DNA of 64,000 nucleotides from Pavona decussata (lineage: Eukaryota): assembly GCA_977016875.1 (NCBI GenBank), contig CDRNST010000066.1:1364001-1428000 (forward strand), in the 5' to 3' direction. Below the pieces are notes generated by a model. That model did no database searches. It was given only the letters and a program-made list of their open reading frames with translations, and was not told the DNA's origin. Shown here piece by piece: positions 1 to 64,000 of the stretch (positions are counted from its first letter, which is position 1; each line of letters begins with the position of its first letter). Made by a program: the position numbers and the translations under genes.

Positions 1-192
1 TGAGAAATTAGTTAAACAAAGAGCTTTGGTTGCAGTGGTTGCAAAGTATGTATTTGAGAAATTAGTTGAACAAAGGTTCTTGGTTGCAGTGGTTGCAAAG
101 TATGTATTTGAGAAATTAGTTGAACAAAGAGTCTTGGTTGCAGTGGTTGCAAAATATGTATGTGGGCAATTAGTTGAACAAAGGGTCTTGGT
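1..192. repeat. Minisatellite, 54-bp unit, ~3.5 copies (runs off the window start)
   Basis: The unit tgagaaattagttgaacaaagggtcttggttgcagtggttgcaaagtatgtatt starts at 1, 55, 109 and 163. It produces the repetitive ORF 26..292. Confidence 0.95.
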
Positions 193-1309
193 TACATTCT
201 TCCGTTGTTATAAAACACTGACAGAAGCCGCAATAAATTTCATTCGAGGTCCAGAGTGGGCGATAAGATTGATTCAAAAGAAACAAAATTAATTTAAACA
301 CTGAAAATTGCTAATGCATGGCGACAATCATTGCAATGCTTGATGCATTTCTTTATTTTCGTTCACTTGGATAAAGCCAAAATAGCAACTTCAGCAAGAT
401 TGAAAGCTTCCAATGTTATAAAATGCAACAGAAGCCTCCGTTTGAATGCAGAAAGGAATATAGTGTATAACCATACTGAAAACAGCAAGATTTAGGTCAC
501 GTGCTAGGCAACCAAAATTGTTCACATGTATCAAGTGTCATTCAGCATCAACATGACACAAGGAAAAAAAAGAAGGTTCTTGAAAGAAAAACTGGATGCT
601 TTTTTGTCAATTGGCAACCAAGCGAAACCACCAAAAAAGGCACACATCCACCTTTGTGATGCTTCATGTATTGGAAGGAATCAGAGTGGGTGTGTAATTT
701 ATTGTTTAATTGTTTATACATAATACATTCCAGCAATGCGGCATGGTGTCCACAAATTTGGTGCGAGTATCCCTTTACGATTACCACTATTCACTTCTAC
801 ATTCACGAGTTGGCTCACAGGAGCCTTTGATCTGTGTGGCTGAAGTTTTGAGAATGTTGCACGCAATTTTCTCATGAAAATTCCTCAGATCCTTTAAATT
901 GGAAACGTTTTGTCATGCAGACTGTCACAGTCTGATCTGATAATAGGGCACCTTATTTCCACAGCCAGGTCGTTTCTTCTTAACGGCCTTCGTGGAGGCT
1001 TTGCAAGGAAGATGATGGACTGAAGCTCTTGGATAGCTGTGTGTGATGAACTTGCAAAGGGGCAATCCAGATGTGGTGGGGGATTAATGGCATTTGCAGA
1101 TGTTTGCAAAGATGGAACTGTCAACTCGGTTTCTACTCTTTCTAGCTGATGACAAGCACTAAGGAGACCTGCGGCACACTGTCTCAGAAGCCTTTTTGTA
1201 TTGTCTGCTCTATCGCCTGCCACTTTTGACCACAAGGCCAAATGAAGGAATGCAAAGACTCTTGATATACTGTTCTTGTCCGAAGGGGTTCATAGACAAT
1301 ACCAACAAA

Positions 1310-1455
1310 AAATGTGACCTTCATAAAATGAGACCACTATCTTGAAATGAGACTACCATCATAAAATGAGACCTTCATAAAATATGAGATCAGCGCAATA
1401 AAATGGAAAGTCTGCAACTTAAAATACGAGATCAGTACAATGAAATGCGACCTCA
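1310..1455. repeat. Degenerate short tandem repeat (cataaaatgagacc-like units), probably the interior of a small non-autonomous element
   Basis: About six variants of (c)ataaaatgagacc / aaatgagac / atgaaatgcgacc lie in a row. Confidence 0.6.
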
Positions 1456-1915
1456 ATTTTGACACCAATACCGCCCCATTTGCACTTGTGGAGGGCTGAC
1501 TTTCGTTCCTATAACAGTCTATTTCTTGTCTGTGGATTGCACGTCTAACTCAATCCTGTCAGGGTGTCATGAGTGTCTCGGAAATTGCTACTCTGTGCGA
1601 GGGTACAAATCTAGTCTTCAGGGTATCGGTTTCTGCTGTTTAATAATGCGTAGAGGAAGGTTGAATACCTCGAATAGTAAATGTGGTTGTTCTGTTTTCC
1701 ATAGCCTGTGAGGAGGGTCGTGTCCCTCATGCTAGTTGATGTGGTGTCCTCCACCATGTTTCACTAGGGGTTTTCTTGGTGCTAAATGGGAATGATGTAG
1801 ACAAAATGCAATGCAGATCACAAGTTATTTAATTGTGTAACATACAAAGCCAAATACGTTGAAACCTAAGACTCTTATCTGATAATCTGTTGATCTCCTA
1901 ATTTGGGTAGGCAAG

Positions 1916-4188
1916 GGGGGTCTATTCATAAAGTCACGATAGTAAATTTTCGATTTCACAAATCATAAAACAAAAAATTCACTTTTCACGATGCTCGAAC
2001 ATGTGCACAAAACTGTAATCAAAATTTGTACAAAAAGGTGCATTCTTAAACTTTACTAATAATTTACTGCTTTTGAAAAGGTGATATTTGAAATTTTAAT
2101 TTGTTGGTTTTACTTTAAAAGACTGTTAAGAGAAATATCGGACTTGGACAGCACTTCCACTGCAAGTTGTTAAGGCCCTTTAGAAGGTCAGCGTAGCGTC
2201 GCCATTGTCACTTTCCACGGCATTGTCAGGCCCGCTGTGTCATACTGCACATCATCTTCTGGGACCTTGGGGGAACTCAAGGACTTCAACATTGTACTCC
2301 CAGTTAGAATCGATCATAATGTTTGTCACATCATTCAAGTATTTGTACATAATTTGGTCTTTTGGAATTTGTCCCGATTGAATTAACTCAGTTAGTCGAA
2401 CACACAAAGGATCTCCCACTTACAAAGAGAGAGGAAACAGCATGTATTCTTTATCTTAATCTTCCTCATCCAATATGTCCGACATACATGAGACACATGA
2501 CTTGATACTTGAATCACTTGAAAAATTATCATCTTCGTTAAAATCCACTGCAATTTTGTGATCAATGTCACTGTCAATACTTGATGCAGGCTCTTCTACG
2601 AAGGTTTCATTATTCATCTCCCAGACATCAGCATTGACATTCTCGCTATAAAATAAACATACAAAGTATCACTACAACAGAAACAGGTCTATAAAATAAT
2701 TGTTTTAATATGAAATCAGACGGCAATACATTAAATCAAACAAGAGAAAAACACAACGCTATGCTTTATTCCAAAGACCACTGCCTGTTAGAGGGCGCGT
2801 TGTTTCAAACGGCACTGAATACGAAAAACTCAATATAATCGCATTCTTAGTAATTTTAGGAAACCTGTTCAAAGAACTTCTGGTTTTTCAGTGAAGAAAG
2901 TGAACATTACTGGAGACTGAATTTATTTCCATAAAGAAATCATCTTACTCAGCATCCAGATCTACTTCTCGGTCGCTATCATATCCCAGTTGAGTCTCAC
3001 TTGCTGATGATGGTTGTACATGTTTTGCCATTTTTGTTGTCCAGTCCTGCATGAAAGCCTTCATCCCCTTTATTTTCTTTGACCTCTCCTCTTGGTTGTC
3101 CGCTTTTCGGGTTCCATGTGCTTTTTGACATGCATTGAAATGTTCTATAGTGAAATTACGACATAAAGTTAATGAATGGTATCAGCCTGAAACACCTTGC
3201 CATGGATTAAGTACCGACTACAAAGGGTCTACAAAACTTTTTTTAAGGAAGCCACTCAAAGGTCAACACAAATATTCAACAAAAAAGTATCCATTGAACT
3301 GTTTGCAAGTTCCCAGACATTCCAAATTTCCATTCAACAAAACTACCCGTCCCCTCCCCGATGCGGTGAGCATTTGGCACACCGACCCAGTATCTTGGGA
3401 TGCGTACAAGAAGCATTCAGTCAAAATGGCGTCGGACGAAGACTGGCTGACTGAAATTGTTTGTGAATGCGTACGGAATGAAATGGCGCTTCGAGGTCCC
3501 ATTGATCTCGCGTGTTGATGGAGAACACTTTTGGTTGATTTGTGCCATCCTTTACCTGTCTGCAGATCCTGACACCCAAGCTTTACCAAGGCCACGTTTT
3601 ATGCACTCTTCTTTGATTCGGCAAAAACTAGTCATATCTTAAGAAAACACTTAAAATTTTGCTTCTTGGAAGTGCCTGATTCTGGCTCAGCATGGTAAAA
3701 TATAACTAATTCAACAACCGCGAGGACTTTGTCAGATTCAGCAGCCATGATCTTACCAGTCTGAGTTACACCGAGTCCGCACATGTCGTTAATCAATGGC
3801 TCATCAGTTGAAAATCCTTTTGAGACAGGTTCATTGGCTAATACGGTGATCAGGAAATCAAGGGGTTTATTTACACCTGTCAACATGTTTCGTTTGTCGC
3901 TACTCTCAGTCAGCTTGACTCAAGTGTTAAATTCACTAAGGTCACGGAAAAAAATCTGATCACAATGCAGTGAAATGCAGATGCGAACTCAACTTAATAC
4001 ATTCACGATTTATTTCTTATTTATTCACAATTCACAGCCAAGGACTTTAGCATCTCACACCTCACGGAATACACTTCAATTACGATTCACGGAACAGTTT
4101 TTTGTCAAATCGTGATTCACAGAGCACAAAAAAAAAGCGGATCATGGTGTCACAAAAATATTGTTGCCCTCCCCCCCCCCCCCCCCCA
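1916..4188 (-). mobile_element. Unclassified degraded DNA transposon with G-run/C-run ends and tcacga-rich subterminal repeats
   Basis: It starts with a G run (1915-1920) and ends with a C run (4171-4187). tcacg/ttcac motifs cluster at 1930-2000 and 3940-4155. Minus ORFs 3632..3886 and 3263..3595 share one frame broken by stops. Confidence 0.35.
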
Positions 4189-4255
4189 TAATGGATTGTT
4201 TAAGTATTTCTGGCTGGTGCTTAAGCTCCTAAATCACAGTTTCCAGCATATAATT

Positions 4256-4556
4256 TTTTTTTTTTTTTAATGAAGAAGAACTTTATTTCACTACATAAAT
4301 ACTTATTACACTTTTCAAATAGTTAAAGAAAAGAAAAAAAAAATAATACAACAACAGCAACAACAACTACAATGCTACTATTATTACAAAGTTGTTATAA
4401 TATGTTACCGTATTACAATTCTTAGCCTGCGAGCAAGCTCTCCAGCTTGGGGTTGGGGGGCTTGCTTGCAGGCTATACAATTCTATATGACAAGTTTATT
4501 TTAAACGCAGATACTAAACACACGTACACACAAAACCAAACTGCATAAGCCGCTGC
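4256..4556 (-). mobile_element. 5'-truncated retroposed insert (LINE 3' UTR-like) with poly(A) and a 15-bp TSD
   Basis: The TSD ttccagcatataatt is at 4241-4255 and 4557-4571. A T-run at 4254-4268 is the minus-strand poly(A), and AATAAA on the minus strand lies just upstream of it. Confidence 0.8.
4423..4475. mobile_element. 53-bp Academ(H)-like miniature TIR element
   Basis: Termini are TAGCCTGC...GCAGGCTA (TIR tagcctgcgagcaagc / gcttgcttgcaggcta). A perfect 9-bp TSD tacaattct is at 4414-4422 and 4476-4484. Confidence 0.7.
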
Positions 4557-5439
4557 TTCCAGCATATAATTATCTAGCAGCATAGGGTGGTTATCCTTGA
4601 TTGTTAGGCTGACTTGTATCTATAGCCAGCGAATTGCATTTAATTTGAAAACTTGGTGTAAACTAAAGCTTTGCCTTCTTTTATGCCTAGAGTTTCTAAT
4701 CCTCTTATTTTTCACATGGCTTCGTTTCCTTTGTTCTTCCAGGTTGATTATTGAATGAAACCTGCTAATTAGTATCTGTCTGAAAAGCTGGTGGCAGCTT
4801 TGATTGTGACGGGAGAATGGGGCTGATATTCTTATATTCCCATATTAAAATAATATTCCCCTTGCAGGGCACCCATATGCAATACATTTGACGCACTGAC
4901 AAACAAAACCCACAACTTTACTTCAACAGCGTTGTATGTATTTTGCTTTGACTGTTGTTACATTTCAAATACTACTGAGCAGTAGCTTAAATTGAAACAT
5001 GAAATTGCTTTATGGACTTGTTGTCTCAATGTTTGCTTTCTCAGTTTCTGGCACTGCAACACTGGCCTCGACGACAGAATTCCGAGCTAGTGCATTCCAT
5101 TTGGTTGCCCAGTCGTTTCGTTTCAATTACTTGTTTCTCTACTCCTTATAACTAATGCACAGCTATTAAATAGTTACAAAAATTTATATTTAAATAAATT
5201 ACAGTCAACTTGAAAAACAACACATAATGGGGGAGGAGAGGAGGGGGCACCTCTAGTAAAAACTAATACTGTGCTCCTTATAATAGGCTAACAAAATAAT
5301 TATGTAGTTAAAATTAAATAGAATACAAAAATAGAAGAAATAAGAAAGGAAAAGCAAGTGATATAAAATTAGAACGAATATGATAAGGATAATTAATCAT
5401 ATATTGAGCAAGGAATTTTATCATTATTATTGAGCAAGG

Positions 5440-5850
5440 TAATAGTGATAGAGTGCTTTTTCTAAACGTTCTTTTAGTGGATTTGTCCTTAATTGACTGA
5501 GGAATGTTATTAAAAAAATCGTCAATAGCTGATTAGAAGATGCATTGTAGGTACTAAAATTAGGTAGTTCAGATAACAGGTAAAATCGGAAATTTGTGGT
5601 TATTTATATCATCATAAAGAAGCAAACGAGTGTTTAGTTTAACAATATCAGGAAGTTTCAGTAAACCTAAAGATCCATAGTGAGGAGTAATGGGTTCCAT
5701 CAATGGAACAACATTGATTACATGAACCGCCTTGTTCTGTAGTTTTACGATTTGAGAAACAGGAGCATTATTGCTATGAGTGATATATGGATAAATATAA
5801 GAATAATAAATACTAATAGTGTTCCAGTTTATACATATTGCATACGTTCA
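5440..5850 (-). mobile_element. LINE reverse-transcriptase C-terminal fragment
   Basis: Minus-strand translation YYSYIYPYI...KLQNKAVHVI...ITPHYGSLGLLKLPDIVKLN is typical of the ORF2 tail of CR1/L2-group LINEs. Confidence 0.6.
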
Positions 5851-6414
5851 AATACCAAGTGGTTACTTTTTTAGTGTTCTTTGGGATTTGTTCACTGTTC
5901 CTGGCCAGCAGCTCTTTGTCATCTACAGCGACAGTATCCCTCCAGGATCACACTGTACAAAATTATAAGCAGCAGCAGAAGACAGTCATAACACAAAGGC
6001 TTACAAACAGATTCTTAAACATTTCAGTTTCATTGCAATATCATTGAAACAAGAAAAATGATCAGCGAAGACGTGTAATTTGGGAAACTCACGGAACAAC
6101 GTTAGATACTAATAACTCAAACTTGTTACTGATATAATTAATTCAAGGGGAAAAAGAAACAGCATTAACACGTAAAAACAACAAGTAATGGACACATTAA
6201 CAAGATAAAAATTCCATTTAAGCCCCCTTCCAAAGAAGCGCTTTTACATAAAGCCTGGTTTACCCATTCGGTGAAATGACATGACAAGGAATTTTTAACT
6301 CGTGAATGCGCGCGTGCGCAATGAACGAGTTATAGCAATAGCTGGCTTTTGACTTGGTCGATCAGTCGGTCGGTTTTGTCGTTAACTTTCGGGCGTGAGC
6401 AGTGAGTGAGTTTC

Positions 6415-7500
6415 AAATTCAATTAGTGGGAAAAACACGCGAACATTTATTGTTCACGGCGCATCAGGAAATTCTTATTCAATATGTAGAGAATAATTTG
6501 ACGATCATTTAGTGCAAGAATGGAGATTTTTCGTTCAATCTGAGCAAAGTTACAAGTTTTTTCAGTTTTTCAGAAAGTCCGGGGTCGTAAACTCAATTAG
6601 TGAAAAAAAAAAACGTGAAAATTTTTTTCACGACGCGTCAGAATTCTCTCATTCATTCTGTAGAGAATAATTTGACAATCATTTCAGTGTAAGAATGGAG
6701 ATTTTTCGTTGAATCTGAGCAAAGTTATAGGTTTTTTTCGTTTTTTTGTACAAAGTGCGGTTTCTTTTAAGAATTAAAAATAATTTAATTTAGAAATAAT
6801 TTAATTGAAAATAATTTAATTTGTCAGTTTTCACGCGAAAGCGGAATGTGCCATGTCACGCATCATTGACGTCGTAAACAAAATTATGCAAATTTCTGGT
6901 GAAATGAACACTTTAAGATCTTGTCAGCTTTCATAGAGGTTTCACAGGGGAAAAATGTTTCATTTTCGAAATTTACAACTGGTAATTTATGGGAAAGCAA
7001 AAGGACGCGGGCGATAAATAATTCTTATTTAGCAAGAGCTTGTCATAGTTCATTATTTTTACTTGAGGATTGCGTGGACTGAACTCCAAAGGAAAAATTT
7101 CACGCATTTATGTCGGGCATAAAATGTAATGCGATACTTTGTTGAACATATTTCCCTTTGTGAGATCAGCCTGCCCTACAGTAATTTTGTAATTTTAATT
7201 CCCAAAAAAACTTCACTTGCCCATCGGGCAAGTGATGGTTAGAATCCACTAGCCCGATCGCGAAATCCAGTAGCCTCGGACTATCGGGGACACGAATTTG
7301 CATGACGTAGGTGCACATGGCGTGCTCCTATGAACTTTGAATAAAAAAAACACGTGATCAGAATAATCGGCTTATTCAATCTGTACAGAATAATTTGACA
7401 ATCATTTTAATAGTACAAGAATGGTAATTTTTCGTTACATAATCGGGCAAAGATATAATTTCTTTTAGCTTTTGAGGAAGTTTCCGTAGCCGTCTAAATT
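6415..7500. repeat. ~170-bp repeat: two tandem copies (6415-6570, 6592-6740) and a third diverged copy (~7340-7500)
   Basis: All three share the core gtagagaataatttgacaatcattt..caagaatggagatttttcgtt..atctgagcaaagtta. Confidence 0.8.
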
Positions 7501-8289
7501 TCAATTACTATGTGTCATCTGCATTCACGAGTTGGCTCACAGGAGCCTTTGATATCCCAATGTTGTTGTCTTTGTCATATTCCTCTTCTGTCGTTATTTA
7601 TTTATTTTTTAATAATCTTTGTTTTTCTAATGCGTTCTTGTTTGTCTCAGGCCCCTTTTGCCGATTGAGTTTTCTTGTGTGGCCAAATCAGCTGAAGAGA
7701 CTACAAAGAGAAAAAAATAATTTTTACGTATCACCGGTAGACCACAATTCCTGAAGCTTTGCAAGTGAAATGACTTGAACCATTTGGCTTTCCAATGTGA
7801 ATCTTAACAGCAAGATGCCAATCAGTAACTCTATTGTGCCTCATCTGCAACAACGGCCACAAAATTTTTCTGATAAAGTTTCGACAACAATAACCCTCTG
7901 CATTGTCTGTTGCTTACTGTTACGTTACCTTTGGGTGCACAGAATGATGCCTGTGAACTACAGTATTTTCAATACAATTACCATGTGAGGTGAAAACTGG
8001 TACAATTTAATTCAGTTGAGTTTAGTCTTTTTAATTGATTATTGGTAAGCAGGTTGATCTTGGGTGGAAACAAGCACAATTATGATGGATTTGTTCTCGA
8101 AACAGTTTTCACTACAAAGATGGTCACAAAGGGTAGGAACTAATCTCAGGAAAACAGTGATTTACCGCGCTTGTTGATTGCAATCTCTCCTGGTGCCTTT
8201 TTTCGTTTTTGTTTAAGTTTCAAGTTTTGCTGTCCTCCAGACTGAATAATGTTCCAAAGAGCACCCTCGAAAGCAAAAACTTTACTAGG

Positions 8290-9045
8290 AATGACCACAG
8301 TTATGAGTAAGCGGCCATTCAGCACAGTGGACAAAGGATGATGGGCAGTCCTGTATTCTGGGACTCAAATCGAACTTTGCCAGATCTCCCTTTCCCCTGA
8401 CCGTGGGAGATCTGGCCATGAGATTAGTTGAGGGCAGCACCGGGAGAAGACTGGAATGCTTCGGGACCGTGAACTCTGCAGAATGGAGAAAGCCGAAATA
8501 GGCCAAGTTGCAAGCCGCCCATATCATGCAGCGGTTTGGGATGCTCAAGTCCAACGACTTAAAGATGATCAGCATGATACTGTCTGTTATCGGTAGCTGT
8601 GATGCTGAGGGGTCGCCTTGTAATCATTTAATCCCCCACGAAACTTTTTGGAGTCGCAGGCAGTGGAGTAAAGGATCTGCGAAGCCTTGTTTGATGTGCA
8701 AGGACCGCATTGCGGACAAGTAAACCTTAATAGTGGTGTGCTGCACTAACCTGGGCAGGAATGTGGCAAACAAACACAGGGTCCACTCATCCGCTGGGCA
8801 TGGAGGTCAATGAATCTTTTCCAACTGATGGCAGTAGTCGTAAAACTTTCTCTGTCCTGAAGCGTAGGAGTTGTGGGTAAATGAAGCCAGACCCTGTAAC
8901 AGGAACTGACGGCACTGGACTCCTAGGCTGGAAGTGTCAATTCATCCAGTAGGCCTTGCGGAATCGGAACTGGACACTGCAAGGCCTTTGGAGCTAATCA
9001 TCTGAACTCCTGCCAACGAAAGCGAGAAAGGGGGTCAGCACTGTT
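8290..9045 (-). mobile_element. Ngaro/DIRS tyrosine-recombinase retrotransposon fragment (RNase H end + YR N-terminal half)
   Basis: Minus-strand translation gives LSRFRWQEFR*LAP (RNase H tail), then EWTLCLFATFL...TIKVYLSAMRSLHI...MIWAACNLAYFGFLHSAEFTVP (the YR FGFLR.xE motif). Confidence 0.8.
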
Positions 9046-9049
9046 ATTA

Positions 9050-9670
9050 TGATTGCTGGGTTTCTTGCATGCTGGTTGTTATTAGCACCAGAATGTGAAT
9101 CTTCAGAATTTGGTGGCAACTTGGTGCTCCTCGAGCTTCCTCTGTTATGCCGCGTATTTTGTTGAATTGACCAACGGTCTTGTTCAGTGTCAAGGTCAGC
9201 AGAGACAGGTTGTGATGGAAAATCTTTCCTCGCCTTATGAGCATTTATTTCTTTCGTCATGATTTGAAGAGCGGTCCTGTAAGAATCTCTCTCCTCGGAG
9301 ATATTTTTAAGGATGTTGTTTTGCTCTCTGTGCTGGCCTTGCAACATGCAAATTTCGTTCTGTAGATCTTGATTCTTTTGTGGAAGGGTGTGAATTTCTT
9401 AATTACCACTTCTTTCCTTCTCGTTTTCTTTATGCTGATGAGGTTCAACAAGTTTTCCATGGGTGGTTTTGATTTCGGACCAGATGTTCTTTATTTCTTC
9501 AGATGTTCTTTATTTCCGATCAAGAGCTGTTCCTTGTATTCCCTAAAGATTCATTTTAGATAAAAGGATATCATTAACACGATTAATATTAAAGGCCCAA
9601 TTATCCGTAGCTTCCAGAAGGGCAGTTACAGTTGAGTGCATCAAGCGAAACCTGATTGATGATTAGAAAT
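9050..9670 (-). mobile_element. LINE fragments (coiled-coil ORF1-like piece and a short RT piece)
   Basis: A coiled-coil piece, EERDSYRTALQIMTKE, lies in ORF 8994..9347. The frameshifted RT motif NHQSGF..HSTVTALLEATDNW is at ~9590-9670. Confidence 0.5.
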
Positions 9671-9829
9671 TACAAAATTAAATGAGACTTACCAGTAAGT
9701 TTGAAGTTTGATTGGGATTCTATCCTGTCATCAGTCCAGAATGAAGGAGTCACATGAGATGCCCATGCGCAGAGCCAATCAATATCCAACAACAGTGGCA
9801 CAGGAAACAGTACACTGTGGGTTGTATCC

Positions 9830-11030
9830 TACCGTTTCAATGACCCTTTTGTCTACAAGTTAATTTATCTCTTGATTTTTTCTATTAAACTTGTGGTCAT
9901 CAAATCTCTGTGATGGTAGCCAGTGTTGAACTGGTGTTTCAGTACATTCAATGCTTACACCTGACACATCAGACAAGATCTCTTTATTATTAGTTATTTC
10001 AGTCCAGGCTGCAAATTTGGTAGCTATGCTACCAGCTCTGAAATTGGAGCATGAGGTCGGTAAATGGGATAACAGAGAAGGTAAAAACTGCTTAAAAACA
10101 CTCACTGAATGATGACCTATCTCTTTCATTTGTTTAATGATTTGCTGTCTGTCCTTTGGCCCTGTGGTGTCTTCTGTCTGAATGGTTTGGAGCGGCTTTT
10201 CCATAAAAAATTCCTGCTCTGGGATTTTTGTTACTAAACCCGCCACGGTCAATCTTAGGGATGAGACGGTAGTTCCAATCAATCTTAGGGATGGGACGGT
10301 AGTTCCCATTAGTTTTTTTGTTGGATGTGTTAGCTACTAAGCGACTAATCTTGCTAGTTTCTGTAACATCTTTTAGCTGCTTAGCAATATCATCACCAAA
10401 AAGATATTGGCTATTTGTATTCTAGCTTGAGAGTGGGCTGTATCTGGTCCCGTCTCAGCTGTGCTAATTGTATATTGTGTATTTTTTTAGATTAAAATCT
10501 GTAATTATAATTTAAAAGGATTGGGGATACTTTTAACGCTACTTTTAATCTAGAATGGCGCCATAAATCATTCTCATTTCTAGCTGCAAAACTTTGGAAT
10601 TCTCTACCTATGTATGTTAGAAATGCCAAGGATATTTCTACTTTTAAATGTCTTTTGAAAAAGCAGGTTTTTAGATAGATTTAAGATTTAAGTAATTTTT
10701 AAATTATTTCTTTTCTTTTTGATGCTTTTCTGTTCATGCACTTGTTTTAATGACTTTTTATCACTCCTAGATGTAGCGTGACCCAACATTGCTAGGCTAT
10801 CAACAGATTTTGTAATCAGATCAGTATTATTCTGAGTATTATTGGCCAGCCAGTCTGTGGTTTGCAAGTTTATTGTGGTCACTTTGCGTACCAGCTGCTG
10901 AAATTTCGTCAATTTCAAGTCAGCTTTCTTCTGTGTGGCAGTCAGTTGTCCCCATATTTGAAGGTGTACCCGAATGGGCTTAAGCCCAGCACAATTTGCA
11001 GGTCGCTTATGCTTTGCCACAATTTCTTTG
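9830..11030 (-). mobile_element. DIRS retrotransposon fragment (gag and start of RT)
   Basis: gag motifs KHKRPANC..LKPIRV..QIWGQL...KADLKL (10688..11020) and YLFGDDI are present. The RT start reads FRAGSI..KFAAWTEITNNKEILSDVSGVSIEC...PVQ (9860..10309). Confidence 0.7.
10535..10730 (+). mobile_element. 3' end of a CR1/L2-type LINE inserted in the DIRS gag
   Basis: Plus-strand translation SFSFLAAKLWNSLPMYVRNAKDISTFKCLLKK matches a LINE ORF2 C-terminus. Confidence 0.6.
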
Positions 11031-12049
11031 ATTTTTTTTTTTTTTTTTTGACGTTAAAATCCATTACGAGATGATAGCAGGCAAACGGCCTTTGCCCAGT
11101 CAAAATACTAACGGTGTCAAAGTGCCATTGTCTCCAATGGGTTTCTTCCAGAAGAGGAGCTTTGATATCTTTGGGCCAAACACAGCTTAGATGGGAGCAA
11201 GAACTGTTCAGAATACGAAAAATTCGGTCTATTAGACAATGAAGAAATGGCATAGATTGACAAAAGCAAAAAGAAGTTTCGTCTGCTCAGGTCTGTCATT
11301 CTCGTCAGGGGAACAGGAAACAGACCTGGTAGAGTGTTCAAGAAACGCTAAACAACGAAAAACACGCAAAGGAAACAAGTAAAATAATGGCAAGCGAGAA
11401 AATTTTTAAACTGCAGCACCACAGCTGGCCCTACCTGCCTGAGCTGACAACTTTAAATTCTATGCAGTTTCAGATGTCAATACATCGATAAAAGTAATCA
11501 TTTTGTACCTGAATAGCCAGTTTCACAAAGATTTAGAGGCGCTTCTTCAACTTACCGGTATTAAATCCAATGGAGGACACCAATTCGTCATCTGATGCAG
11601 CTTGGGTAAGGAGAACAGGCCCGACAATACTTCTTGCTCATGAAGTTAAAGAAAGTTAGTGAATCAGGTTTCAAAATTTCCCATAAGGCGGATTTTTGGA
11701 ACTGGGATTTGTGCAAGTTTAGGTTTACAACAAAGATAACGAATTGGTTTTGTTCACAATTAACCTAGGATTTTAGCGTACGGGAGTCCATACAGCCAAG
11801 CTCACCAAACATCTGTTATGGTGAGACAGTAAGGACTTGAAGATAGGATGACTACCCACTACTGACTACGGTACGATGCGCAGGGTTGACAAATTGAAGT
11901 GCAATTTGAAAGAAAGATTTCAACTACATGATGTTAGACTACAGATGAGAAAATAGTAAGTAATCATACAAGGCACACATGGAGTAGATTAAAAGACAAT
12001 TGTTAATATCTGTGCGAGAGATTACAGAGTAAAAACGCAAGCTTCTTAA

Positions 12050-12760
12050 GTGGCACTTTCTCTAAGAACGGTCCACTGCGTTTCGGGTCGGAAAAAAGTT
12101 TGCCCTCAAACTTTGCCCAGTAAATCATCTTGGGTCGTACGCAAATGAAATGAATTTACCTTTTTGGAAATACGTTAAAATAGATTTTTTACAGGCCACA
12201 ACAGTCAGAGCGGTCGAGGACCTAAATTTGAGTGTGGCGAAAATAGAAAATTGCATAAAATTGATGAGCTCGCTGCTGGAAAACCAGGAAACGCCACAAA
12301 AATTCATTATAATTCCTAAGTAAAGTGGTCCTTCAAAGGTATGAAATGCATATTCATTTTAATTTTTTTTAATTTTTAGGGTCACAAAAATTAATATTAG
12401 TAACCCTCATTAAAACACTTTCTGAAAACCGGTGAAAGTACCCTGTCTTTGCCGGCATTTATTTCACAAGTCCAGACCGAACCTTTCTAAATTCCAACTG
12501 AACTTTGCTAAACAGATGTTAGAAAGCACAGAAATGTAAAAATACCTTGCACTTTTTATCTTCCTTGATCACAGTGGCTTCGCACTTTTGGTGCTTTTTC
12601 GAATATGACACCCACATTATGCAAATGAGGTTGTTGATCAAATTCAGATTGTTATAAAACAAAACATTCTTAATCGCTAAATTTTACCATTCTAAATTAA
12701 CTACACCGAAAAGCACACAAAACTAAAACGCATAAACGGGTTTAACCGTTTAAAAATGCT
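12050..12760 (+). repeat. Left TIR of the Sola3-like element
   Basis: It starts gtggcactttctctaagaacggtccactgcgtttcggg and is the reverse complement of 22810-23516. Confidence 0.95.
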
Positions 12761-15700
12761 TTTAAACTGATGAATTATTCAGTCCAGACCTCTGAATGCT
12801 ATGTAAAAAAATTTAAACATTTAATATGCTAAATGTGCTGTCTGCGAAACTTAGTCCTATGTAAACAAATCTTTCATCTCGCTGTTTTCTACTGTCGATT
12901 TTTATTTTTTGAAAAGTGCTCTTGAAAATTTGTACACGTTTTTGGTATCAAAAACTTGAAGATCAATTCAGCTTTAAATGGATGCTGCGATATGCATTGA
13001 AATCGACAACACTTGATTGCCTTTTTATTTGGTAAATGACTACTAAAAGGACAATGCTAACAAGACCATCTTATTTTTCCCCGATCTACGACCAACGTAC
13101 AGAACAATTTGATGAAGAAAGTTTTCTTTTGCCGGATACGGCATTTTAACGACATCACTCCTGCACTGGAGAAGTTTATAGGTCAAGGTCCTATAAACTC
13201 CTCACTTAACTTCCTAATTTTCTCGAAATTGATTCCATTCACCACTGCTTTGAATACATTATTATTCTTTATTCTCATACGTGATAAGCAATATCCAACA
13301 CCGTACAATTAAAGCTTACTGGCGTGTAACTACTAACTTTTGGAATCTGAGCGGGAATGGCCTCAGTTGACATCAATGTCTTAAGGTGAATCTCTTTCAG
13401 GGACAGTTATATTGACAATTTCCTTATATAAACAATGACCTTTGCATGCACTGCGCTTTAAAACGCGGTTAACAAATGAAACTGAAGACAAAATCCTTCC
13501 TTAAAATCTTTCTAAGCTTACTTCAAAATGACTGTTAACTTTTAATATGAACAGATAGTATTGCTATACGCTTTACATATAACGTGTTTTATCTGCGAAG
13601 TCCGACAAATACTCGAAAAAAAAATGACCGCGCACCATTTGCGCGCGCGCTGGAGCGCCCAATTTTTCTCATAGAAACGACGCGGTTTCAAAATGGCGGG
13701 AATTTGTTGCAATCCACGCGGAAAGTCCCACACAAAACACCAAAAGATGTTATGTTACCTTAAGGAAAGTTCCCATAGGAACTCATTTACATCACTAGTG
13801 TGACCGTGGTTTGGATATGATTTCCTAATTACCATAAAATTTTGCTAACTTAAGCCTTGAATTATTGATCATTTGAAGTCGTTTAAAAAACCTCATCCGT
13901 GCCTCGTTTTTTCAACCTACTTCTCAGTGTTTGGATGTCTGATGAAACATACCTTCTCGTGTTTGATATATTGCATCTAACGCGTAATTTTACTTGAGAA
14001 ATACGGCGCTAGTTAATTTAAACGTTTACAGAGACCGTTGCTTCCTAATCTCATCCCCGTCTTTCACAGTTATTACTATCACTGCTTATTCGGCATTGCA
14101 TTGCAACTACACTCCGAGATCATTTCCATCATTTTTGAAAGAAGGACTGCCTTGGTATCTTTGGATCGGACTGAAAGATCAAAATGTTTGCACATCTCTC
14201 TAAGCATCGGAACCTTGAAACTTGGTAGCTTCCCATCTCTTGACAAGGTGCACAAATCATAAATATCGTACAGGATTGGGTGGGTCAGGCCTATTTTCCC
14301 CAGGACTACCTCTGTTGTATCTCTTACGCGTTCCTCATCTATGTCGCAAGCGTACTCCTCTACCAGATCGTCCAGCTCTTCTGCGTCGGTATCCTCTTTT
14401 TCACTTTCTGTAAGCACCATGTCCATCTGGTGCCCCTGCTTGATGCTTGCTGATAACCTCGAGAAAAAACCTTGAATCTGACACTTAGACAGCCACTCCG
14501 TTCTATCGAACATTCTCTCTCCGTCTATTGTGGAAGCCGTTCGCATATCCTTAGCAACCTGTGCTGGATCTTCTTTCCTGCCAGTGCCTTGCCCAATATT
14601 AAACTTATGCATCTGATACCGCCGAACCTTTTCAGGAAACCTCCCCCCTCCGCACTTTTTGTGAAGTGCCCAGCCCTTCTGTAATCGTGGGGTACTTGAA
14701 AGGGATTCTGTCACCGCTGCTGATGCTCCCGTCAATCCTTCCCCTTGTATTGTTAACGTCTGGAAGTGGCTGACCCAGTCTCTTCTTAGCTTATTATACA
14801 GACACTCCTTCCCAGGCTGTCGCAGGATTGCATTATGACCAAACATATTCATATGGATGTCTAGGTCCGACCGACTTTGAAACTCTTCATTGCAGCTTGG
14901 CTTGGGACATTCATATAGCTTGTTCTCACTGAGATCGGCTCTGCTTTGCTCTTTTGACGTGAACTGGCGAGCAGTAGTAAGGAAGAATGGGATCTTCTCC
15001 ATGAGATCTGATTTTCTCTGCGGACAAATTACAATTTCATTCCATGGAATAAACTTCCCAGGACCGACATTGAACGCTCTCCAGACACGTAGGCCTTCTC
15101 TAGTAAACTCGAAATTGTGTAGATTGCTGTAGTTCGGAATCTTCCTTATCTCTAGCGTTGTGTACTGCTCTTGGACAGTGCAGACCGTCGCTGTCGTCCC
15201 CTTAACTGGCCTCTCTCTCAAAGCGGTATGCATATCTTGTGCAGATACGACATCATGACCTTGGTTACAGTACCTTCTAATAGCTGCCTTAATCGGACAC
15301 AAGATTCTATCGCACATGTCCTTTCCCGATTGAGGTTCGGAGTGGTCGTATCTGACGATCTCAATCCCTTGGCAATATCCGAGCTCTCGGAAGGATGAAA
15401 CCAGCTTGCTATTGTGGTAACACGCTGCTTCATCTGAACTCAAGTAGGCCTTAATTATTCCTGGGTGTTGCAGCTTAATGGTAAAAAGAAGGTTCTCCAG
15501 GATTGATAGCACTGCAAACCAGTCCTGTCGACAACTGTCAAGAAGGTGAACGTAGCAGGTTACTTCAAGGCTTTCCTCTCGTCTCGTTATGACGCTACTC
15601 ACATGCCAATTGATTCCTCTCTTGGCAAACCACTCTGCCTGCTTCTCTCGAAACTTCATGACTGTAAACGTCATAGCCCAATCAACTACTATGACCACTT

Positions 15701-16076
15701 TATCTTCTTGTATGGAGTTTAAAATTTGCTGCTTTGCTTGATCCTGATTCTGAGCTCGTAAAATATGGGCTTTCCATTGGAAGATTTTAAAGGTGGCACC
15801 CTTCGCATCATGCTGAAGGTCGTCTGTTTGATCTTTTCCGAGCTGTGCCTCGTACTTAGGAATGGCACCTTCTACTTCTTCCACGACACTTTTTAGGCTC
15901 TCGCAGTCTGCGCACGCCATGTCATGGGTGTGGCTGCATGCGTCCTGGTAGTCAGTGTCACTGGCATCGCTTAAAGCAAAGACTCTGATCAGGGCAGGAG
16001 CTGCCATCCTCCCTGCAATGGTCACAGTATTTAGTCTTGAGATATAACTTGCCTTCCCGAAGCTTCTTTCTTGCTT

Positions 16077-16956
16077 ATTTATTTATTTATTTATTTATTT
16101 ATAAACATTATTTAAACAGAAATTCCAATTCAGCGTAGCTGGTTTAAATGGAGATCTGTATAAAATAATAAGAATAAATAATCAAATATGGAAATGAAAG
16201 CAAAAGTCATTCAAAGAGTTCGTGAAGGTGAGAAATTAACTAAGGTGATTTAGATGTTTCTTGACTCTCAGTTTAAAACTAGTGAGAGACAGATCGTGAC
16301 GTAAGTTACAAGGAAGAGTGTTCCAGGATTTGGCGGCATTGTACTTAAAAGATGTTTAAAATTTAGTAGTCTTGGCAAGAGGCAGGCGAATAAGGTCTTT
16401 GTTCCTAGTGTCGTAGTTATGGATCTGCTCTGAAGAGTGGAAGTCATCTAGCAGATAAGCTGGGGCCAAGCCATTGATACACTTATAGACCTGTATGCAC
16501 TTTTGGTATTCTCTGCGGCATTGAAGGGATGGCCACTTCAATGTTTGCTGTATATCGGTATCAGTAGCCTTGCGACCCGCAATTATTCCCGCAGCTCGCT
16601 TGAGAAGACGGTCAAGGTAGATCTTGTTTCCCTGACCGCAACCATCCCACACAACACAACAGTAATCGAATGACGGTAGAACCATAGCATTAAACAGAGT
16701 AATGTAAGCTTCTTTTGGGATGACTTTCCGGGCTCTACGAAGCATTCCAAGGCGGGACGAGATTTTATTTCCGATATGGTCAATGTGTTCGTTCCAATTT
16801 AGGCAAGGATCCAGAAACACGCCCAGATATTTAAATTTGTATACCCTTTCAAGATCTGTGTCATTAACACTAACTGTGAATGACTGGACTGAGCTCAATT
16901 TTTGTTGAGTTCCCAAAAGCATAACTTTGGTCTTCAAGTGATTTAACATGAGATAG
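16077..16956 (-). mobile_element. 5'-truncated CR1/L2 LINE inserted in the Sola3 transposase
   Basis: ORF 16356..16949 (KTKVML...FKYLGV.LD..LNW..HID...DYC.VVW) is an RT C-terminus. An (aata)n tail is at 16075-16101. The TSD ttgctt is at 16071-16076 and 16957-16962. Removing the insert restores CEQARKKLREGKLYLKTKY. Confidence 0.9.
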
Positions 16957-19085
16957 TTGCTTGTTCACACCAGTCCTTTACTGCCCCAACGTGCTCTAGC
17001 TCGTCTACGATTGTTATCAAATCCTTAAAACCATCAGCACCGTCAGCTGCTGTCAAGACCTCGCAATGATTTCCTCTGTGAAGCTTCTTGGACGTCAAGT
17101 ACTCTCCACATGGTGGAGTTACTGATTGGGTGAAATCCAGTTTCCTTGCAATGTTCAAGGCATTGGTTAATGATGGTGCACCCGGCCACTGTGCGGACGA
17201 CATTAGGCATAACAAGTTCTTCCCCACTCTCAAGTTTAAGGGTGCGAGTACCGTAAGCTACATCTTGTTAGTAATATGGCCACATGGTAAACTCCAAGAA
17301 ATGGTCTAGTTGGCGCTGATCCACACGGATTCTGTGTCGCGGTAATCTTTCAACAGGTATTCCGGGTCCTTCAATCTTCGCTTCAGCTCTTGCCTTCTTT
17401 ATTTGCCTTTCAGAGAGATCTTCAAATGGCTTGTGGATTTCTTTAAGCTCTTTTTTGTGAATCGATCGGCGTAGCATCAGCAAGGCTGTCAATGCAGGAA
17501 TTGAAAACTTGCACTGGCCCTCCAGTATTTTCTTCAGTTAATCCAAATTCTTCCATTTCCATGCTGTCGTCAAATGCAAGCAAGGCTGAAGGCGTCCAAG
17601 TTTCATCAGGGTTGCATCCCCGCCTCAAAACGCAGGGTGTTATGGTTGAGTACATTGAAGACTGGAGTTGAGCTGATGCTGCTTCTTTGCAAGGCCTTAA
17701 AATGAAAATTAATTTCAATTGAGAGCCAGCAAAGTTCAAACAACGGCATTTTTAGTGTACTTATTTCCAAAAAATAGACGGGCGGTGTCCCTTTTCGGTT
17801 GCATGTGCTTGCTGTAAAAAACATTAGTGCATCAAAAGGGAGTGAATTAGTTTAAATATAGACTTTACTACCTTGACCATCTCCAACTCGAAACTCAATC
17901 GATTTAAAATGTGTAATTTGGAGGGGGTCGACCGTCTTTGTGTGCTTTATTTTACGTTATGTCTTCCCCCCTTTAATAAGAGATATGGACATCCTATGAA
18001 GATCGCTTTTCCAGTATTTACGGGCTCAAATAACCTCTTTAATGAAGAAGTTGTTCTCTTTCACTTTCGAAGCTTTATTATGCACAGTTGCATTGATAGC
18101 CAATTGATATTTGGCCTGGCAAATGCAAGGACCTACAATCTTGGACAGAATAAAAAAAAAATTCTAAATCAATCAGTATGAATTTGCGTGTAAAGCAAAA
18201 CGCGCCATGTTTCAATCACCGAAAAAAAGGGGGGGCTGGTCTTAATTTTTTATTTCAATTGTCCAAGATCGTAGCTATTAATATGTCTGTTGAGGCTAAG
18301 CAGATACTGAAAATGCCCCTCAATTTAATGCAATAGCCATTTTCTTAACGCCACAGCCATTTGTACAGAGACCGGCGTTAATGGGGCTTCACTATGGAGT
18401 AAAAGATTCTTGACACAATGGCGGGGCCGTCCCTCATGTAGTTATTGTGCTTTATCTTCTAACGAATATCACCAAATATGGCAATGTTCATCTTATTGCG
18501 GAGGTTGCCTTCCTGTAACAAATTGATTCAAACTAATCAAATAAGATTAAACTCATTATAAGCCAGGCTACATTAATAAATATTGAGATTTTAATAGGTG
18601 CGCGCGCTGAGTTTTTTTCTCTACGAGAGGTTAGAAACAATGTTATAGTCTGATTTTTCTCTATATACCTACATTTGTTGGCAGATATTTTACAAAATAA
18701 CTCACCTCGCGCCTGGATTGGACATTTGTACAGATTCCTTTTCCGAAGTTGCAGGGAAGATCCAAGGCATTTCTTTCACAGAGGCATTGTGTTGGTTGCG
18801 GCAGTTGATGCAAATAACTTATTTGATCAAAAAGAAAGTCAAAACTACTCAAGGAAGGTTCTACAACTGACTTCGGACTTATTTCTCATGCTCGGGCTAC
18901 TGCGCTACGCAGTCTAAGAAGCATATGTGAAAATACCACATGAACATTTTTTATCGGGGGATGTTTCAGTACAATTTCGTTTTGATACACAATGTGGGGG
19001 GGGGGGGGGGGAGAGTGGGGGTGCCCTTAACCCCCCGAAGGCGATAAAATTGGACAATTTTCATTATATTCACAGAGACCTCCTA

Positions 19086-20300
19086 AAGTAAGTAAAGTAA
19101 GTAGGTAAGTAAGTAAGTTTATTAACGTGACTAAACACTTAGCTAGCCAGCTACTTTACAGGAATAGTCACAAAATAAAATAGTAATAATAATAATAAAT
19201 AGGAAAAAGTAATGAAAATGATAAATGAAAATACTGAAAAAGATGAGAAAGATACTATTTACAATGTTTCTAAGATTATTGAATATATAGTATAAAATTG
19301 TATAAAATGTTTTAAAAATATATCAGCATTTGATTACAACATGTAGCGGCCGGCCAAATCCGTATCTAATATCTGTTTCTTGAACAGTTTGTATGAGTCC
19401 GCTTTTCAGTATTCATTCGGTAGTTTATTCCACAGGTTGGCTCCTTCGTATCTGAGTGATTTAAGTCCGTACTAAGTCGTATTTACTTTTAGTAATGTCA
19501 AGATTTTGTCTCCTCAAAGATTATAATTACTTTCCCTTAGTTCCACTAGATCGCATAGTGATTCTGACACGCCCTGCCTATTAACTACTTTGTTTACAGT
19601 AGTCACTATCTTTGCCAATCTTTGATTTAACAACGTTTGGTAGCCAGATTGTTTAAGTAGCATTTCATACGACGAGCTATAATCTCTATAAGCAAATCTC
19701 AGTGCTCTTTCATTGAGTTTTTCTAACTTAGTGGCTGCGCTCTTGCTGCAGAAGTTCCACGTTTCTGCGCAGTAATTGAAGTGTGGTACAATGAACGACT
19801 GGTACAGCTTCATACGCGTCTCGAACGGCAGCATTTTCTTCATCCTTCTTAGTACAGCCACTTGGTGACTTACTCGACGACAGATCTTTGCTACGTGTGC
19901 ATCGAATTTTAGCTTTTTGTCAATCGTAACATCAAGCAATTCCACCTTTTCGTTTAAGTGATGACTGTGTTTTCGCATACAAATCTTGGTGGACCAGTTC
20001 GTAGATTGCCGAATACGATAGCTGTGTATTTGCTGGGATTTCTTTGCATTTTGTTCTTGTCAAACCATTCATCAACCCTTTTAAGATCAGTGCTAATTAG
20101 CCTGTTCGAGTTCCACTTCATCATTACCCGCGTAAAATAATTGAGTGTCATCGGCATATGTGGATAAAGTGGTGTTTTTAGGCACTTCATGCAGATCATT
20201 CATAAAGATGTTGAACAGTAGGGGCCCTAAAATAGACCCCTGTGGAATCCCTTTCGTAACTGGTTGCCATGAGGAATGCTCGCCGCCAAGTTTTAACTAT
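19086..20300 (-). mobile_element. 5'-truncated CR1/L2 LINE in a Sola3 intron
   Basis: RT motifs [20 protein letters not shown] and YADDTQL are at 20140-20270, and ORF 19514..19978 is the C-terminus. A (ttac)n tail is at 19086-19117. Confidence 0.9.
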
Positions 20301-22809
20301 TTAAAACACGACCGGCATCTTTCTGCTCCGCAAGGGCTACTTTAGGTTAATAAACCGAGGAGGGACTGGGGAAGGGGATAAACTCGAGCGCGCCTTGTTT
20401 TTTTCTTTGCTCTTCCTTTACTCCTTTCCCCCCGATTTTTTAGGCCCATTTTTGGAGAATATTATATGTAAAGAAAAGAGATGGCCAATAACATATCACG
20501 TACCGTGTACCAAAGAACCCGGTATTTCATACATAATGAGATGTCAAGAATGCCTCTACATTTCCAATTCTGTCGCAATATTAGTGTGCAACCCGCAAGA
20601 GCAAAAAGGAAAGGCTGCTACATCCAAACGTATTAAACGAGGGTCGTTGTTTTGGGAACTTAACCGCATGTGCGAAAGAAAAAAATAAAGACAGGGAGAA
20701 AAGCGAAGATCATTCAATTATCAACACAGGTAGATAATTTAATTAGACGCTAATTGTAAAAGCCAACAAACTGAACGAAAACACCCGCAAATGCCGTGAG
20801 AAAAAATCTCAGACAGGGAGCTCGAATTAGGCACACTTCCCCGCCACATTTTCACTCTAAACTTGTTGCAAAATTTTATCCTAGAAAAATTCAATACCAA
20901 CTTGAAGTTCTTCATCATAAATAAAAGTCAGTTTGCTATAACTGATTTTATGTAAGAGAACGGTCACAAGGAAGTAACTTTATGTACGCACCTGAACCGA
21001 TTTGGACAAGGACACCATACATTTGATAAATAGCCTTAGACATCTCAAGATTAAGAGAATACCGACTCTTTGTCCCCTTCTGGCTTCTACCAGGACATCC
21101 CTGATGAGCGGGATACTGGCATGCTGTTCTCGGGCGCCAGAACTTCCCCAAGGTGTGGCTATGTTTGGCGCATACTGACATTTGTTCCACGATGGTCTGT
21201 TCCAAATCAAAAAGGCCGGCCCTGGCCAGGATTAGCTCTCCCTCCGTTATAGTTTCTCGCGATAAATGGACAAACGCAAGGTGGCTTTCTATTGATACAG
21301 TGCAATGGAGCAAATTAAAGAAACCTGAAATGCCTCTTGAATCGCTACAAATCCCTGAACGTGACAGAAAGCACGACGTCTTGTTTCGGAATGCACAATT
21401 TCCCTTATTACCCAAGTCTTGACGTCAAGGATCGAGGAATTTGTATAAAGGGAATAAGGAATACGGGACGTGGATTGGGCCACAAGACTCTTTAATGCGG
21501 ATTCAAATTTGAGGGCAAGTCGTAAACGAGCTGTTTATGTTCAATGAAATACATGTGCAATAAAGTACCTGTAATTGATTCTCATAAGCGTCAAGTTCAA
21601 ATTCTAAGCCACGGCTTCCAACCTCATGCCAGTTGAGGGTCCACGGCACTTATTTCAAATTTCAGATTTTCCGTGTGGTACTTTTTGAGTTGGTAACTGA
21701 CACCTTCAGAATCCCGAGGGTGCTCTAAATATAATGTTATGGAATGGAATTACAGCAAACATTTCCAGGACACATTAGGGGCGCGTATTCGAGAGGTAGC
21801 ACTTTTTCGAGGATTTATGGTATTTTAGTGGACTGCCTGTCAACTAGCTTGGAGTAGTTTTAAAATTACACTTACACCATAAAGAGCACAGCAATAATAT
21901 ACTTTACTGATGTCCCTTAATGTGGGATTTGATTATCTTTGCTAGGAGGAGAGCTCGTGTTAATAATGACTTTAAAATAATTACACTGAAACAATGAGAC
22001 ATTACATTAAAAATATTAACTACACCAAAAAGTACAGGTTAGAAGCTTTGGCATTTGCGGCGAAGGGCCTAGAGTGAAACTCTCAGAGCGAGACACCAGT
22101 CCGCCGGGATTGCAACCGGAACACATCACGACGAACGGATAGACGGATTATCCTTCCCTTGCTTCCTATGAAATCTTTCTTTTTCTATGCAGTTTGTTTT
22201 TCTTTCCGGCTTTCATGTACAAGTTCTTATCAATTCATTTTGAGCAACATATTAATAATGCCCAGCTTTTGAAAATTAATAAATCACATGTTTTACTAAA
22301 GCGAATTCAAGTTTTTCTTATTACTACATAGAAATGTTTTTTGCAAACTGTAATAAAATGACAACTTGCACTTCAAAAGACAAATGGCTCAAACAACTTC
22401 TAGTCTATCGAGATTTTTTTCGTGGTGTGGTGCAGAAGTTTATATTACCTATATATATTGAGAAAGGCACTTAACGAGGAGGGATGTACAGGCCAGCATC
22501 CTCCTTCTAGTCTGCTTGTCAATTTCAGTGATTTGTGATTAATTCAGATGGCAGTAGGCCAAACTCAGCGAAATATTTTACTTCCTAAAGGACCTTCAAG
22601 CAATGAATACCAACTGAATGGCGTCAACAAAGCAGCGACATGCAAAAATGAAAAAACAAATAATGATAATAATAATAAAAATAATGATAATTATAATAAT
22701 AATGAAAATAAGTTTCTTACCTAAATACTGTTTAGCAGACAGACTAATTTGCATAAATATTCCCCACACAGTATCCAAAAATCGGGACCGAATTATTCAC
22801 CAATTTTAG

Positions 22810-23516
22810 GCATTTGTAAACGGTTGAAACCGTTAATGCGTTTTATTTTGTGTTTTTTGGTGTGGTTAATTTAGAATGGTGAAAGTTAGCGATTAAGAAT
22901 GTTTTAATTTATAACAATCTGAATTTGATCAACAACCTCATTTGCATAATGCGGATTTCATATTCGCAAAAGTGCCAAAAGTGCGAAGTCGCTGTGATCA
23001 AGGAAGATAAAAAGTGCAAGGTATTTTTACATTTCTGTACTTTCTAACATCTGTTTAGCAAAGTTCAGTTGGAATTTAGAATGGTTCGGTCTGGACTTGT
23101 GAAATAAATGCCGGCAAAGACAGGGTACTTTCACCGGTTTTCAGAAAGCGTTTTAATGAGGGTTACTAATATTAATTTTTGTGACTTTAAAAATTAAAAC
23201 AAATCCAAATAAATATGCATTTCATACCTTTGAAGGACCACTTTACTTAGGAATTATAATGAATTTTTGTGGCGTTTCCTGGTTTTCGAACAGCGAGCTC
23301 ATCAATTTTATGCAATTTTCTATTTTCGCCACGCCCAAATTTAGGTCCTCGACCGCTCTGACTGTTGAGACCTGTAAAAAAATCTATTTTAACGTATTTC
23401 CAAAAAATAAAGTCATTTCATTTGCGTACGACCCAAGATGATTTACTGGGCAAAGTTTGAGGGCAAACTTTTTTCCGACCCGAAACGCAGTGGACCGTTC
23501 TTACAGAAAGTGCCAC
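22810..23516 (-). repeat. Right TIR of the Sola3-like element
   Basis: It ends cccgaaacgcagtggaccgttcttacagaaagtgccac, followed by TTAA. Confidence 0.95.
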
Positions 23517-23682
23517 TTAATTACTTTAAAGACTGAGAAACCAGATCTGCATGGTCACTGAGAAGTAAACAAATAGATTAAAATTAATTGCTGATGGTAG
23601 CAATATAGAGTTTAAAAGTGTGAATTTATTTCTAAACATAACTTACCTAGTAGTATCTCCTTCCTTAGACATGGTAAATTTT

Positions 23683-24720
23683 TCGTTAAAAAACGAAAAG
23701 CAAGAAATGACAGTAATCTTATGACAGCTTAGTGTGCTATGTTTACATGGTTGTCACATTGTGTCGGTTAATTTGCAGCAGTACATGTAAATGAGCAAAA
23801 CACATCTGCTCCACTACTTCAACTCAAAAGGAGAAGGCTTCGGTTTGCTTCACCTAACATTGTAAGATATGAAAGAAAAACTGGCAAGAAACAGCAAAAA
23901 GATATTTACGTAGTCGCCACTACGTGAAACACACAGACTACCCACTGTAGCAGAAGGACTACGAACAACGCGGAAAACTTGCATGCTAATGATCATGCGC
24001 AGTTTGACTTGATCCAGGTGCCGACTCATGTCCAACTGTAGCCGTAGTCAGCAGTCGTCCTATCTTAAGTCCTGGCTTGTGGGTTCTGGTAGAACAGAGA
24101 ACCTGGAAATTTTATTCAAAACAACAAAATTTCTCACACTTGTGGTTAGATTGCTGGGAACCGCCTTTGCAACTCTTTCTTCTCAGCTTTCAGTTTACCG
24201 ACTTGTTTCCCAACGTCATAAGAAACCTTAAGATCGAGGGTGTTCCTCTTAAACTGCAAACATCAACCAGCAGTTTACAGTTCAGAGTTAGCCCCATGTA
24301 CATAATCCCGGCTTGAGATGAGGGTCTCTTTTCAGCTATGTATCATGGGATACTCTCAAGAAAGCAAGATGGTGCCTGCACGGAGGAAAGTATCGAGGGA
24401 ACTTTTGTTGCTTAAAATGTGTCTTTATTCGACACAACCACCACAGGACCTTTTTTCATTCCTCGCGATAGCGTGTCAAGGAACGTAAATTTGATGTTTA
24501 AATGTGGCTTTATAGTTTCGAAACTGGTGAAAAACTGCCGTAGTTCACTTTCTTAGAGCAGCCTGAACCTGAACCTTAAACGTCAAACAAAACACCTGTT
24601 GGTGCTAAGAGTACACCTAGCGTTTCAAGTTGTTTCCAGTGAGAAGATAAACTATTGGAAAGGTCGCAGAAACGATTGAAAAAACGGACAAGAGGAAAAC
24701 GACCCACAGAAGTCTTGGTC
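23683..24720. repeat. Unclassified interspersed repeat, copy A (B at 36134-37105, C at 40620-41340)
   Basis: Long colinear identity with B and C, e.g. caaacatcaaccagcagtttacagttcagagt..gccccatgtacataatcc is in all three. Confidence 0.85.
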
Positions 24721-25864
24721 TTTTCACTCTGCATAATAGGCGTCAAGAACTATGTAGCGAGCCTTTTAATAGTATCTCTAGCCTGCTAAATAGTTTAGAC
24801 AGCCTGTTACCTCCTAGCTAAGAGAAATTGGTAAAATCCCTTTCATTTTTTTAACAACTTTTTTTTTAAAAATCAGCTATTTAATTTTTTTTGGTGATGA
24901 CATCGAGGAAGAAAAAGAAGTGTCACCTTGGACAGTAAACCCCATTTCTTCCCTTCTATGAAGGCAACACCCTTTTTCTCAACCCAACAAGATGATATGT
25001 CAAGAAGAAATGCATCAAACAAAGCATCAGACCCAAACAACGTGGATACGGTTCCATCATGTGGGACAAACCTCATGGTTAGGTGGAAGAATGAGGCATG
25101 TTGGACTACGTTTTTTTGGGGGGGAGGTTTCCTCATACCACTAGTATTTAAGGCACAAGAGATTGTTCCGTTTTTGTTGGATACATGTGTATTCTATTGA
25201 AAATTTTTCAGAGCAACTTCACCGCGTCTGCCTCCTGATGGATTTTGAAGGCTTTTTTTATGAATTGAACATCAAGTACAAAATACCCATGCACCTCGCA
25301 CAGTTGACTGCCTAGCCTTTTCCAGGCTCCTAGAGAGGTGCGTGAAAGAGAGTGCGAGGGGACGAAAACACAGGTGGAATGGGGGAGAGAAAAAGAGGGA
25401 AAGGAGAGGAGCCTGTAATCATTTTCTTTAACACCTCATGCCGTTTTGACAGTTCACACATCACAAGAAAGATGTCGCGAAAGAATCTGAAAGAGTCAAA
25501 ATGGCGGGTGTGTCACGCGCGTGGTTTTGATGAGACTGAGTTTAATTAATGCAGTTTTAGAGAATTGTCTTCGAGATTTTCTGCAAGTTAAAGTACTCAG
25601 GAAGGAGCAAAAAGCTCTCGAAAGTGAGAGACAACAATGATAAGCTTTGAAAGACGAGGATCTGTTAGACACTCATATCCGTGAAAAACAAACATCCTGC
25701 GGCAGTTTCAATCTTCCCGCAGCGATATACATCGGCATGAATTCATGAGAAAGGAAAGTCCACGGATCCTGTGTCTTCACAGATAAAATTTATTTAGCGC
25801 TAGGCTAACCGAAATCTTGCAGTTAATCCGAGCCGACAAACTTTAACAAATGATCAAAAGGGAA

Positions 25865-25922
25865 GAATCTCTTATACAAAAGGAAAATCGCTGAAAGACC
25901 TGCTTGTAAAAGCAAAACTGAA
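25865..25922 (+). mobile_element. Penelope-like element remnant
   Basis: It translates to ISYTKGKSLKDLLVKAKL, the linker motif between RT and GIY-YIG in Penelope-like elements. Confidence 0.45.
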
Positions 25923-26100
25923 AAACCACGTTTGTTCGGTTAAATAGTCTGTTTCTGTTAAGAGTTCATCCTCTAAAAATTTAAGTCCAAAGGACCCAAA
26001 CAAGTGAAAGTTGGGTTCGTACAGTCTGGCCATTGTTGCTGCTTTTCCTGCTTTTTCCGTCCGTATTCGCTCTGTTGTAAACCGGTCAAACCGGGACACT

Positions 26101-26162
26101 ACGGTGTATTACCGTCTCATATTTATTGGTGACGGTGTATTACCGTCTCATATATATTGGTG
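26101..26162. repeat. 31-bp tandem duplication, each unit holding a small hairpin
   Basis: acggtgtattaccgtctcatat(t/a)tattggtg occurs twice. The stem ACGGT/ACCGT closes the loop GTATT. Confidence 0.9.
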
Positions 26163-26499
26163 AAATGACTTAATAATGGCGGGCCCAGATAAATCAATAC
26201 AATGAAAAAGTAGTCGCGAAATAAATGAGCTGAATTCAAAATCTGTGTGATAAAAACACGAAAATGTTATTTTATTCCAAGACGGTGTGGAAAAAATATC
26301 TACACAGTTTTAACAATTTCCCCTTACACTAATCAAACAAGTTGGATCACTAACGGGAAAGATTATTCCTCACTTACCGCTATGAAAAATGGGTTCAACA
26401 ACAAAACTATTGAAATACAAAGAGCTCATGATCAGTCATATTAGCCGTGAAAAATTCTCTTAAAAGTCTACAAAAGATCTAGACAAATTTATCTAGACC

Positions 26500-27543
26500 T
26501 GGCCTTTTTGTGTGGTCAGCATTCAAGGCTTGCGCAAGAATGAGAGGAAAGCGTCCCAGTTCTGCTTTCTTAAATATTGTCTCTCCAATTTTAGCAAGGC
26601 TGAAAACGTCACTGGCAGTGCTTTGCCATTTCACTCCGCCCACAATTTCTGGTGCAATGTGAGGGAATTTCCTCGCGTATTGCCTTTGGCTTTCCGCTGA
26701 AAAAGTGATTTCGGTCTTCTGGCACCACTCATAGGGACACTTTTCCCAAAGTCTATAACCACAGGGTTATAAACGCCATCTCTGTTGTCAAGAACAACGT
26801 TATTTGACTTCAAGTCATTGTGTAAAAAGCCTTTCTCGTGAATACAAGTTAAGGCTTCCGCTGTTTTGGCAATTATCCTTGTTCAAGTCATCTTGTCGGG
26901 AATTTTTATTTTCACTAGTACACTGGATATAGTATACGAGGTGGTGTCCTGATTTCCGTGGAATTGCATGATCAAACAATAGGGTTGACGCTCTGTGCAC
27001 ACCCCAAATAGAAGGGGAAGACTGGGAGAATCGCCGAGCTTGTTCAAAATGCGGGCCTCGTATATCAGTTCCTGTGCAACTCTCGCCTCCGCCACTTTTT
27101 GGCTTTCACGTTGAAGCTGCTTCACTCGAAGCTCTTCTTTGATGCGTATGCCCCTGTATAATGCCAGGTAGCACGAACCATAACTTCCACTGCTGAACAT
27201 CTGTCCTAGTGATCTGGTCTGGGCGTATTTCCTTCAAGAAGAGTTCGTTGCTTTGGCGTCGGACAGTTTTCTTTGGAGGACCTTCCTGTTGCTGCGTTGA
27301 ATGCGCTCTTTTCCGGTCAGAATCTTTCGAGGCTGGATTTGCCACTTTTGCCACAGCCCTTGTAGCATTTCCTTCTTGACCGAGGACTGCAAGCTCTCCC
27401 TGGTCAACACGCGCTTGCACAATGCGCTCTGCCTCTTGCTGTATTCGCCTTTGGCGATCTGCGAGTTTGGCCTGCCTCGCCTCTTTCTTTACGCCTTTTT
27501 TTCTGCCTTTTTCTTTTAGCCTTTTAAATATGACGCCTTTCAA
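26500..27543 (-). pseudogene. Intronless protein kinase pseudogene (frameshifted)
   Basis: Three frames carry the Gly loop SSGSYGSCY, alphaC YEARIL, catalytic loop IHEKGFLHNDLKSNNVV, DFG (VIDFGKS), APEIV and SDVFSL. A basic coiled-coil N-terminal part is at 27106..27543. Confidence 0.85.
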
Positions 27544-27601
27544 CCTCGTTAATGATAACTAAAATATTATCTCTCTGTTTCTCTACACACAACCACAACT
27601 A

Positions 27602-27869
27602 CAATCGTGGACAAAACGGTTAAGAAAACGTACCCTTCCAAGCGTTTTGACAAGTAAACAATCGAACGACCATATTTTCCCCGCCCCCCTCCCCCCAACT
27701 CAATATTGTTTGGTGGGTCACGAACAGTTTCACGGCAATCAGCATTTCCCAAATCAACATTGTATAGGGGGAGGGAGAAGGAACTTGTAGAAATTCGAGG
27801 GGAGGAATAGGAAATAATTGTTTTTGGTGGGCCGCGTTCAGATTTCTTAACAAGAATTGTCCACGATTG
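27602..27869 (+). mobile_element. Tc1/mariner-type MITE, copy 1
   Basis: TIR caatcgtggacaa / ttgtccacgattg, with TA at 27600-27601 and 27870-27871. Confidence 0.85.
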
Positions 27870-28061
27870 TAAAACAGACAAATTGTTAAAAAACAGAGAT
27901 CTAACCCTGCACAGAAACCCGGTCGGGTGATATGTAATTGGACATTGGGTACTAATTAACGTCCAGGAATATTGCTGTTAATTGGTTCTAATTCGCGGAG
28001 ATAATGGTTGTAATTTGTAACGCAAAGAGATGCATTATCTCATCACCTCGCCAGTTTTACA

Positions 28062-29047
28062 ATGGTTTTTACAGGCGCCATTGACTCGCAAAGAAAGGCG
28101 TATATCGCATATTTGGCGCGGCAGAAGATATTACCAGCCGTAGAGATACTGAAACAATGCAACATTTCACTTGCATCGGTATACAGAATTCGAGACGAGT
28201 TCATATCCGTGAAACAGACCGGTCCCGTTTATACGCGCAGGAGGACCTCCGAGCAAGTTGTGCGCGCGTGACCAGAGAAAAATTATTCGCTGTTTGCGAG
28301 CGCTACGAAAAGAGGAAGGACATTTTTCTTCCAGTAGGATTGTCCGAGGATGACATGCGTCAACGTGTTCACTTTGCAAAGAACATAAAAAATAACCACT
28401 CTCGGGATATTTGGTGCAATACGGTTGCTTTCTATTTGGATGGTGTCAGTTTCTATTATAACAGAAATCTGGCGGATCAAGCTAGAACGCCACAAGGGAG
28501 AGTATGGAGGAGAGCGTGTGAAGGGCTTATTCAGGGATGCTCAGCTAAAGGATCCAAAGAGGGGAGTGGAGGTCGCGTTTTAAGATTAATGGTGGCCATT
28601 AGTTACGGTAAAGGAGTAATTGAGTGTCATGCATATGATAATCTGGACAGCCGTTCATTTGCCTCTTTTGTTAATGGAAAATTTGATTCTATGTTTGCAA
28701 GAGCAGACAAGAATGGTTCTCGCATGTTTGTACAACTCAACGCACCAAACCAGAATTCTGCTCTTGTTAGAAGAGTACTTAAAATAAAAAGGGCAAAACA
28801 ATTATATATTCCGCCTCGCAGCCGTGACATAGATGCTATCGAGAATTTCTTTAATCTTGTTTAAAAAAAGCTGAGAAAACAGGCTGTAGAATTAAACATT
28901 ACGCGTGAGACATTCGATGAATTTTCATCACGTGTAATTAGAACAATGTACAACTTTCCATCAGAGGTAATCGACAAGATTATAGACACTATGGGTGGCC
29001 GTATGGATGCCATTATTACTGGAAAAGGACAATGCACTAAGTATTAA
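28062..29047 (+). pseudogene. Tc1-like (DD34E spacing) transposase, disrupted
   Basis: HTH ILKQCNISLASVYRI and a GPPSKL.ARDQRKII motif are present. The catalytic region reads FYLDGVSF, FVQ(L)NAP (second Asp replaced) and PPRSRDIDAIENFF, with 34 residues before the Glu. The C-terminus is MGGRMDAIITGKGQCTKY*. It has frameshifts and a stop at 28862. Confidence 0.85.
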
Positions 29048-29478
29048 TACTTGTATTCAATATACATTTATTATTCTTGGAACTCAGGACACGAAAGCAG
29101 TCTTTTCTGACCAAGTAATAATCAGAAGATTATGTCACGCTAGTATTTTATTGTGTTACATAGTACAGCGTGCGTGACAGGCATGTCACAAACGTCAACA
29201 AATACATTCTACAAGAGAAAATGTGTCCATTTCTTGCCGTAACATCTACCTTTCTTCCGTTTGTTTACATATAACTCTTAATAACGCAAAATACTTTAAT
29301 TGCATACGATTAACAAGAAGACATTTAGCACTTTCAACGATTAACAACGATTAACAGCAGTTTTGTATTAAAAGAAATGACTATCTATTCTTTTCAAGAG
29401 CATTCGGTGTTAACCGTTGAAAACCTGTGTTAATCGTTGTTTTATTTCACCATTGCCTTGAAACTGTCAAGTTAATCG

Positions 29479-30113
29479 TTACATGCCGAATTCTAGGTCT
29501 GGCTCGCCACAAATAAGCCGGCTTACAAAACATCGTGCACATGGCGGGATTTCTCTTTGCCGCTCCCGTGGGATTTGAAAATTGAAATAAAAAATTCTCC
29601 AACGCACATTCATCATTTCCGTTTCACGTTCATCTACTAAGCCATTTTTAATATACATGAGCGGACGCTTTCCTGTGCAGAAGATTGGAGTATCAGCAGT
29701 CAGGGAAATATCCTTTGCAAAATGAGTTTTTGGTGCGCGCTGAAATAGTTGTGATGCTTGTTGGTAAAGTGAACTGAAATCCCAAATTCCTTCAATAAAA
29801 ATTCCTTCGCCGATAACCAGCGTTCATTACGATCCAGTTTCAGCACGAGATGATAATGTTCACCACCGTTCTTATGTTTCTCCCGACAGCAACACCACTG
29901 AACAACTCTCCCTTTGCCTTGCAATTGAGAAAATGCGTACACAACTGCTGAGGCGAAATTTTCCCAGGTTGGAAATTTAGTAATATCTGCCTGGCTATAT
30001 GTCACCAAATAAACACTGCGTCGGTCACTTCTAAGGAGAGAATCTTCGGATAACGATTTACCCGGCTCCTCTGAACTAGATTCATCACTTTCATAGCTTT
30101 TCAAAAGATCCAT
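29479..30113 (-). pseudogene. Rolling-circle Rep (HUH endonuclease + SF3 helicase, NS1/CRESS-like) with an internal deletion
   Basis: 30113-29737 has motif I VYLVTY, motif II EHYHLVLKL and the start of motif III NYFSA. The frame then shifts into an open frame missing from the ORF track (29736-29479): APKTHFAKDISLTADTPIFCTGK...DERETEMMNVRWRIFYF...PPCARCF*. This resembles SF3 motif B'/C and the arginine finger. Confidence 0.7.
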
Positions 30114-30350
30114 AGTGTTGGTGGTTACTAACTTCACTGAACAATGGCAAAACAAGTGGCCAGAACGATACGCGAGTTGCTTATATCACGACAGGCATGA
30201 TCTGTTTTTGGCTTGTTACATCTCTGCTAAATAAAACACTGACGTTAACGTACGCGTAACTTAGAGAACACCGACCGGTGTGTCTATCCACGGCTCCCGG
30301 GAAGTTCAAACTTTTTGAGTTCTGAGGAAATGGAAAAAAATTGGCTGACA

Positions 30351-30633
30351 CAATCGTGGACAAAACGGTTAAGAAAACGTACCCTTCCAAGCGTTTTGAC
30401 AAGTAAACAATCGAACGACCATATTTTCCCCACCCCCCTCCCCCCTCCCCCCAACTCAATGTTGTTTGGTGGGTCACGAATAGTTTCACGGCAATCAGCA
30501 TTTCCCAAATCAACATTGTATAGGGGGAGGGGGGGAGGGAGAAGGAACTTGTAGAAATTCGAGGGGAGGAATAGGAAATAATTGTTTTTGGTGGGCCGCG
30601 TTCAGATTTCTTAACGAGAATTGTCCACGATTG
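30351..30633 (+). mobile_element. Tc1/mariner-type MITE, copy 2 (near-identical to copy 1, same orientation)
   Basis: It has the same TIRs and differs mainly in homopolymer tracts. Flanks are CA on the left and TA on the right. Confidence 0.85.
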
Positions 30634-31382
30634 TAGGCAAAGTTCATCAACTAACAGGAAATGGTTGATGTGAGAATTCTTGGTTTTCAGCTACGTGCAC
30701 GTCATGCAAGTAAAACAATGAAATCATCAACCATTCAATGGTGATGTCACTTGAAAACCAACATATACACACGATTAAATAGTAATTCTCCACAATGCAA
30801 TGTTTCACGTACCGCAGGTTTCCTCCGGAAATGCTGGATAGTTAAAAGAATATATATTTTCATCTTAGTCAGGGCCTTTACTCAATGCGTCAAAACCCAT
30901 AACATGGCTTACAACTTAACTAGTGTCAAGCTTAATTTGTCACCATGAGAACAATAGAACCTACTTTACAGAATACCACATTGTTTGGTATTTTGATTTG
31001 AGACTCACCCGCAATTGGTTTGAGTAGTTCGCGTCAGATCATGGCTGACATTTACGTTGCTTGATGTCCGCGATGCAAAAAGTCTTTTCGGACAAGAAAT
31101 GCATTAAAAATTGCATTTCAGCAAAAAGCACCCTGGAAACGAGTTGCCATAAAACATCACATTTTCATTTTGTGAGAAGCAAGCCCCAACAATGAGACCT
31201 CGACTTCTAAAGAACAGTGACCAGCATTTGCAGTGGCTGGCTGATGTTGTCGAATGTATAAACTCTGCACACAAACCCTACGTTCCAGGTTAGTATAGGA
31301 TGTTGGGCTAGATTGCAGAATACCCTAACTTAAAAAACTGCTACCGCAGTCCCGCAGTCGTCACACTACACATGAATATACC

Positions 31383-34300
31383 TGGTGTCCACAAGACTTC
31401 AATACAAACAGGAAATGTGTTTATTTGTCCGTCAAACTCCACTTCGAATTTACCAAAAAGACCATCTCGTACAACACGAGAAAAACAACAAGATCTGATC
31501 CGACTAAAAAACATGACATTTTATAGCGAAAATACATGAGAAAATTATTTGCATGTCCCTAGGGCAAAACAAAAAATATTTCATTCCTAATGAGAAAAGT
31601 CTTGGCATTCTTTCTTTTGTCCATACCTCCCCCCTTGATATGACGTAGCATATCAACGAACATTTAACCTAGTAAGAGGAGGAACTGCAAAAAAAATGCT
31701 CCAAGTAGGAATGTCACTAATCCTTTCATAATTCAATCTTTGTTCCGCAACAAAGTCTTTTAATTTAGCATCGTTCTTAAGTAAGTTTCAAGTGACATAA
31801 CTTTGAAATAGGCCTTGTGTGATCTGGTTCTTCCCAACTTGAACTTTTGCGACTCTAACATGCCCATCTTGGCCAGGGTAAAGTTCAATCACTCTTCCAA
31901 GAGGCCAGTGACCTTGTGGTGTGTTGGGTGAAATTACTAAAACTACGTCCCCAACTTTTAGATCTTGCTTGACTTCAGTCCACTTTCTCCTGACATTAGA
32001 GGGCCGTATACACGACCGAAAAAATTGTAACGGTTCGGATAACAAAACGAACGGCTCTGACAAAATTTGACGTGGAAACGGTACTTGAACTGTTCCAGTC
32101 TTATCCGCTCCGTTCCTTAAAAGGTCGATAGGTGGCTATGGACCCGTTTTGGAATGGAACCGATAAAAAACGGTTCTCTACCCACCTTTTGTTTTCTTTT
32201 CAATGTGTAAACGCTCTCCCTTTTTCGGTACCGTTATGCTATGTTTTTTCTGAGCTTATAGTACTCCACGTTAGTTGTTTAGCATACCATTGATCGTCAG
32301 AGTAAGTGCTGTATGCAAGATCAAACCAAACGCCTGTTCTTGGAATTTGCCACAAGCTCCGTTCGATTGTGAAGTGCGACACAAGGGCTGTTTATAGGAG
32401 AACCGTAAGCCTTGTTTTTCTCCTAATTCGGTACATTCTCTCAGAAGCATTCCTTTGAAGAATCACTCGCGCTGTCAAACATGAATTTCGTGTTCTCTTT
32501 TTCAGAAGAAACTAGAAAAGTGCTTGTAAATCTATGATAGTCGGAGACACGCACAGTGTACTGTATATGTAAGCGGATATGAACAACTAATCGAAGCAGT
32601 TTTGTTTAATTATTGCGGGCTCCATCGAAGAAAACGGTCTAGTACCCGTTCCAAGGGGCTCTCAAGTACGGTGCCTTTTTCTGTCAGGTACATTACAGAA
32701 TTTGCACGTGTAAACGGGACATTTTGTATGGAACCGGTACTTGTTTCTAACCGAGCCGTTCCTTCTCTTTTAACGTGTAAACGGGCCTTTAAGCTTGGAA
32801 GCCACTCACTGTGCCAGAAGTGTCTCACTAATTCTCTCTTCTCCATCTTTTCTTTGGGCTGAAGGTGGTTTTGTCCACTGAATCTGGGGCGAATTGTCCA
32901 CCAATCTGACCAATTAAGAAATGGTTTGGTGTTAATGGTACATCGTCATCGGGACTTGCAGACTGATAGGTTAGAGGTCTTGAATTCAAAAGTGCCTCTG
33001 CTCCGGTAAATGCAGTCATTAATTCTTCGTCAGTGATGTCTGCGTTTCCTAAAATTGCACGCACCGCCCATTTCGCTGCCTTGATCATTGACTCATGTAC
33101 GCCACCAAAATGTGGTGCTGCTGGGGGATTGAAGTGCCAGGTAACTCCCTGATTCGTTGTGGAGGCTTTGATTCTGTCTTGGTCAAGCACTTCAACCAGT
33201 TGGCGCAGCTCTTTGTTTGCCTTAACAAAATTTCCACCATTGTCAGATAACATTTCTCGAGGAAGACCCCTCCGATTGGCCATTCTGTAAAAGGCATTCA
33301 TGAACGAATCTGTGTCAAGACCATAGGCCATCTCAAGATGAACTGCTCTCTTTGCGAGACAGGTGAACAAACACAAGTAACGTTTCTGCCTTTGTGTTCC
33401 TCTGCCTTGAATGGTGATAAAAGGGCCTCCGAAATCTACTTCCGTCTGGGCAAATGCTCGCAGTGATAATGTTAGTCTTATCTGTGGTAGAGGGGCCATA
33501 ACTTGCTCTGCTGCTTTAGCTTTTCGTCATTGCACTCCTTCTCCCATTCTCTTATTTCTTCGCGACCAGATATTATCGAAAACCGGGTTGATAAAGCCGC
33601 CAATGTTTGATTAGTTCCACTTGCATGCTTCCCTTTCTCGGGATAATGCTTGACAATTAGCTTTGTCACTTGATTCTTGCGGGGAAAGGATTATAGCAAA
33701 TCGGGTGTCTTCTGATAAGAACTCTGCATATCTCAGTCGACCTTCACTCCTGATCTGGCCCTCTTCGTCAAGTCTTGGTTTTAATCCAAGCAATTTGCTG
33801 TTCTTTAGTAACTCCCTTTGGCGAAGAAGCGCTGTGTACTTGTCTGGAAAAGCTTCTTGTTGTGCGCTTTTAATCGCTTGAGTTTCTGCGTCCTCCATTT
33901 CTCCTGGCTTTAGCTCTCCACTCTCTCTTTCGTGGAGTCTGCAGTTGTTTATAAAACGATAGACCCATGCTTGAACTCTGATAAAGTTTTGCCAACTTAA
34001 AAATCGATTTGGAATCAAACGCCATAAATGCGTATTCTCCTTTAGTGAAATCATTGTTCGTTCCTCGACATCATCATTTGCTTGTTTGGGGAATTCTCGG
34101 TCATTCCTCTTGGTCTCCATTGATTTCGTTTCCTGATCTACGTTGACACGGTTTATTGGCCATTCTGCTTCGTCGTTTCCAAGGAATTCAGGTCCGTTCC
34201 ACCACTTCTCGCAGTTAGCTAGTTCCGACACCTTTAAGCCTCTGTAACCAGGTCAGCTGGATTTTCTTTGGTTGGAACAAATCGCCATTGCTGAGGATCG

Positions 34301-34715
34301 GTCAAACACTGAATCTCTTCCACTCGATTTGCGACAAACGGTTTGAACGACCGCCTTCTTCCTCTAATCCACCACATTACATTCATGCTATCAAACCAGA
34401 AGGTTAATTGATTCAAGGCACTGTCTAAGGCTTTGGAAACAGAATCTGACATTCTTAACCCGAGAACTGCTGCCATCAGTTCCAATCTGAGAATACTTGT
34501 CGTGGAGAATGGCGCGACTCTAGTCTTAGCAGTTACTAGCCATCTGGATACCAATCCACTCTTACAACATACTCTTGAGCAGATGACAGCTCCATACCCA
34601 TCCTGCGATGCATCAACAAATACATGCAGTGTCTCTGAAAGCACTTCCTTGTCCTGTCCTAAGCGCAGACACCTCGGAACTTTGATTTCCAGTAAATCTC
34701 TTAACTCACTGAGAC
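31383..34715 (-). mobile_element. BEL/Pao LTR retrotransposon, 3' half (RNase H, integrase, 3' LTR)
   Basis: RNase H: LHVFVDASQDGYG...LELMAA...FWFDSMNV...VPTKENPAD (34234..34700). Integrase: VDFGGPF...AVHLE...LSDNGGNF...PHFGGVHE (32828..33499). C-terminus [15 protein letters not shown]. The PPT aaggggggagg is at 31625-31636, before a putative LTR at ~31383-31623. Confidence 0.9.
32000..32787. mobile_element. TIR MITE (PIF/Harbinger-like) inserted in the BEL integrase tail
   Basis: Ends are agggccgtatacacg / cgtgtaaacgggcct at a TTA/TAA-like site. Removal approximately restores WLPSLNVRRKW. Confidence 0.7.
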
Positions 34716-36133
34716 AGCTTTGATGAATACAAATTTGAACGAAGGGGTTACAGGCAGGATGTATTAGGCAGTAACAAATGTAGAAGTACTTAAAATTGAA
34801 AGGCAAGCTGTTTAAAAACAACTCGATGTAGTGAAATTAAAGAAACTCAGCAACTGGGTTTCTAAATGAATGGTTATTTTAACATTAAAATTGAGTGGGG
34901 TTGTCACAGCGAAAACCCGGGAGTAAGAACGTGCAGTTTGGGAACTTAGTAATTATTGTCCATTTCTGTGAGAAAAAAAAAAAAGATGTTATTTTGAACG
35001 CTTTGCATTTTCCTATTACTGAGAGCTTTTTGTATTAAACATTAGTTTTATGAAAGAAGAACCTGATTTAAACTAGAAGGTTTAGACGTTGTTATTTAAA
35101 GAGTGTCTTTTAAACAGGCTGTAATTGAGGTTCTTACTCCCAGGATTGTAGTGTATATTGTTAACAGAACTCAATGATGCACAGCAGGTCACTTATGCAA
35201 GCCAAGACGGCATTCCTGAAAGAAAGAAAAGACAAAGAGTTGACACTATTATTGTTGACTGGTGATCAAGCACGAGGTGCTACATAATCAATGTTTGCTG
35301 CGAGGGGCCACCTTGAATGTGGGATACCGGAATGCTGTAACCTGTCAAGAAATTGTCTGTGACGTGTTTGCCAACAACAAGGTATTTGTTTGATACGATT
35401 AAAGATATTTTGGTATGAACTGATAAAGAGTGGTGTTGTTGATCCATCAAAGTGTAAGTGCTGGAAACTGTTGTGTGCCACCTAAAGTTCAATTTCTTGT
35501 GCGGAGAAGGACAAGCTTTTGAGAAGTGACTACCCAGAGGTGGATCGCACACATCGCCCCATGTCTGATGCTGAAAGTCAGGAGAGAATGATTCTCTGAA
35601 AGCTGTGCTGCTCTGCAACGAGACAGATGTCATCTTCTTGAGAAATTATAACCAATGGTGATGCAAGTGGACAAAGTACTTGTACAAGAAATATAAATGA
35701 AAACTTGAGGAGCAGTTTTGAGATATATTGTAAACATTTTAAAAAGGATACACTGAGAACTAGACCACGCTTGTTGGATTAGTTGTTCATACATAACACT
35801 TGGGTGTTCTAGTTTTAAAGGCCCCGTTGCATGTTGGGGGGGCCATGTGCTTTTGGGATTATAGCAAATTAAAACCAAAATAAGAGGTTTCTTTAAGATG
35901 TTATACTTTTGCTCTGGTAACCTGCTATGTCAAGATTTTTATGTCGTAGATTTTCATCAATAAATATTCCAAGCAATTTGACAGCGGAAACATGTTGTAT
36001 TGGAACATAATCAATCAAGAGCTCAAGTGGGTTCGACAAAGTACTCAAGTGTTGTCTGGAGCCACATCAATTCAGTTTTAGCAGGGTTCAAAGTAAGTTT
36101 ATTGGAAATAAGTCATTTGTTTAAGTTACTTTG

Positions 36134-37105
36134 CGTTAAAAAACGAAAAACAAGAAATGACAGTAATCTTACGACAGCTTAGTGTGCTATGTTTACATGG
36201 TCGTCACATTGTGTCAGGTAATTCGCGGGGATACATGTAATTGAACAAAACACATCTGCCCCCTACTTTAACTCAAAAGGAGAAGGCTTCGGTTTACTTC
36301 ACCTAACATTGTAACATATGAAAGAAAAACTGGCAAGAAACAGCAAAGAAATATTTACGTAGTCGCCAGTATGTGAAACACACAGACTACTCCCTGTAGC
36401 AGAAGGACTACGAACAACGCGGGACAGTTGCATGCTAATGATCATGCGCAGTTTGACTCGATCCAGGCACCGACTCATGTCCAACCGTAGCCGTAGTCCG
36501 CAGTCGTCCTATCTTAAAGTCCTGGCTTGTGGGTTCTGGTAGAACACAGAACCTGGAAATTTTATTCACAACAACAAAATTTCATACAAACACATCACAG
36601 ACATGCTGTTAATTTAATAGATTATTTGAAGTTTTGCAGACAGTTAAAGATGTTGAGTTTGGCCAAAATTGGAAAATGTCATTAAATTTTTATACATTCT
36701 TCATCAACAACGGCCCATCTGATTTACAGGAAGCCAAAATTTCAAACGATCAGAACCGCCTTTGCAACTTTTTCTTCTCAGCTTTCAGTTTACCGACTTG
36801 TTAAGATCCTTTTTATCGGCAAACATCAACCAGCAGTTTACAGTTCAGAGTTAGCCCCATGTACATAATCCCGGCTTAAGATTAAGGGTTTCTTTTTACC
36901 TATGTATGATGGGGTACTTGCAGGAAAGCAAGATGGTGGGTGCACGGAGGAAAGGATCAAGAAAGTTTTGCTTTAAATTTGTCTTTATTTGACACAACCA
37001 CCAAAGGACCTCTTTTCATTTTTGGAGATAACGTTGTAAGGAACGTAAATTTGATGCTTAAATGTCGGTTTATGTTTGAAAACTAGTAAAAAAACTTTGC
37101 TGTAT
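36134..37105. repeat. Unclassified interspersed repeat, copy B
   Basis: It matches 23683-24540 and 40620-41160. Confidence 0.85.
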
Positions 37106-37547
37106 TACTATTCAAGAGCCAATGACATTCAAATTGTCCGCCTACCCGGCAAAAAGAGCAAGATGATTTCAAATTTTAAATTTTAACAAGTTTTCATTTT
37201 AATTGTTACACTTTGTCAACTTTGAGTTGATTAATTTTACAGTGCTACGCGCCTAACCGTTGCCACCCAGGAAAGTTTTTGATTAGTTATTGACAACTTT
37301 TTGACATCTCTTTGACAACTTCTGATGGCTTCTGTTTCAATTGTCCAATAAAATCGTGTTAACGCCGGTAACAAAATGCGCGGGAATTTGCCGATTCACT
37401 TTGCTCAGTATAATCTATTGTCGGACTAATCATGAATGAAGATAAAAATGCATGTAAGTTTTCTTTCCTAATTTTCTAGTTCTTCAAAGCTTGCATTTAC
37501 AACCGCCATGTCCGTTGCAATTTTTTTTTCTGCAGCTGATGTCCAGT

Positions 37548-38579
37548 TATGACAAAACAGCAACTGTGGAATATATCACAATGCCGGTCGCTCTTTGCCG
37601 ACGATGTTTAGGGATAGAATTTTAGACCTGCATTACAACGGCACAGTGAACGTCAAATTGCACGGGAAGTTCACGTGAGTCATACTTACGTCGGGAAAGT
37701 CATCAAATGTTACGACGAGTCGAATACAGCTCTTAGAGCCCAAAGGAAAACTTTCGTGAGACCCAAAATAGATGAGACTGTTTCCGAATACATTGAATGT
37801 AGCAGACTTATGAGCCTAAGCATTTATGGAAATGAAATCAGACAAAGATTACTCCTTGATGGCGTTGTTCACCCAGTTGACCTCCCCAGCATCTCACAAA
37901 TAAACAGAGTTTCACAAAAACAACATGCCATAACAAGAAAGAGAATAACCGTCGTTCCATGCGAATCTACTTCGCTTGGTGCAACAAGTGGTGTGGATGC
38001 TTTTCTTACCGAAATTTCGAACTTAAGGGCAACAAACTTACACTTTTTCGGCGAATCTAGTGTAATCAAAACAACAGGGAATAGAAAGTATGGCAGCGCT
38101 GTTCTCGGCGAACCTGCCTTTGAAGTTCAACGCTACGCATCCAATTCGAACTACACAATTAATTTATTACACTCTATAAAAGGGGTTGAATTTTATAACA
38201 TTGTAGATGGCCCTTCCAACAGTATGGAATTATTAACTTTTTTCGTGAGGCCCTACGGCTAAAACGACAGGATTGGAGTGCAACTATTGAACGCGGAGAC
38301 TGTGTTGTAATGGACAATTGTGGATTCCATGATGCACGGTTTATGGAACCTATTTTGAGGAACATGCTAGCTGACTGTGGGATAAGGTTATTATTTCAGC
38401 CACCATATCATCCTGATTTTAATACTTGTGAATTTTGTTTTCGTGAAATAAAGGATTTTTTGCGTCGCTATCAATTGTTAGCAGAACATGAAACTAAAAT
38501 TGCCATCGCGGAGGCTATTTTACAAAGATCGTCACAAAACTCGCGCTCGTATTTTCGCCACTGTGGATATGTTTTCTAG
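37548..38579 (+). pseudogene. IS630/Tc1 transposase with a paired-like DNA-binding domain (D-38-E spacing), frameshifted
   Basis: The N-terminus GRSLPTMFRDRILDLHYNG..RQIAREVHVSHTYVGKVIKCY resembles the paired domain. The catalytic region reads FF(G)ESSV, VMDNCGFH and QPPYHPDFNTCEFCF. Confidence 0.85.
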
Positions 38580-38816
38580 TTTTCATTTTTCAATAAGAAC
38601 GATTTATTTATTTTCAACTTAGAATAAAAATAAATAAGAACATGGCTATTGAGTCCGCCTTCGCCTTTGTGATCCCATTTGTTTACTTTATAATATTAAA
38701 TAGCTATCTATCTCTTTATCACTTGCAGTGTTTCAACCGAAAAATATATAAACTGTGATCCCGATAACACAACGTAAAAGAAAACCGTACATCATATAGA
38801 AATAAACATGTCATAG

Positions 38817-39869
38817 TCACAAGAATTTTGGCATCATTGCCTGCAACTCAGAATTCTGAACTTGGTCAATGATAAGTGGAAGTTTCCAATCCTCGCTCTC
38901 ACCCCAGTCTGGAACTTTATTATTCAATGCTCTCTGCAAAATTAGAAGATCACGGTTCAGTTGAATTCGTTTTCCACTACCATATTTGAGTAAATTTTGC
39001 GCCTTCAATCTCGGCCGCATCAGACCAAAGAATGATGTTTTCGCGCGCTCACATGCACTTGCTAAACTTTTGATGTTTGCCTCTTCTTCAGCGGCTTGAT
39101 TTTCAAGAAATTGATCTCTCGTTGAAGCTCATTGACCTTCATTTTGTGCTCAGGATGTTTATCTTTTATTTTACATGAATCAATATCTGAACATGGAGGA
39201 TTGCGGCATGTTGTTTTTGTATGGCCAGTTGCGTGGCAATTATTACACACGCGACCTCGTAGACTCGCAAGTGTCATGTACTCTTTTTTGTACTCCTTGT
39301 TGATTAAGTTTCTCCAGTTCTTCCTTTGCAGTAGGTACCGGGACTCGCAAAACTGTAAGATTTTCTGTCATCTCCTGTTGTTTTGAATCCAAAGGGCTAA
39401 GTCCTTTCTGGTCATTTAGTGTTGAGGTACAGGTAGAACTCGCTCGCGCGTCTTGTGTGAAACTTGTTGACGACAACATTGTTGAATTGAATGACAGCTG
39501 TTTTGGTTCTAAACAACTAAGTTTGTCGCTAGTACTTGGATTTCTGGGTTCAAAGTCTAGCCGTGTCATCTTATGCGGGCATGGAGAGTCAATTTCGCTG
39601 GCTTGAATGAATATTTTCTTGTAGTCGCGGTCTCTCACTTCTTTCGCAGTATGAAGCATTTCCAGGAACGCAAAAACATCCACTTGACAAACATTCACCA
39701 TTTTGCCATCCTCCTCATGGTAACGAAGTCTGATTTTATCTTTAGCTAGGTGAGCCAAGGAAGAATAATATTTCTTGATGCTACACAAAAGACCTCCATA
39801 CAATACATTTTCCAGGAGGAAAGTAGTAAATCGGTTGCCTCTATATTCCACTTTTACCTGAAACGCCAT
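38817..39869 (-). pseudogene. Cargo gene: PB1-like domain + coiled coil + CCHC zinc knuckle, frameshifted
   Basis: MAFQVKVEY...KIRLRYHEEDGKMVNV has the PB1 lysine and an OPCA-like motif. VCNNCHATGHTKTTC is CX2CX4HX4C, followed by further Cys/His. It spans three pieces: 39243..39869, 39062..39277 and 38817..39020. Confidence 0.7.
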
Positions 39870-40619
39870 GTTTGTTTGCTGTTGAGAATTGTGAATCCCT
39901 CGAGAGTGGATGCTGAAATGAAATTGACGATTTGACATCTCCACCCTCGACAGTTCCCATGTTTTGATTGGCCAGTTTAAATAAAAGCTGGCAAAAAGTT
40001 GTCAAAAAGATGTCAAAATTTAATCAAAAATCTTCTCAAGTGTCAATGGCAGTGCGCGTAGCACTGTAAAACCAATCGATTCCAACAAGATCTGCCACTC
40101 CATGGTTAAGCAATGCACCCCACCCGAAATTTGGTGGTGCCTGCAATCCCACACTTTATACCCGAACCCTATGTGGACCAGTTCTTCCACCTTTGGGCAT
40201 GAAAATTCCTCCAGGTTTATGCACGGAATGTCCAACATCACCAACAAGTCATTGATCAATATGTCCACTATAGGCCACGTCAGACTTCGATTCTGTCTTG
40301 TTGGCTTTATATAAGTTCAGCATGTCAATGGGTACTTGGTCCTACGGCATTGCATGTTGATCCGTGGATACGACAGCATACATATGTCACTTGCTTGACA
40401 TGACTGGGTAAAAGCTCTGTATACCTCATTGGCATTTCGTGCATGTGGTTACCATAATATCCAGCCCGATCAGCATAGCCCAACTCACCACAGTAAAACT
40501 TAGGGACAAAAAACCTTCCATATAGCTTAGAGCTGTGATGAAGTAATAAAAATTGCCCACACTTACAGTTAAATTGCTGGGATAACAATTGGTGAGGATC
40601 CCATTTTCTCGAAACGCAT

Positions 40620-41340
40620 CAAAGACATGCTGTAAATTCAATAGATTTGTTAAGTTTTGAAGACAGCTGAAGAGTTTGAATTTGGTCAAAATTTGAAAAT
40701 GTCTTTAAATTCATACATTCTTCATCAACATCCGCCCATCTGATTTACAGGAAACCAAGATTTGAAAAGATCAGAACCGCCTATGCAACTCTTTCTTCTC
40801 AGCTTTCAGTTTGCTGATTTGTTGCCCAGTGTCATAAGAGACCTTAGGATAGAGGGTGTTCCTCTTAACCTGCAAACATCAACCAGCAGTTTACAGTTCA
40901 GAGTAAAGCCCCATGTACATAATCCGGGCTTAGGGTTAAGGGTTACTTTTTACCTGTGTATCATGGGATACTTGCAAGAAAGCAAGATGTGGCTGCACCC
41001 GAGAAAAGTATCAAGGTAGCTGTTGTTGCTTTGAATTTGTCGTTATTCGACACAACCACTTAAGGAACTCTTTTCATTTCTTGAGATAACGTTCAAAGGA
41101 ATGTAAATTGGATGTTTAAATGTCGCTATACGTTTGAAAACTAGTAAAAAACTTTGCCGTATTTCACTCACCTATAGACAGTGATGTTGAAACCAAAACC
41201 TTAAACGTTTAACAAAACACCTGTTTGTGCTAAGAGTACACCTAGCGATTCAAGTCGTATTCCAGTGAGAAGAGTAACTATTGGAAATGGCGGAGAAAGT
41301 ATTGAAAAAGGGTCAAGAGGAAAAATACCAACAGAAGTCG
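40620..41340. repeat. Unclassified interspersed repeat, copy C
   Basis: It matches 36600-37100 and 24160-24715. Confidence 0.85.
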
Positions 41341-41469
41341 AATGGTTGAAACAGGTTCCTAGTAGGGAGTAACGAACACGAATCAATGATGAATTACCAT
41401 GGATAAGATCTCGCTAAACATGGTCACAAGATGTCGGGTCAAAATTTATGGGGGAGGGGAGAAGCACGT

Positions 41470-41830
41470 TGAATGTGGTTGCACTATTTTAAGTGTTTTT
41501 GTTGTTGTTGTTTTTTTGTTTGCAAGGTTTGTGTCACTTTGTGTACCAGCTGCTGAAAATTCGTCAATTTCAAGTCAGCTTTCTTCTGCGTCGTAGCCAG
41601 TTGTCCCCACATTTGAGGGTTTACCCGTATGGGCTTAAGCTCAGGACAATTTGCAGGTCGCTTATGCTTTGCCACAATTTCTTTGATTTTATCCATTGAG
41701 TTTCTTAAGGAGTTCAGCTACAGCTGGGTCAATATCATCGCCATTTTCGTCTTCCTTCTCGTAAGAGTCAACGGCAGGCTTTTTCCTGCCATTATGGTCC
41801 GTGACCAGGAAGGTACTAGGTAGAAACCAT
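41470..41830 (-). mobile_element. DIRS gag fragment, second copy of the 10760-11030 family
   Basis: KHKRPANCPELKPIRVNPQMWGQL...KADLKLTNFQQLV, with high DNA similarity to 10860-11030. Confidence 0.75.
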
Positions 41831-44800
41831 TGTGGAACTAGGAGGTGTCGCAGTTGAACTATTTCAAAAACTAATTTCCATTGCCGAAAATGGTCACACA
41901 CTGGGTAGATGCTTTAACGCTGGCTGTATACTGTCACCCCTTTGTCTTCAACTTTCGGCGATGCATTGTTGTATATCGCCATATCTTATTTTACAAACGT
42001 GAAAGGACCTGTCGCAAATACTTTGCCTTTGCCGTAGTTGCTTAGGAAGGCAAACAGTATCGAGAGCACTAGGGACTATCTCAAGTACTCTAGACAAAAG
42101 GGGGTCTTTGTTGACAATTTTTACCTCATTAGCATAAGCGCTTCAGTTTCTGGTCTAGCGACAAGAGCATTGCCCGATGAACTGTCCCAAGGAATTTGAG
42201 CCCATTTCTTTTTTTTCACCTTTTGCAAAGAATGTATGGGTTTATTAGCACTTTTGCCACCCAGAAATTTTGCACTTTTTAAAAGCCAGTATCTCCTTCA
42301 ATATTTCAACCAAAAAGCTAAAACTTTCACCAATTACTGTCACAAGTTTGCCTTTGACATAATTTAGCGACCTATCCGCACCCTTCCTTCTCCCTCATCA
42401 ATGTTGAACCTGAAACGACGGGATGACATGTCTTTGACTGTTTATCAACGTTGGGAGGTGGGGGGGAGGAAGGACAGAGATGACTGGAGCAGAAAGATTT
42501 TGCAAAGTGTTACTTCTTGGTATTTTGTCAATGAATAAGTGAGGGTGAGGAAAAAGGAGACGGCACAATGTACTCTTTTGTATTATTTTAACCCATTGAC
42601 TCCGGTCGTGCCTTGCGCATGCTCTGCGTGTGAAACTTGACACCTTCTCCCTCCCTCCTGGGGTTTTTTGAATTTTTGCGGTCTTGCAAGAATTTAATTT
42701 ATGCAAAAAAACATGGAAACACGAGAGGGTCAAAGAGTTAATATATAGCCCTCATCTCTCATTTAAAGTAAAGGCAATAAAACTATCTTGTAATCTCTCA
42801 ATCTGTAAAGAAAAAGCTATTGATGTTATGAACTAGTGTCAATCAACATGTATCAAATTATTATCTATAAGATTCCTACACTAACATGGGCAAAATTTTT
42901 GTTTTTTAAGGCTCTTATAAGTAATACATCAGTTAATTATTGGATATTGCCATTACTCGATGAATAATCAATGGCTAATCAAAATTAGTATATCAAATTT
43001 AGTTTGCTCAGGAGAAAACTATTTATGTTGAAGCTTTATGTATTTGTATTTAATGTACAATGAAACCAACTTATAGTCTCTCAAATGTGAACAACATTTG
43101 GCAATGAAAAAGCTGCTTATGTCATGAACCAGTGTCAAAAAACATCTATCAAATTATAATCTATAAAATTCAGCCTACACTAACACGGACAAAAGGTTTG
43201 TCACCAAAGGCGCCAAAGCAATGATACATCTTAAAAACTATATGTAAAAGCACCAGCACATTCAAATAAAAGTGTTTCGGTCTCCAGTAATAATAATTAT
43301 TATTAAGGTATTCCTGGAGACTAAATCGTATCTTTCGGATCATGACCTTTTTTTAACATATGCGAGATTACTTAAAATGGGACCTGTACACCAAATTTCA
43401 GAGATAGGCGAGAGAAGTTTGGTTTCTACAAGGTCTTTCGCGGGGAAAACACGGACTGCCTACTGCGAAAATCCTTGCGTCTTCTTCGTGTACAATTCCC
43501 CAAAGAGTATGATGTTGACAATAGTGCTCTCTTTTACGTGAAAGATGAGACTGTTCTGGAGTTCTCTCAGTTCTATATGGATGAAGTAAATTTATGGTCT
43601 TCACTAAAAAGACATCTTTCGCGATCAACTCACTGGTGGGCGATATAGGAAATGAAATAAAAGCATAGATGCTCTTGACGCAGAATTTCCTCAAAACCGG
43701 TAATTTGAACTTCTCAACTTTACTTCTTTTGATCTATTGCGTGATTAATATTGTTTGTGGTAATACCGCAATTAACTTCTTAGCGCGATTATTTAACAAG
43801 TAAACACCATTTCTTCTTTTCACCTCTTATAGCCAACTACCTAAAAGCACACGCTATTCCAATATATTCCCTTCAGGTTTGCTGGAGCCCCGAACAGATA
43901 AAGGTCACGCGAAATGCAAGGAACGATTATCTGGAGTGCGAGCAGTCGTACTTCTTCCCCTCATGTCACGCAGGAAAAGTGACGGTAAAATTAGGCAGTT
44001 TCGCTGATCGCTTGATCTATGCGTCCTGCAAACATTAGGAGAAGACAGTCTCTTGAATCTTGGAACCAAGAGAGAAATGTCGACAACGAAGTGATGATTC
44101 AAATTGTTCTAAACGCGTTCTCGAACCACTTCCAGAGCCTTGGGCATCGTGAAGGCTTTTCCCATAAGCATCGCATCAAATATTGAAAGTGTCAACACGC
44201 TGATCAAGGTGTTGTTGCTATGTGAAGGTGATAAGCTAAACGCTTATTGGTTTCGCGGGAAAAATAGACGCTATGTATGGGTCTCTCAGCCATATTTGGG
44301 GGCCTTATTTTGCGTTTTACCGCTGGAAATAATAATTGTGGATACCTAAATCATGGCCACCATTGAAATGAACAGAAATGGATCGAACGTGAGCAATTTT
44401 GGGCAATTTATGGCCGATTTACGTACAGAAAAGGCTTACGTTGTGTGAGATTAGGAAATATTCAATATATTTTCTTCAAGACGATATGGCGTAGATGTTT
44501 GAAACTTGGCAGTTTTAAACTGCATGAGAAAAGAAAACTTTACCCCGCAGTGCGCAACAGAGAGTGCATTACACCACGAGTGAGTGGACGTTACTCTCCA
44601 TAAAGGTAAACTTTGTTAAATTTCGCTCTTAAAACAGTTCAAAACAAAACTACAATGCGCATTGGTTGAAAAGATGTGTTTTGTGTATTTTAAACGTGTC
44701 CCAAATTTTAGAAGAAAATAATAATTCCCATTTGCATTTTATTGATTTCAGAAAATTTCCTATAAATGACAGCACCCTTAAATTCTTAAAATTCCAGACA

Positions 44801-45092
44801 AACCATTAAATATTTCTTGTAAAAACTAATTTTTTTGGAATGTATATGAATTGATAAATTAGTGGTATTAAAATGACGTCTGTATCTTAAATATTGGCTT
44901 AGAAACAATGCTTTTAATTAGTGTCTAAAATTGAGCAAATTAAAACTCAACCGCCTTTAACACAGGCAGAGTGTGTGTACACGTAACCTGAAACAGCACC
45001 ATCACCAGATCTGGTTTGAACAACAACAAAATGAAATTCTATGGCAGCACATCTTTCCTACTTAGGTGGGGCACATACAGTTACATTGTAGA

Positions 45093-48000
45093 TCAACTGT
45101 TACCAAACGCCTGTCCCTTGCAAAAAGCAAGAAGCATGACCCTTTGAAACTTCTCTTCATTGTGCATGTGGGCCACTGGTAGGGTGATGTTTCTTGCACA
45201 TACTCCAACAATAGGAAAACAAATGGTGTGGTTGTGTTGTCGCTGCAAGCATTTGTGGTCGAACTTTACTACAATCAGCAACTTGTCTCCATTAATTGGC
45301 CGATGTCTTTGGCCAGTTAACCATCCTAAAATACCCGCAGGACTTATGTCGGCAGACTGGAACTGGACTTGAGAACCTTCTGGCTTATGCTCCCCACCTG
45401 CTACATCCTCTGTGTCTTCATGATCATAGGGAAGCTCTTCAGTGTATCTGGTTACTGTGGTATCTTCAGTAGTTAATATAAAGTCATGAAGGTGATCAAA
45501 CACTGTTTCCTCTGCTAGTCGTTTGGATGTCCCTTTCTCAGAGAACTGTGGACGTAGGAGAGAAAGCACGTAATTGGCATCTACGTCATCTTGATTGATG
45601 ACGAATAGCTCTTTGCATAGGTCTCCATTCTGAAGTACACTCAGCAAACCATAATGGTCCAGTCCTCTCTTGAACTCTTTGAGGTACAACAGCCTCTTGC
45701 TCACAATGCTCAATATTGTAATGTTATCGAGGCATAAATCGGGCTAGATTATAAGCACTACATTTAATGAATCGACACGAAGGTTACATGACACCTAGCA
45801 CATGGTCAACTCTGTGGCCCGCAAGGACTACTGGGATAGTCTTCAAAATAGCTGACATCACATCTCCCTTCGGAGTTGGTAAGAACTTATCCTAAATTAA
45901 ACAATCAATGTTGGGTCCTTGTGAAATCAGAATAAATCAGTTCTATTCCCTGAGATTAAAAATAACGGCAACATGTAAGCAAAGTCTCCAAGTTCTTAGA
46001 TGAATGATTAACTTCACAGTCACTAGATTCTGAAACGTTCAGGTAGTCTTATTTCCCGACCGCTTCGGGTGGTTCTCCTGGAAATAACAGGTTCAGAGGT
46101 CTGCGCAAGAGTGTTTGTCTGCACAGGACTGTCAGTCTTTCCAACAACCGGAGAGGCTGGGCTAGTGGCTGCTGCATCTACTTTGGGTGTTCCAGGAAGA
46201 AGGTTCAGTTGGCATCTGTTTCTCCTCAGCTGGCCATTAGGAGTCTCCACTATGTAGGATCGAGGGATACCAGCTCTGTCTACCACAGTCCCTTCAGCTT
46301 TTTGGTCTGGTAACCAAACGCACCCACCAGGAGGGAGGTCTGGGAGGGTTTTAGCTGAGTGACGCCTGTCAAAGTCGTTCTTTTGTCTGGTTTTCAGTGA
46401 AACATCCTTTTGTCGAAACTGCTGCAAGTATGGCCAACTTGGGCACAAAAGGGTAGGCAGGGTAGGGACTCTTGTTCAGATTTTCCTCCCCGACAATAGT
46501 TCTGCAGGGCTGATTCCACTCAAGGGGAGTAGAACGGTAAGCCATCAGAGCCTTGTAGGGATCTGCTGCTTTCTTGAGCAAGTTTTTCACCGTTTGCACA
46601 GCACATTCTACCTGGCCATTTGCTTGTGGGTATCTAGGGCTGGTTGTGATGTGGGTAAATCCATACTCTTCTGCAAACTTGGCAAATGAACTTGCGGAGA
46701 ACTGTGGACCATTGTCGGACAAGAGCTGATATGTGATGCCATGCCTGGCGAAGATGGTGGAGGATGTCGTATGAGACAGCCTAGCTACTTCGACGTTGGG
46801 TAATTCTGCACTGAAATCTTTTGCTTACACTTCGTTGACCTTTTTGACGACCTTTAACGCTTCAATGGCTGGTCAGCCAAGGAGGGCTTGGTGGGCTCCT
46901 GTCACAAATATCTCCTGCTGTGAGGCTTTGTTTCCTCGCTGGACTGTTCCAATAAAGCATCCACGACCATGAAGAATAGTTTCAGCGGGCCCAAAGAAGG
47001 TCTTGCTTGATTCGGTGAACGAAGCGGTTGGAGCGTTTTGTAGATTCTCTCGGGAGTAACAGTCACGTCCGCTCCAGTGTCAATTTTAAAGTGAACAGAA
47101 GAGTCGTTAAGTGTTATTTCCACTGACCAAAAGGACTCGGTGGGCTCAGTCCCGATTTCACCGAGAAATGCAATATTTTTCTTCAACTTCGCCTACATTT
47201 ATCAAGTACTTGCAAACGGCTTCCCAGTGGCCTCTCTTTAAGCATTTGTGGCGTGTCACGTCTTTTCCTGGGCAGTTTGTTCTTGCGTGACCCGGCGATT
47301 TTCCACAGCCATTACAGCGGTTCGAAATCGGGTGTGTGGATAGATTTTTAAACGGCTGCTTTGAAGCAATTGACGAGCTTTCTTTCTTAAATTTCGGCGT
47401 TTTCCTCGACTTCACAACATCGACTTCTTTCTTAGTTTCTGTGGAATCTTTGAAATTGCTCCGCAACAGGGTCTGTTTCTTGACAGGTTCGCTATGTCAC
47501 GCCTGGTTTATCGCTTTGTCAAGGTAATTTCAGGGTCGAGTTGGAGTTTCTCCAACAATTTGAATTGTTGAAGACCAACCACAATTCAATGTCGAATCAT
47601 TTGATCCTTGAGGGTTCTGTAAAATGAAACAGTCTTGCCTTCCCCTTGGCGGGGTCAATTTAACTTTGCCCGCTCAAAGATAACATTTCGGCGAACCACA
47701 AAACGTTCATCAAATCTTGTTTTAACGATGTGATATTCTTTGAGCTGGGAAGAAGTCAGGTTGAAGGAGTTTAAAATATCGTCCGCTTGATCTCCCATTG
47801 CGTAGATCAGCGTGTTGATCTGGCTTTCTTCTTCTTTTACCAGGGTGCTTGGCAAAAGCGTTCGAATCTTTGGCTCCATTTGGGCAATTCTTCTTGATGA
47901 CTGAAGTCAAACTTTTCGGACAGCTGCACTCGGAAAGATGTCATTGTCGAATCACTTTATCCCGCTATTGACACCGTGTAATGTTATTGAGACAGAAATC

Positions 48001-48664
48001 AGGCTAGATTATAAGCACAATACATTTCATGAATCGATACGAAGGTTACATGACACCGAGCACATGGTCAACTCCGTAGCCAGCAAGGACTACTGGGATA
48101 GTCTTACGTAATAGCTGACATCAGAAGTATCACTGTACCAGTTATTGCCTCACGATGGTCAGTGCTTATGATCCCTGTATACCCATGTTCCAGAATTGTG
48201 TCCTACATCTCTTTGGGGTCATTCTCAATTCTTACAAGCATTTCATTCTCATGCTTGGTTCGATGATGGGCTGCAGTGAACTGATTCATATCTATCTCAG
48301 GGATTATGAGCATATTGTACACACACTCCTCACAGAAACAAGGGGGTGGTCCACCCTGAACAATGCTGATTGAAGAAATCTGTGCGCATGTGTGAAAGAA
48401 CCCTTTGTGAACATAAAGCATAGAGTCAGTAGGAGAGCCATTTGGAAACATCTCCCTTCTCGTGTTGTCGATGGCTGATGATAGAAATTCCTTTGACATG
48501 GCACCAGTGTCTATGCCATCCTCGCCTGCAAAATGCACTCTCAATAGATTTTCTGGGGAATTTCTATTTGCCTCACGTCGCCAAATTGTTAGGTACCGTT
48601 GTAGACTAGAGCCCCTTCTGACAACAACATAGAACTGGTCTTTGTTGTTGACTTTTTCTTTCAA
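45093..48664 (-). pseudogene. G2E3-like HECT E3 ubiquitin ligase (terminal exon), split by a Gypsy element and carrying a nonsense codon
   Basis: The N-lobe reads VHFAGEDGIDTGAMSKEF...SIVQGGPPP (48203..48664), then an in-frame TAG, then DTILEHGYTG...TVI. Across the insertion it continues LSIVSKRL..F..GL...ILGWLTG...FPIVGVCARNITLP (catalytic Cys)...GQAFGNS*. Short candidate upstream exons lie at ~62492-62535 and beyond. Confidence 0.85.
45717..48125 (-). mobile_element. Gypsy LTR retrotransposon, internally deleted (no RT or RNase H)
   Basis: LTRs are at 45717-45862 and 47977-48125. The TSD is aatat/agtat. A PBS-like cggtgtcaatagcgggat and a PPT aagggaga are present. Coding remnants are gag QINTLIYAMG...RNVIFERAK, protease FKIDTGADVTV and integrase SDNGPQF...SPRYPQANGQVE. 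Confidence 0.92.
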
Positions 48665-49199
48665 GCCAGTTATAGAAATAGGAAAATTGGAATATCACTA
48701 CAGGTTTTCACTAGAAGATTATAACCTTATAGGAAGAACAGGAATTCATAAGATGAAAAAGAATGCTATTAGAATTTCTTCAATTCCAGTGTTTTATTGT
48801 TGTGAAAGTACATTACAATTCAGAAAATTTATGAGGTAAAGTTTAGTCACGGGAGAGGGGTTACTCCTGAAAATTTGTGATAGGGGTGTGCCGCAAAGAT
48901 TCTTGAACCCTGACCCTATAAGAGTAAGGGAAGGGAAAACGGATACCCTTTTTAAAGACCGAACACGAAAAATGATATCCTACCAACCAAAACAACAGCT
49001 AATGTGAACAGATTACAAACGCAAATCTCTATGAAAATCGCTTTTCAAATACTTCAGCGGACACTTCAGTTTTAAAAAGCTATTTTCTCTTCATAAAACG
49101 TGGCGCCTACGAGCTGCAATTTAACTGATATAATCCTTATCTAAGGACTAATCTAAGAACACATCACTAAATGAGGAAAAAAATGATACCCCTTGTAGA

Positions 49200-49395
49200 A
49201 TTCTAGTACATTTGAAGTATAATTCAAATAGGTGATAAACCCCTTAAAAAGTATACTTCATTTGAATTTTAAGTATACTTAAAGTATACTTACAAATAGT
49301 ATACTTAAAGTATATAACTTTTGGACATCCAGCAAAGTATACTTCACAAAAGTACACTTAAAGTATACTTTTGAGTATACTTCAAGTATACTTTA
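49200..49395. repeat. Left subterminal array of the palindrome AAGTATACTT
   Basis: There are multiple exact and variant copies (aagtatactt, aagtacactt, gagtatactt). Confidence 0.9.
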
Positions 49396-49429
49396 TGCAT
49401 ATGGCTATCTCCCAGTAAAATACAAGTAC

Positions 49430-49790
49430 ATATATTAAAGAAGTAAAAAACGCGCCCGAGTGCATTGTTGAGTTATATAAGCACGCGGGAAATTTTAAGA
49501 ACACGAGAGAAGTGCATAGAGAAGCACGAGACGTAGCCGAGTGCTTCTTGCACTTCTCGAGTGTTCTTAAAAATTCCCAAGTGCTTATATAACTCAACAA
49601 TGCACGAGGACAAGTTCTTTATTTCTTTTATAAAATGTTTAAGTAGCGCGCGCTCAAACTTTTGACGTAAGCAGCGTGCATTATTACCGCCATAAAGCAC
49701 GCGCGTGACGTAAGAAGCATGCTTTATGGAGCTATAATGAACTCGAACTGACCAATCACAGCGCGCGCAATTTCTCGATGGTTTTATAAT
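49430..49790. mobile_element. Non-autonomous element with a long internal inverted repeat (possibly Crypton-like)
   Basis: gtgcattgttgagttatataagcac..gggaaattttaagaacacgagagaagtgca (49459-49516) pairs with tgcacttctcgagtgttcttaaaaattccc..gtgcttatataactcaacaatgcac (49549-49604). The family call is an inference. Confidence 0.55.
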
Positions 49791-51559
49791 ATTAGATATA
49801 ACTAGTAGTCAAGACGTTTATCAGTATTACACTAGTATAATTTAATATTTATTTAAAATTTTGTGGCAAATCAGTGAAGACAAAAACTTTCTTTGCTCTT
49901 TAAACAGTAAAGTTAAAAAACTGACATCATTGTAAAGTAACACAAATCTGTCTTATTAAACAAAAAATATAACTTTCAATGTCTTCTGAAATACTATATT
50001 TTTATATCATATTTTGATCAAGAAATTTAAATTGAAAATAAGTTCACTGGGTAAAGCATTTGATAAGAATTAATAAGAAAGATTTGTAACTTTTCAATAT
50101 CAGGCAAATTTCTTCTCAATAGAATAAACTGATCTTAACAATTGAAAACGTAATTTTGAAATCATTGACAATTCATTTTCTTCAGTTTCAAAGTTTTCTA
50201 AATAGGAAAGACTTGGGGACTATTTACAAGATTGGAGAAGGTTTCCATAACGAGGAATAACCCTAGCTGCCTTGTAAATGCTCTTCAGGTAGGGGAAAAC
50301 TCACCTGAGTGTTTAAAAGGCGGTTAGGGTTACCTTTAAGCCTTCTGCCAAGGTAAACCTAGCCCTTGGGTATCTATTGTTTAGTCAACTTTCACTGTCT
50401 TTTTTTTAAACTTAGCCTCAATGCAAGTTATCTTGTTCCTGAGGGCAATCTTTATTGGGCTTTCTGACGTCAAGTCTGCAAATTTCTTACTTGTAAAACC
50501 TGTGAAAAATAAAGAGTAGGATATATATTTACTCCAGAGACTTGGCATTTAGACTTGATGAAGAGCAGCCAACAGCTGTAACATACATGACAAATGTTAA
50601 AATTTACCACTTGATCTGCTAAATGTTTGATAAGTTTGACGTAATATATTACATTCCCAGCTTTTGAAGCTGTCCCTTCCATGACTTTCTGAGTGTACTT
50701 GTAAAATTAATGTTACAACACTGTGCACACTCAAGTGTATATAATTATATTTTTGCAAATTTGATAGGAGAAAATAAAGCTTTGTCAAAATTTTTACTTT
50801 CTACAAAGAATCTGAAATAAATCTTTTCTAGCAGTGCTTTCACTAAGATTTTGAGGCCAGTGCTACATTGCATAGTACCTGTCAGAAAACAACATTTAAA
50901 GCTCCCTTACAAATGGAGCCAGAATGAATTTTAGCTGGTGATTCGGGGTAGGTCATCTTGTCAGGTGGGATCTCCATGAAGCTCTTTGGAACGTCTCACA
51001 GGATTGGCTCAGAAAATGATATACAAACAATAGCAACAATGAACCCTAGCCCTAAAACCACAGAGCTTCACACTTACAAGAACCAATGGAATAAGAGGTT
51101 CCAAAGAGCTTCATGACAACAGTGACAGGTCTTGCCTAAAGCACTGTTTGTAAGCATTGAACAAAAATATATAGGAACCAAATGATGGTAAGTTTGATGA
51201 ATGTCAAACAAAAGATATTTTAAGGAGAGTCAATCTAACTATAATGGAGATGATAGTTAGATTGACACTGCCTCAGTTTCTCTGTTGTCTGTTCAATATA
51301 TATTCGTGTAAAACATTGGCCAATTAACTGTATTGATCAAAAGATGATAAAACAGGTAGCTTCCTAGTGGATAATGATCTGGTTAATCACATTGATCACG
51401 TTCTTTTTTTTAACTAAATTTGTTGCCATGTCATGAAACTTTGCTTTTGTAAATTTTAGGAGATTTTTTTTTATTTTTTCATGCATTCACAAAAATTGTT
51501 TAATTAAGTGCACATGCACACAATTAATTAAAAATGCATTAATCTCTACTTATACATAC

Positions 51560-54500
51560 TCAGTATACTCTCCAAAATGTCTGTATCAACAGATGCTTTT
51601 CTATTTTTGCCACCAAGGCTTTTACCAATGAGCTCCTGCTCGCTATAAAAGCAGCTCAGCAGCAAGCAGGCTGTTGCTGTTGCAGTTTTCTTTGAATGTG
51701 CCTTGGTAAGGTGACTTTCAAACAGGTACACACCCCTTCCTGGTGACAGTTCAATCATCTGCAAGTATAAAAGACGTTCGTTTATCTTCAATTTGGCCCA
51801 TCGATTTTCATATGTACATTTTTGGGATATTCAAACTTGAGGACTGAGTAAAACTTCCCAGAAGGTGTACTAAATAATGAAATCCTACGATTATTTTTGG
51901 TCCAAAATTAACAAAGAACATGAGAGTATGGAGAGAGAAGGTTGCCGTATTCATTGTGCATTTAACCCAATAACTACAATGAACACAAAATAATGTTCAT
52001 GTCAATTATGGCTCCGTCAATTCCAAGCCCGCTCATGCGCCCCCACCCCCTACCCATGGGCATTTTTTCACTTCACCTTCCACACAGTAGGGAATTTGCC
52101 AATGATGGTCAGCCCAGTGGTGGGGTATTGTCAAAAGCAATGCGGTCTTTCGGATTTTAAAAGTAGCATATGCGTCCACCCCAGCATGCATGTTCAAATA
52201 CTTGCACTCTTTCCACATGCAATTAAGATGACGTAAAGAAGAATGTGCACAGTACATGAAAGAGCTGTGGGGCATATGAACGCATAAGCTGGCCACACCA
52301 TGAAGCATTTGCAACATTTTTTAAATCAAAAGGAGGAGGGGGGGGGGGGGTGATGCAAGGCTTGGAATTGACAGAGCTATCACTAAGGAAAACTAACTGA
52401 CCAATCAGTCAAAAGGTTATTTAAATTGCTCAAAATGGCAATAAGAATCTTTGAGAAATGGGTTTGCAAAGAAAATTATATTTTCTTGTATTGTAATTTG
52501 CATGCACTACTCTTACCTGATATCTTTTAGCAGTTTCCTGTGAAATTTTTCCAGCTCTCGGTACTTCACCTGGCAGCCCTACCAGACCTCTGGAATTATT
52601 TAGCTGCTCAGTCAGCAGGGCATTTGCCTCTTTGAGCTCTTTATTTTTAGCAAGCAAGTGGCAACATTGAGTGCATTCTGCAATTTGCTCTCTTCTGGGA
52701 CACTTCTTTGCAGTTGAAGTGCCTGGCAGTACACTTGTTCTAGGATGCTTTATCCCAGTAACTGGTCTCTCCACAGTTTCAGTGGTTCGCAAAGCTTGAA
52801 TTAAGTTGCTGGCTTCAGGTACGTCAATATCATCAGTGGAATAATCAAATCCACTGTCGTCAAGCACTGAAAAAAAGGTCCATGCCACAATCAAAGACTT
52901 TTATTATCTCAAACCTCAAGGCCGCGGTGGATACGTTGACCATGAATATATTCATTAGGCAAAATATTGGCAGGGGTACCACTTTTAAAATCCTAAAATC
53001 ACGAGCAGTTCAAAGCCGATTTCGCCAAAACTTAGCAGACGTATTGGAGAATGATCAAAGTGCACTATGATCGTTTTATAATGTGTAGATGGCGTCTTAG
53101 GGCAATACAGAAAGTAACTTAAATTAAATTTGTTAAAAGTGTGATTTTGTGTCCAGGTTTTCTCCTCCACGAAGACACAGAGAAATTTGATTTTACCACT
53201 GAGTGATCTATTACAACATCTATTGTGTCATATCATAGCCGGATTTTTTAACTTCAAGCTTCTTAAGAAATATTTTCCCTTAAAGGCGCAAAATCTATCA
53301 TGCTAAAATTCGAAGGCTTCAATCTTACCTTCTAAGGCTTATTTTAAAATTCGGCCCATGATATGACAATCTACAATATGCCTAGTTTATCATCTTGCCG
53401 TGTCAACTCGTGAAATTGTCTGTCCGTGCTATATTCTTGGACACAAAAGTGCTTGTTTTTACGCTTCCGAAGGCTTTCCGAGCAAACACGAGGGAGCTGA
53501 TTAATTCAAACCTGGATTATGGTAATTTTGGTAAAATCTTACTGCACGGGCCATAGATAAGTGTACGCAGAAATCAACAATACTTTGAAATTCACTGCAT
53601 TTGAATTGGATTACACAAGCTGAGCCTTTCCGCTCAATTTCCTGCTCCAAACGAGGAGTACCCTTACAAGGACAAACTGAGGCATGATCAATTACCCCTT
53701 GAAGCGATCTTCCAAAGTGGCCAATATTAACTATTCGGTTGCCTTTTAAATTTGGCGCTGGAATTGATTTCTTCTTCTTTGAACTGGACTTGCTAGTTTC
53801 ACTAGTCGATCCTTCACGTTGCGCAAGTAATTTGTCTTGCACTCGTCTCAGCGCCAGTGCTGTGGACGTTTTCTTCGCACCCTGTTTACGCAGTCTACCA
53901 CTCTTTCGATATTGCCTCCCTCTCGCCGACCTCACCATTTTCGAACGAAAGACACGTGCATGAATATTGCTGGATTTACATTTCGTCGCAAATTTCTCTG
54001 GTTCGCATAATTGATACATTTTTATCGTGTCCTGTCATGATGTACACAATCTCCCGAAGCGGACAGAGAGGAGAAGAAATTAATTTTTTTGAAACTCTAA
54101 CATGTTTATTTTTTGTCACCGTACAGCTTACATTTTGAATCAGTATATCTATATAGTTGTTTTTTAGCCTTTAAGGTTTGCTGTTGTTTATAAAAACCAA
54201 ATGCAGACTTCTGACAAAGAAACTTGCTGCGCTCAAACGGCCTATTTTAGTAATGCACAAAAAGTTCGTGCTACGCGAAATAAATCACGTGCGATTATTG
54301 AGGCAGAACAGAATATTTTTAGAGACATTTTCATGAATATTTCGCTTTTTGTCGGTTTTAGTCGTTTGACTTCGTGCATATTATTTAAATAAATACATTC
54401 TGATAAGAATCCTGTCCACCGCGGCCTTAATTAGACAATAATACCTGTCTTCAAAATTCTTATGCATGTCATTACTGCAAAATAATATAACACTGCCCCA

Positions 54501-56432
54501 TGTCATGCCATCATGTGATCATAGGAAAAAAGCCTCATTTATTAAAAAGAATTAATAAAATATATAGATAACAATTTTAAATAAAAACTATAAAATGTAA
54601 TTTTTGGCACAAAACTCACCAATCCTTTATGAATACATGTATACGCATCATTACATTTTTGTCTTATAATGCTTTTCAACAGCATTAAAAGTAGTAGCTA
54701 CTTACCAGAAATGTTCTCATAATCATCATCATAATTTTCTTCATCTCCAGAAGAAAGCATGTCCTCCTCAGGCAAACTCTTTTTTGCCTTTTGTCTTTGT
54801 CGCTCTTTTTGTGTTTCCATTTCTTGCTCCGTTCTGTCAAGATCCTGCTTCTTTCTTAAAAGCTTTTTCTCTTTTTCCTCCACTTCTCTGTCACGTTCAC
54901 TCACAGCAATTACAGACTGGTTCAGTTCCGAAAGCTGGCCAAGGATGTTCATGTCTCTCTCATCTAAGGCCTTCTTTTTTTGCAGCTTTTCTTTCTTTTT
55001 TTCCTCCTTTTCTTTTTCAGCCTCCATTTTCTCTTGTGGGCTTTTTGCCTTAGGGGAAACACCAGCTGGACTCTTCTTGGCTTTCTTTTTTCCTGCAGTG
55101 GATTTGTTTTCTTTTTTACCCGAGCCACTTCTTCTCTTCCCCATGGCATCCATTGCAGTTTTTGTTTTAGTCAACTGCTCTTTATCATCTGTTAAGAATA
55201 AAAAACAGGAGGAAGGATAACCCTGTCCCTCAGATAAATCAATACAGTAGAACCTCTATTTATTTCAGTGTCTCTAACCCGCAGTATTCGATACCTCTAT
55301 TAAACGGTTAACCTCTATTAAGCAGCCAGTTTTCAAAGTCCCGAGGGTGGCTGCCTAATAGAGGTCCGACTGTTTATTCAAATAAATCAATATTTAGAGC
55401 AGTAAATCAATATCCAGTAGACAGAGCAGATTTTTTATGTTTTTAAATGCTATATTCACTTGATAGCAATTTATCCAATAGCCAGAATTATAAGCCTTTG
55501 AACTACTGAGCCTGGATCAATAATAATAATAATAATATTAATAACTCCATTTGATGTATTCTTTTACTTGGTCGAACTAAGTCACAAGAAATCAAAGCTA
55601 ATTATTGAGGTCTTGACTTCAGAAAGACTACTTACATGTACAATGCATGATTCTTTTTTAAATATATATAAATGCCAAATTCTTTTAGTTAATTTAGCTT
55701 CAATTTAGTTGCCTTTGTGTAGTCGTATGTCTCACCAGTCATCTGTAAATGCATGCAGTAATTAAAATTAAGCTTATGTTTTCTTTGTGACTTTTTAGAT
55801 CAGCTGCACTCACCACTTTCACTGAGCACCACACACGGGTAATATTTCTTGTCCTGATACATGGCTATAGTATTATTGTCATCCCTTTTAAGTCCCGTTT
55901 CGTCCACAATGAACTTGATGTTGTCTTCGATAAATTGAACCAGAAAGTATCCTGAAAGAGGGAACAATTTTGTAACTCGCCTCCAAAATACACAAAATAA
56001 CAGTTAACATAAAAATATGGCTCGCGTCCTGGCAGCTAGCCCCCTTGACTTCTTCATGAAAGAGTTAATTGGGTTTTCCTATATATTAGTCTCACAAGAA
56101 CTACAGGTCAAGTTCATATATTAAAAAATGCATTTAAACAAAAGGCTTAAATATACCAACAGAAAAGCCAATATTCAGAAGAAGAAGAAGAAGAAGAGGA
56201 AGATAATTTTATTTTACTAGGGCGACTCTTACTGTTTCAATTAATCAGGCGGACTTAAAACTTGTCTACGATATATTCCGAGTACGATCTAGCCATGTTC
56301 GCGTGCAACCATGCATGCATTGTGCAATATATTTCAGGCAACCTTTGGCATTTTAACTTATAACAACTTACTTTTCTCTGCATATCTGCATGAGGGGGTT
56401 GTCTTCCTTTTGTCTTTCTTTGCGGTGCTCAT
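51560..56432 (-). CDS. BEN-domain protein of the CACTA element; exons 56432-56372, 55951-55814, 55188-54706, 52866-52517, 51758-51560 (last exon not securely located)
   Basis: All four junctions are GT-AG, in phase (1,1,1,0), and I saw no stops. The protein has an N-terminal YFLVQF...YYPCVVL domain, a K/E-rich coiled coil and a CxxC + coiled coil. The C-terminus GVYL...TATACLLLSCFYSEQELIGKSLGGKNRKASVDTDILESIL resembles BEN. Confidence 0.75.
52008..52380. mobile_element. MITE in a BEN-gene intron
   Basis: TIR gctccgtcaattccaagcc / ggcttggaattgacagagc. Confidence 0.75.
52920..54426 (-). mobile_element. Kolobok-like element (deletion derivative) in a BEN-gene intron
   Basis: TIR ggccgcggtgga / tccaccgcggcc with TSD tcaa/ttaa. 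ORF 53501..54019 (GNRIVNI...H..VCPC.G...EIERKG.A..I.F.C) resembles the N-terminus of Kolobok-Hydra-type transposases. Confidence 0.75.
55245..55372. mobile_element. pogo/Tc1-type MITE in a BEN-gene intron
   Basis: Ends are TA|cagtagaacctctatt ... aatagaggtccgactg. Confidence 0.7.
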
Positions 56433-56863
56433 TGTTTCCTATTGAAATGAATTCAGGAGAGAAAAGGCAATGTAGCGGATCAAAGGACTTCAACAAAGGA
56501 CTCCTTTGACTTCAACAGAGTTCGTTTCAATTTGACCGCCAAAACTAAGCTCCAAATAAGGAGAAAAAAATATCCCGTATACACCGGACCACCACATCAC
56601 ATTAGCATTTAATTGTCAGCGGTAAAGCAACAAGTAATGTGCGCACTCGCGCACTCGGTCACTTGATTCTTGTTGTCAGCGGTTGTCAGCGCGCAAAATA
56701 GGATGAAAAATGGCGGATAACACTTCAGGGAAAGATCAGGGTAAATGAGGTAAACGTGGACCCTACAACCAGTATCTCTCTCAGCCAGAACTAAAGATTC
56801 CTTGAAACACCTTGAGAAGATGGCCCAAGATATTGCAGGAGTCTGAAGTCTTGACATCCAACA
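56433..56863. promoter_or_regulatory. Putative bidirectional promoter between the BEN gene and the transposase
   Basis: A spacer of ~430 bp, relatively CpG-rich, lies between the two divergent inferred start codons. Confidence 0.4.
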
Positions 56864-59800
56864 ATGAAGAGACCATGCCATCCACGGGCGGGAGCTTTTC
56901 AATTTATACAAGTGAACCATCGCAGAGTTCTTTGAGCCAGACGGACGTGCCTTCCCAAACGGATTGGAGTGAGACTTCTTCGATAACTGCGAGGAAAATT
57001 ATTTCAAGCACAGCGAATTGTCTAATGACAGCGACTCAAGCAACCCTTTTGATGTTCCCGCAGATCCTAAACTTTCAAGATCAGAACAAGACAGAATACA
57101 TGCAGAAGAAGAAGAAGGTGTCGAAGATTACCTTTTAGCTTTCGATTCTGCGGAACAAACAGAGGACGAAAACACTTATAGAAAAGATGAGGCTTCAGAA
57201 GATCTTCCTTTGTATAACGGAGCACCCATCACTGTAGCTGTTAGCATGTTGTTAATCGTTACATACGCCGTTCGACACTGCCTAACTGGACTCGCTATTG
57301 TTGATTTGCTGACGCTTGTGAGTCTACACTGTGCAATTCCAAATCAGTGCGCATCTTCAATGAAGCTGTTAAAGAAATTTTTCATGAAATTGAAAAATCC
57401 TATCCAGTTTCACTACTACTGCACTTTTTGCATGGAGTATCAAGGATTGGCTATAGCAGATAACAAACTTTGTAAAAACAAGAGCTGCTTGAAGGACCTA
57501 ACCAAGAAAGACATGTCCTCATACTTCATCATCATTCCACTTATTTGCCAGCTCAGGGACCTTATTCAAAGTAAGTGACCTAATGATTACACAGGTTGTT
57601 TTGAAAGGGACACTATCATGGGGATTTTTCTGCATTTACGTAGTCAATGGAAAATAACCTACTGTAGGTTAAAATTAAATTTACCTTGTTGAAAAAAATT
57701 GTCTTGTTAGAAATTAAAAATTAAGTGAAATAAAAAAAAATTAACTGCAACATTTGCATTGTATATTTATACAAAAAAGCTGGCTATGGTGTATTGTGTT
57801 GTTCCAGAATATATCCAGACTCCCCCAGCAGAAGAAATTGGAAATTCCTTAGGGGGGGGGGGGGGGGTCCTCAAAGACCAAAAAATTTTAAAGAAATGTA
57901 TGGAGTTTAATTGGAATTTCCAGAGGGGTGGAGGTTCTTATAAAATATCCCTTCTGTGGGGGAGGTATGGATAAATGGAACTACATATTAAAATTTCAGT
58001 GTTTTAATTGGTTTAGACGCAATGGCAAACGTGGTAGGTGCATGTGTCTTTATCCCAATGTTTGTAGCCACTTTTGAGGTGTTTCTTAGGGTGTTTTTAA
58101 TCAAACCATTATTACACTCACATGCATTAGAAACTCTGTGCTATGTACCTGGATGTCTATCTTCTCAGTATCCAATGCGCACACATGGAATAATTGTTAA
58201 TTGGATTTTTTTTTTTTACTTTTTCAGAGACTGGAATTCTTGATCTTCTTAAATATCCAGTTAGTAGAAGCAAGATCAATCCAGATGCCATTGAAGATAT
58301 TCAGGATGGGTTATTGTACAAAAAGCATTTTGGAAGTGATGGCTTTTTTAAAGGTGTCTCAGATGAAAAAAGGAAAGCTGAAATCCATATAAGTTTTCAA
58401 CTTTTTACTGATGGTGTAGCCCTGTTTAGGTCTTCAAAATACAGTATTTGGCCTGTATATTTGGTTGTAAATGAGCTTCCACCAAACTGCAGGTATGCAA
58501 TGCATTCTCCTAAAACCTATATGTTAGGGAATCCATCATCATCATCATCATCACCTTCATCAGTGGCATCACCATCATTTAATGAACTTGGGAAAAAGCA
58601 TAAACTACAAATCAGTCCTTAGAACAGCAGATATGAACATGCTGGATATAGACGTATAGAACAGTCACTAATAATATTTTATAAATGCTACAAGGAGAAC
58701 GGCCCAAGTTATTTGGCCAACCTATTTAAACCACGAATCACTCCTTTAACAACCTTAGAAATAGTGGACTTAACGTCATTCAAAATTAATATAATAGCAG
58801 ATTTCGTCATAACTCTTATTCATTTGTCATCTCTCGGATCTGGAACAAACCGCCGCCTACTGTTAAAGCGGCCCCAAACTCATCATATCATCATCATCAT
58901 TTGTAAGGTTGATGAAAAGATATAAAAGTATGGTTTGTGAACATCTCTGATTTTGCACCCACAATCATAATATCAAATGGTCAATCTGCTGACTAGGAGT
59001 TGTACACTGTATGTCCCTGCTGGGGGGGAGTTGGCTGAAATCCAAAATGTGAAAAAGTTGAAAAGAATGAGGAACTAAATTATTTATTTTATTTCACTTG
59101 GTGTTGCATCATTTGCCCTCTTCTTGACAGTTGCATTGTTTGTGTTATTTTACTAGATTTGCAAGATCCAACTGCATTTTCCTTGGACTGTGGTTTGGAT
59201 ACAGCAAGCCAGATTTCCTGACATTTTTGCAGCCATTCAGCAAAGAATTCTAAGACATTTACTCCGAAGGTGTTTTTTTTTATGCATGGAAATTCCATTA
59301 TGATATGCTTTTTTCTTGCCATTTTCTGGGTATCTGTAATATTATTTTAATCTCCTTAATGTTACGATGAGATTGTTTTTTGTGTTTTGTACTGAAGTGA
59401 ATCTGTTAGTGTGTATATCCATTTTTACATTTTTGTGCACAATACAACTTTCCCACATACCTTGCAAAATTTTAATCTATTACAAGCACTATAAGTAGTG
59501 TGTTGGTTGAATGTGCCCAAATGAATTTAAAGAAAATCAAAAGTTGATTCCTAATCTACAGAAGTTGTTTAAGTGGTATAACCTGATTTCTTTTCAATTC
59601 TTTTTAACTGCGCAGGGGGCCAAAAGCCACCCGGGCAGTTCATGCTTTTTTTTTTTGCTTTGAGTAAGACTGAGCAAGCGTCGTGACTTCATGTTTAGTT
59701 TTAAGCTCAATGAGCTTCTTATTATTGTTATTTCTTATGAATGATAATTCCAAAAGGTAATGACGGAAATGGCATCAAAGTGAGAGGAATTTTGTTGAGT

Positions 59801-61326
59801 GCCACAGCTGATGCTCCTGCAAAGTGTTTGTTGCAAAACTTTGTACAGTATAATGGTTTTGGTGGGTGCCCCTATTGCTTGGAGGGAGGACAAACTGTGA
59901 AGACAAGTGTTCAAGGCCACACACGTACATACCCCTTCAACAGAGACAACCCAGTACTGGGCTACGGAACAGATCGTACACACGAAAACACGCTGCAGCA
60001 TGCTTATGATGCCCACAAGTCAAAACTAGAGGGAAAGTATTCCCCAGTTTGTGGTGTGAAAGGATATTCGTGGTTTATGTTCGTCCCTGGGTTTGACATA
60101 ATAAAAGGTATTGGAATTGACTACATGCACTGTGTTCTTTTGGGTGTGACAAAGATGCTCATGACTTTGTGGTTTGACAAAGCACATGCAACAGAGGACT
60201 GGAATGTTAGGAAAAGACTAGATGAAGTTGATAGGCGCTTACTGAATATTACACCTCCCAACTGTATTTCTAGAGCACCAAGAAGCATACAAAGGATTTT
60301 GGTCATTGGAAAGCATCAGAATTTCGCTCATTTTTATTTTTTTACGGTATCCCATGTTTATGGAATATTTTGCCTAATGAATACTTCCAGCATTTTATTC
60401 TGCTGGTTGAAGCAATCTGGCTATTAGACCAGATTTCAGTCTCAACTGAGTCTTTAAGTAAAGCGGGCAAATTATTGCGACACTTTTGTTTACGAATTGA
60501 GGCATTGTATGGAGCCCGCTATGAGACATATAATGTTCACTGTCTTCTACATCTTCACGACTGTGTAAAGAACATTGGTCCTTTATGGTCCTGCTCTTGC
60601 TTTTGGTACGAGGACTACAATGGTTACTTACGAACATTATTTCATGGTACAAACAAAGTAGAACTGCAGGTTGCATTTTCTGTTTGTGTTCAACAAAAGA
60701 TTCTGGAACTTGTACCTCTCCTGCAAAATGGTTCGGCCAGCAAGAAATTTTATGATCACATGACCGATGGACGATATTCTCTAAAGTGCAACCATGAAGA
60801 AATAGCTACTAATTTTTTTGCACTTGGAGTTTTGTCCCCAGCATCATTAAGTGCAGTTTTAGCTCATTATGTTGAAGAGGAACTACATGGGGAGATATCG
60901 GAAGCATTTGCATTTAAGCGAATCAAAATAAACAGAGATGTCATTCACAGCAAAAGCTATTTGAACATAAGACGAAGAAACAGTTACACAGTTGAAGTGA
61001 ATGACATTGGGTTTGTTGAAGTTAAGTTATATGTAAAGGTTTTTGTTCATTGTAGAAATGCTTTATTTTGTACAGATTCGTGCAGCTGCAAAGCTCCACA
61101 CTATTTCGGAATTGCTGACAGTTGTCTACTGCCAGCAACTGACATCACATTATCCTGTGACAGTTTCACCAACTGTAAACCACAGCATATTATTCCTGTT
61201 AGGAGAGAGAAATGTAATGTAATTTTCCCCGTCACAAGCATAAAAGCTCTGTGCATGTTAGTTGACTGTAAAAGCAACTTGTCCATGTTTGTTTGTAAAC
61301 TGCTTAATAGATACGAGAAGGACTGA
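56864..61326 (+). pseudogene. EnSpm/CACTA transposase; exons ~56864-57570, 58228-58492, 59157-59269, ~59741-61326
   Basis: Motifs: HYYCTFC...C...C, TDGVALFRSSKYSIWPVYLVVNELPP, FLGLWFGYSKP, TADAPAK...QYNGFGGCPYC, IDYMHCVLLGV, WKASEFR and YNVHCLLHL...GPLW..SCFWYEDYNG. The first two junctions are in phase. Lesions are a stop at 59251-59253, a frameshift near 60293 and no clear acceptor for the last exon. Confidence 0.9.
57793..57985. mobile_element. MITE in a transposase intron; a related copy starts at ~63895 and runs off the window
   Basis: Ends are gttccagaatatatccagactcc / ggaggtatggataaatggaac. 63895 starts tgggcaattccagaaaatatccata. Confidence 0.65.
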
Positions 61327-61974
61327 TTTTAAACAGTCATTGTGTTAGCTGCAATGAGAAATGATATATTAGGTAGCGGTTTTCAATTATATAACCATGT
61401 TAAAACAAATATTCAAACCTTCATTTCATGTAATTTGGGCAATTACAAAGAATGAACCAATCAAAAAGTGTGGACAGGGGTGGGTGAAGGCTGTTTTGAT
61501 TCTATTGCTGACTGGTTCTAGAAAAATGGAAGAAGTGTTGCTTAAATGGTGAGATGATATACATAAACCTGGGCAGTTTTTTCATTTCTTTTATGGTTCT
61601 TTTAAATAATGGATTACCCAGGAAGCACTTGATTTGGAAACAGTCCATATGCATGTATGCAATTTCTGATTAATTTATATTACCAGTATTTTTTATATAA
61701 GAAATTTATGTTTTTAAGCAATGTAAAAGCATTAACCTTAAGCTTATAAAATAAGATGCATTTTTAATTTGTTCAATTTAATAAGTATCTGGTGGAATGT
61801 TTATACTGACCTTATTAGCAGAAAATATGTAGTTTATATTGTTTCTGTAATAAAAGGTTTACATTTGAGATTTGAATGGCTGTATAGACACCTCGATTTG
61901 AACATAAATTATAGTTACAAGTAATGTTTTAAGGTTAAGTTTGGTGAATCACAATTAATTAGGTGCTTATGAAA

Positions 61975-62220
61975 AAAGTATACTTTAAGTACACTTTTGT
62001 GGTAAATAGCAGCTTCCTGAAATTATCCAATTTTCCCAAAGTATACTTTGAGTATACTTTTGTAACTGAAGTATAAATAAAGTATCTTTTCCACAAATTG
62101 GTTAAATGTACTTCGTTTGTACTTTTTATAATGAAGTATAAGTGAAGTATACTTCAAATGAACTTTTTTTTCAAAGAGTATAAAATAAGTATACTTGAAG
62201 TATACTTTAAGTATACTGAA
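61975..62220. repeat. Right subterminal array of the palindrome AAGTATACTT
   Basis: Multiple exact and variant copies lie next to the right TIR. Confidence 0.9.
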
Positions 62221-63207
62221 TTTCTACAAGGGACCCTATTTAAGGACTGAGAACCTTAAAAACCATACCCTATCTCGCAGCATGTACCTATATAGCCCGT
62301 ATATAGCAATATCCTCCCTGGGAGTTTAGTAATAATGTCACAAATTTTCAAGTTATTATAAGTAAAGATGTTTGTGATGAGTTACAATGCAACAAAAAAA
62401 TCAAGGCAGTGTGATTTAATGTTTGTGATAGTTATAATGAAAAGAAATATTTTTTCTAAGGTTTTAGAGTGTCACATCTACTTTTACTTACCTTCAGTAG
62501 ACGCATGACACGGCAATGAGCACAGTTTTTGTGATCTAATAAATTATAATTATAGTAGTTAGTACAAATTATATTTAAACTTGCTGCCATATTTATTGAA
62601 AACTGTTATCAAAAGCAGCAAACAAGAAGTTTTTCTACTAAAATATCTTTTAACTAAGAAATATTACTTACAAATTACGATAGCTAGAGAAAAGCTAAAA
62701 ATGTCTCAACTGTTGCATTTACAATCAATTCTATTAATTGCTCAGAGGTTTAACTTTGTCACAAGTCAGAGTTGTAACATAATGTACATTAAATGCTAAC
62801 ATAATAATTGTAATCAGTTGTTATTTGGCTAGATTAATGGATTCCACTGTTATGTTATACTCCTTTTCAATTGACAATCCCTTGTGTTTTAAGACTTAAT
62901 TATCAGCAAAATTCAAACAAATCAGCTATCATGAAGAGCAATTAATGTGTGGAACCTATTATATCACCTAACATAATTATTACAAAAGCAACCACTTCAT
63001 ACAAGAAAGTGTATTTCCTCTGTTATGTTTTGCTGAATCATACTAATTATTCCTTTCAAACAGTTTATTTTACTTGAACTAATCACAACATGCATAAGGC
63101 ATGTTCTGCATGAGCAATTGAGATCAGCTTAATCAGTTAAGAAACACATTTTTTTAAATTTATACTCACACTTGTGCTCAATATATTCCATTTTTAAACG
63201 TCTTAAT

Positions 63208-63457
63208 GCCAGTGTGCGAGCCAGCGAACCAAACGTGCGAGCCATGCAAGCCATGTGAGACAGACGTGCCAGGCATGAATAAAACATACGAGGCATCCAA
63301 GGCATGAACAACCCCCAACATAAATGTTAACTGTTAAGCTAACCAGGGAGCTATTTAAGCTAACCTGAGTGCTATTTAGGCTAACCGGAGTGGTGTTTTT
63401 TTACGCTAACCTGAGTGCCTCACACGTCTGCCTAGCATGGCTCGCACGCTCACTGGC
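63208..63457. mobile_element. Small inverted-repeat element with internal gctaacc tandem repeats
   Basis: ccagtg..gtgcgagccatgc..cagacgtg pairs with cacgtctg..gcatggctcgcac..cactgg. Four gctaacc units lie inside. Confidence 0.55.
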
Positions 63458-64000
63458 TTGCAGATTGTCAAGACCCATCAAAATAATATCTTCCTCATTA
63501 TTATTATAATATAAAATGATATCTTTTCAATAATTCGTTGCTGCGTCACTTGCCTGGTGAACTTTGCAAAGAGGCATGATTGTTGATGAAATTCACATAA
63601 TCATCCTGATTTGCTAACTTGTAAAAAAAAGTTTCTTTGGGTCAGCCCACAGTAATCATACACATTGCATATCAAAATTTCAAACAATAGATACCTTGGT
63701 TAAAATAAAGCACGTGAATTGAACAATATAGTTTATGACAATATGTCGAATGTATATTTACCCAATGGCACTTTCTTTGGATCTTTCGCCACTGCAAGAT
63801 ACAATAATTACATTACTCCAATACCATTGATTATGCAAGTGCCAATTATGAAGTAATGCGTATTAATAAATTTATTTATTATCATTCATTAGTATTGGGC
63901 AATTCCAGAAAATATCCATATCCAAGAATGCACGGCTTCCATGCTTCAACCCCCCGCTGCCTTCGGAAATTCCAAAATGCGTTACCCGCCCTCTCCCCCA

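What the first reader, a model, noticed from the sequence alone, without database searches (positions are those of the whole stretch)
27912..30286. Tc1 DDE transposon carrying a rolling-circle Rep (HUH endonuclease + SF3 helicase): candidate hybrid replicon-transposon
Seen: a Tc1 transposase (+, 28062-29047) and a Rep-like gene (-, 30113-29479) point at each other. Each starts 150-170 bp inside a pair of degenerate inverted repeats (core CCGGTCGG...GTAC..TTAACGTC). The Rep has HUH motifs I and II (YLVTY, HYHL), and a frame absent from the ORF track adds an SF3-like C-terminus (TPIFCT, EMMNVRW, CxxC). Known: HUH + SF3 is the architecture of parvovirus NS1 and CRESS-virus Reps. Helitrons pair HUH with a PIF1 (SF1) helicase, Replitrons have no helicase, and Tc1 elements normally encode only a transposase. 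Inference: the element may integrate by DDE chemistry but amplify as a rolling-circle or rolling-hairpin episome, or it may be an ssDNA-virus replicon that gained an integrase. I know of no description of this pairing. This copy is dead, so intact relatives are needed.
Basis: partly seen in the sequence, partly recalled or inferred. Interest (0 to 1): 0.92.

Follow-up and report, generated by a model that had tools for sequence, protein, structure and literature searches.

The report
Tc1 transposon carrying viral Rep
This is a dead copy of a real, recurring mobile element of cnidarian-type genomes. It pairs a Tc1 cut-and-paste transposase with a virus-type replication protein between two hairpin end modules, and it often sits in tandem arrays.

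Summary
Both genes are there. The window holds a broken Tc1 (DD34E-type) transposase (28062-29047, +). Converging on it is a broken Rep (30113-29479, -): its N-terminal piece is an HUH domain, and a second frame holds the last ~75 residues of an SF3 helicase.

The copy runs 27602-30633. Two direct, 97-99% identical ~275-bp hairpin modules ("M") bound it. Each M has its own 13-16-nt inverted ends, and TA flanks the whole inside a CTAG target.

The same M-transposase-Rep-M layout recurs in five diverged lineages at 45-63% protein identity. Two of these copies have both ORFs intact (365 and 480 aa), with dN/dS 0.33 and 0.18 and equal dS. A 10-bp iteron cluster, origin-like, lies between the gene ends. 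In two lineages the unit forms tandem arrays that start and stop at M ends.

A full-length relative folds like AAV Rep68 and papillomavirus E1.

Integration by the Tc1 enzyme is well supported. Replication by Rep is inferred only, and every array seen is made of broken units.

I found no published description of this pairing. The nearest precedent is a Rep-plus-transposase repeat in truffle (Liu 2011).

The parts
27600..27601 (.). Left flanking TA, preceded by C. Read as one copy of a TA target-site duplication in a CTAG target.
   Evidence: The same C-TA / TA-G context occurs at outer ends in other loci. Inner M junctions are not TA in L016 and L010.
27602..27869 (.). Left M module. It is a MITE-like imperfect palindrome with 13-16-nt inverted ends (CAATCGTGGACAA) and a central C-run/G-run hairpin.
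   Evidence: As single-stranded DNA it folds at -46.3 kcal/mol, z = -5.05. It is conserved next to Rep in L007, L008, L010, L016 and L027.
27919..27963 (.). It lies about 100-140 bp upstream of the transposase start. It is not an element end and may be a promoter-proximal motif.
28062..29047 (+). Tc1-type (DD34E family) transposase gene, broken. It has two frameshifting indels (one about 0.1 kb), one premature stop and two in-frame 3-nt insertions. The catalytic triad is incomplete.
29306..29480 (.). Origin-like iteron cluster between the two gene ends. Six ~10-bp iterons (ACGATTAACA type) sit here, three on each strand, around a ~50-nt spacer.
   Evidence: Five of the seven AACGRTTAAC matches in the 64-kb window lie here, against 0.19 expected. 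The arrangement is kept in L015 and L016, and lineage-specific iteron variants occur in L008 and L012.
29479..30113 (-). Rep gene (HUH endonuclease plus SF3 helicase family), broken by one internal deletion of about 0.8 kb with a frame change. Motifs I and II and the helicase C-terminus remain. Motif III and Walker A/B are gone.
30241..30278 (.). It is not an element end.
30351..30633 (.). Right M module. It is in direct orientation to the left M and 97-99% identical to it.
30634..30635 (.). Right flanking TA, followed by G.

Best explanation
Window 27602-30633 is one decayed, non-autonomous unit of a two-gene mobile element family. The family is found in cnidarian genomes and in coral and other marine holobiont assemblies.

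Shown by sequence:
- The unit is M - transposase -> <- Rep - M.
- M is a ~270-bp hairpin module with its own short inverted ends.
- The two Ms are direct and nearly identical.
- The whole is flanked by TA inside CTAG.
- A cluster of 10-bp iterons lies between the 3' ends of the genes.
- Intact relatives encode a 365-aa DD34E Tc1 transposase and a 480-aa Rep with an HUH domain, a helical linker domain and an SF3 helicase.
- Both genes are under purifying selection and have diverged together.

Inferred mechanism:
1. The transposase acts on the left end of one M and the right end of another M. It pastes everything between them into a CTAG site.
2. Depending on how many units lie between the two chosen ends, this gives solo M, M-X-M or (M-X)n-M.
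3. Rep binds the iterons and copies the unit off the chromosome. The terminal redundancy of M-X-M would allow release of a unit-length circle.
4. Rep then amplifies the circle by rolling-circle replication into head-to-tail concatemers, which serve as substrates for step 1.

The window copy, and all arrays of its lineage, can only have moved or expanded with proteins supplied in trans, or by host recombination.
For: Linkage and architecture:
- The same gene pair, also convergent, occurs in L008, L011/L012, L015, L016 and L027.
- M flanks both sides in the window, L016 (99.6% identical Ms) and L027 (96%).

Selection and co-divergence:
- L015 versus L016: transposase dN/dS 0.33 with dS 0.20; Rep dN/dS 0.18 with dS 0.22.
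- The ranking of identities is concordant for both genes.

Transposase identity:
- Pfam HTH_23, HTH_Tnp_Tc3_2 and DDE_3 score above their cut-offs.
- The Sleeping Beauty catalytic domain matches at E 9e-9 with all three acidic residues aligned.

Rep identity:
- In the 20-sequence family alignment, both His of motif II and the motif III Tyr are invariant. The motif III Lys and the Walker A Gly and Lys are at least 90% conserved.
- Family-wide Pfam hits: REP_ORF2-G2P in 13/14, PPV_E1_C in 8/14, Gemini_AL1 in 6/14, Parvo_NS1 in 5/14.
- The model (pLDDT 82) matches AAV2 Rep68 at E 1e-11 and E1 helicase at TM 0.64.

Integration:
- C-TA / TA-G flanks occur at four distinct left ends and five distinct right ends of the window lineage.
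- The same holds for both window ends, both L016 ends and both L010 ends.

Origin-like region.

Arrays:
- Period 2873 bp in the window lineage at eight or more loci, and ~4150 bp in L011/L012.
- Arrays begin and end at M outer ends.
Against: - No replication intermediate, circle or ssDNA has been seen.
- No nick-site motif was identified in M or between the iterons.
- Every array examined is built of units whose genes are broken in the same way in all units. The encoded proteins therefore did not make those arrays in cis, and unequal crossing-over between the direct Ms could make them.
- Look-ups by protein over-sample arrays.
- Profile matches of the Rep to named families are mostly below curated cut-offs.
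- Some Rep loci have no transposase within 5-8 kb (L006, L009).
- One close relative with an intact transposase has no Rep (L013/L014).
- TA as a duplication, rather than as terminal bases, was not checked against an empty site.
Confidence: 0.6

Rival explanations
1. This is a Tc1-family transposon that keeps Rep as a selected passenger or helper gene, but Rep does not replicate the element. Movement is ordinary cut-and-paste on the outer M ends. Tandem arrays arise from unequal crossing-over or replication slippage between the direct M repeats, as happens with other repeat-flanked transposons that turn into macrosatellites.
For: - All arrays consist of uniformly broken units.
- The direct 270-bp repeats are an obvious recombination substrate.
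- Array ends at M are equally expected under this model.
- Tc1 features fully account for insertion.
Against: - It gives no role for a conserved HUH catalytic centre, a complete SF3 helicase and a co-varying iteron cluster, all under purifying selection.
- Arrays recur in two lineages only about 45% identical in protein.
- One all-array contig has about 300x coverage, against 30-46x for host contigs of the same assembly.
Confidence: 0.3
2. This is an integrated small ssDNA virus (CRESS-like or parvovirus-like) that uses a captured Tc1 transposase as its integrase. The chromosomal copies would then be proviruses, and a capsid gene exists elsewhere or in free forms.
For: - The Rep fold and architecture are those of viral initiators.
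- Many full-length Rep relatives sit on contigs of only 1.8-2.4 kb.
- The hairpin modules at both ends recall parvoviral termini.
Against: - The intact 3.7-kb unit holds only the two genes plus a 75-aa ORF, with no capsid-sized ORF.
- A Rep-only copy of 1876 bp is itself bounded by M ends and TA, so short Rep contigs need not be viruses.
- The Ms are always direct, not flip/flop.
Confidence: 0.07
3. This is a chance nesting of an unrelated Tc1 fragment and an endogenous Rep fragment, later amplified as a satellite.
For: Both genes are broken here, and the unit is tandemly repeated elsewhere.
Against: - The same pair in the same orientation, with M modules, occurs in five lineages at 45-63% protein identity.
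- Two of these copies have both ORFs intact and equal dS.
Confidence: 0.03

Closest known systems
Tc1/mariner (IS630-Tc1-mariner) DD34E transposons, e.g. Sleeping Beauty (solved catalytic domain 5cr4)
   Same: - Paired HTH DNA-binding region plus a DDE_3 catalytic domain with DD34E spacing.
- Short inverted ends.
- TA flanks.
- A strict CTAG target with TA duplication is known for IS630 (my own knowledge).
   Different: - It carries a second, conserved 480-aa gene.
- The ends are two complete hairpin modules in direct orientation, not simple TIRs.
- It has an internal iteron cluster.
- It is frequently in tandem arrays.
Viral HUH plus SF3 initiators: AAV Rep68, parvovirus NS1, CRESS-virus Rep (Vientovirus), papillomavirus E1 and SV40 LTag helicases
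   Same: - The same domain order and fold.
- Conserved HUH and Tyr-x-x-Lys columns and Walker A.
- Iterons in inverted clusters, as at viral origins.
   Different: - Sequence matches are weak, below most Pfam cut-offs.
- There is no capsid gene.
- It is chromosomal, bounded by Tc1 ends, and paired with a DDE transposase.
- No nonanucleotide stem-loop was recognised.
Geminivirus-like repeat of Tuber melanosporum, and DENSOV_HM of Hydra (Liu et al. 2011, PMC3198968)
   Same: - The truffle repeat combines a Rep-like ORF with transposase ORFs inside 37-bp TIRs.
- The Hydra element carries a PPV_E1_C-type helicase in a cnidarian.
   Different: - The truffle element is known only as a reconstruction with interrupted ORFs, no TSD and an unspecified transposase type.
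- No M modules, iterons or arrays were described for it.
- Homology to the present family was not tested here, because no sequence was available to me.
Helitrons and Replitrons (PMC10288648)
   Same: They are eukaryotic transposons that encode an HUH Rep.
   Different: - Helitrons fuse a two-tyrosine Rep to an SF1B helicase, and Replitrons have no helicase.
- Neither has a DDE transposase, TIRs or TSDs.
- In those elements Rep is itself the transposase.
Transposon-virus fusions (Teratorn: piggyBac plus herpesvirus; Polintons/Mavericks), and tandem geminivirus-related DNA in Nicotiana (my own knowledge)
   Same: - They combine a replication module of viral type with an integrase or transposase.
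- Origin-plus-Rep sequences occur as head-to-tail chromosomal arrays.
   Different: - Different enzymes and sizes.
- None pairs Tc1 with an HUH-SF3 Rep in a 3.5-4.2-kb unit.

Membership tests
Tc1/mariner superfamily | DDE/D transposase with an N-terminal paired HTH and a DD34E-type catalytic domain | tested here: met
   Intact relative P0173 has HTH_23, HTH_Tnp_Tc3_2 and DDE_3 above Pfam cut-offs, and matches SB100X at E 9e-9 with the triad aligned. The window copy is sub-threshold and broken.
Tc1/mariner superfamily | Terminal inverted repeats at the ends of the mobile unit | tested here: met
   The outer ends of the two M modules are inverted 13-16-nt repeats. The same holds in L016.
Tc1/mariner superfamily | TA target-site duplication | tested here: inconclusive
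   TA occurs on both sides in the window, L016, L022 and L010, and at every array end read. Inner M junctions lack TA. No empty site was compared.
Tc1/mariner superfamily | Transposase as the only gene | tested here: not met
   A second conserved gene (Rep) lies inside the unit.
Viral HUH-SF3 replication initiators (CRESS Rep, parvovirus NS1/Rep) | HUH motifs I-III followed by an SF3 helicase with Walker A, Walker B and motif C | tested here: met
   Family alignment columns, Pfam hits across members and the fold match to AAV2 Rep68, E1 and Vientovirus Rep. In the window copy only motifs I and II and the helicase C-terminus survive.
Viral HUH-SF3 replication initiators (CRESS Rep, parvovirus NS1/Rep) | Score above the curated threshold of a named Rep family (Viral_Rep, Gemini_AL1, Parvo_NS1) | tested here: not met
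   All such matches are below the gathering scores. The PDB profile search gave only E1 at E 0.08.
ssDNA virus (Cressdnaviricota / Parvoviridae) | Capsid gene in the same genome | tested here: not met
   The intact unit L016 holds the transposase, Rep and a 75-aa ORF only.
ssDNA virus (Cressdnaviricota / Parvoviridae) | Free circular or hairpin-ended ssDNA genome | not testable with these tools
   Only assembled contigs are available. One all-array contig has a name ending in _c, which I take as the assembler's circular flag, but its length is 3.3 units.
Helitron | RepHel: a two-tyrosine HUH fused to an SF1B (Pif1-like) helicase, with no TIRs and no TSD | tested here: not met
   The helicase is SF3 by fold. 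TIRs and TA flanks are present.
Replitron | Rep without a helicase, acting as the sole transposase, with short direct terminal repeats | tested here: not met
   A helicase and a DDE transposase are both present. Criteria are from PMC10288648.
Macrosatellite / tandem array | Head-to-tail repetition of the unit | tested here: met
   Relatives have a period of 2873 bp at eight or more loci, and ~4150 bp in L011/L012. The window itself holds one unit plus the second M.

The most novel reading that the evidence does not exclude
This would be a new class of animal mobile element that divides the work between two unrelated enzymes.

- A virus-type Rep copies the unit out of the chromosome. It uses the duplicated M modules or the iteron origin, and amplifies the unit as rolling-circle concatemers.
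- A Tc1 transposase pastes one or several units back at CTAG sites.

One element would then generate MITEs, single copies and kilobase-unit macrosatellites. It would also be a living intermediate between DNA transposons and small ssDNA replicons.
Probability: 0.35. Interest if true: 0.92.

Novelty: new variant of a known kind. Interest (0 to 1): 0.8.

Why it matters
If the two genes work together, this is a compact natural case of a cut-and-paste transposon that has acquired, or been acquired by, a viral replication module.

- It bears on how small DNA viruses and transposons exchange modules.
- It bears on how Tc1 elements could escape the copy-number limits of non-replicative transposition.
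- It bears on how kilobase-unit satellites arise.
- It supplies a large, mostly unannotated Rep clade (957 clusters at 50% identity) with a genomic context. It also cautions that short Rep-only contigs in metagenomes may be transposon derivatives rather than viruses.

Even under the conservative reading, a Tc1 family with a conserved second gene and hairpin end modules is unusual.

Tried and rejected
Rejected. Copies extend beyond them, and intact relatives lack them.
- **M as an unrelated MITE that happens to flank the unit.** Rejected. M lies next to Rep in lineages only 41-60% identical in Rep.
- **Chance nesting.** Rejected.
- **Rolling-hairpin replication.** Not favoured, because the Ms are always direct.
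- **Rfam scan of the window.** No match.
- **Tandem Repeats Finder on L002.** It found nothing, because the period exceeds its limit. BLAST self-comparison was used instead.
- **Pfam on the Rep C-terminal piece alone.** No match.
- **PDB sequence-profile search with the Rep family.** It gave only E1 at E 0.08.
- **Organism names.** Cluster look-ups gave only Sanderia malayensis and Actinostola sp. for two relatives.
- **Eight literature searches.** None found a paper on a Tc1-plus-Rep element. Repbase cannot be searched here.
- **Nick-site motif.** None is shared between the M loops or the iteron spacers.
Full report
**1. What is in the window**

The window is animal DNA: a Pao/BEL retrotransposon lies at about 32.8-34.8 kb, and Rfam finds nothing.

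*Transposase.* On the + strand, 28062-29047 holds three open pieces of a Tc1-type transposase.
- Pfam gives HTH_23 and DDE_3 just under their cut-offs.
- The longest piece has 165 relatives at E<=1e-10. Many are intact 360-366-aa proteins with HTH_Tnp_Tc3_2 plus DDE_3.

*Rep.* On the - strand, 29703-30113 is an open 137-codon piece.
- It matches REP_ORF2-G2P and Gemini_AL1 weakly.
- It aligns its motifs I and II to a solved geminivirus Rep catalytic domain (1l2m, E 0.03).
- A full HMMER scan found 957 relative clusters at E<=1e-3 and 455 at E<=1e-10.
- A second frame (29482-29823, -) aligns to the last ~75 residues of 460-480-aa relatives (E 4e-20 and 9e-14).

**2. State of the copy**

- *Transposase*, against the closest intact gene (L014, 91% nucleotide identity): one frameshifting deletion of about 0.1 kb, one 1-nt frameshift, one premature stop and two in-frame 3-nt insertions. 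The catalytic triad is incomplete.
- *Rep*: one internal deletion of about 0.8 kb with a change of frame. It removes motif III and Walker A/B and leaves motifs I and II and the helicase C-terminus.
- The 137-codon Rep piece recurs unchanged on dozens of large contigs. The deletion therefore predates the spread of this subfamily.

**3. True boundaries**

They are missing from the same position in intact relatives, and no copy ends there.

The region is instead bracketed by two direct repeats, 27602-27869 and 30351-30633, which are 97-99% identical. I call this module M.
- It has 13-16-nt perfect inverted ends, beginning CAATCGTGGACAA in the window.
- It has a central C-run/G-run hairpin.
- As single-stranded DNA it folds far better than shuffles (-46.3 kcal/mol, z -5.05).

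TA lies outside both outer ends, preceded by C on the left and followed by G on the right.

**4. Copies elsewhere**

Two ENA assemblies hold units 97-98% identical to the window copy.

*Arrays.*
- Most units are in tandem arrays with a period of 2873 bp, at eight or more distinct loci.
- Many arrays run into contig ends.
- One all-array contig has about 300x coverage, against 30-46x for host contigs of the same assembly.
- Arrays begin and end exactly at outer M ends.
- Four distinct left flanks and five distinct right flanks all read C-TA / TA-G.

*Single units.* One other single-unit copy was found (L022), with the same ends.

*Solo module.* A short solo module with related ends and the same CTA/TAG context lies in the window at 18136-18271.

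**5. The pairing is not an accident**

Diverged relatives have the same layout:

| Locus | Layout |
|---|---|
| L008 | M, Rep, then a convergent DDE_3 gene |
| L011/L012 | Arrays of period ~4150 bp, units 99.7-99.9% identical; one array end reads TA |
| L015 and L016 | Both genes intact (365 and 480 aa) |
| L027 (NCBI GCA_044670265.1) | M - Rep - transposase - M |

- L016 comes from a Tara metagenome scaffold. It is flank - TA - M - transposase - Rep - M - TA - flank, with the two Ms 99.6% identical.
- Identities to L016 are 45-56% for the transposase and 46-63% for Rep, with a concordant ranking.
- Between L015 and L016, dN/dS is 0.33 for the transposase and 0.18 for Rep, with dS 0.20 and 0.22.

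Both genes are therefore selected and have diverged together.

*Variants.*
- L010 is a Rep-only unit of 1876 bp bounded by M and a partial M, with TA.
- L013/L014 has an intact transposase and M but no Rep.
- L006 and L009 have Rep remnants and no transposase within the flanks.
- L007 has a Rep split by a nested insertion.

**6. The proteins**

*Transposase.* The intact transposase has three Pfam domains above their cut-offs. It aligns to the Sleeping Beauty catalytic domain (E 9e-9), with the three acidic residues and DD34E spacing in place.

*Rep.*
- In a 20-sequence Rep alignment, both histidines of motif II and the motif III tyrosine are invariant. The motif III lysine and the Walker A glycine and lysine are at least 90% conserved.
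- Across 14 members, Pfam gives REP_ORF2-G2P in 13, PPV_E1_C in 8, Gemini_AL1 in 6 and Parvo_NS1 in 5, mostly below the cut-offs.
- An AlphaFold model of P0031 (pLDDT 82) matches AAV2 Rep68 over its full length (E 1e-11). Its helicase part matches papillomavirus E1 (TM 0.64), AAV Rep40, B19 NS1, SV40 LTag and a CRESS-virus Rep.

The architecture is HUH domain, helical linker domain, then SF3 helicase.

**7. Cis elements**

*Iteron cluster.*
- Between the gene ends, 29306-29480 holds six ~10-bp iterons in two inverted groups around a ~50-nt spacer.
- Five of the seven matches to AACGRTTAAC in the whole window are here, against 0.19 expected.
- The arrangement is kept in L015 and L016. L008 and L012 carry their own iteron variants. 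This is the pattern expected of an initiator binding site that evolves with its protein.

*M module.* M keeps its end sequence and its central hairpin arms across lineages.

**8. Mechanism**

*Shown.* Unit structure, end context, selection on both genes, and the arrays.

*Inferred.*
- The transposase pastes whatever lies between a left M end and a right M end into CTAG.
- Rep, acting at the iterons and perhaps at M, copies the unit out and amplifies it as concatemers.
- This would explain why the integrated form is terminally redundant (M-X-M), and why solo M, single units and arrays coexist.

*Against.* All arrays seen are made of uniformly broken units. They were therefore not made in cis, and unequal crossing-over between direct Ms could produce them. 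No nick site or extrachromosomal form was seen.

I put the two-gene element at about 0.9, and Rep-driven amplification at about 0.35-0.4.

**9. Comparison and novelty**

- By its transposase and ends the element belongs with Tc1/mariner, but it fails the single-gene criterion.
- By fold its Rep belongs with viral HUH-SF3 initiators, but it passes no curated family threshold and has no capsid partner.
- It is neither a Helitron nor a Replitron.
- Liu et al. 2011 (PMC3198968) described a truffle repeat with a Rep-like ORF and transposase ORFs inside TIRs, and a Hydra element with an E1-type helicase. These are the nearest precedents.
- Eight literature searches found no description of a Tc1-plus-Rep element, its M modules or its arrays.

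Noticed in passing
window 18136-18271: A short (136-bp) solo MITE-like element. Its inverted ends resemble those of M, and it has the same C-TA / TA-G flanks. It may be a solo-M-type product of the same transposase family.
   Followed up: partly
window 32828-34821 (-): Pao/BEL-type LTR retrotransposon remnants: Peptidase_A17 at 2e-22 and a weak rve integrase match.
   Followed up: partly
window 23680-24633, 36130-37072, 40710-41258: Three copies, 62-94% identical, of a dispersed repeat of roughly 0.5-0.9 kb. It was not identified.
   Followed up: no
window 1-196: A tandem repeat with a 54-bp period at the window start, 90-92% identical between copies.
   Followed up: no
window 55303-55312 and 57251-57260: Two isolated matches to the iteron motif AACGRTTAAC outside the element. 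There is no Rep or transposase similarity nearby.
   Followed up: partly
L012 (ENA ERZ25067548 ctg96211_4x_c, 13.7 kb): A contig made only of ~4.15-kb Rep-plus-transposase units. Its name ends in _c, which I take as the assembler's circular flag. Its length is 3.3 units, so it could be an assembly cycle or a real circle.
   Followed up: no
L023 (ENA ERZ25073751 ctg96058, 18.4 kb): An all-array contig at about 300x coverage, against 30-46x for host contigs of the same assembly. Many more units exist than are assembled.
   Followed up: no
L010 7340-9215: A Rep-only derivative of 1876 bp bounded by M and a partial M with TA flanks. This suggests that some ~2-kb Rep-only contigs in metagenomes are transposon derivatives rather than viruses.
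   Followed up: partly
L013/L014 5539-9466: The closest intact transposase (361 aa, 81% identical) sits behind a full M. About 2 kb of unrelated sequence stands where Rep would be, and only the first 33 bp of the second M remain.
   Followed up: partly
L007 6001-12707: A Rep gene split by a nested insertion of about 5.7 kb that carries other ORFs, one with a faint Pox_A32 hit.
   Followed up: no

Follow-up and report, generated by a model that had tools for sequence, protein, structure and literature searches.

What reads the arrays of a short palindrome that line both ends of an animal transposon? It has long been assumed that animal CACTA/CMC transposons require a TnpA-like DNA-binding partner, and none with a recognisable domain has been named (PMC1636069). 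The window analysed here, a 64,000-nt stretch of Pavona decussata DNA, carries at 49190-62232 a complete cut-and-paste DNA transposon of ~13 kb with CCCTT... inverted ends. A sequence-only reading had proposed it as a CACTA element in which a BEN-domain protein would replace TnpA and bind the palindrome AAGTATACTT to pair the ends or regulate the element. Its features are as follows.

49188-49189, unstranded: left target-site duplication AC, flanks read directly
49190-49230, plus strand: left terminal inverted repeat, tip CCCTTGTAGAA, 41-nt arm, 80% complementary to 62192-62232
49215-49393, unstranded: left subterminal array, six exact and four one-mismatch AAGTATACTT sites, 11-bp spacing dominant
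49433-49632, unstranded: long hairpin inside the left subterminal region, 84-nt arms, 85% complementary, also present in the second copy (contig C54)
50381-50499, minus strand: partner gene exon 6, C-terminal part of the BEN domain with its recognition helix (..IKIALRNKITCIEAK..), stop at 50381-50383; 69% identical to homologue P0017 residues 72-110
51560-51758, minus strand: exon 5, first two thirds of the BEN domain from its N-terminal side; 71% identity to residues 5-70 of P0017
52517-52866, minus strand: exon 4, acidic stretch, CxxC and, directly before the BEN domain, a coiled coil resembling a leucine zipper; splice sites read
52920-54424, unstranded: nested, internally deleted Mutator-like element of 1.5 kb in intron 3, absent from the C54 copy
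54706-55188, minus strand: exon 3, lysine/glutamate-rich, probably disordered or coiled; open frame with phase-1 splice sites
55814-55951, minus strand: exon 2, small five-stranded Tudor-like barrel (AlphaFold2 model), conserved in homologues P0072 and P0110
56372-56432, minus strand: exon 1, ATG at 56432-56430, phase-1 donor A/GTAAGT; read from the sequence, outside the public-run contigs
56433-56700, unstranded: short head-to-head intergenic region between the two start codons, presumed bidirectional promoter
56710-57578, plus strand: transposase N-terminal exon, conserved basic motif, acidic stretch and Cys/His-rich region; placed by tblastn against the uninterrupted 313-aa ORF of L044
58209-58520, plus strand: transposase exon with the ..FTDGVALF..WPVYLVVNELPP.. 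motif; Pfam Transposase_21 match below cut-off and DUF1258 match
59741-61326, plus strand: transposase C-terminal exon, one 528-aa ORF in a related species
61976-62218, unstranded: right subterminal array, five exact and three one-mismatch AAGTATACTT sites, from a motif search of the window
62192-62232, minus strand: right terminal inverted repeat, pairs with 49190-49230
62233-62234, unstranded: right target-site duplication AC, flanks read directly

The limits of the element are borne out by its terminal inverted repeats and by a second copy in the same genome, on contig C54, which is 96-98% identical and has its termini at identical bases. A 2-bp target duplication flanks both, AC on either side of the window copy and TT on either side of the C54 copy. 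Six independent insertions carry such duplications (AC, TT, TT, AC, TT and CT), among them the elements C104, C88, Clytia and L052. The termini are not the CACTA ends that had been supposed. They read CCCTTGTAG, and this tip and CCCTTACC are of the animal CCC type. The hairpin at 49433-49632 is probably a small secondary insertion outside the conserved design, and exon 6 lies ~360 nt closer to the tip in the copy of a related species. The nested insertion at 52920-54424 has dozens of 98-99% identical copies in the genome, and those of full length code for a YqaJ exonuclease and for a transposase matching Pfam Mutator (2e-80). The ORF at 53501-54019 is part of this insertion and lies outside the partner gene's coding sequence.

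The plus-strand gene resembles transposases of the Transposase_21 family. The window region 58194-58622 matches Pfam Transposase_21 (PF02992) at E 3.3e-4 and 20.4 bits, below the cut-off of 28.6. The family assignment is made by transitivity: the last exon of the related species, ~90% identical to that of the window, has an ORF that is 40% identical (536 aa, E 1e-112) to a 958-aa paralogue without introns, and this paralogue passes Transposase_21 at 36.8 bits. By this sequence relationship the enzyme belongs to Transposase_21/CMC (CACTA/Mirage/Chapaev). In L052 and L054, the transposase genes that adjoin the BEN homologues have precomputed matches to PF02992 and PF06869. The earlier call of a CACTA-superfamily transposase stands. 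Motifs typical of the first and second catalytic Asp are found in the ORFs (..FTDGVALF.., and ..SATADAPAK.. followed by CxxC). The N-terminal basic motif, KRGPYNQYLS..IPRNTLRRW in the related species, is kept in C104, C88, L046 and L052. Relative to the uninterrupted ORFs of the related species, the transposase of the window copy shifts frame near 56979 and again within 60292-60382, and for this reason the copy is no longer autonomous.

The partner gene lies on the minus strand, divergent from the transposase as had been proposed, and its predicted product of ~449 aa consists of a Tudor-like barrel, a K/E-rich linker, a CxxC and coiled-coil segment, and a C-terminal BEN domain. It has six exons rather than five. 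The last exon of the sequence-only reading ran on into intron 5. The gene ends in a BEN-like domain, which is divided between exon 5 (51758-51560) and exon 6 (50499-50384). Contigs from public runs, which may be RNA, agree with the predicted splicing of exons 3-6 at GT..AG sites. The introns that separate exon 4 from exon 5 and exon 5 from exon 6 are removed precisely, at the joints 51758>52517 and 50497>51558 (cut +2, GT..AG, minus strand), the latter in contigs of runs X1 and X3. A loose contig end at 52872 matches the end of exon 3 and indicates that this exon is joined to exon 4. Exon 5 has eight matches in its own genome, and exon 6 is conserved in C104 and C88.

Identification of the BEN domain relies on family profiles and on modelled structure. 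P0017 is a natural spliced homologue collinear with exons 5 and 6, and its sole Pfam match is BEN (PF10523), with an E-value of 8e-4 and 19.9 bits against a gathering cut-off of 23.2. Full-length homologues score 18.4-21.2 bits, and BEN is the single domain family that recurs in their Pfam scans. Exon 5 alone has no Pfam match at E<=10. A profile built from 21 family sequences (A2) and run against PDB sequences returns BEN domains as all of its top 11 matches, including NACC1 (1.1e-6), BANP (6.3e-5), BEND6 (1.8e-3) and BEND3 (0.009-0.04). The AlphaFold2 model (pLDDT 89.6, pTM 0.78) was made from P0017, which is ~70% identical to exons 5 and 6 of the window. When it is compared with PDB by Foldseek, the best 24 matches are all BEN domains, and the probability is 1.00 for the first 17. 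The best cases are NACC1 (TM 0.78) and Insv (TM 0.74, rmsd 2.1 A), with E-values of only ~3e-3. The domain is below the Pfam gathering score, and is BEN-like by the family profile and by the predicted fold, the BEN fold being one of helices alpha1-alpha5 in which a long loop links alpha3 and alpha4. The barrel of exon 2 is modelled at pLDDT 93.5 from an alignment of only six sequences. Its top Foldseek matches are the Tudor domains of ARID4B, RBBP1 and KDM4A (TM 0.68-0.80, with weak E-values >=0.08), and Pfam Tudor matches are faint (E 0.13-0.18). Pfam scans of all partner-gene exons find no TnpA-type or other transposase-associated family. The place of TnpA would be taken by an unrelated fold, as had been suggested, and the resemblance is one of proposed function only.

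Within the window, the palindrome is confined to the two subterminal regions. The window contains 11 exact copies of AAGTATACTT against 0.11 expected, six at 49249-49393 and five at 61976-62207, and all 18 sites with at most one mismatch fall within 49215-49393 and 61976-62218, which agrees with the arrays first seen at both ends. Across elements, 18/18, 21/22, 18/19 and 18/19 near-sites lie within the terminal 450 bp. Neighbouring sites are 11 bp apart in 27 of 66 cases, and the first site is 24-26 nt from the tip in the subfamilies of this genome, in other, related species and in Clytia. At the same threshold, a search of the window finds no AAGTATACTT-like site in the presumed promoter at 56433-56700. 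Three subfamilies of this genome, elements of related species and Clytia share the two-gene architecture with AAGTATACTT end arrays. The transposases of the three subfamilies are 45-75% identical and their introns cannot be aligned. By sequence comparison, the palindromes are cis sites that have been conserved in subfamilies between which the remaining non-coding DNA can no longer be aligned.

The partner gene is retained together with the transposase. Its position and orientation relative to the transposase are the same in the coral-type genome, the jellyfish relative Clytia, Pecten and the L052 assembly. In comparison with the related species, the BEN gene has a dN/dS of 0.24 (0.20 for exon 3) and the transposase one of 0.23, and dS is equal (0.206 versus 0.209). 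Against C104, dN/dS is 0.09 for both genes. The BEN gene is part of the element, under selection and inherited together with the transposase. No description of this two-gene design, a CMC transposase with a BEN gene and end arrays, was found in the literature searched.

We consider it fairly probable that the BEN protein reads the AAGTATACTT arrays, much as TnpA or the Harbinger Myb-like protein reads its sites. The element is a two-gene CMC cut-and-paste transposon of the kind found in animals, with termini that read CCC and a target duplication of 2 bp. The Transposase_21 DDE enzyme probably recognises the conserved tip of 11-13 bp (CCCTTGTAG or CCCTTACCAAAAT). The BEN gene, transcribed in the opposite direction from a presumed shared central promoter, encodes a protein that may dimerise through its coiled coil and BEN domain and bind the palindromes. 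Short palindromes are recognised by BEN domains as homodimers, which place helix alpha5 in the major groove (PMC4281564). Since the repeats recur mostly every 11 bp, the sites would lie on one face of the helix. Binding could coat both subterminal regions and help to unite the ends or recruit the transposase, and we infer that the protein is needed for transposition. The other function first suggested, regulation of the element through AAGTATACTT sites, is unlikely, because the shared promoter is located mid-element (~56433-56700) and has no site.

If the BEN protein reads the arrays, its recognition helix might be expected to change with the repeat. All AAGTATACTT elements have LRNKI in alpha5. 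The scallop Pecten has MRTKI and ten exact copies of a different subterminal repeat, AAGTTATAACTT. L052 has IGNMI together with ACTCACCY repeats that are non-palindromic and inverted in orientation at the two ends. The scallop and L052 lineages both keep the tip and the BEN gene, and differ in their subterminal repeats and recognition-helix residues. L052 has lost the conserved Arg/Lys of alpha5, and its repeats could equally not be read by its BEN protein. The BEN-less CMC relative L049 contains no GTATAC at all. The helix and the motif do differ together where the proposed co-variation could be checked, over two or three lineages, which favours BEN over the transposase as the reader of the arrays. 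The BEN and transposase trees are both unresolved at depth, so these changes can neither be polarised nor counted as independent events.

Most eukaryotic DNA transposons, for example, Ac, P, piggyBac and Sleeping Beauty, have transposases that themselves bind their own subterminal repeats. It is possible, although we consider it less likely, that the N-terminal region of the transposase reads the AAGTATACTT arrays here, using its conserved basic motif and Cys/His-rich segments. The BEN protein would then serve the element otherwise, by transcription repression or insulation, by countering host silencing or by chromatin targeting through its Tudor-like barrel. The presence of this barrel fits such roles, as does the reputation of BEN proteins as repressors and insulator factors (PMC4281564), and the covariation with BEN is weak because the deep trees do not resolve. 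However, L052 keeps both the tip and the N-terminal basic motif despite entirely different subterminal repeats. The last exon of the Clytia transposase is no closer to that of the window (34% identity) than those of Pecten (39%) and L052 (37%), and yet Clytia has the same palindrome. At a further locus, C2, an unrelated DUF7869 transposase is accompanied by a BEN partner and by palindromic arrays peculiar to that element (TTCGAACGG / CGTTCGAACG). The lack of a AAGTATACTT site at the promoter also counts against this reading.

Two other explanations separate the arrays from the BEN gene more completely. Where the DNA is AT-rich, perfect palindromes can bend or be extruded, and several transposons are assisted by host factors. 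The arrays might act through DNA structure or a host protein, with the BEN gene kept for some other reason. This is improbable: the exact 10-mer is kept across subfamilies whose transposases are as little as 45% identical, and the fixed offset from the tips and the 11-bp phasing are typical of protein recognition. A 10-bp palindrome is also too short for stable cruciform extrusion, and a purely cruciform role is excluded because the L052 repeats are non-palindromic and inverted at the two ends. The view that the BEN gene was captured from the host, or is carried along without serving the element, is close to refuted. DNA transposons do capture host fragments, and one homologue, P0103 (L053), resides in a 51-kb gene that has no neighbouring transposase. 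This explanation is countered by the constant arrangement of the two genes, by a dS equal to that of the transposase with constrained dN/dS, and by intact BEN-gene exons of which exons 3-6 are spliced in contigs.

A BEN protein that reads the arrays would give the element a counterpart in several known systems. The maize CACTA element En/Spm, with TnpD and TnpA, shares the Transposase_21 family, a short target duplication, arrays at both ends and a second element-encoded protein proposed to read them and unite the ends. In contrast, TnpA and TnpD come from one alternatively spliced unit rather than two divergent genes, and TnpA sites are 12 bp, non-palindromic and overlap the promoter, whereas the 10-bp palindromes here are far from a central promoter. 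The partner has a BEN fold instead of being TnpA, and the termini are CCC.. instead of CACTA. The animal CACTA element SmTRC1 and its relatives share Transposase_21, a 2-bp target duplication and TIRs starting CCC. In SmTRC1, alternative splicing gives rise to the shorter products, which lack a recognisable domain (PMC1636069). The SmTRC1 paper expects a TnpA-like DNA-binding partner, not then identified; it reports no BEN gene, and the word 'subterminal' is absent from it (PMC1636069).

The closest working analogue is PIF/Harbinger, which shares the animal two-gene design with a separate DNA-binding protein. In Harbinger3_DR, a sequence-specific Myb/SANT-like protein reportedly attaches to subterminal sites and brings in a transposase without a strong DNA-binding domain of its own. 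These elements differ in having an unrelated transposase superfamily, a 3-bp TSD and a Myb-like rather than a BEN partner. The BEN-solo factors (Insensitive, Elba1/2), NACC1 and BANP share the fold (TM 0.69-0.78) and a coiled-coil or oligomerising segment beside a single C-terminal BEN domain, with sequence identity to the transposon BEN of only 15-20%. They bind palindromes of 6-10 bp as homodimers with alpha5 in the major groove (PMC4281564, PMC7764960). They are host genes acting on host promoters and insulators, whereas the gene here is transposon-borne and its candidate sites are the element's own ends. By description, DNA-binding domain 1 of Tn3-family TnpA also has a fold like that of BEN and recognises a transposon end in a sequence-specific way (PMC9579193), but it is bacterial and lies within the transposase instead of in a separate protein.

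The BEN protein is a concrete candidate for the animal CMC partner: its fold is known to bind DNA, and the site proposed for it is precise. These properties, together with natural variants that differ in both site and helix, make the question directly testable, and the element could provide a simple system for the BEN recognition code. The finding places the BEN domain inside mobile elements of cnidarian and mollusc genomes, and such transposon genes bear on the origin of animal BEN transcription and insulator factors. Tentatively, BEN partners may be an interchangeable module by which animal DNA transposons in general recognise their ends, taken up by transposases unrelated to one another (CMC, and the DUF7869 type at C2) and each reading its own array. 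In that case host BEN factors such as Insv/Elba, BANP, NACC and BEND would be derived from transposon genes of this kind, like the THAP, BED and Myb-like factors.

The CMC (CACTA/Mirage/Chapaev) element at 49190-62232 is bounded by inverted repeats of 41 nt with tips CCCTTGTAGAA and carries arrays of the 10-bp palindrome AAGTATACTT just inside both ends. Eleven exact copies of this palindrome occur in the 64-kb window where 0.11 are expected, six at 49249-49393 and five at 61976-62207. All 18 sites with at most one mismatch (3.3 expected in the whole window) lie within 49215-49393 and 61976-62218. A search of the element's own genome found a single other copy, on contig C54, which is 96-98% identical and has identical terminal bases. 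The flanks of the two insertions read as 2-bp target duplications, AC at the window copy and TT at the C54 copy. The element and terminal arrays proposed by the sequence-only reading are therefore real, and the inverted repeats and the ends of the C54 copy show its coordinates to be exact.

Several observations place the transposase in this superfamily. Its exon at 58209-58520 matches Transposase_21 below threshold. The last exon of the transposase from a related species aligns over 536 aa at 40% identity (E 1e-112) with an intronless paralogue of 958 aa from the window's genome, and this paralogue passes Transposase_21 at 36.8 bits. Genes adjoining BEN homologues in two other assemblies match Transposase_21 and DUF1258. 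Like the animal CACTA-superfamily elements described by DeMarco et al., the window element has CCC termini and a 2-bp duplication (PMC1636069).

Compared with uninterrupted reading frames in L044, a copy from a related species, the window transposase shifts frame near 56979 and again within 60292-60382, and therefore the window copy is not autonomous. The C54 copy has three further insertions, and its exon 3 frames are broken. Dozens of other loci are 98-99% identical to the segment 52920-54424, which is missing from the C54 copy; it is a nested, internally deleted Mutator-like element inside an intron of the BEN gene. In full-length copies of this nested family there are genes for a Mutator transposase (Pfam, 2e-80) and for an exonuclease of YqaJ type. 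The family is present in high copy number, and the YqaJ or viral alkaline-exonuclease-like gene adjoins the transposase in full-length copies (L007:152-1561, L020:2665-3670). Just inside the left array, a hairpin at 49433-49632 has 84-nt arms that are 85% complementary. The C54 copy has it too, but the related-species copy, some 360 nt shorter at this place, apparently lacks it; a small foldback or MITE insertion is its probable origin.

The BEN partner gene runs divergently from the transposase. On the minus strand it can be read as six exons, joined in phases 1,1,1,0,1 at canonical splice sites, and predicts a protein of about 449 aa.

Exons of the BEN partner gene
56432-56372, minus strand, exon 1
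55951-55814, minus strand, exon 2, Tudor-like barrel
55188-54706, minus strand, exon 3
52866-52517, minus strand, exon 4, CxxC and leucine-zipper-like segment at its end
51758-51560, minus strand, exon 5
50499-50384, minus strand, exon 6, stop at 50381-50383

A five-exon, in-phase gene had been claimed from the sequence. The gene stands, but the exon count does not; the fifth exon of that reading continues into intron 5. Its implied last exon (..ILSMYK stop) was rejected, as was a first guess for exon 6 at 51367-51486 (KFHDMATNLV..), on the evidence of translated searches (tblastx) among subfamilies and contigs from public runs. The true exon 6 was found because it is conserved among three subfamilies. 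Also rejected as an exon was a 172-aa open reading frame at 53501-54019, because it lies inside the nested Mutator-like insertion. Public-run contigs over 50350-52915 contain the joints 50497>51558 and 51758>52517, each with GT..AG borders on the minus strand. A single contig of 1127 nt spans exons 4, 5 and 6, and a loose contig end at 52872 matches the final part of exon 3. Splicing around exon 5, which expressed reads had been proposed to check, is thus precise, although that these runs are of RNA origin is only a guess, and the argument is the precise removal of the introns itself.

Identification of the C-terminal domain required more than single exons. These were searched one by one, and Pfam gave no match to any of them, exon 5 alone included, because the BEN domain is split over two exons. 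A language-model look-up pointed to clusters of which a part carries PF10523, and a word search for homologues returned chiefly single-exon fragments. One natural spliced homologue from an assembled public run, P0017 (112 aa), is collinear with exons 5 and 6 (identity to the window 71% for residues 5-70, 69% for residues 72-110) and was used in their place. Its source contig, L043 (Logan ERR9592190, 1391 nt), encodes the exon 5 and exon 6 part only, with unrelated, stop-containing sequence 5' of it, and may represent a truncated or processed copy, or else an alternative transcript.

In Pfam, P0017 matches BEN only, at 19.9 bits against a cut-off of 23.2 bits, and full-length homologues from an exhaustive search score 18-21 bits. 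Searches of PDB sequences by phmmer with exon 5 or P0017 returned chance matches only (cerebellin, Csm2). When a profile of 21 family sequences was used instead, the first 11 matches were all BEN domains, led by NACC1 (1e-6) and BANP (6e-5) and followed by BEND6 and BEND3. An AlphaFold2 model built on the same alignment, representing the 70%-identical homologue P0017 rather than the window protein, has a pLDDT of 89.6. Foldseek lists nothing but BEN domains among the model's best 24 matches, at modest E-values starting from 3e-3; TM is 0.78 for NACC1 and 0.74 for Insv (4ix7), the latter with an rmsd of 2.1 A. The BEN assignment first made from the sequence is thus upheld by family profile and predicted fold but not by Pfam's gathering threshold, and on this evidence the domain is a divergent BEN domain that falls below that formal limit.

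Upstream of it, exon 2 (55814-55951) is predicted to fold as a small Tudor-like barrel (pLDDT 93.5), with the Tudor domains of ARID4B, RBBP1 and KDM4A as top matches at weak E-values. The CxxC and leucine-zipper-like segment of exon 4 recurs directly upstream of BEN in homologues, and the order Tudor-like, coiled coil, BEN recurs in homologues of other animals. For one BEN homologue, P0103 (L053:10001-61155, GCA_041260155.1), the gene covers 51 kb, its introns are large and its surroundings showed no transposase; this may be a domesticated gene of the host or else a prediction joined in error.

The pairing of the two genes is conserved well beyond the window. BEN exon 5 and the last transposase exon occur together, in the same mirror arrangement, in diverged subfamilies on contigs C104 (72% and 75% identical to the window, respectively) and C88 (57% and 45%). 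In both elements the tips read CCCTT, a 2-bp duplication is present and each end carries a AAGTATACTT array; between subfamilies the exons and ends alone still align. The same design and motif are found in two complete related-species copies (L044, L045), in the more distant L046 and in a Clytia hemisphaerica element (L047), whose BEN exon 5 is 37% and transposase 34-53% identical to the window. Across elements with the motif, the first AAGTATACTT site lies 24-26 nt from the tip, nearly every near-site falls in the outermost 450 bp, and adjacent sites are 11 bp apart in 27 of 66 cases. In the comparison with the related species, BEN gene and transposase have dN/dS ratios of 0.24 and 0.23 at equal dS (0.206 and 0.209); against C104 the ratio is 0.09 for both. 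These low, matching ratios at equal dS therefore mark the BEN gene as a selected, co-inherited component of the element.

Paired AAGTATACTT sites also occur elsewhere in this genome, at C19:396524-396701, C193:92377-92434, C274:1510508-1510565, C331:57773-57830, C129:1876333-1876390 and C100:842531-842586. Four of these six loci have one common unit (AAGTATACTTTTGGGTGTTCC..), and some paired-site loci lie about 1.7 kb from fragments resembling the transposase C terminus. These loci probably arose by deletion and were mobilised in trans.

Which protein reads the arrays can be approached through elements whose repeats differ. Architecture and tip are kept in the Pecten maximus element L054 and in L052, and the subterminal repeats are different in each. 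The L054 locus, which covers the BEN-side end only, contains the 12-bp palindrome AAGTTATAACTT in ten exact copies between 18573 and 19219, in the final ~700 bp ahead of the tip at ~19262. In L052 the two ends carry ACTCACCY repeats, inverted with respect to each other. In crystals of BEN domains with DNA, the C-terminal helix sits in the major groove (PMC4281564). In the family alignment, this helix, alpha5, reads LRNKI in every AAGTATACTT element, MRTKI in Pecten and IGNMI in L052. The basic motif conserved at the transposase N terminus is still present in L052. BEN helix and repeat motif thus differ together in both cases, but lineages are few, and trees of the last transposase exon and BEN exon 5, built to polarise the motif changes, left their deep nodes unresolved, so no order of changes is drawn.

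Two loci in the same genome bear on this question. L049, a BEN-less CMC relative, was searched for GTATAC and has none. This element (L049:144-6966, contig C185) has a true CACT.. inverted repeat (CCACTTCAAAACAAATC), an intronless 958-aa transposase and a divergent 300-aa K-rich frame, without a BEN domain, that ends in CxxC and a coiled coil and may be a partner gene lacking the BEN module. At C2:2456096-2466000 (L050:7096-7647, L051:1-8000), an unrelated transposase-like frame (Pfam DUF7869, 5e-20) is convergent with a coiled-coil and BEN gene that passes Pfam BEN at 29.7 bits, and arrays with a 43-bp period on both flanks are built on TTCGAACGG and the palindrome CGTTCGAACG. CMC transposase fragments (Transposase_21, 64 bits) adjoin this element.

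Across these few lineages, the differences in motif and helix, the transposase motif kept in L052, L049 and the C2 locus favour the BEN protein as the putative reader of the arrays. That the transposase reads them instead, leaving the BEN protein a chromatin or regulatory role, is the less likely alternative. Regulation of the element through the palindromes had also been suggested; promoter control by AAGTATACTT sites is unlikely, because the presumed head-to-head promoter (~56433-56700) contains no site.

None of the papers searched describes a CMC element, or any other eukaryotic transposon, paired with a BEN gene. Closest to it comes the bacterial Tn3 transposase, in which an internal BEN-like DNA-binding domain reads the inverted repeat (PMC9579193); there, unlike here, the domain lies inside the transposase itself. 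BEN domains of Insv, Elba and NAC1 bind 6-10-bp palindromes as homodimers (PMC4281564, PMC7764960). Judging from sequence, the partner protein probably binds the arrays and thereby assists synapsis or recruits the transposase. As a coiled-coil dimer, it would contact the palindromes along one face of the DNA in the two subterminal regions, and reading of the conserved tip would be left to the transposase. In this proposed function the BEN partner would resemble TnpA of En/Spm and the Myb-like protein of Harbinger, each of an unrelated fold.
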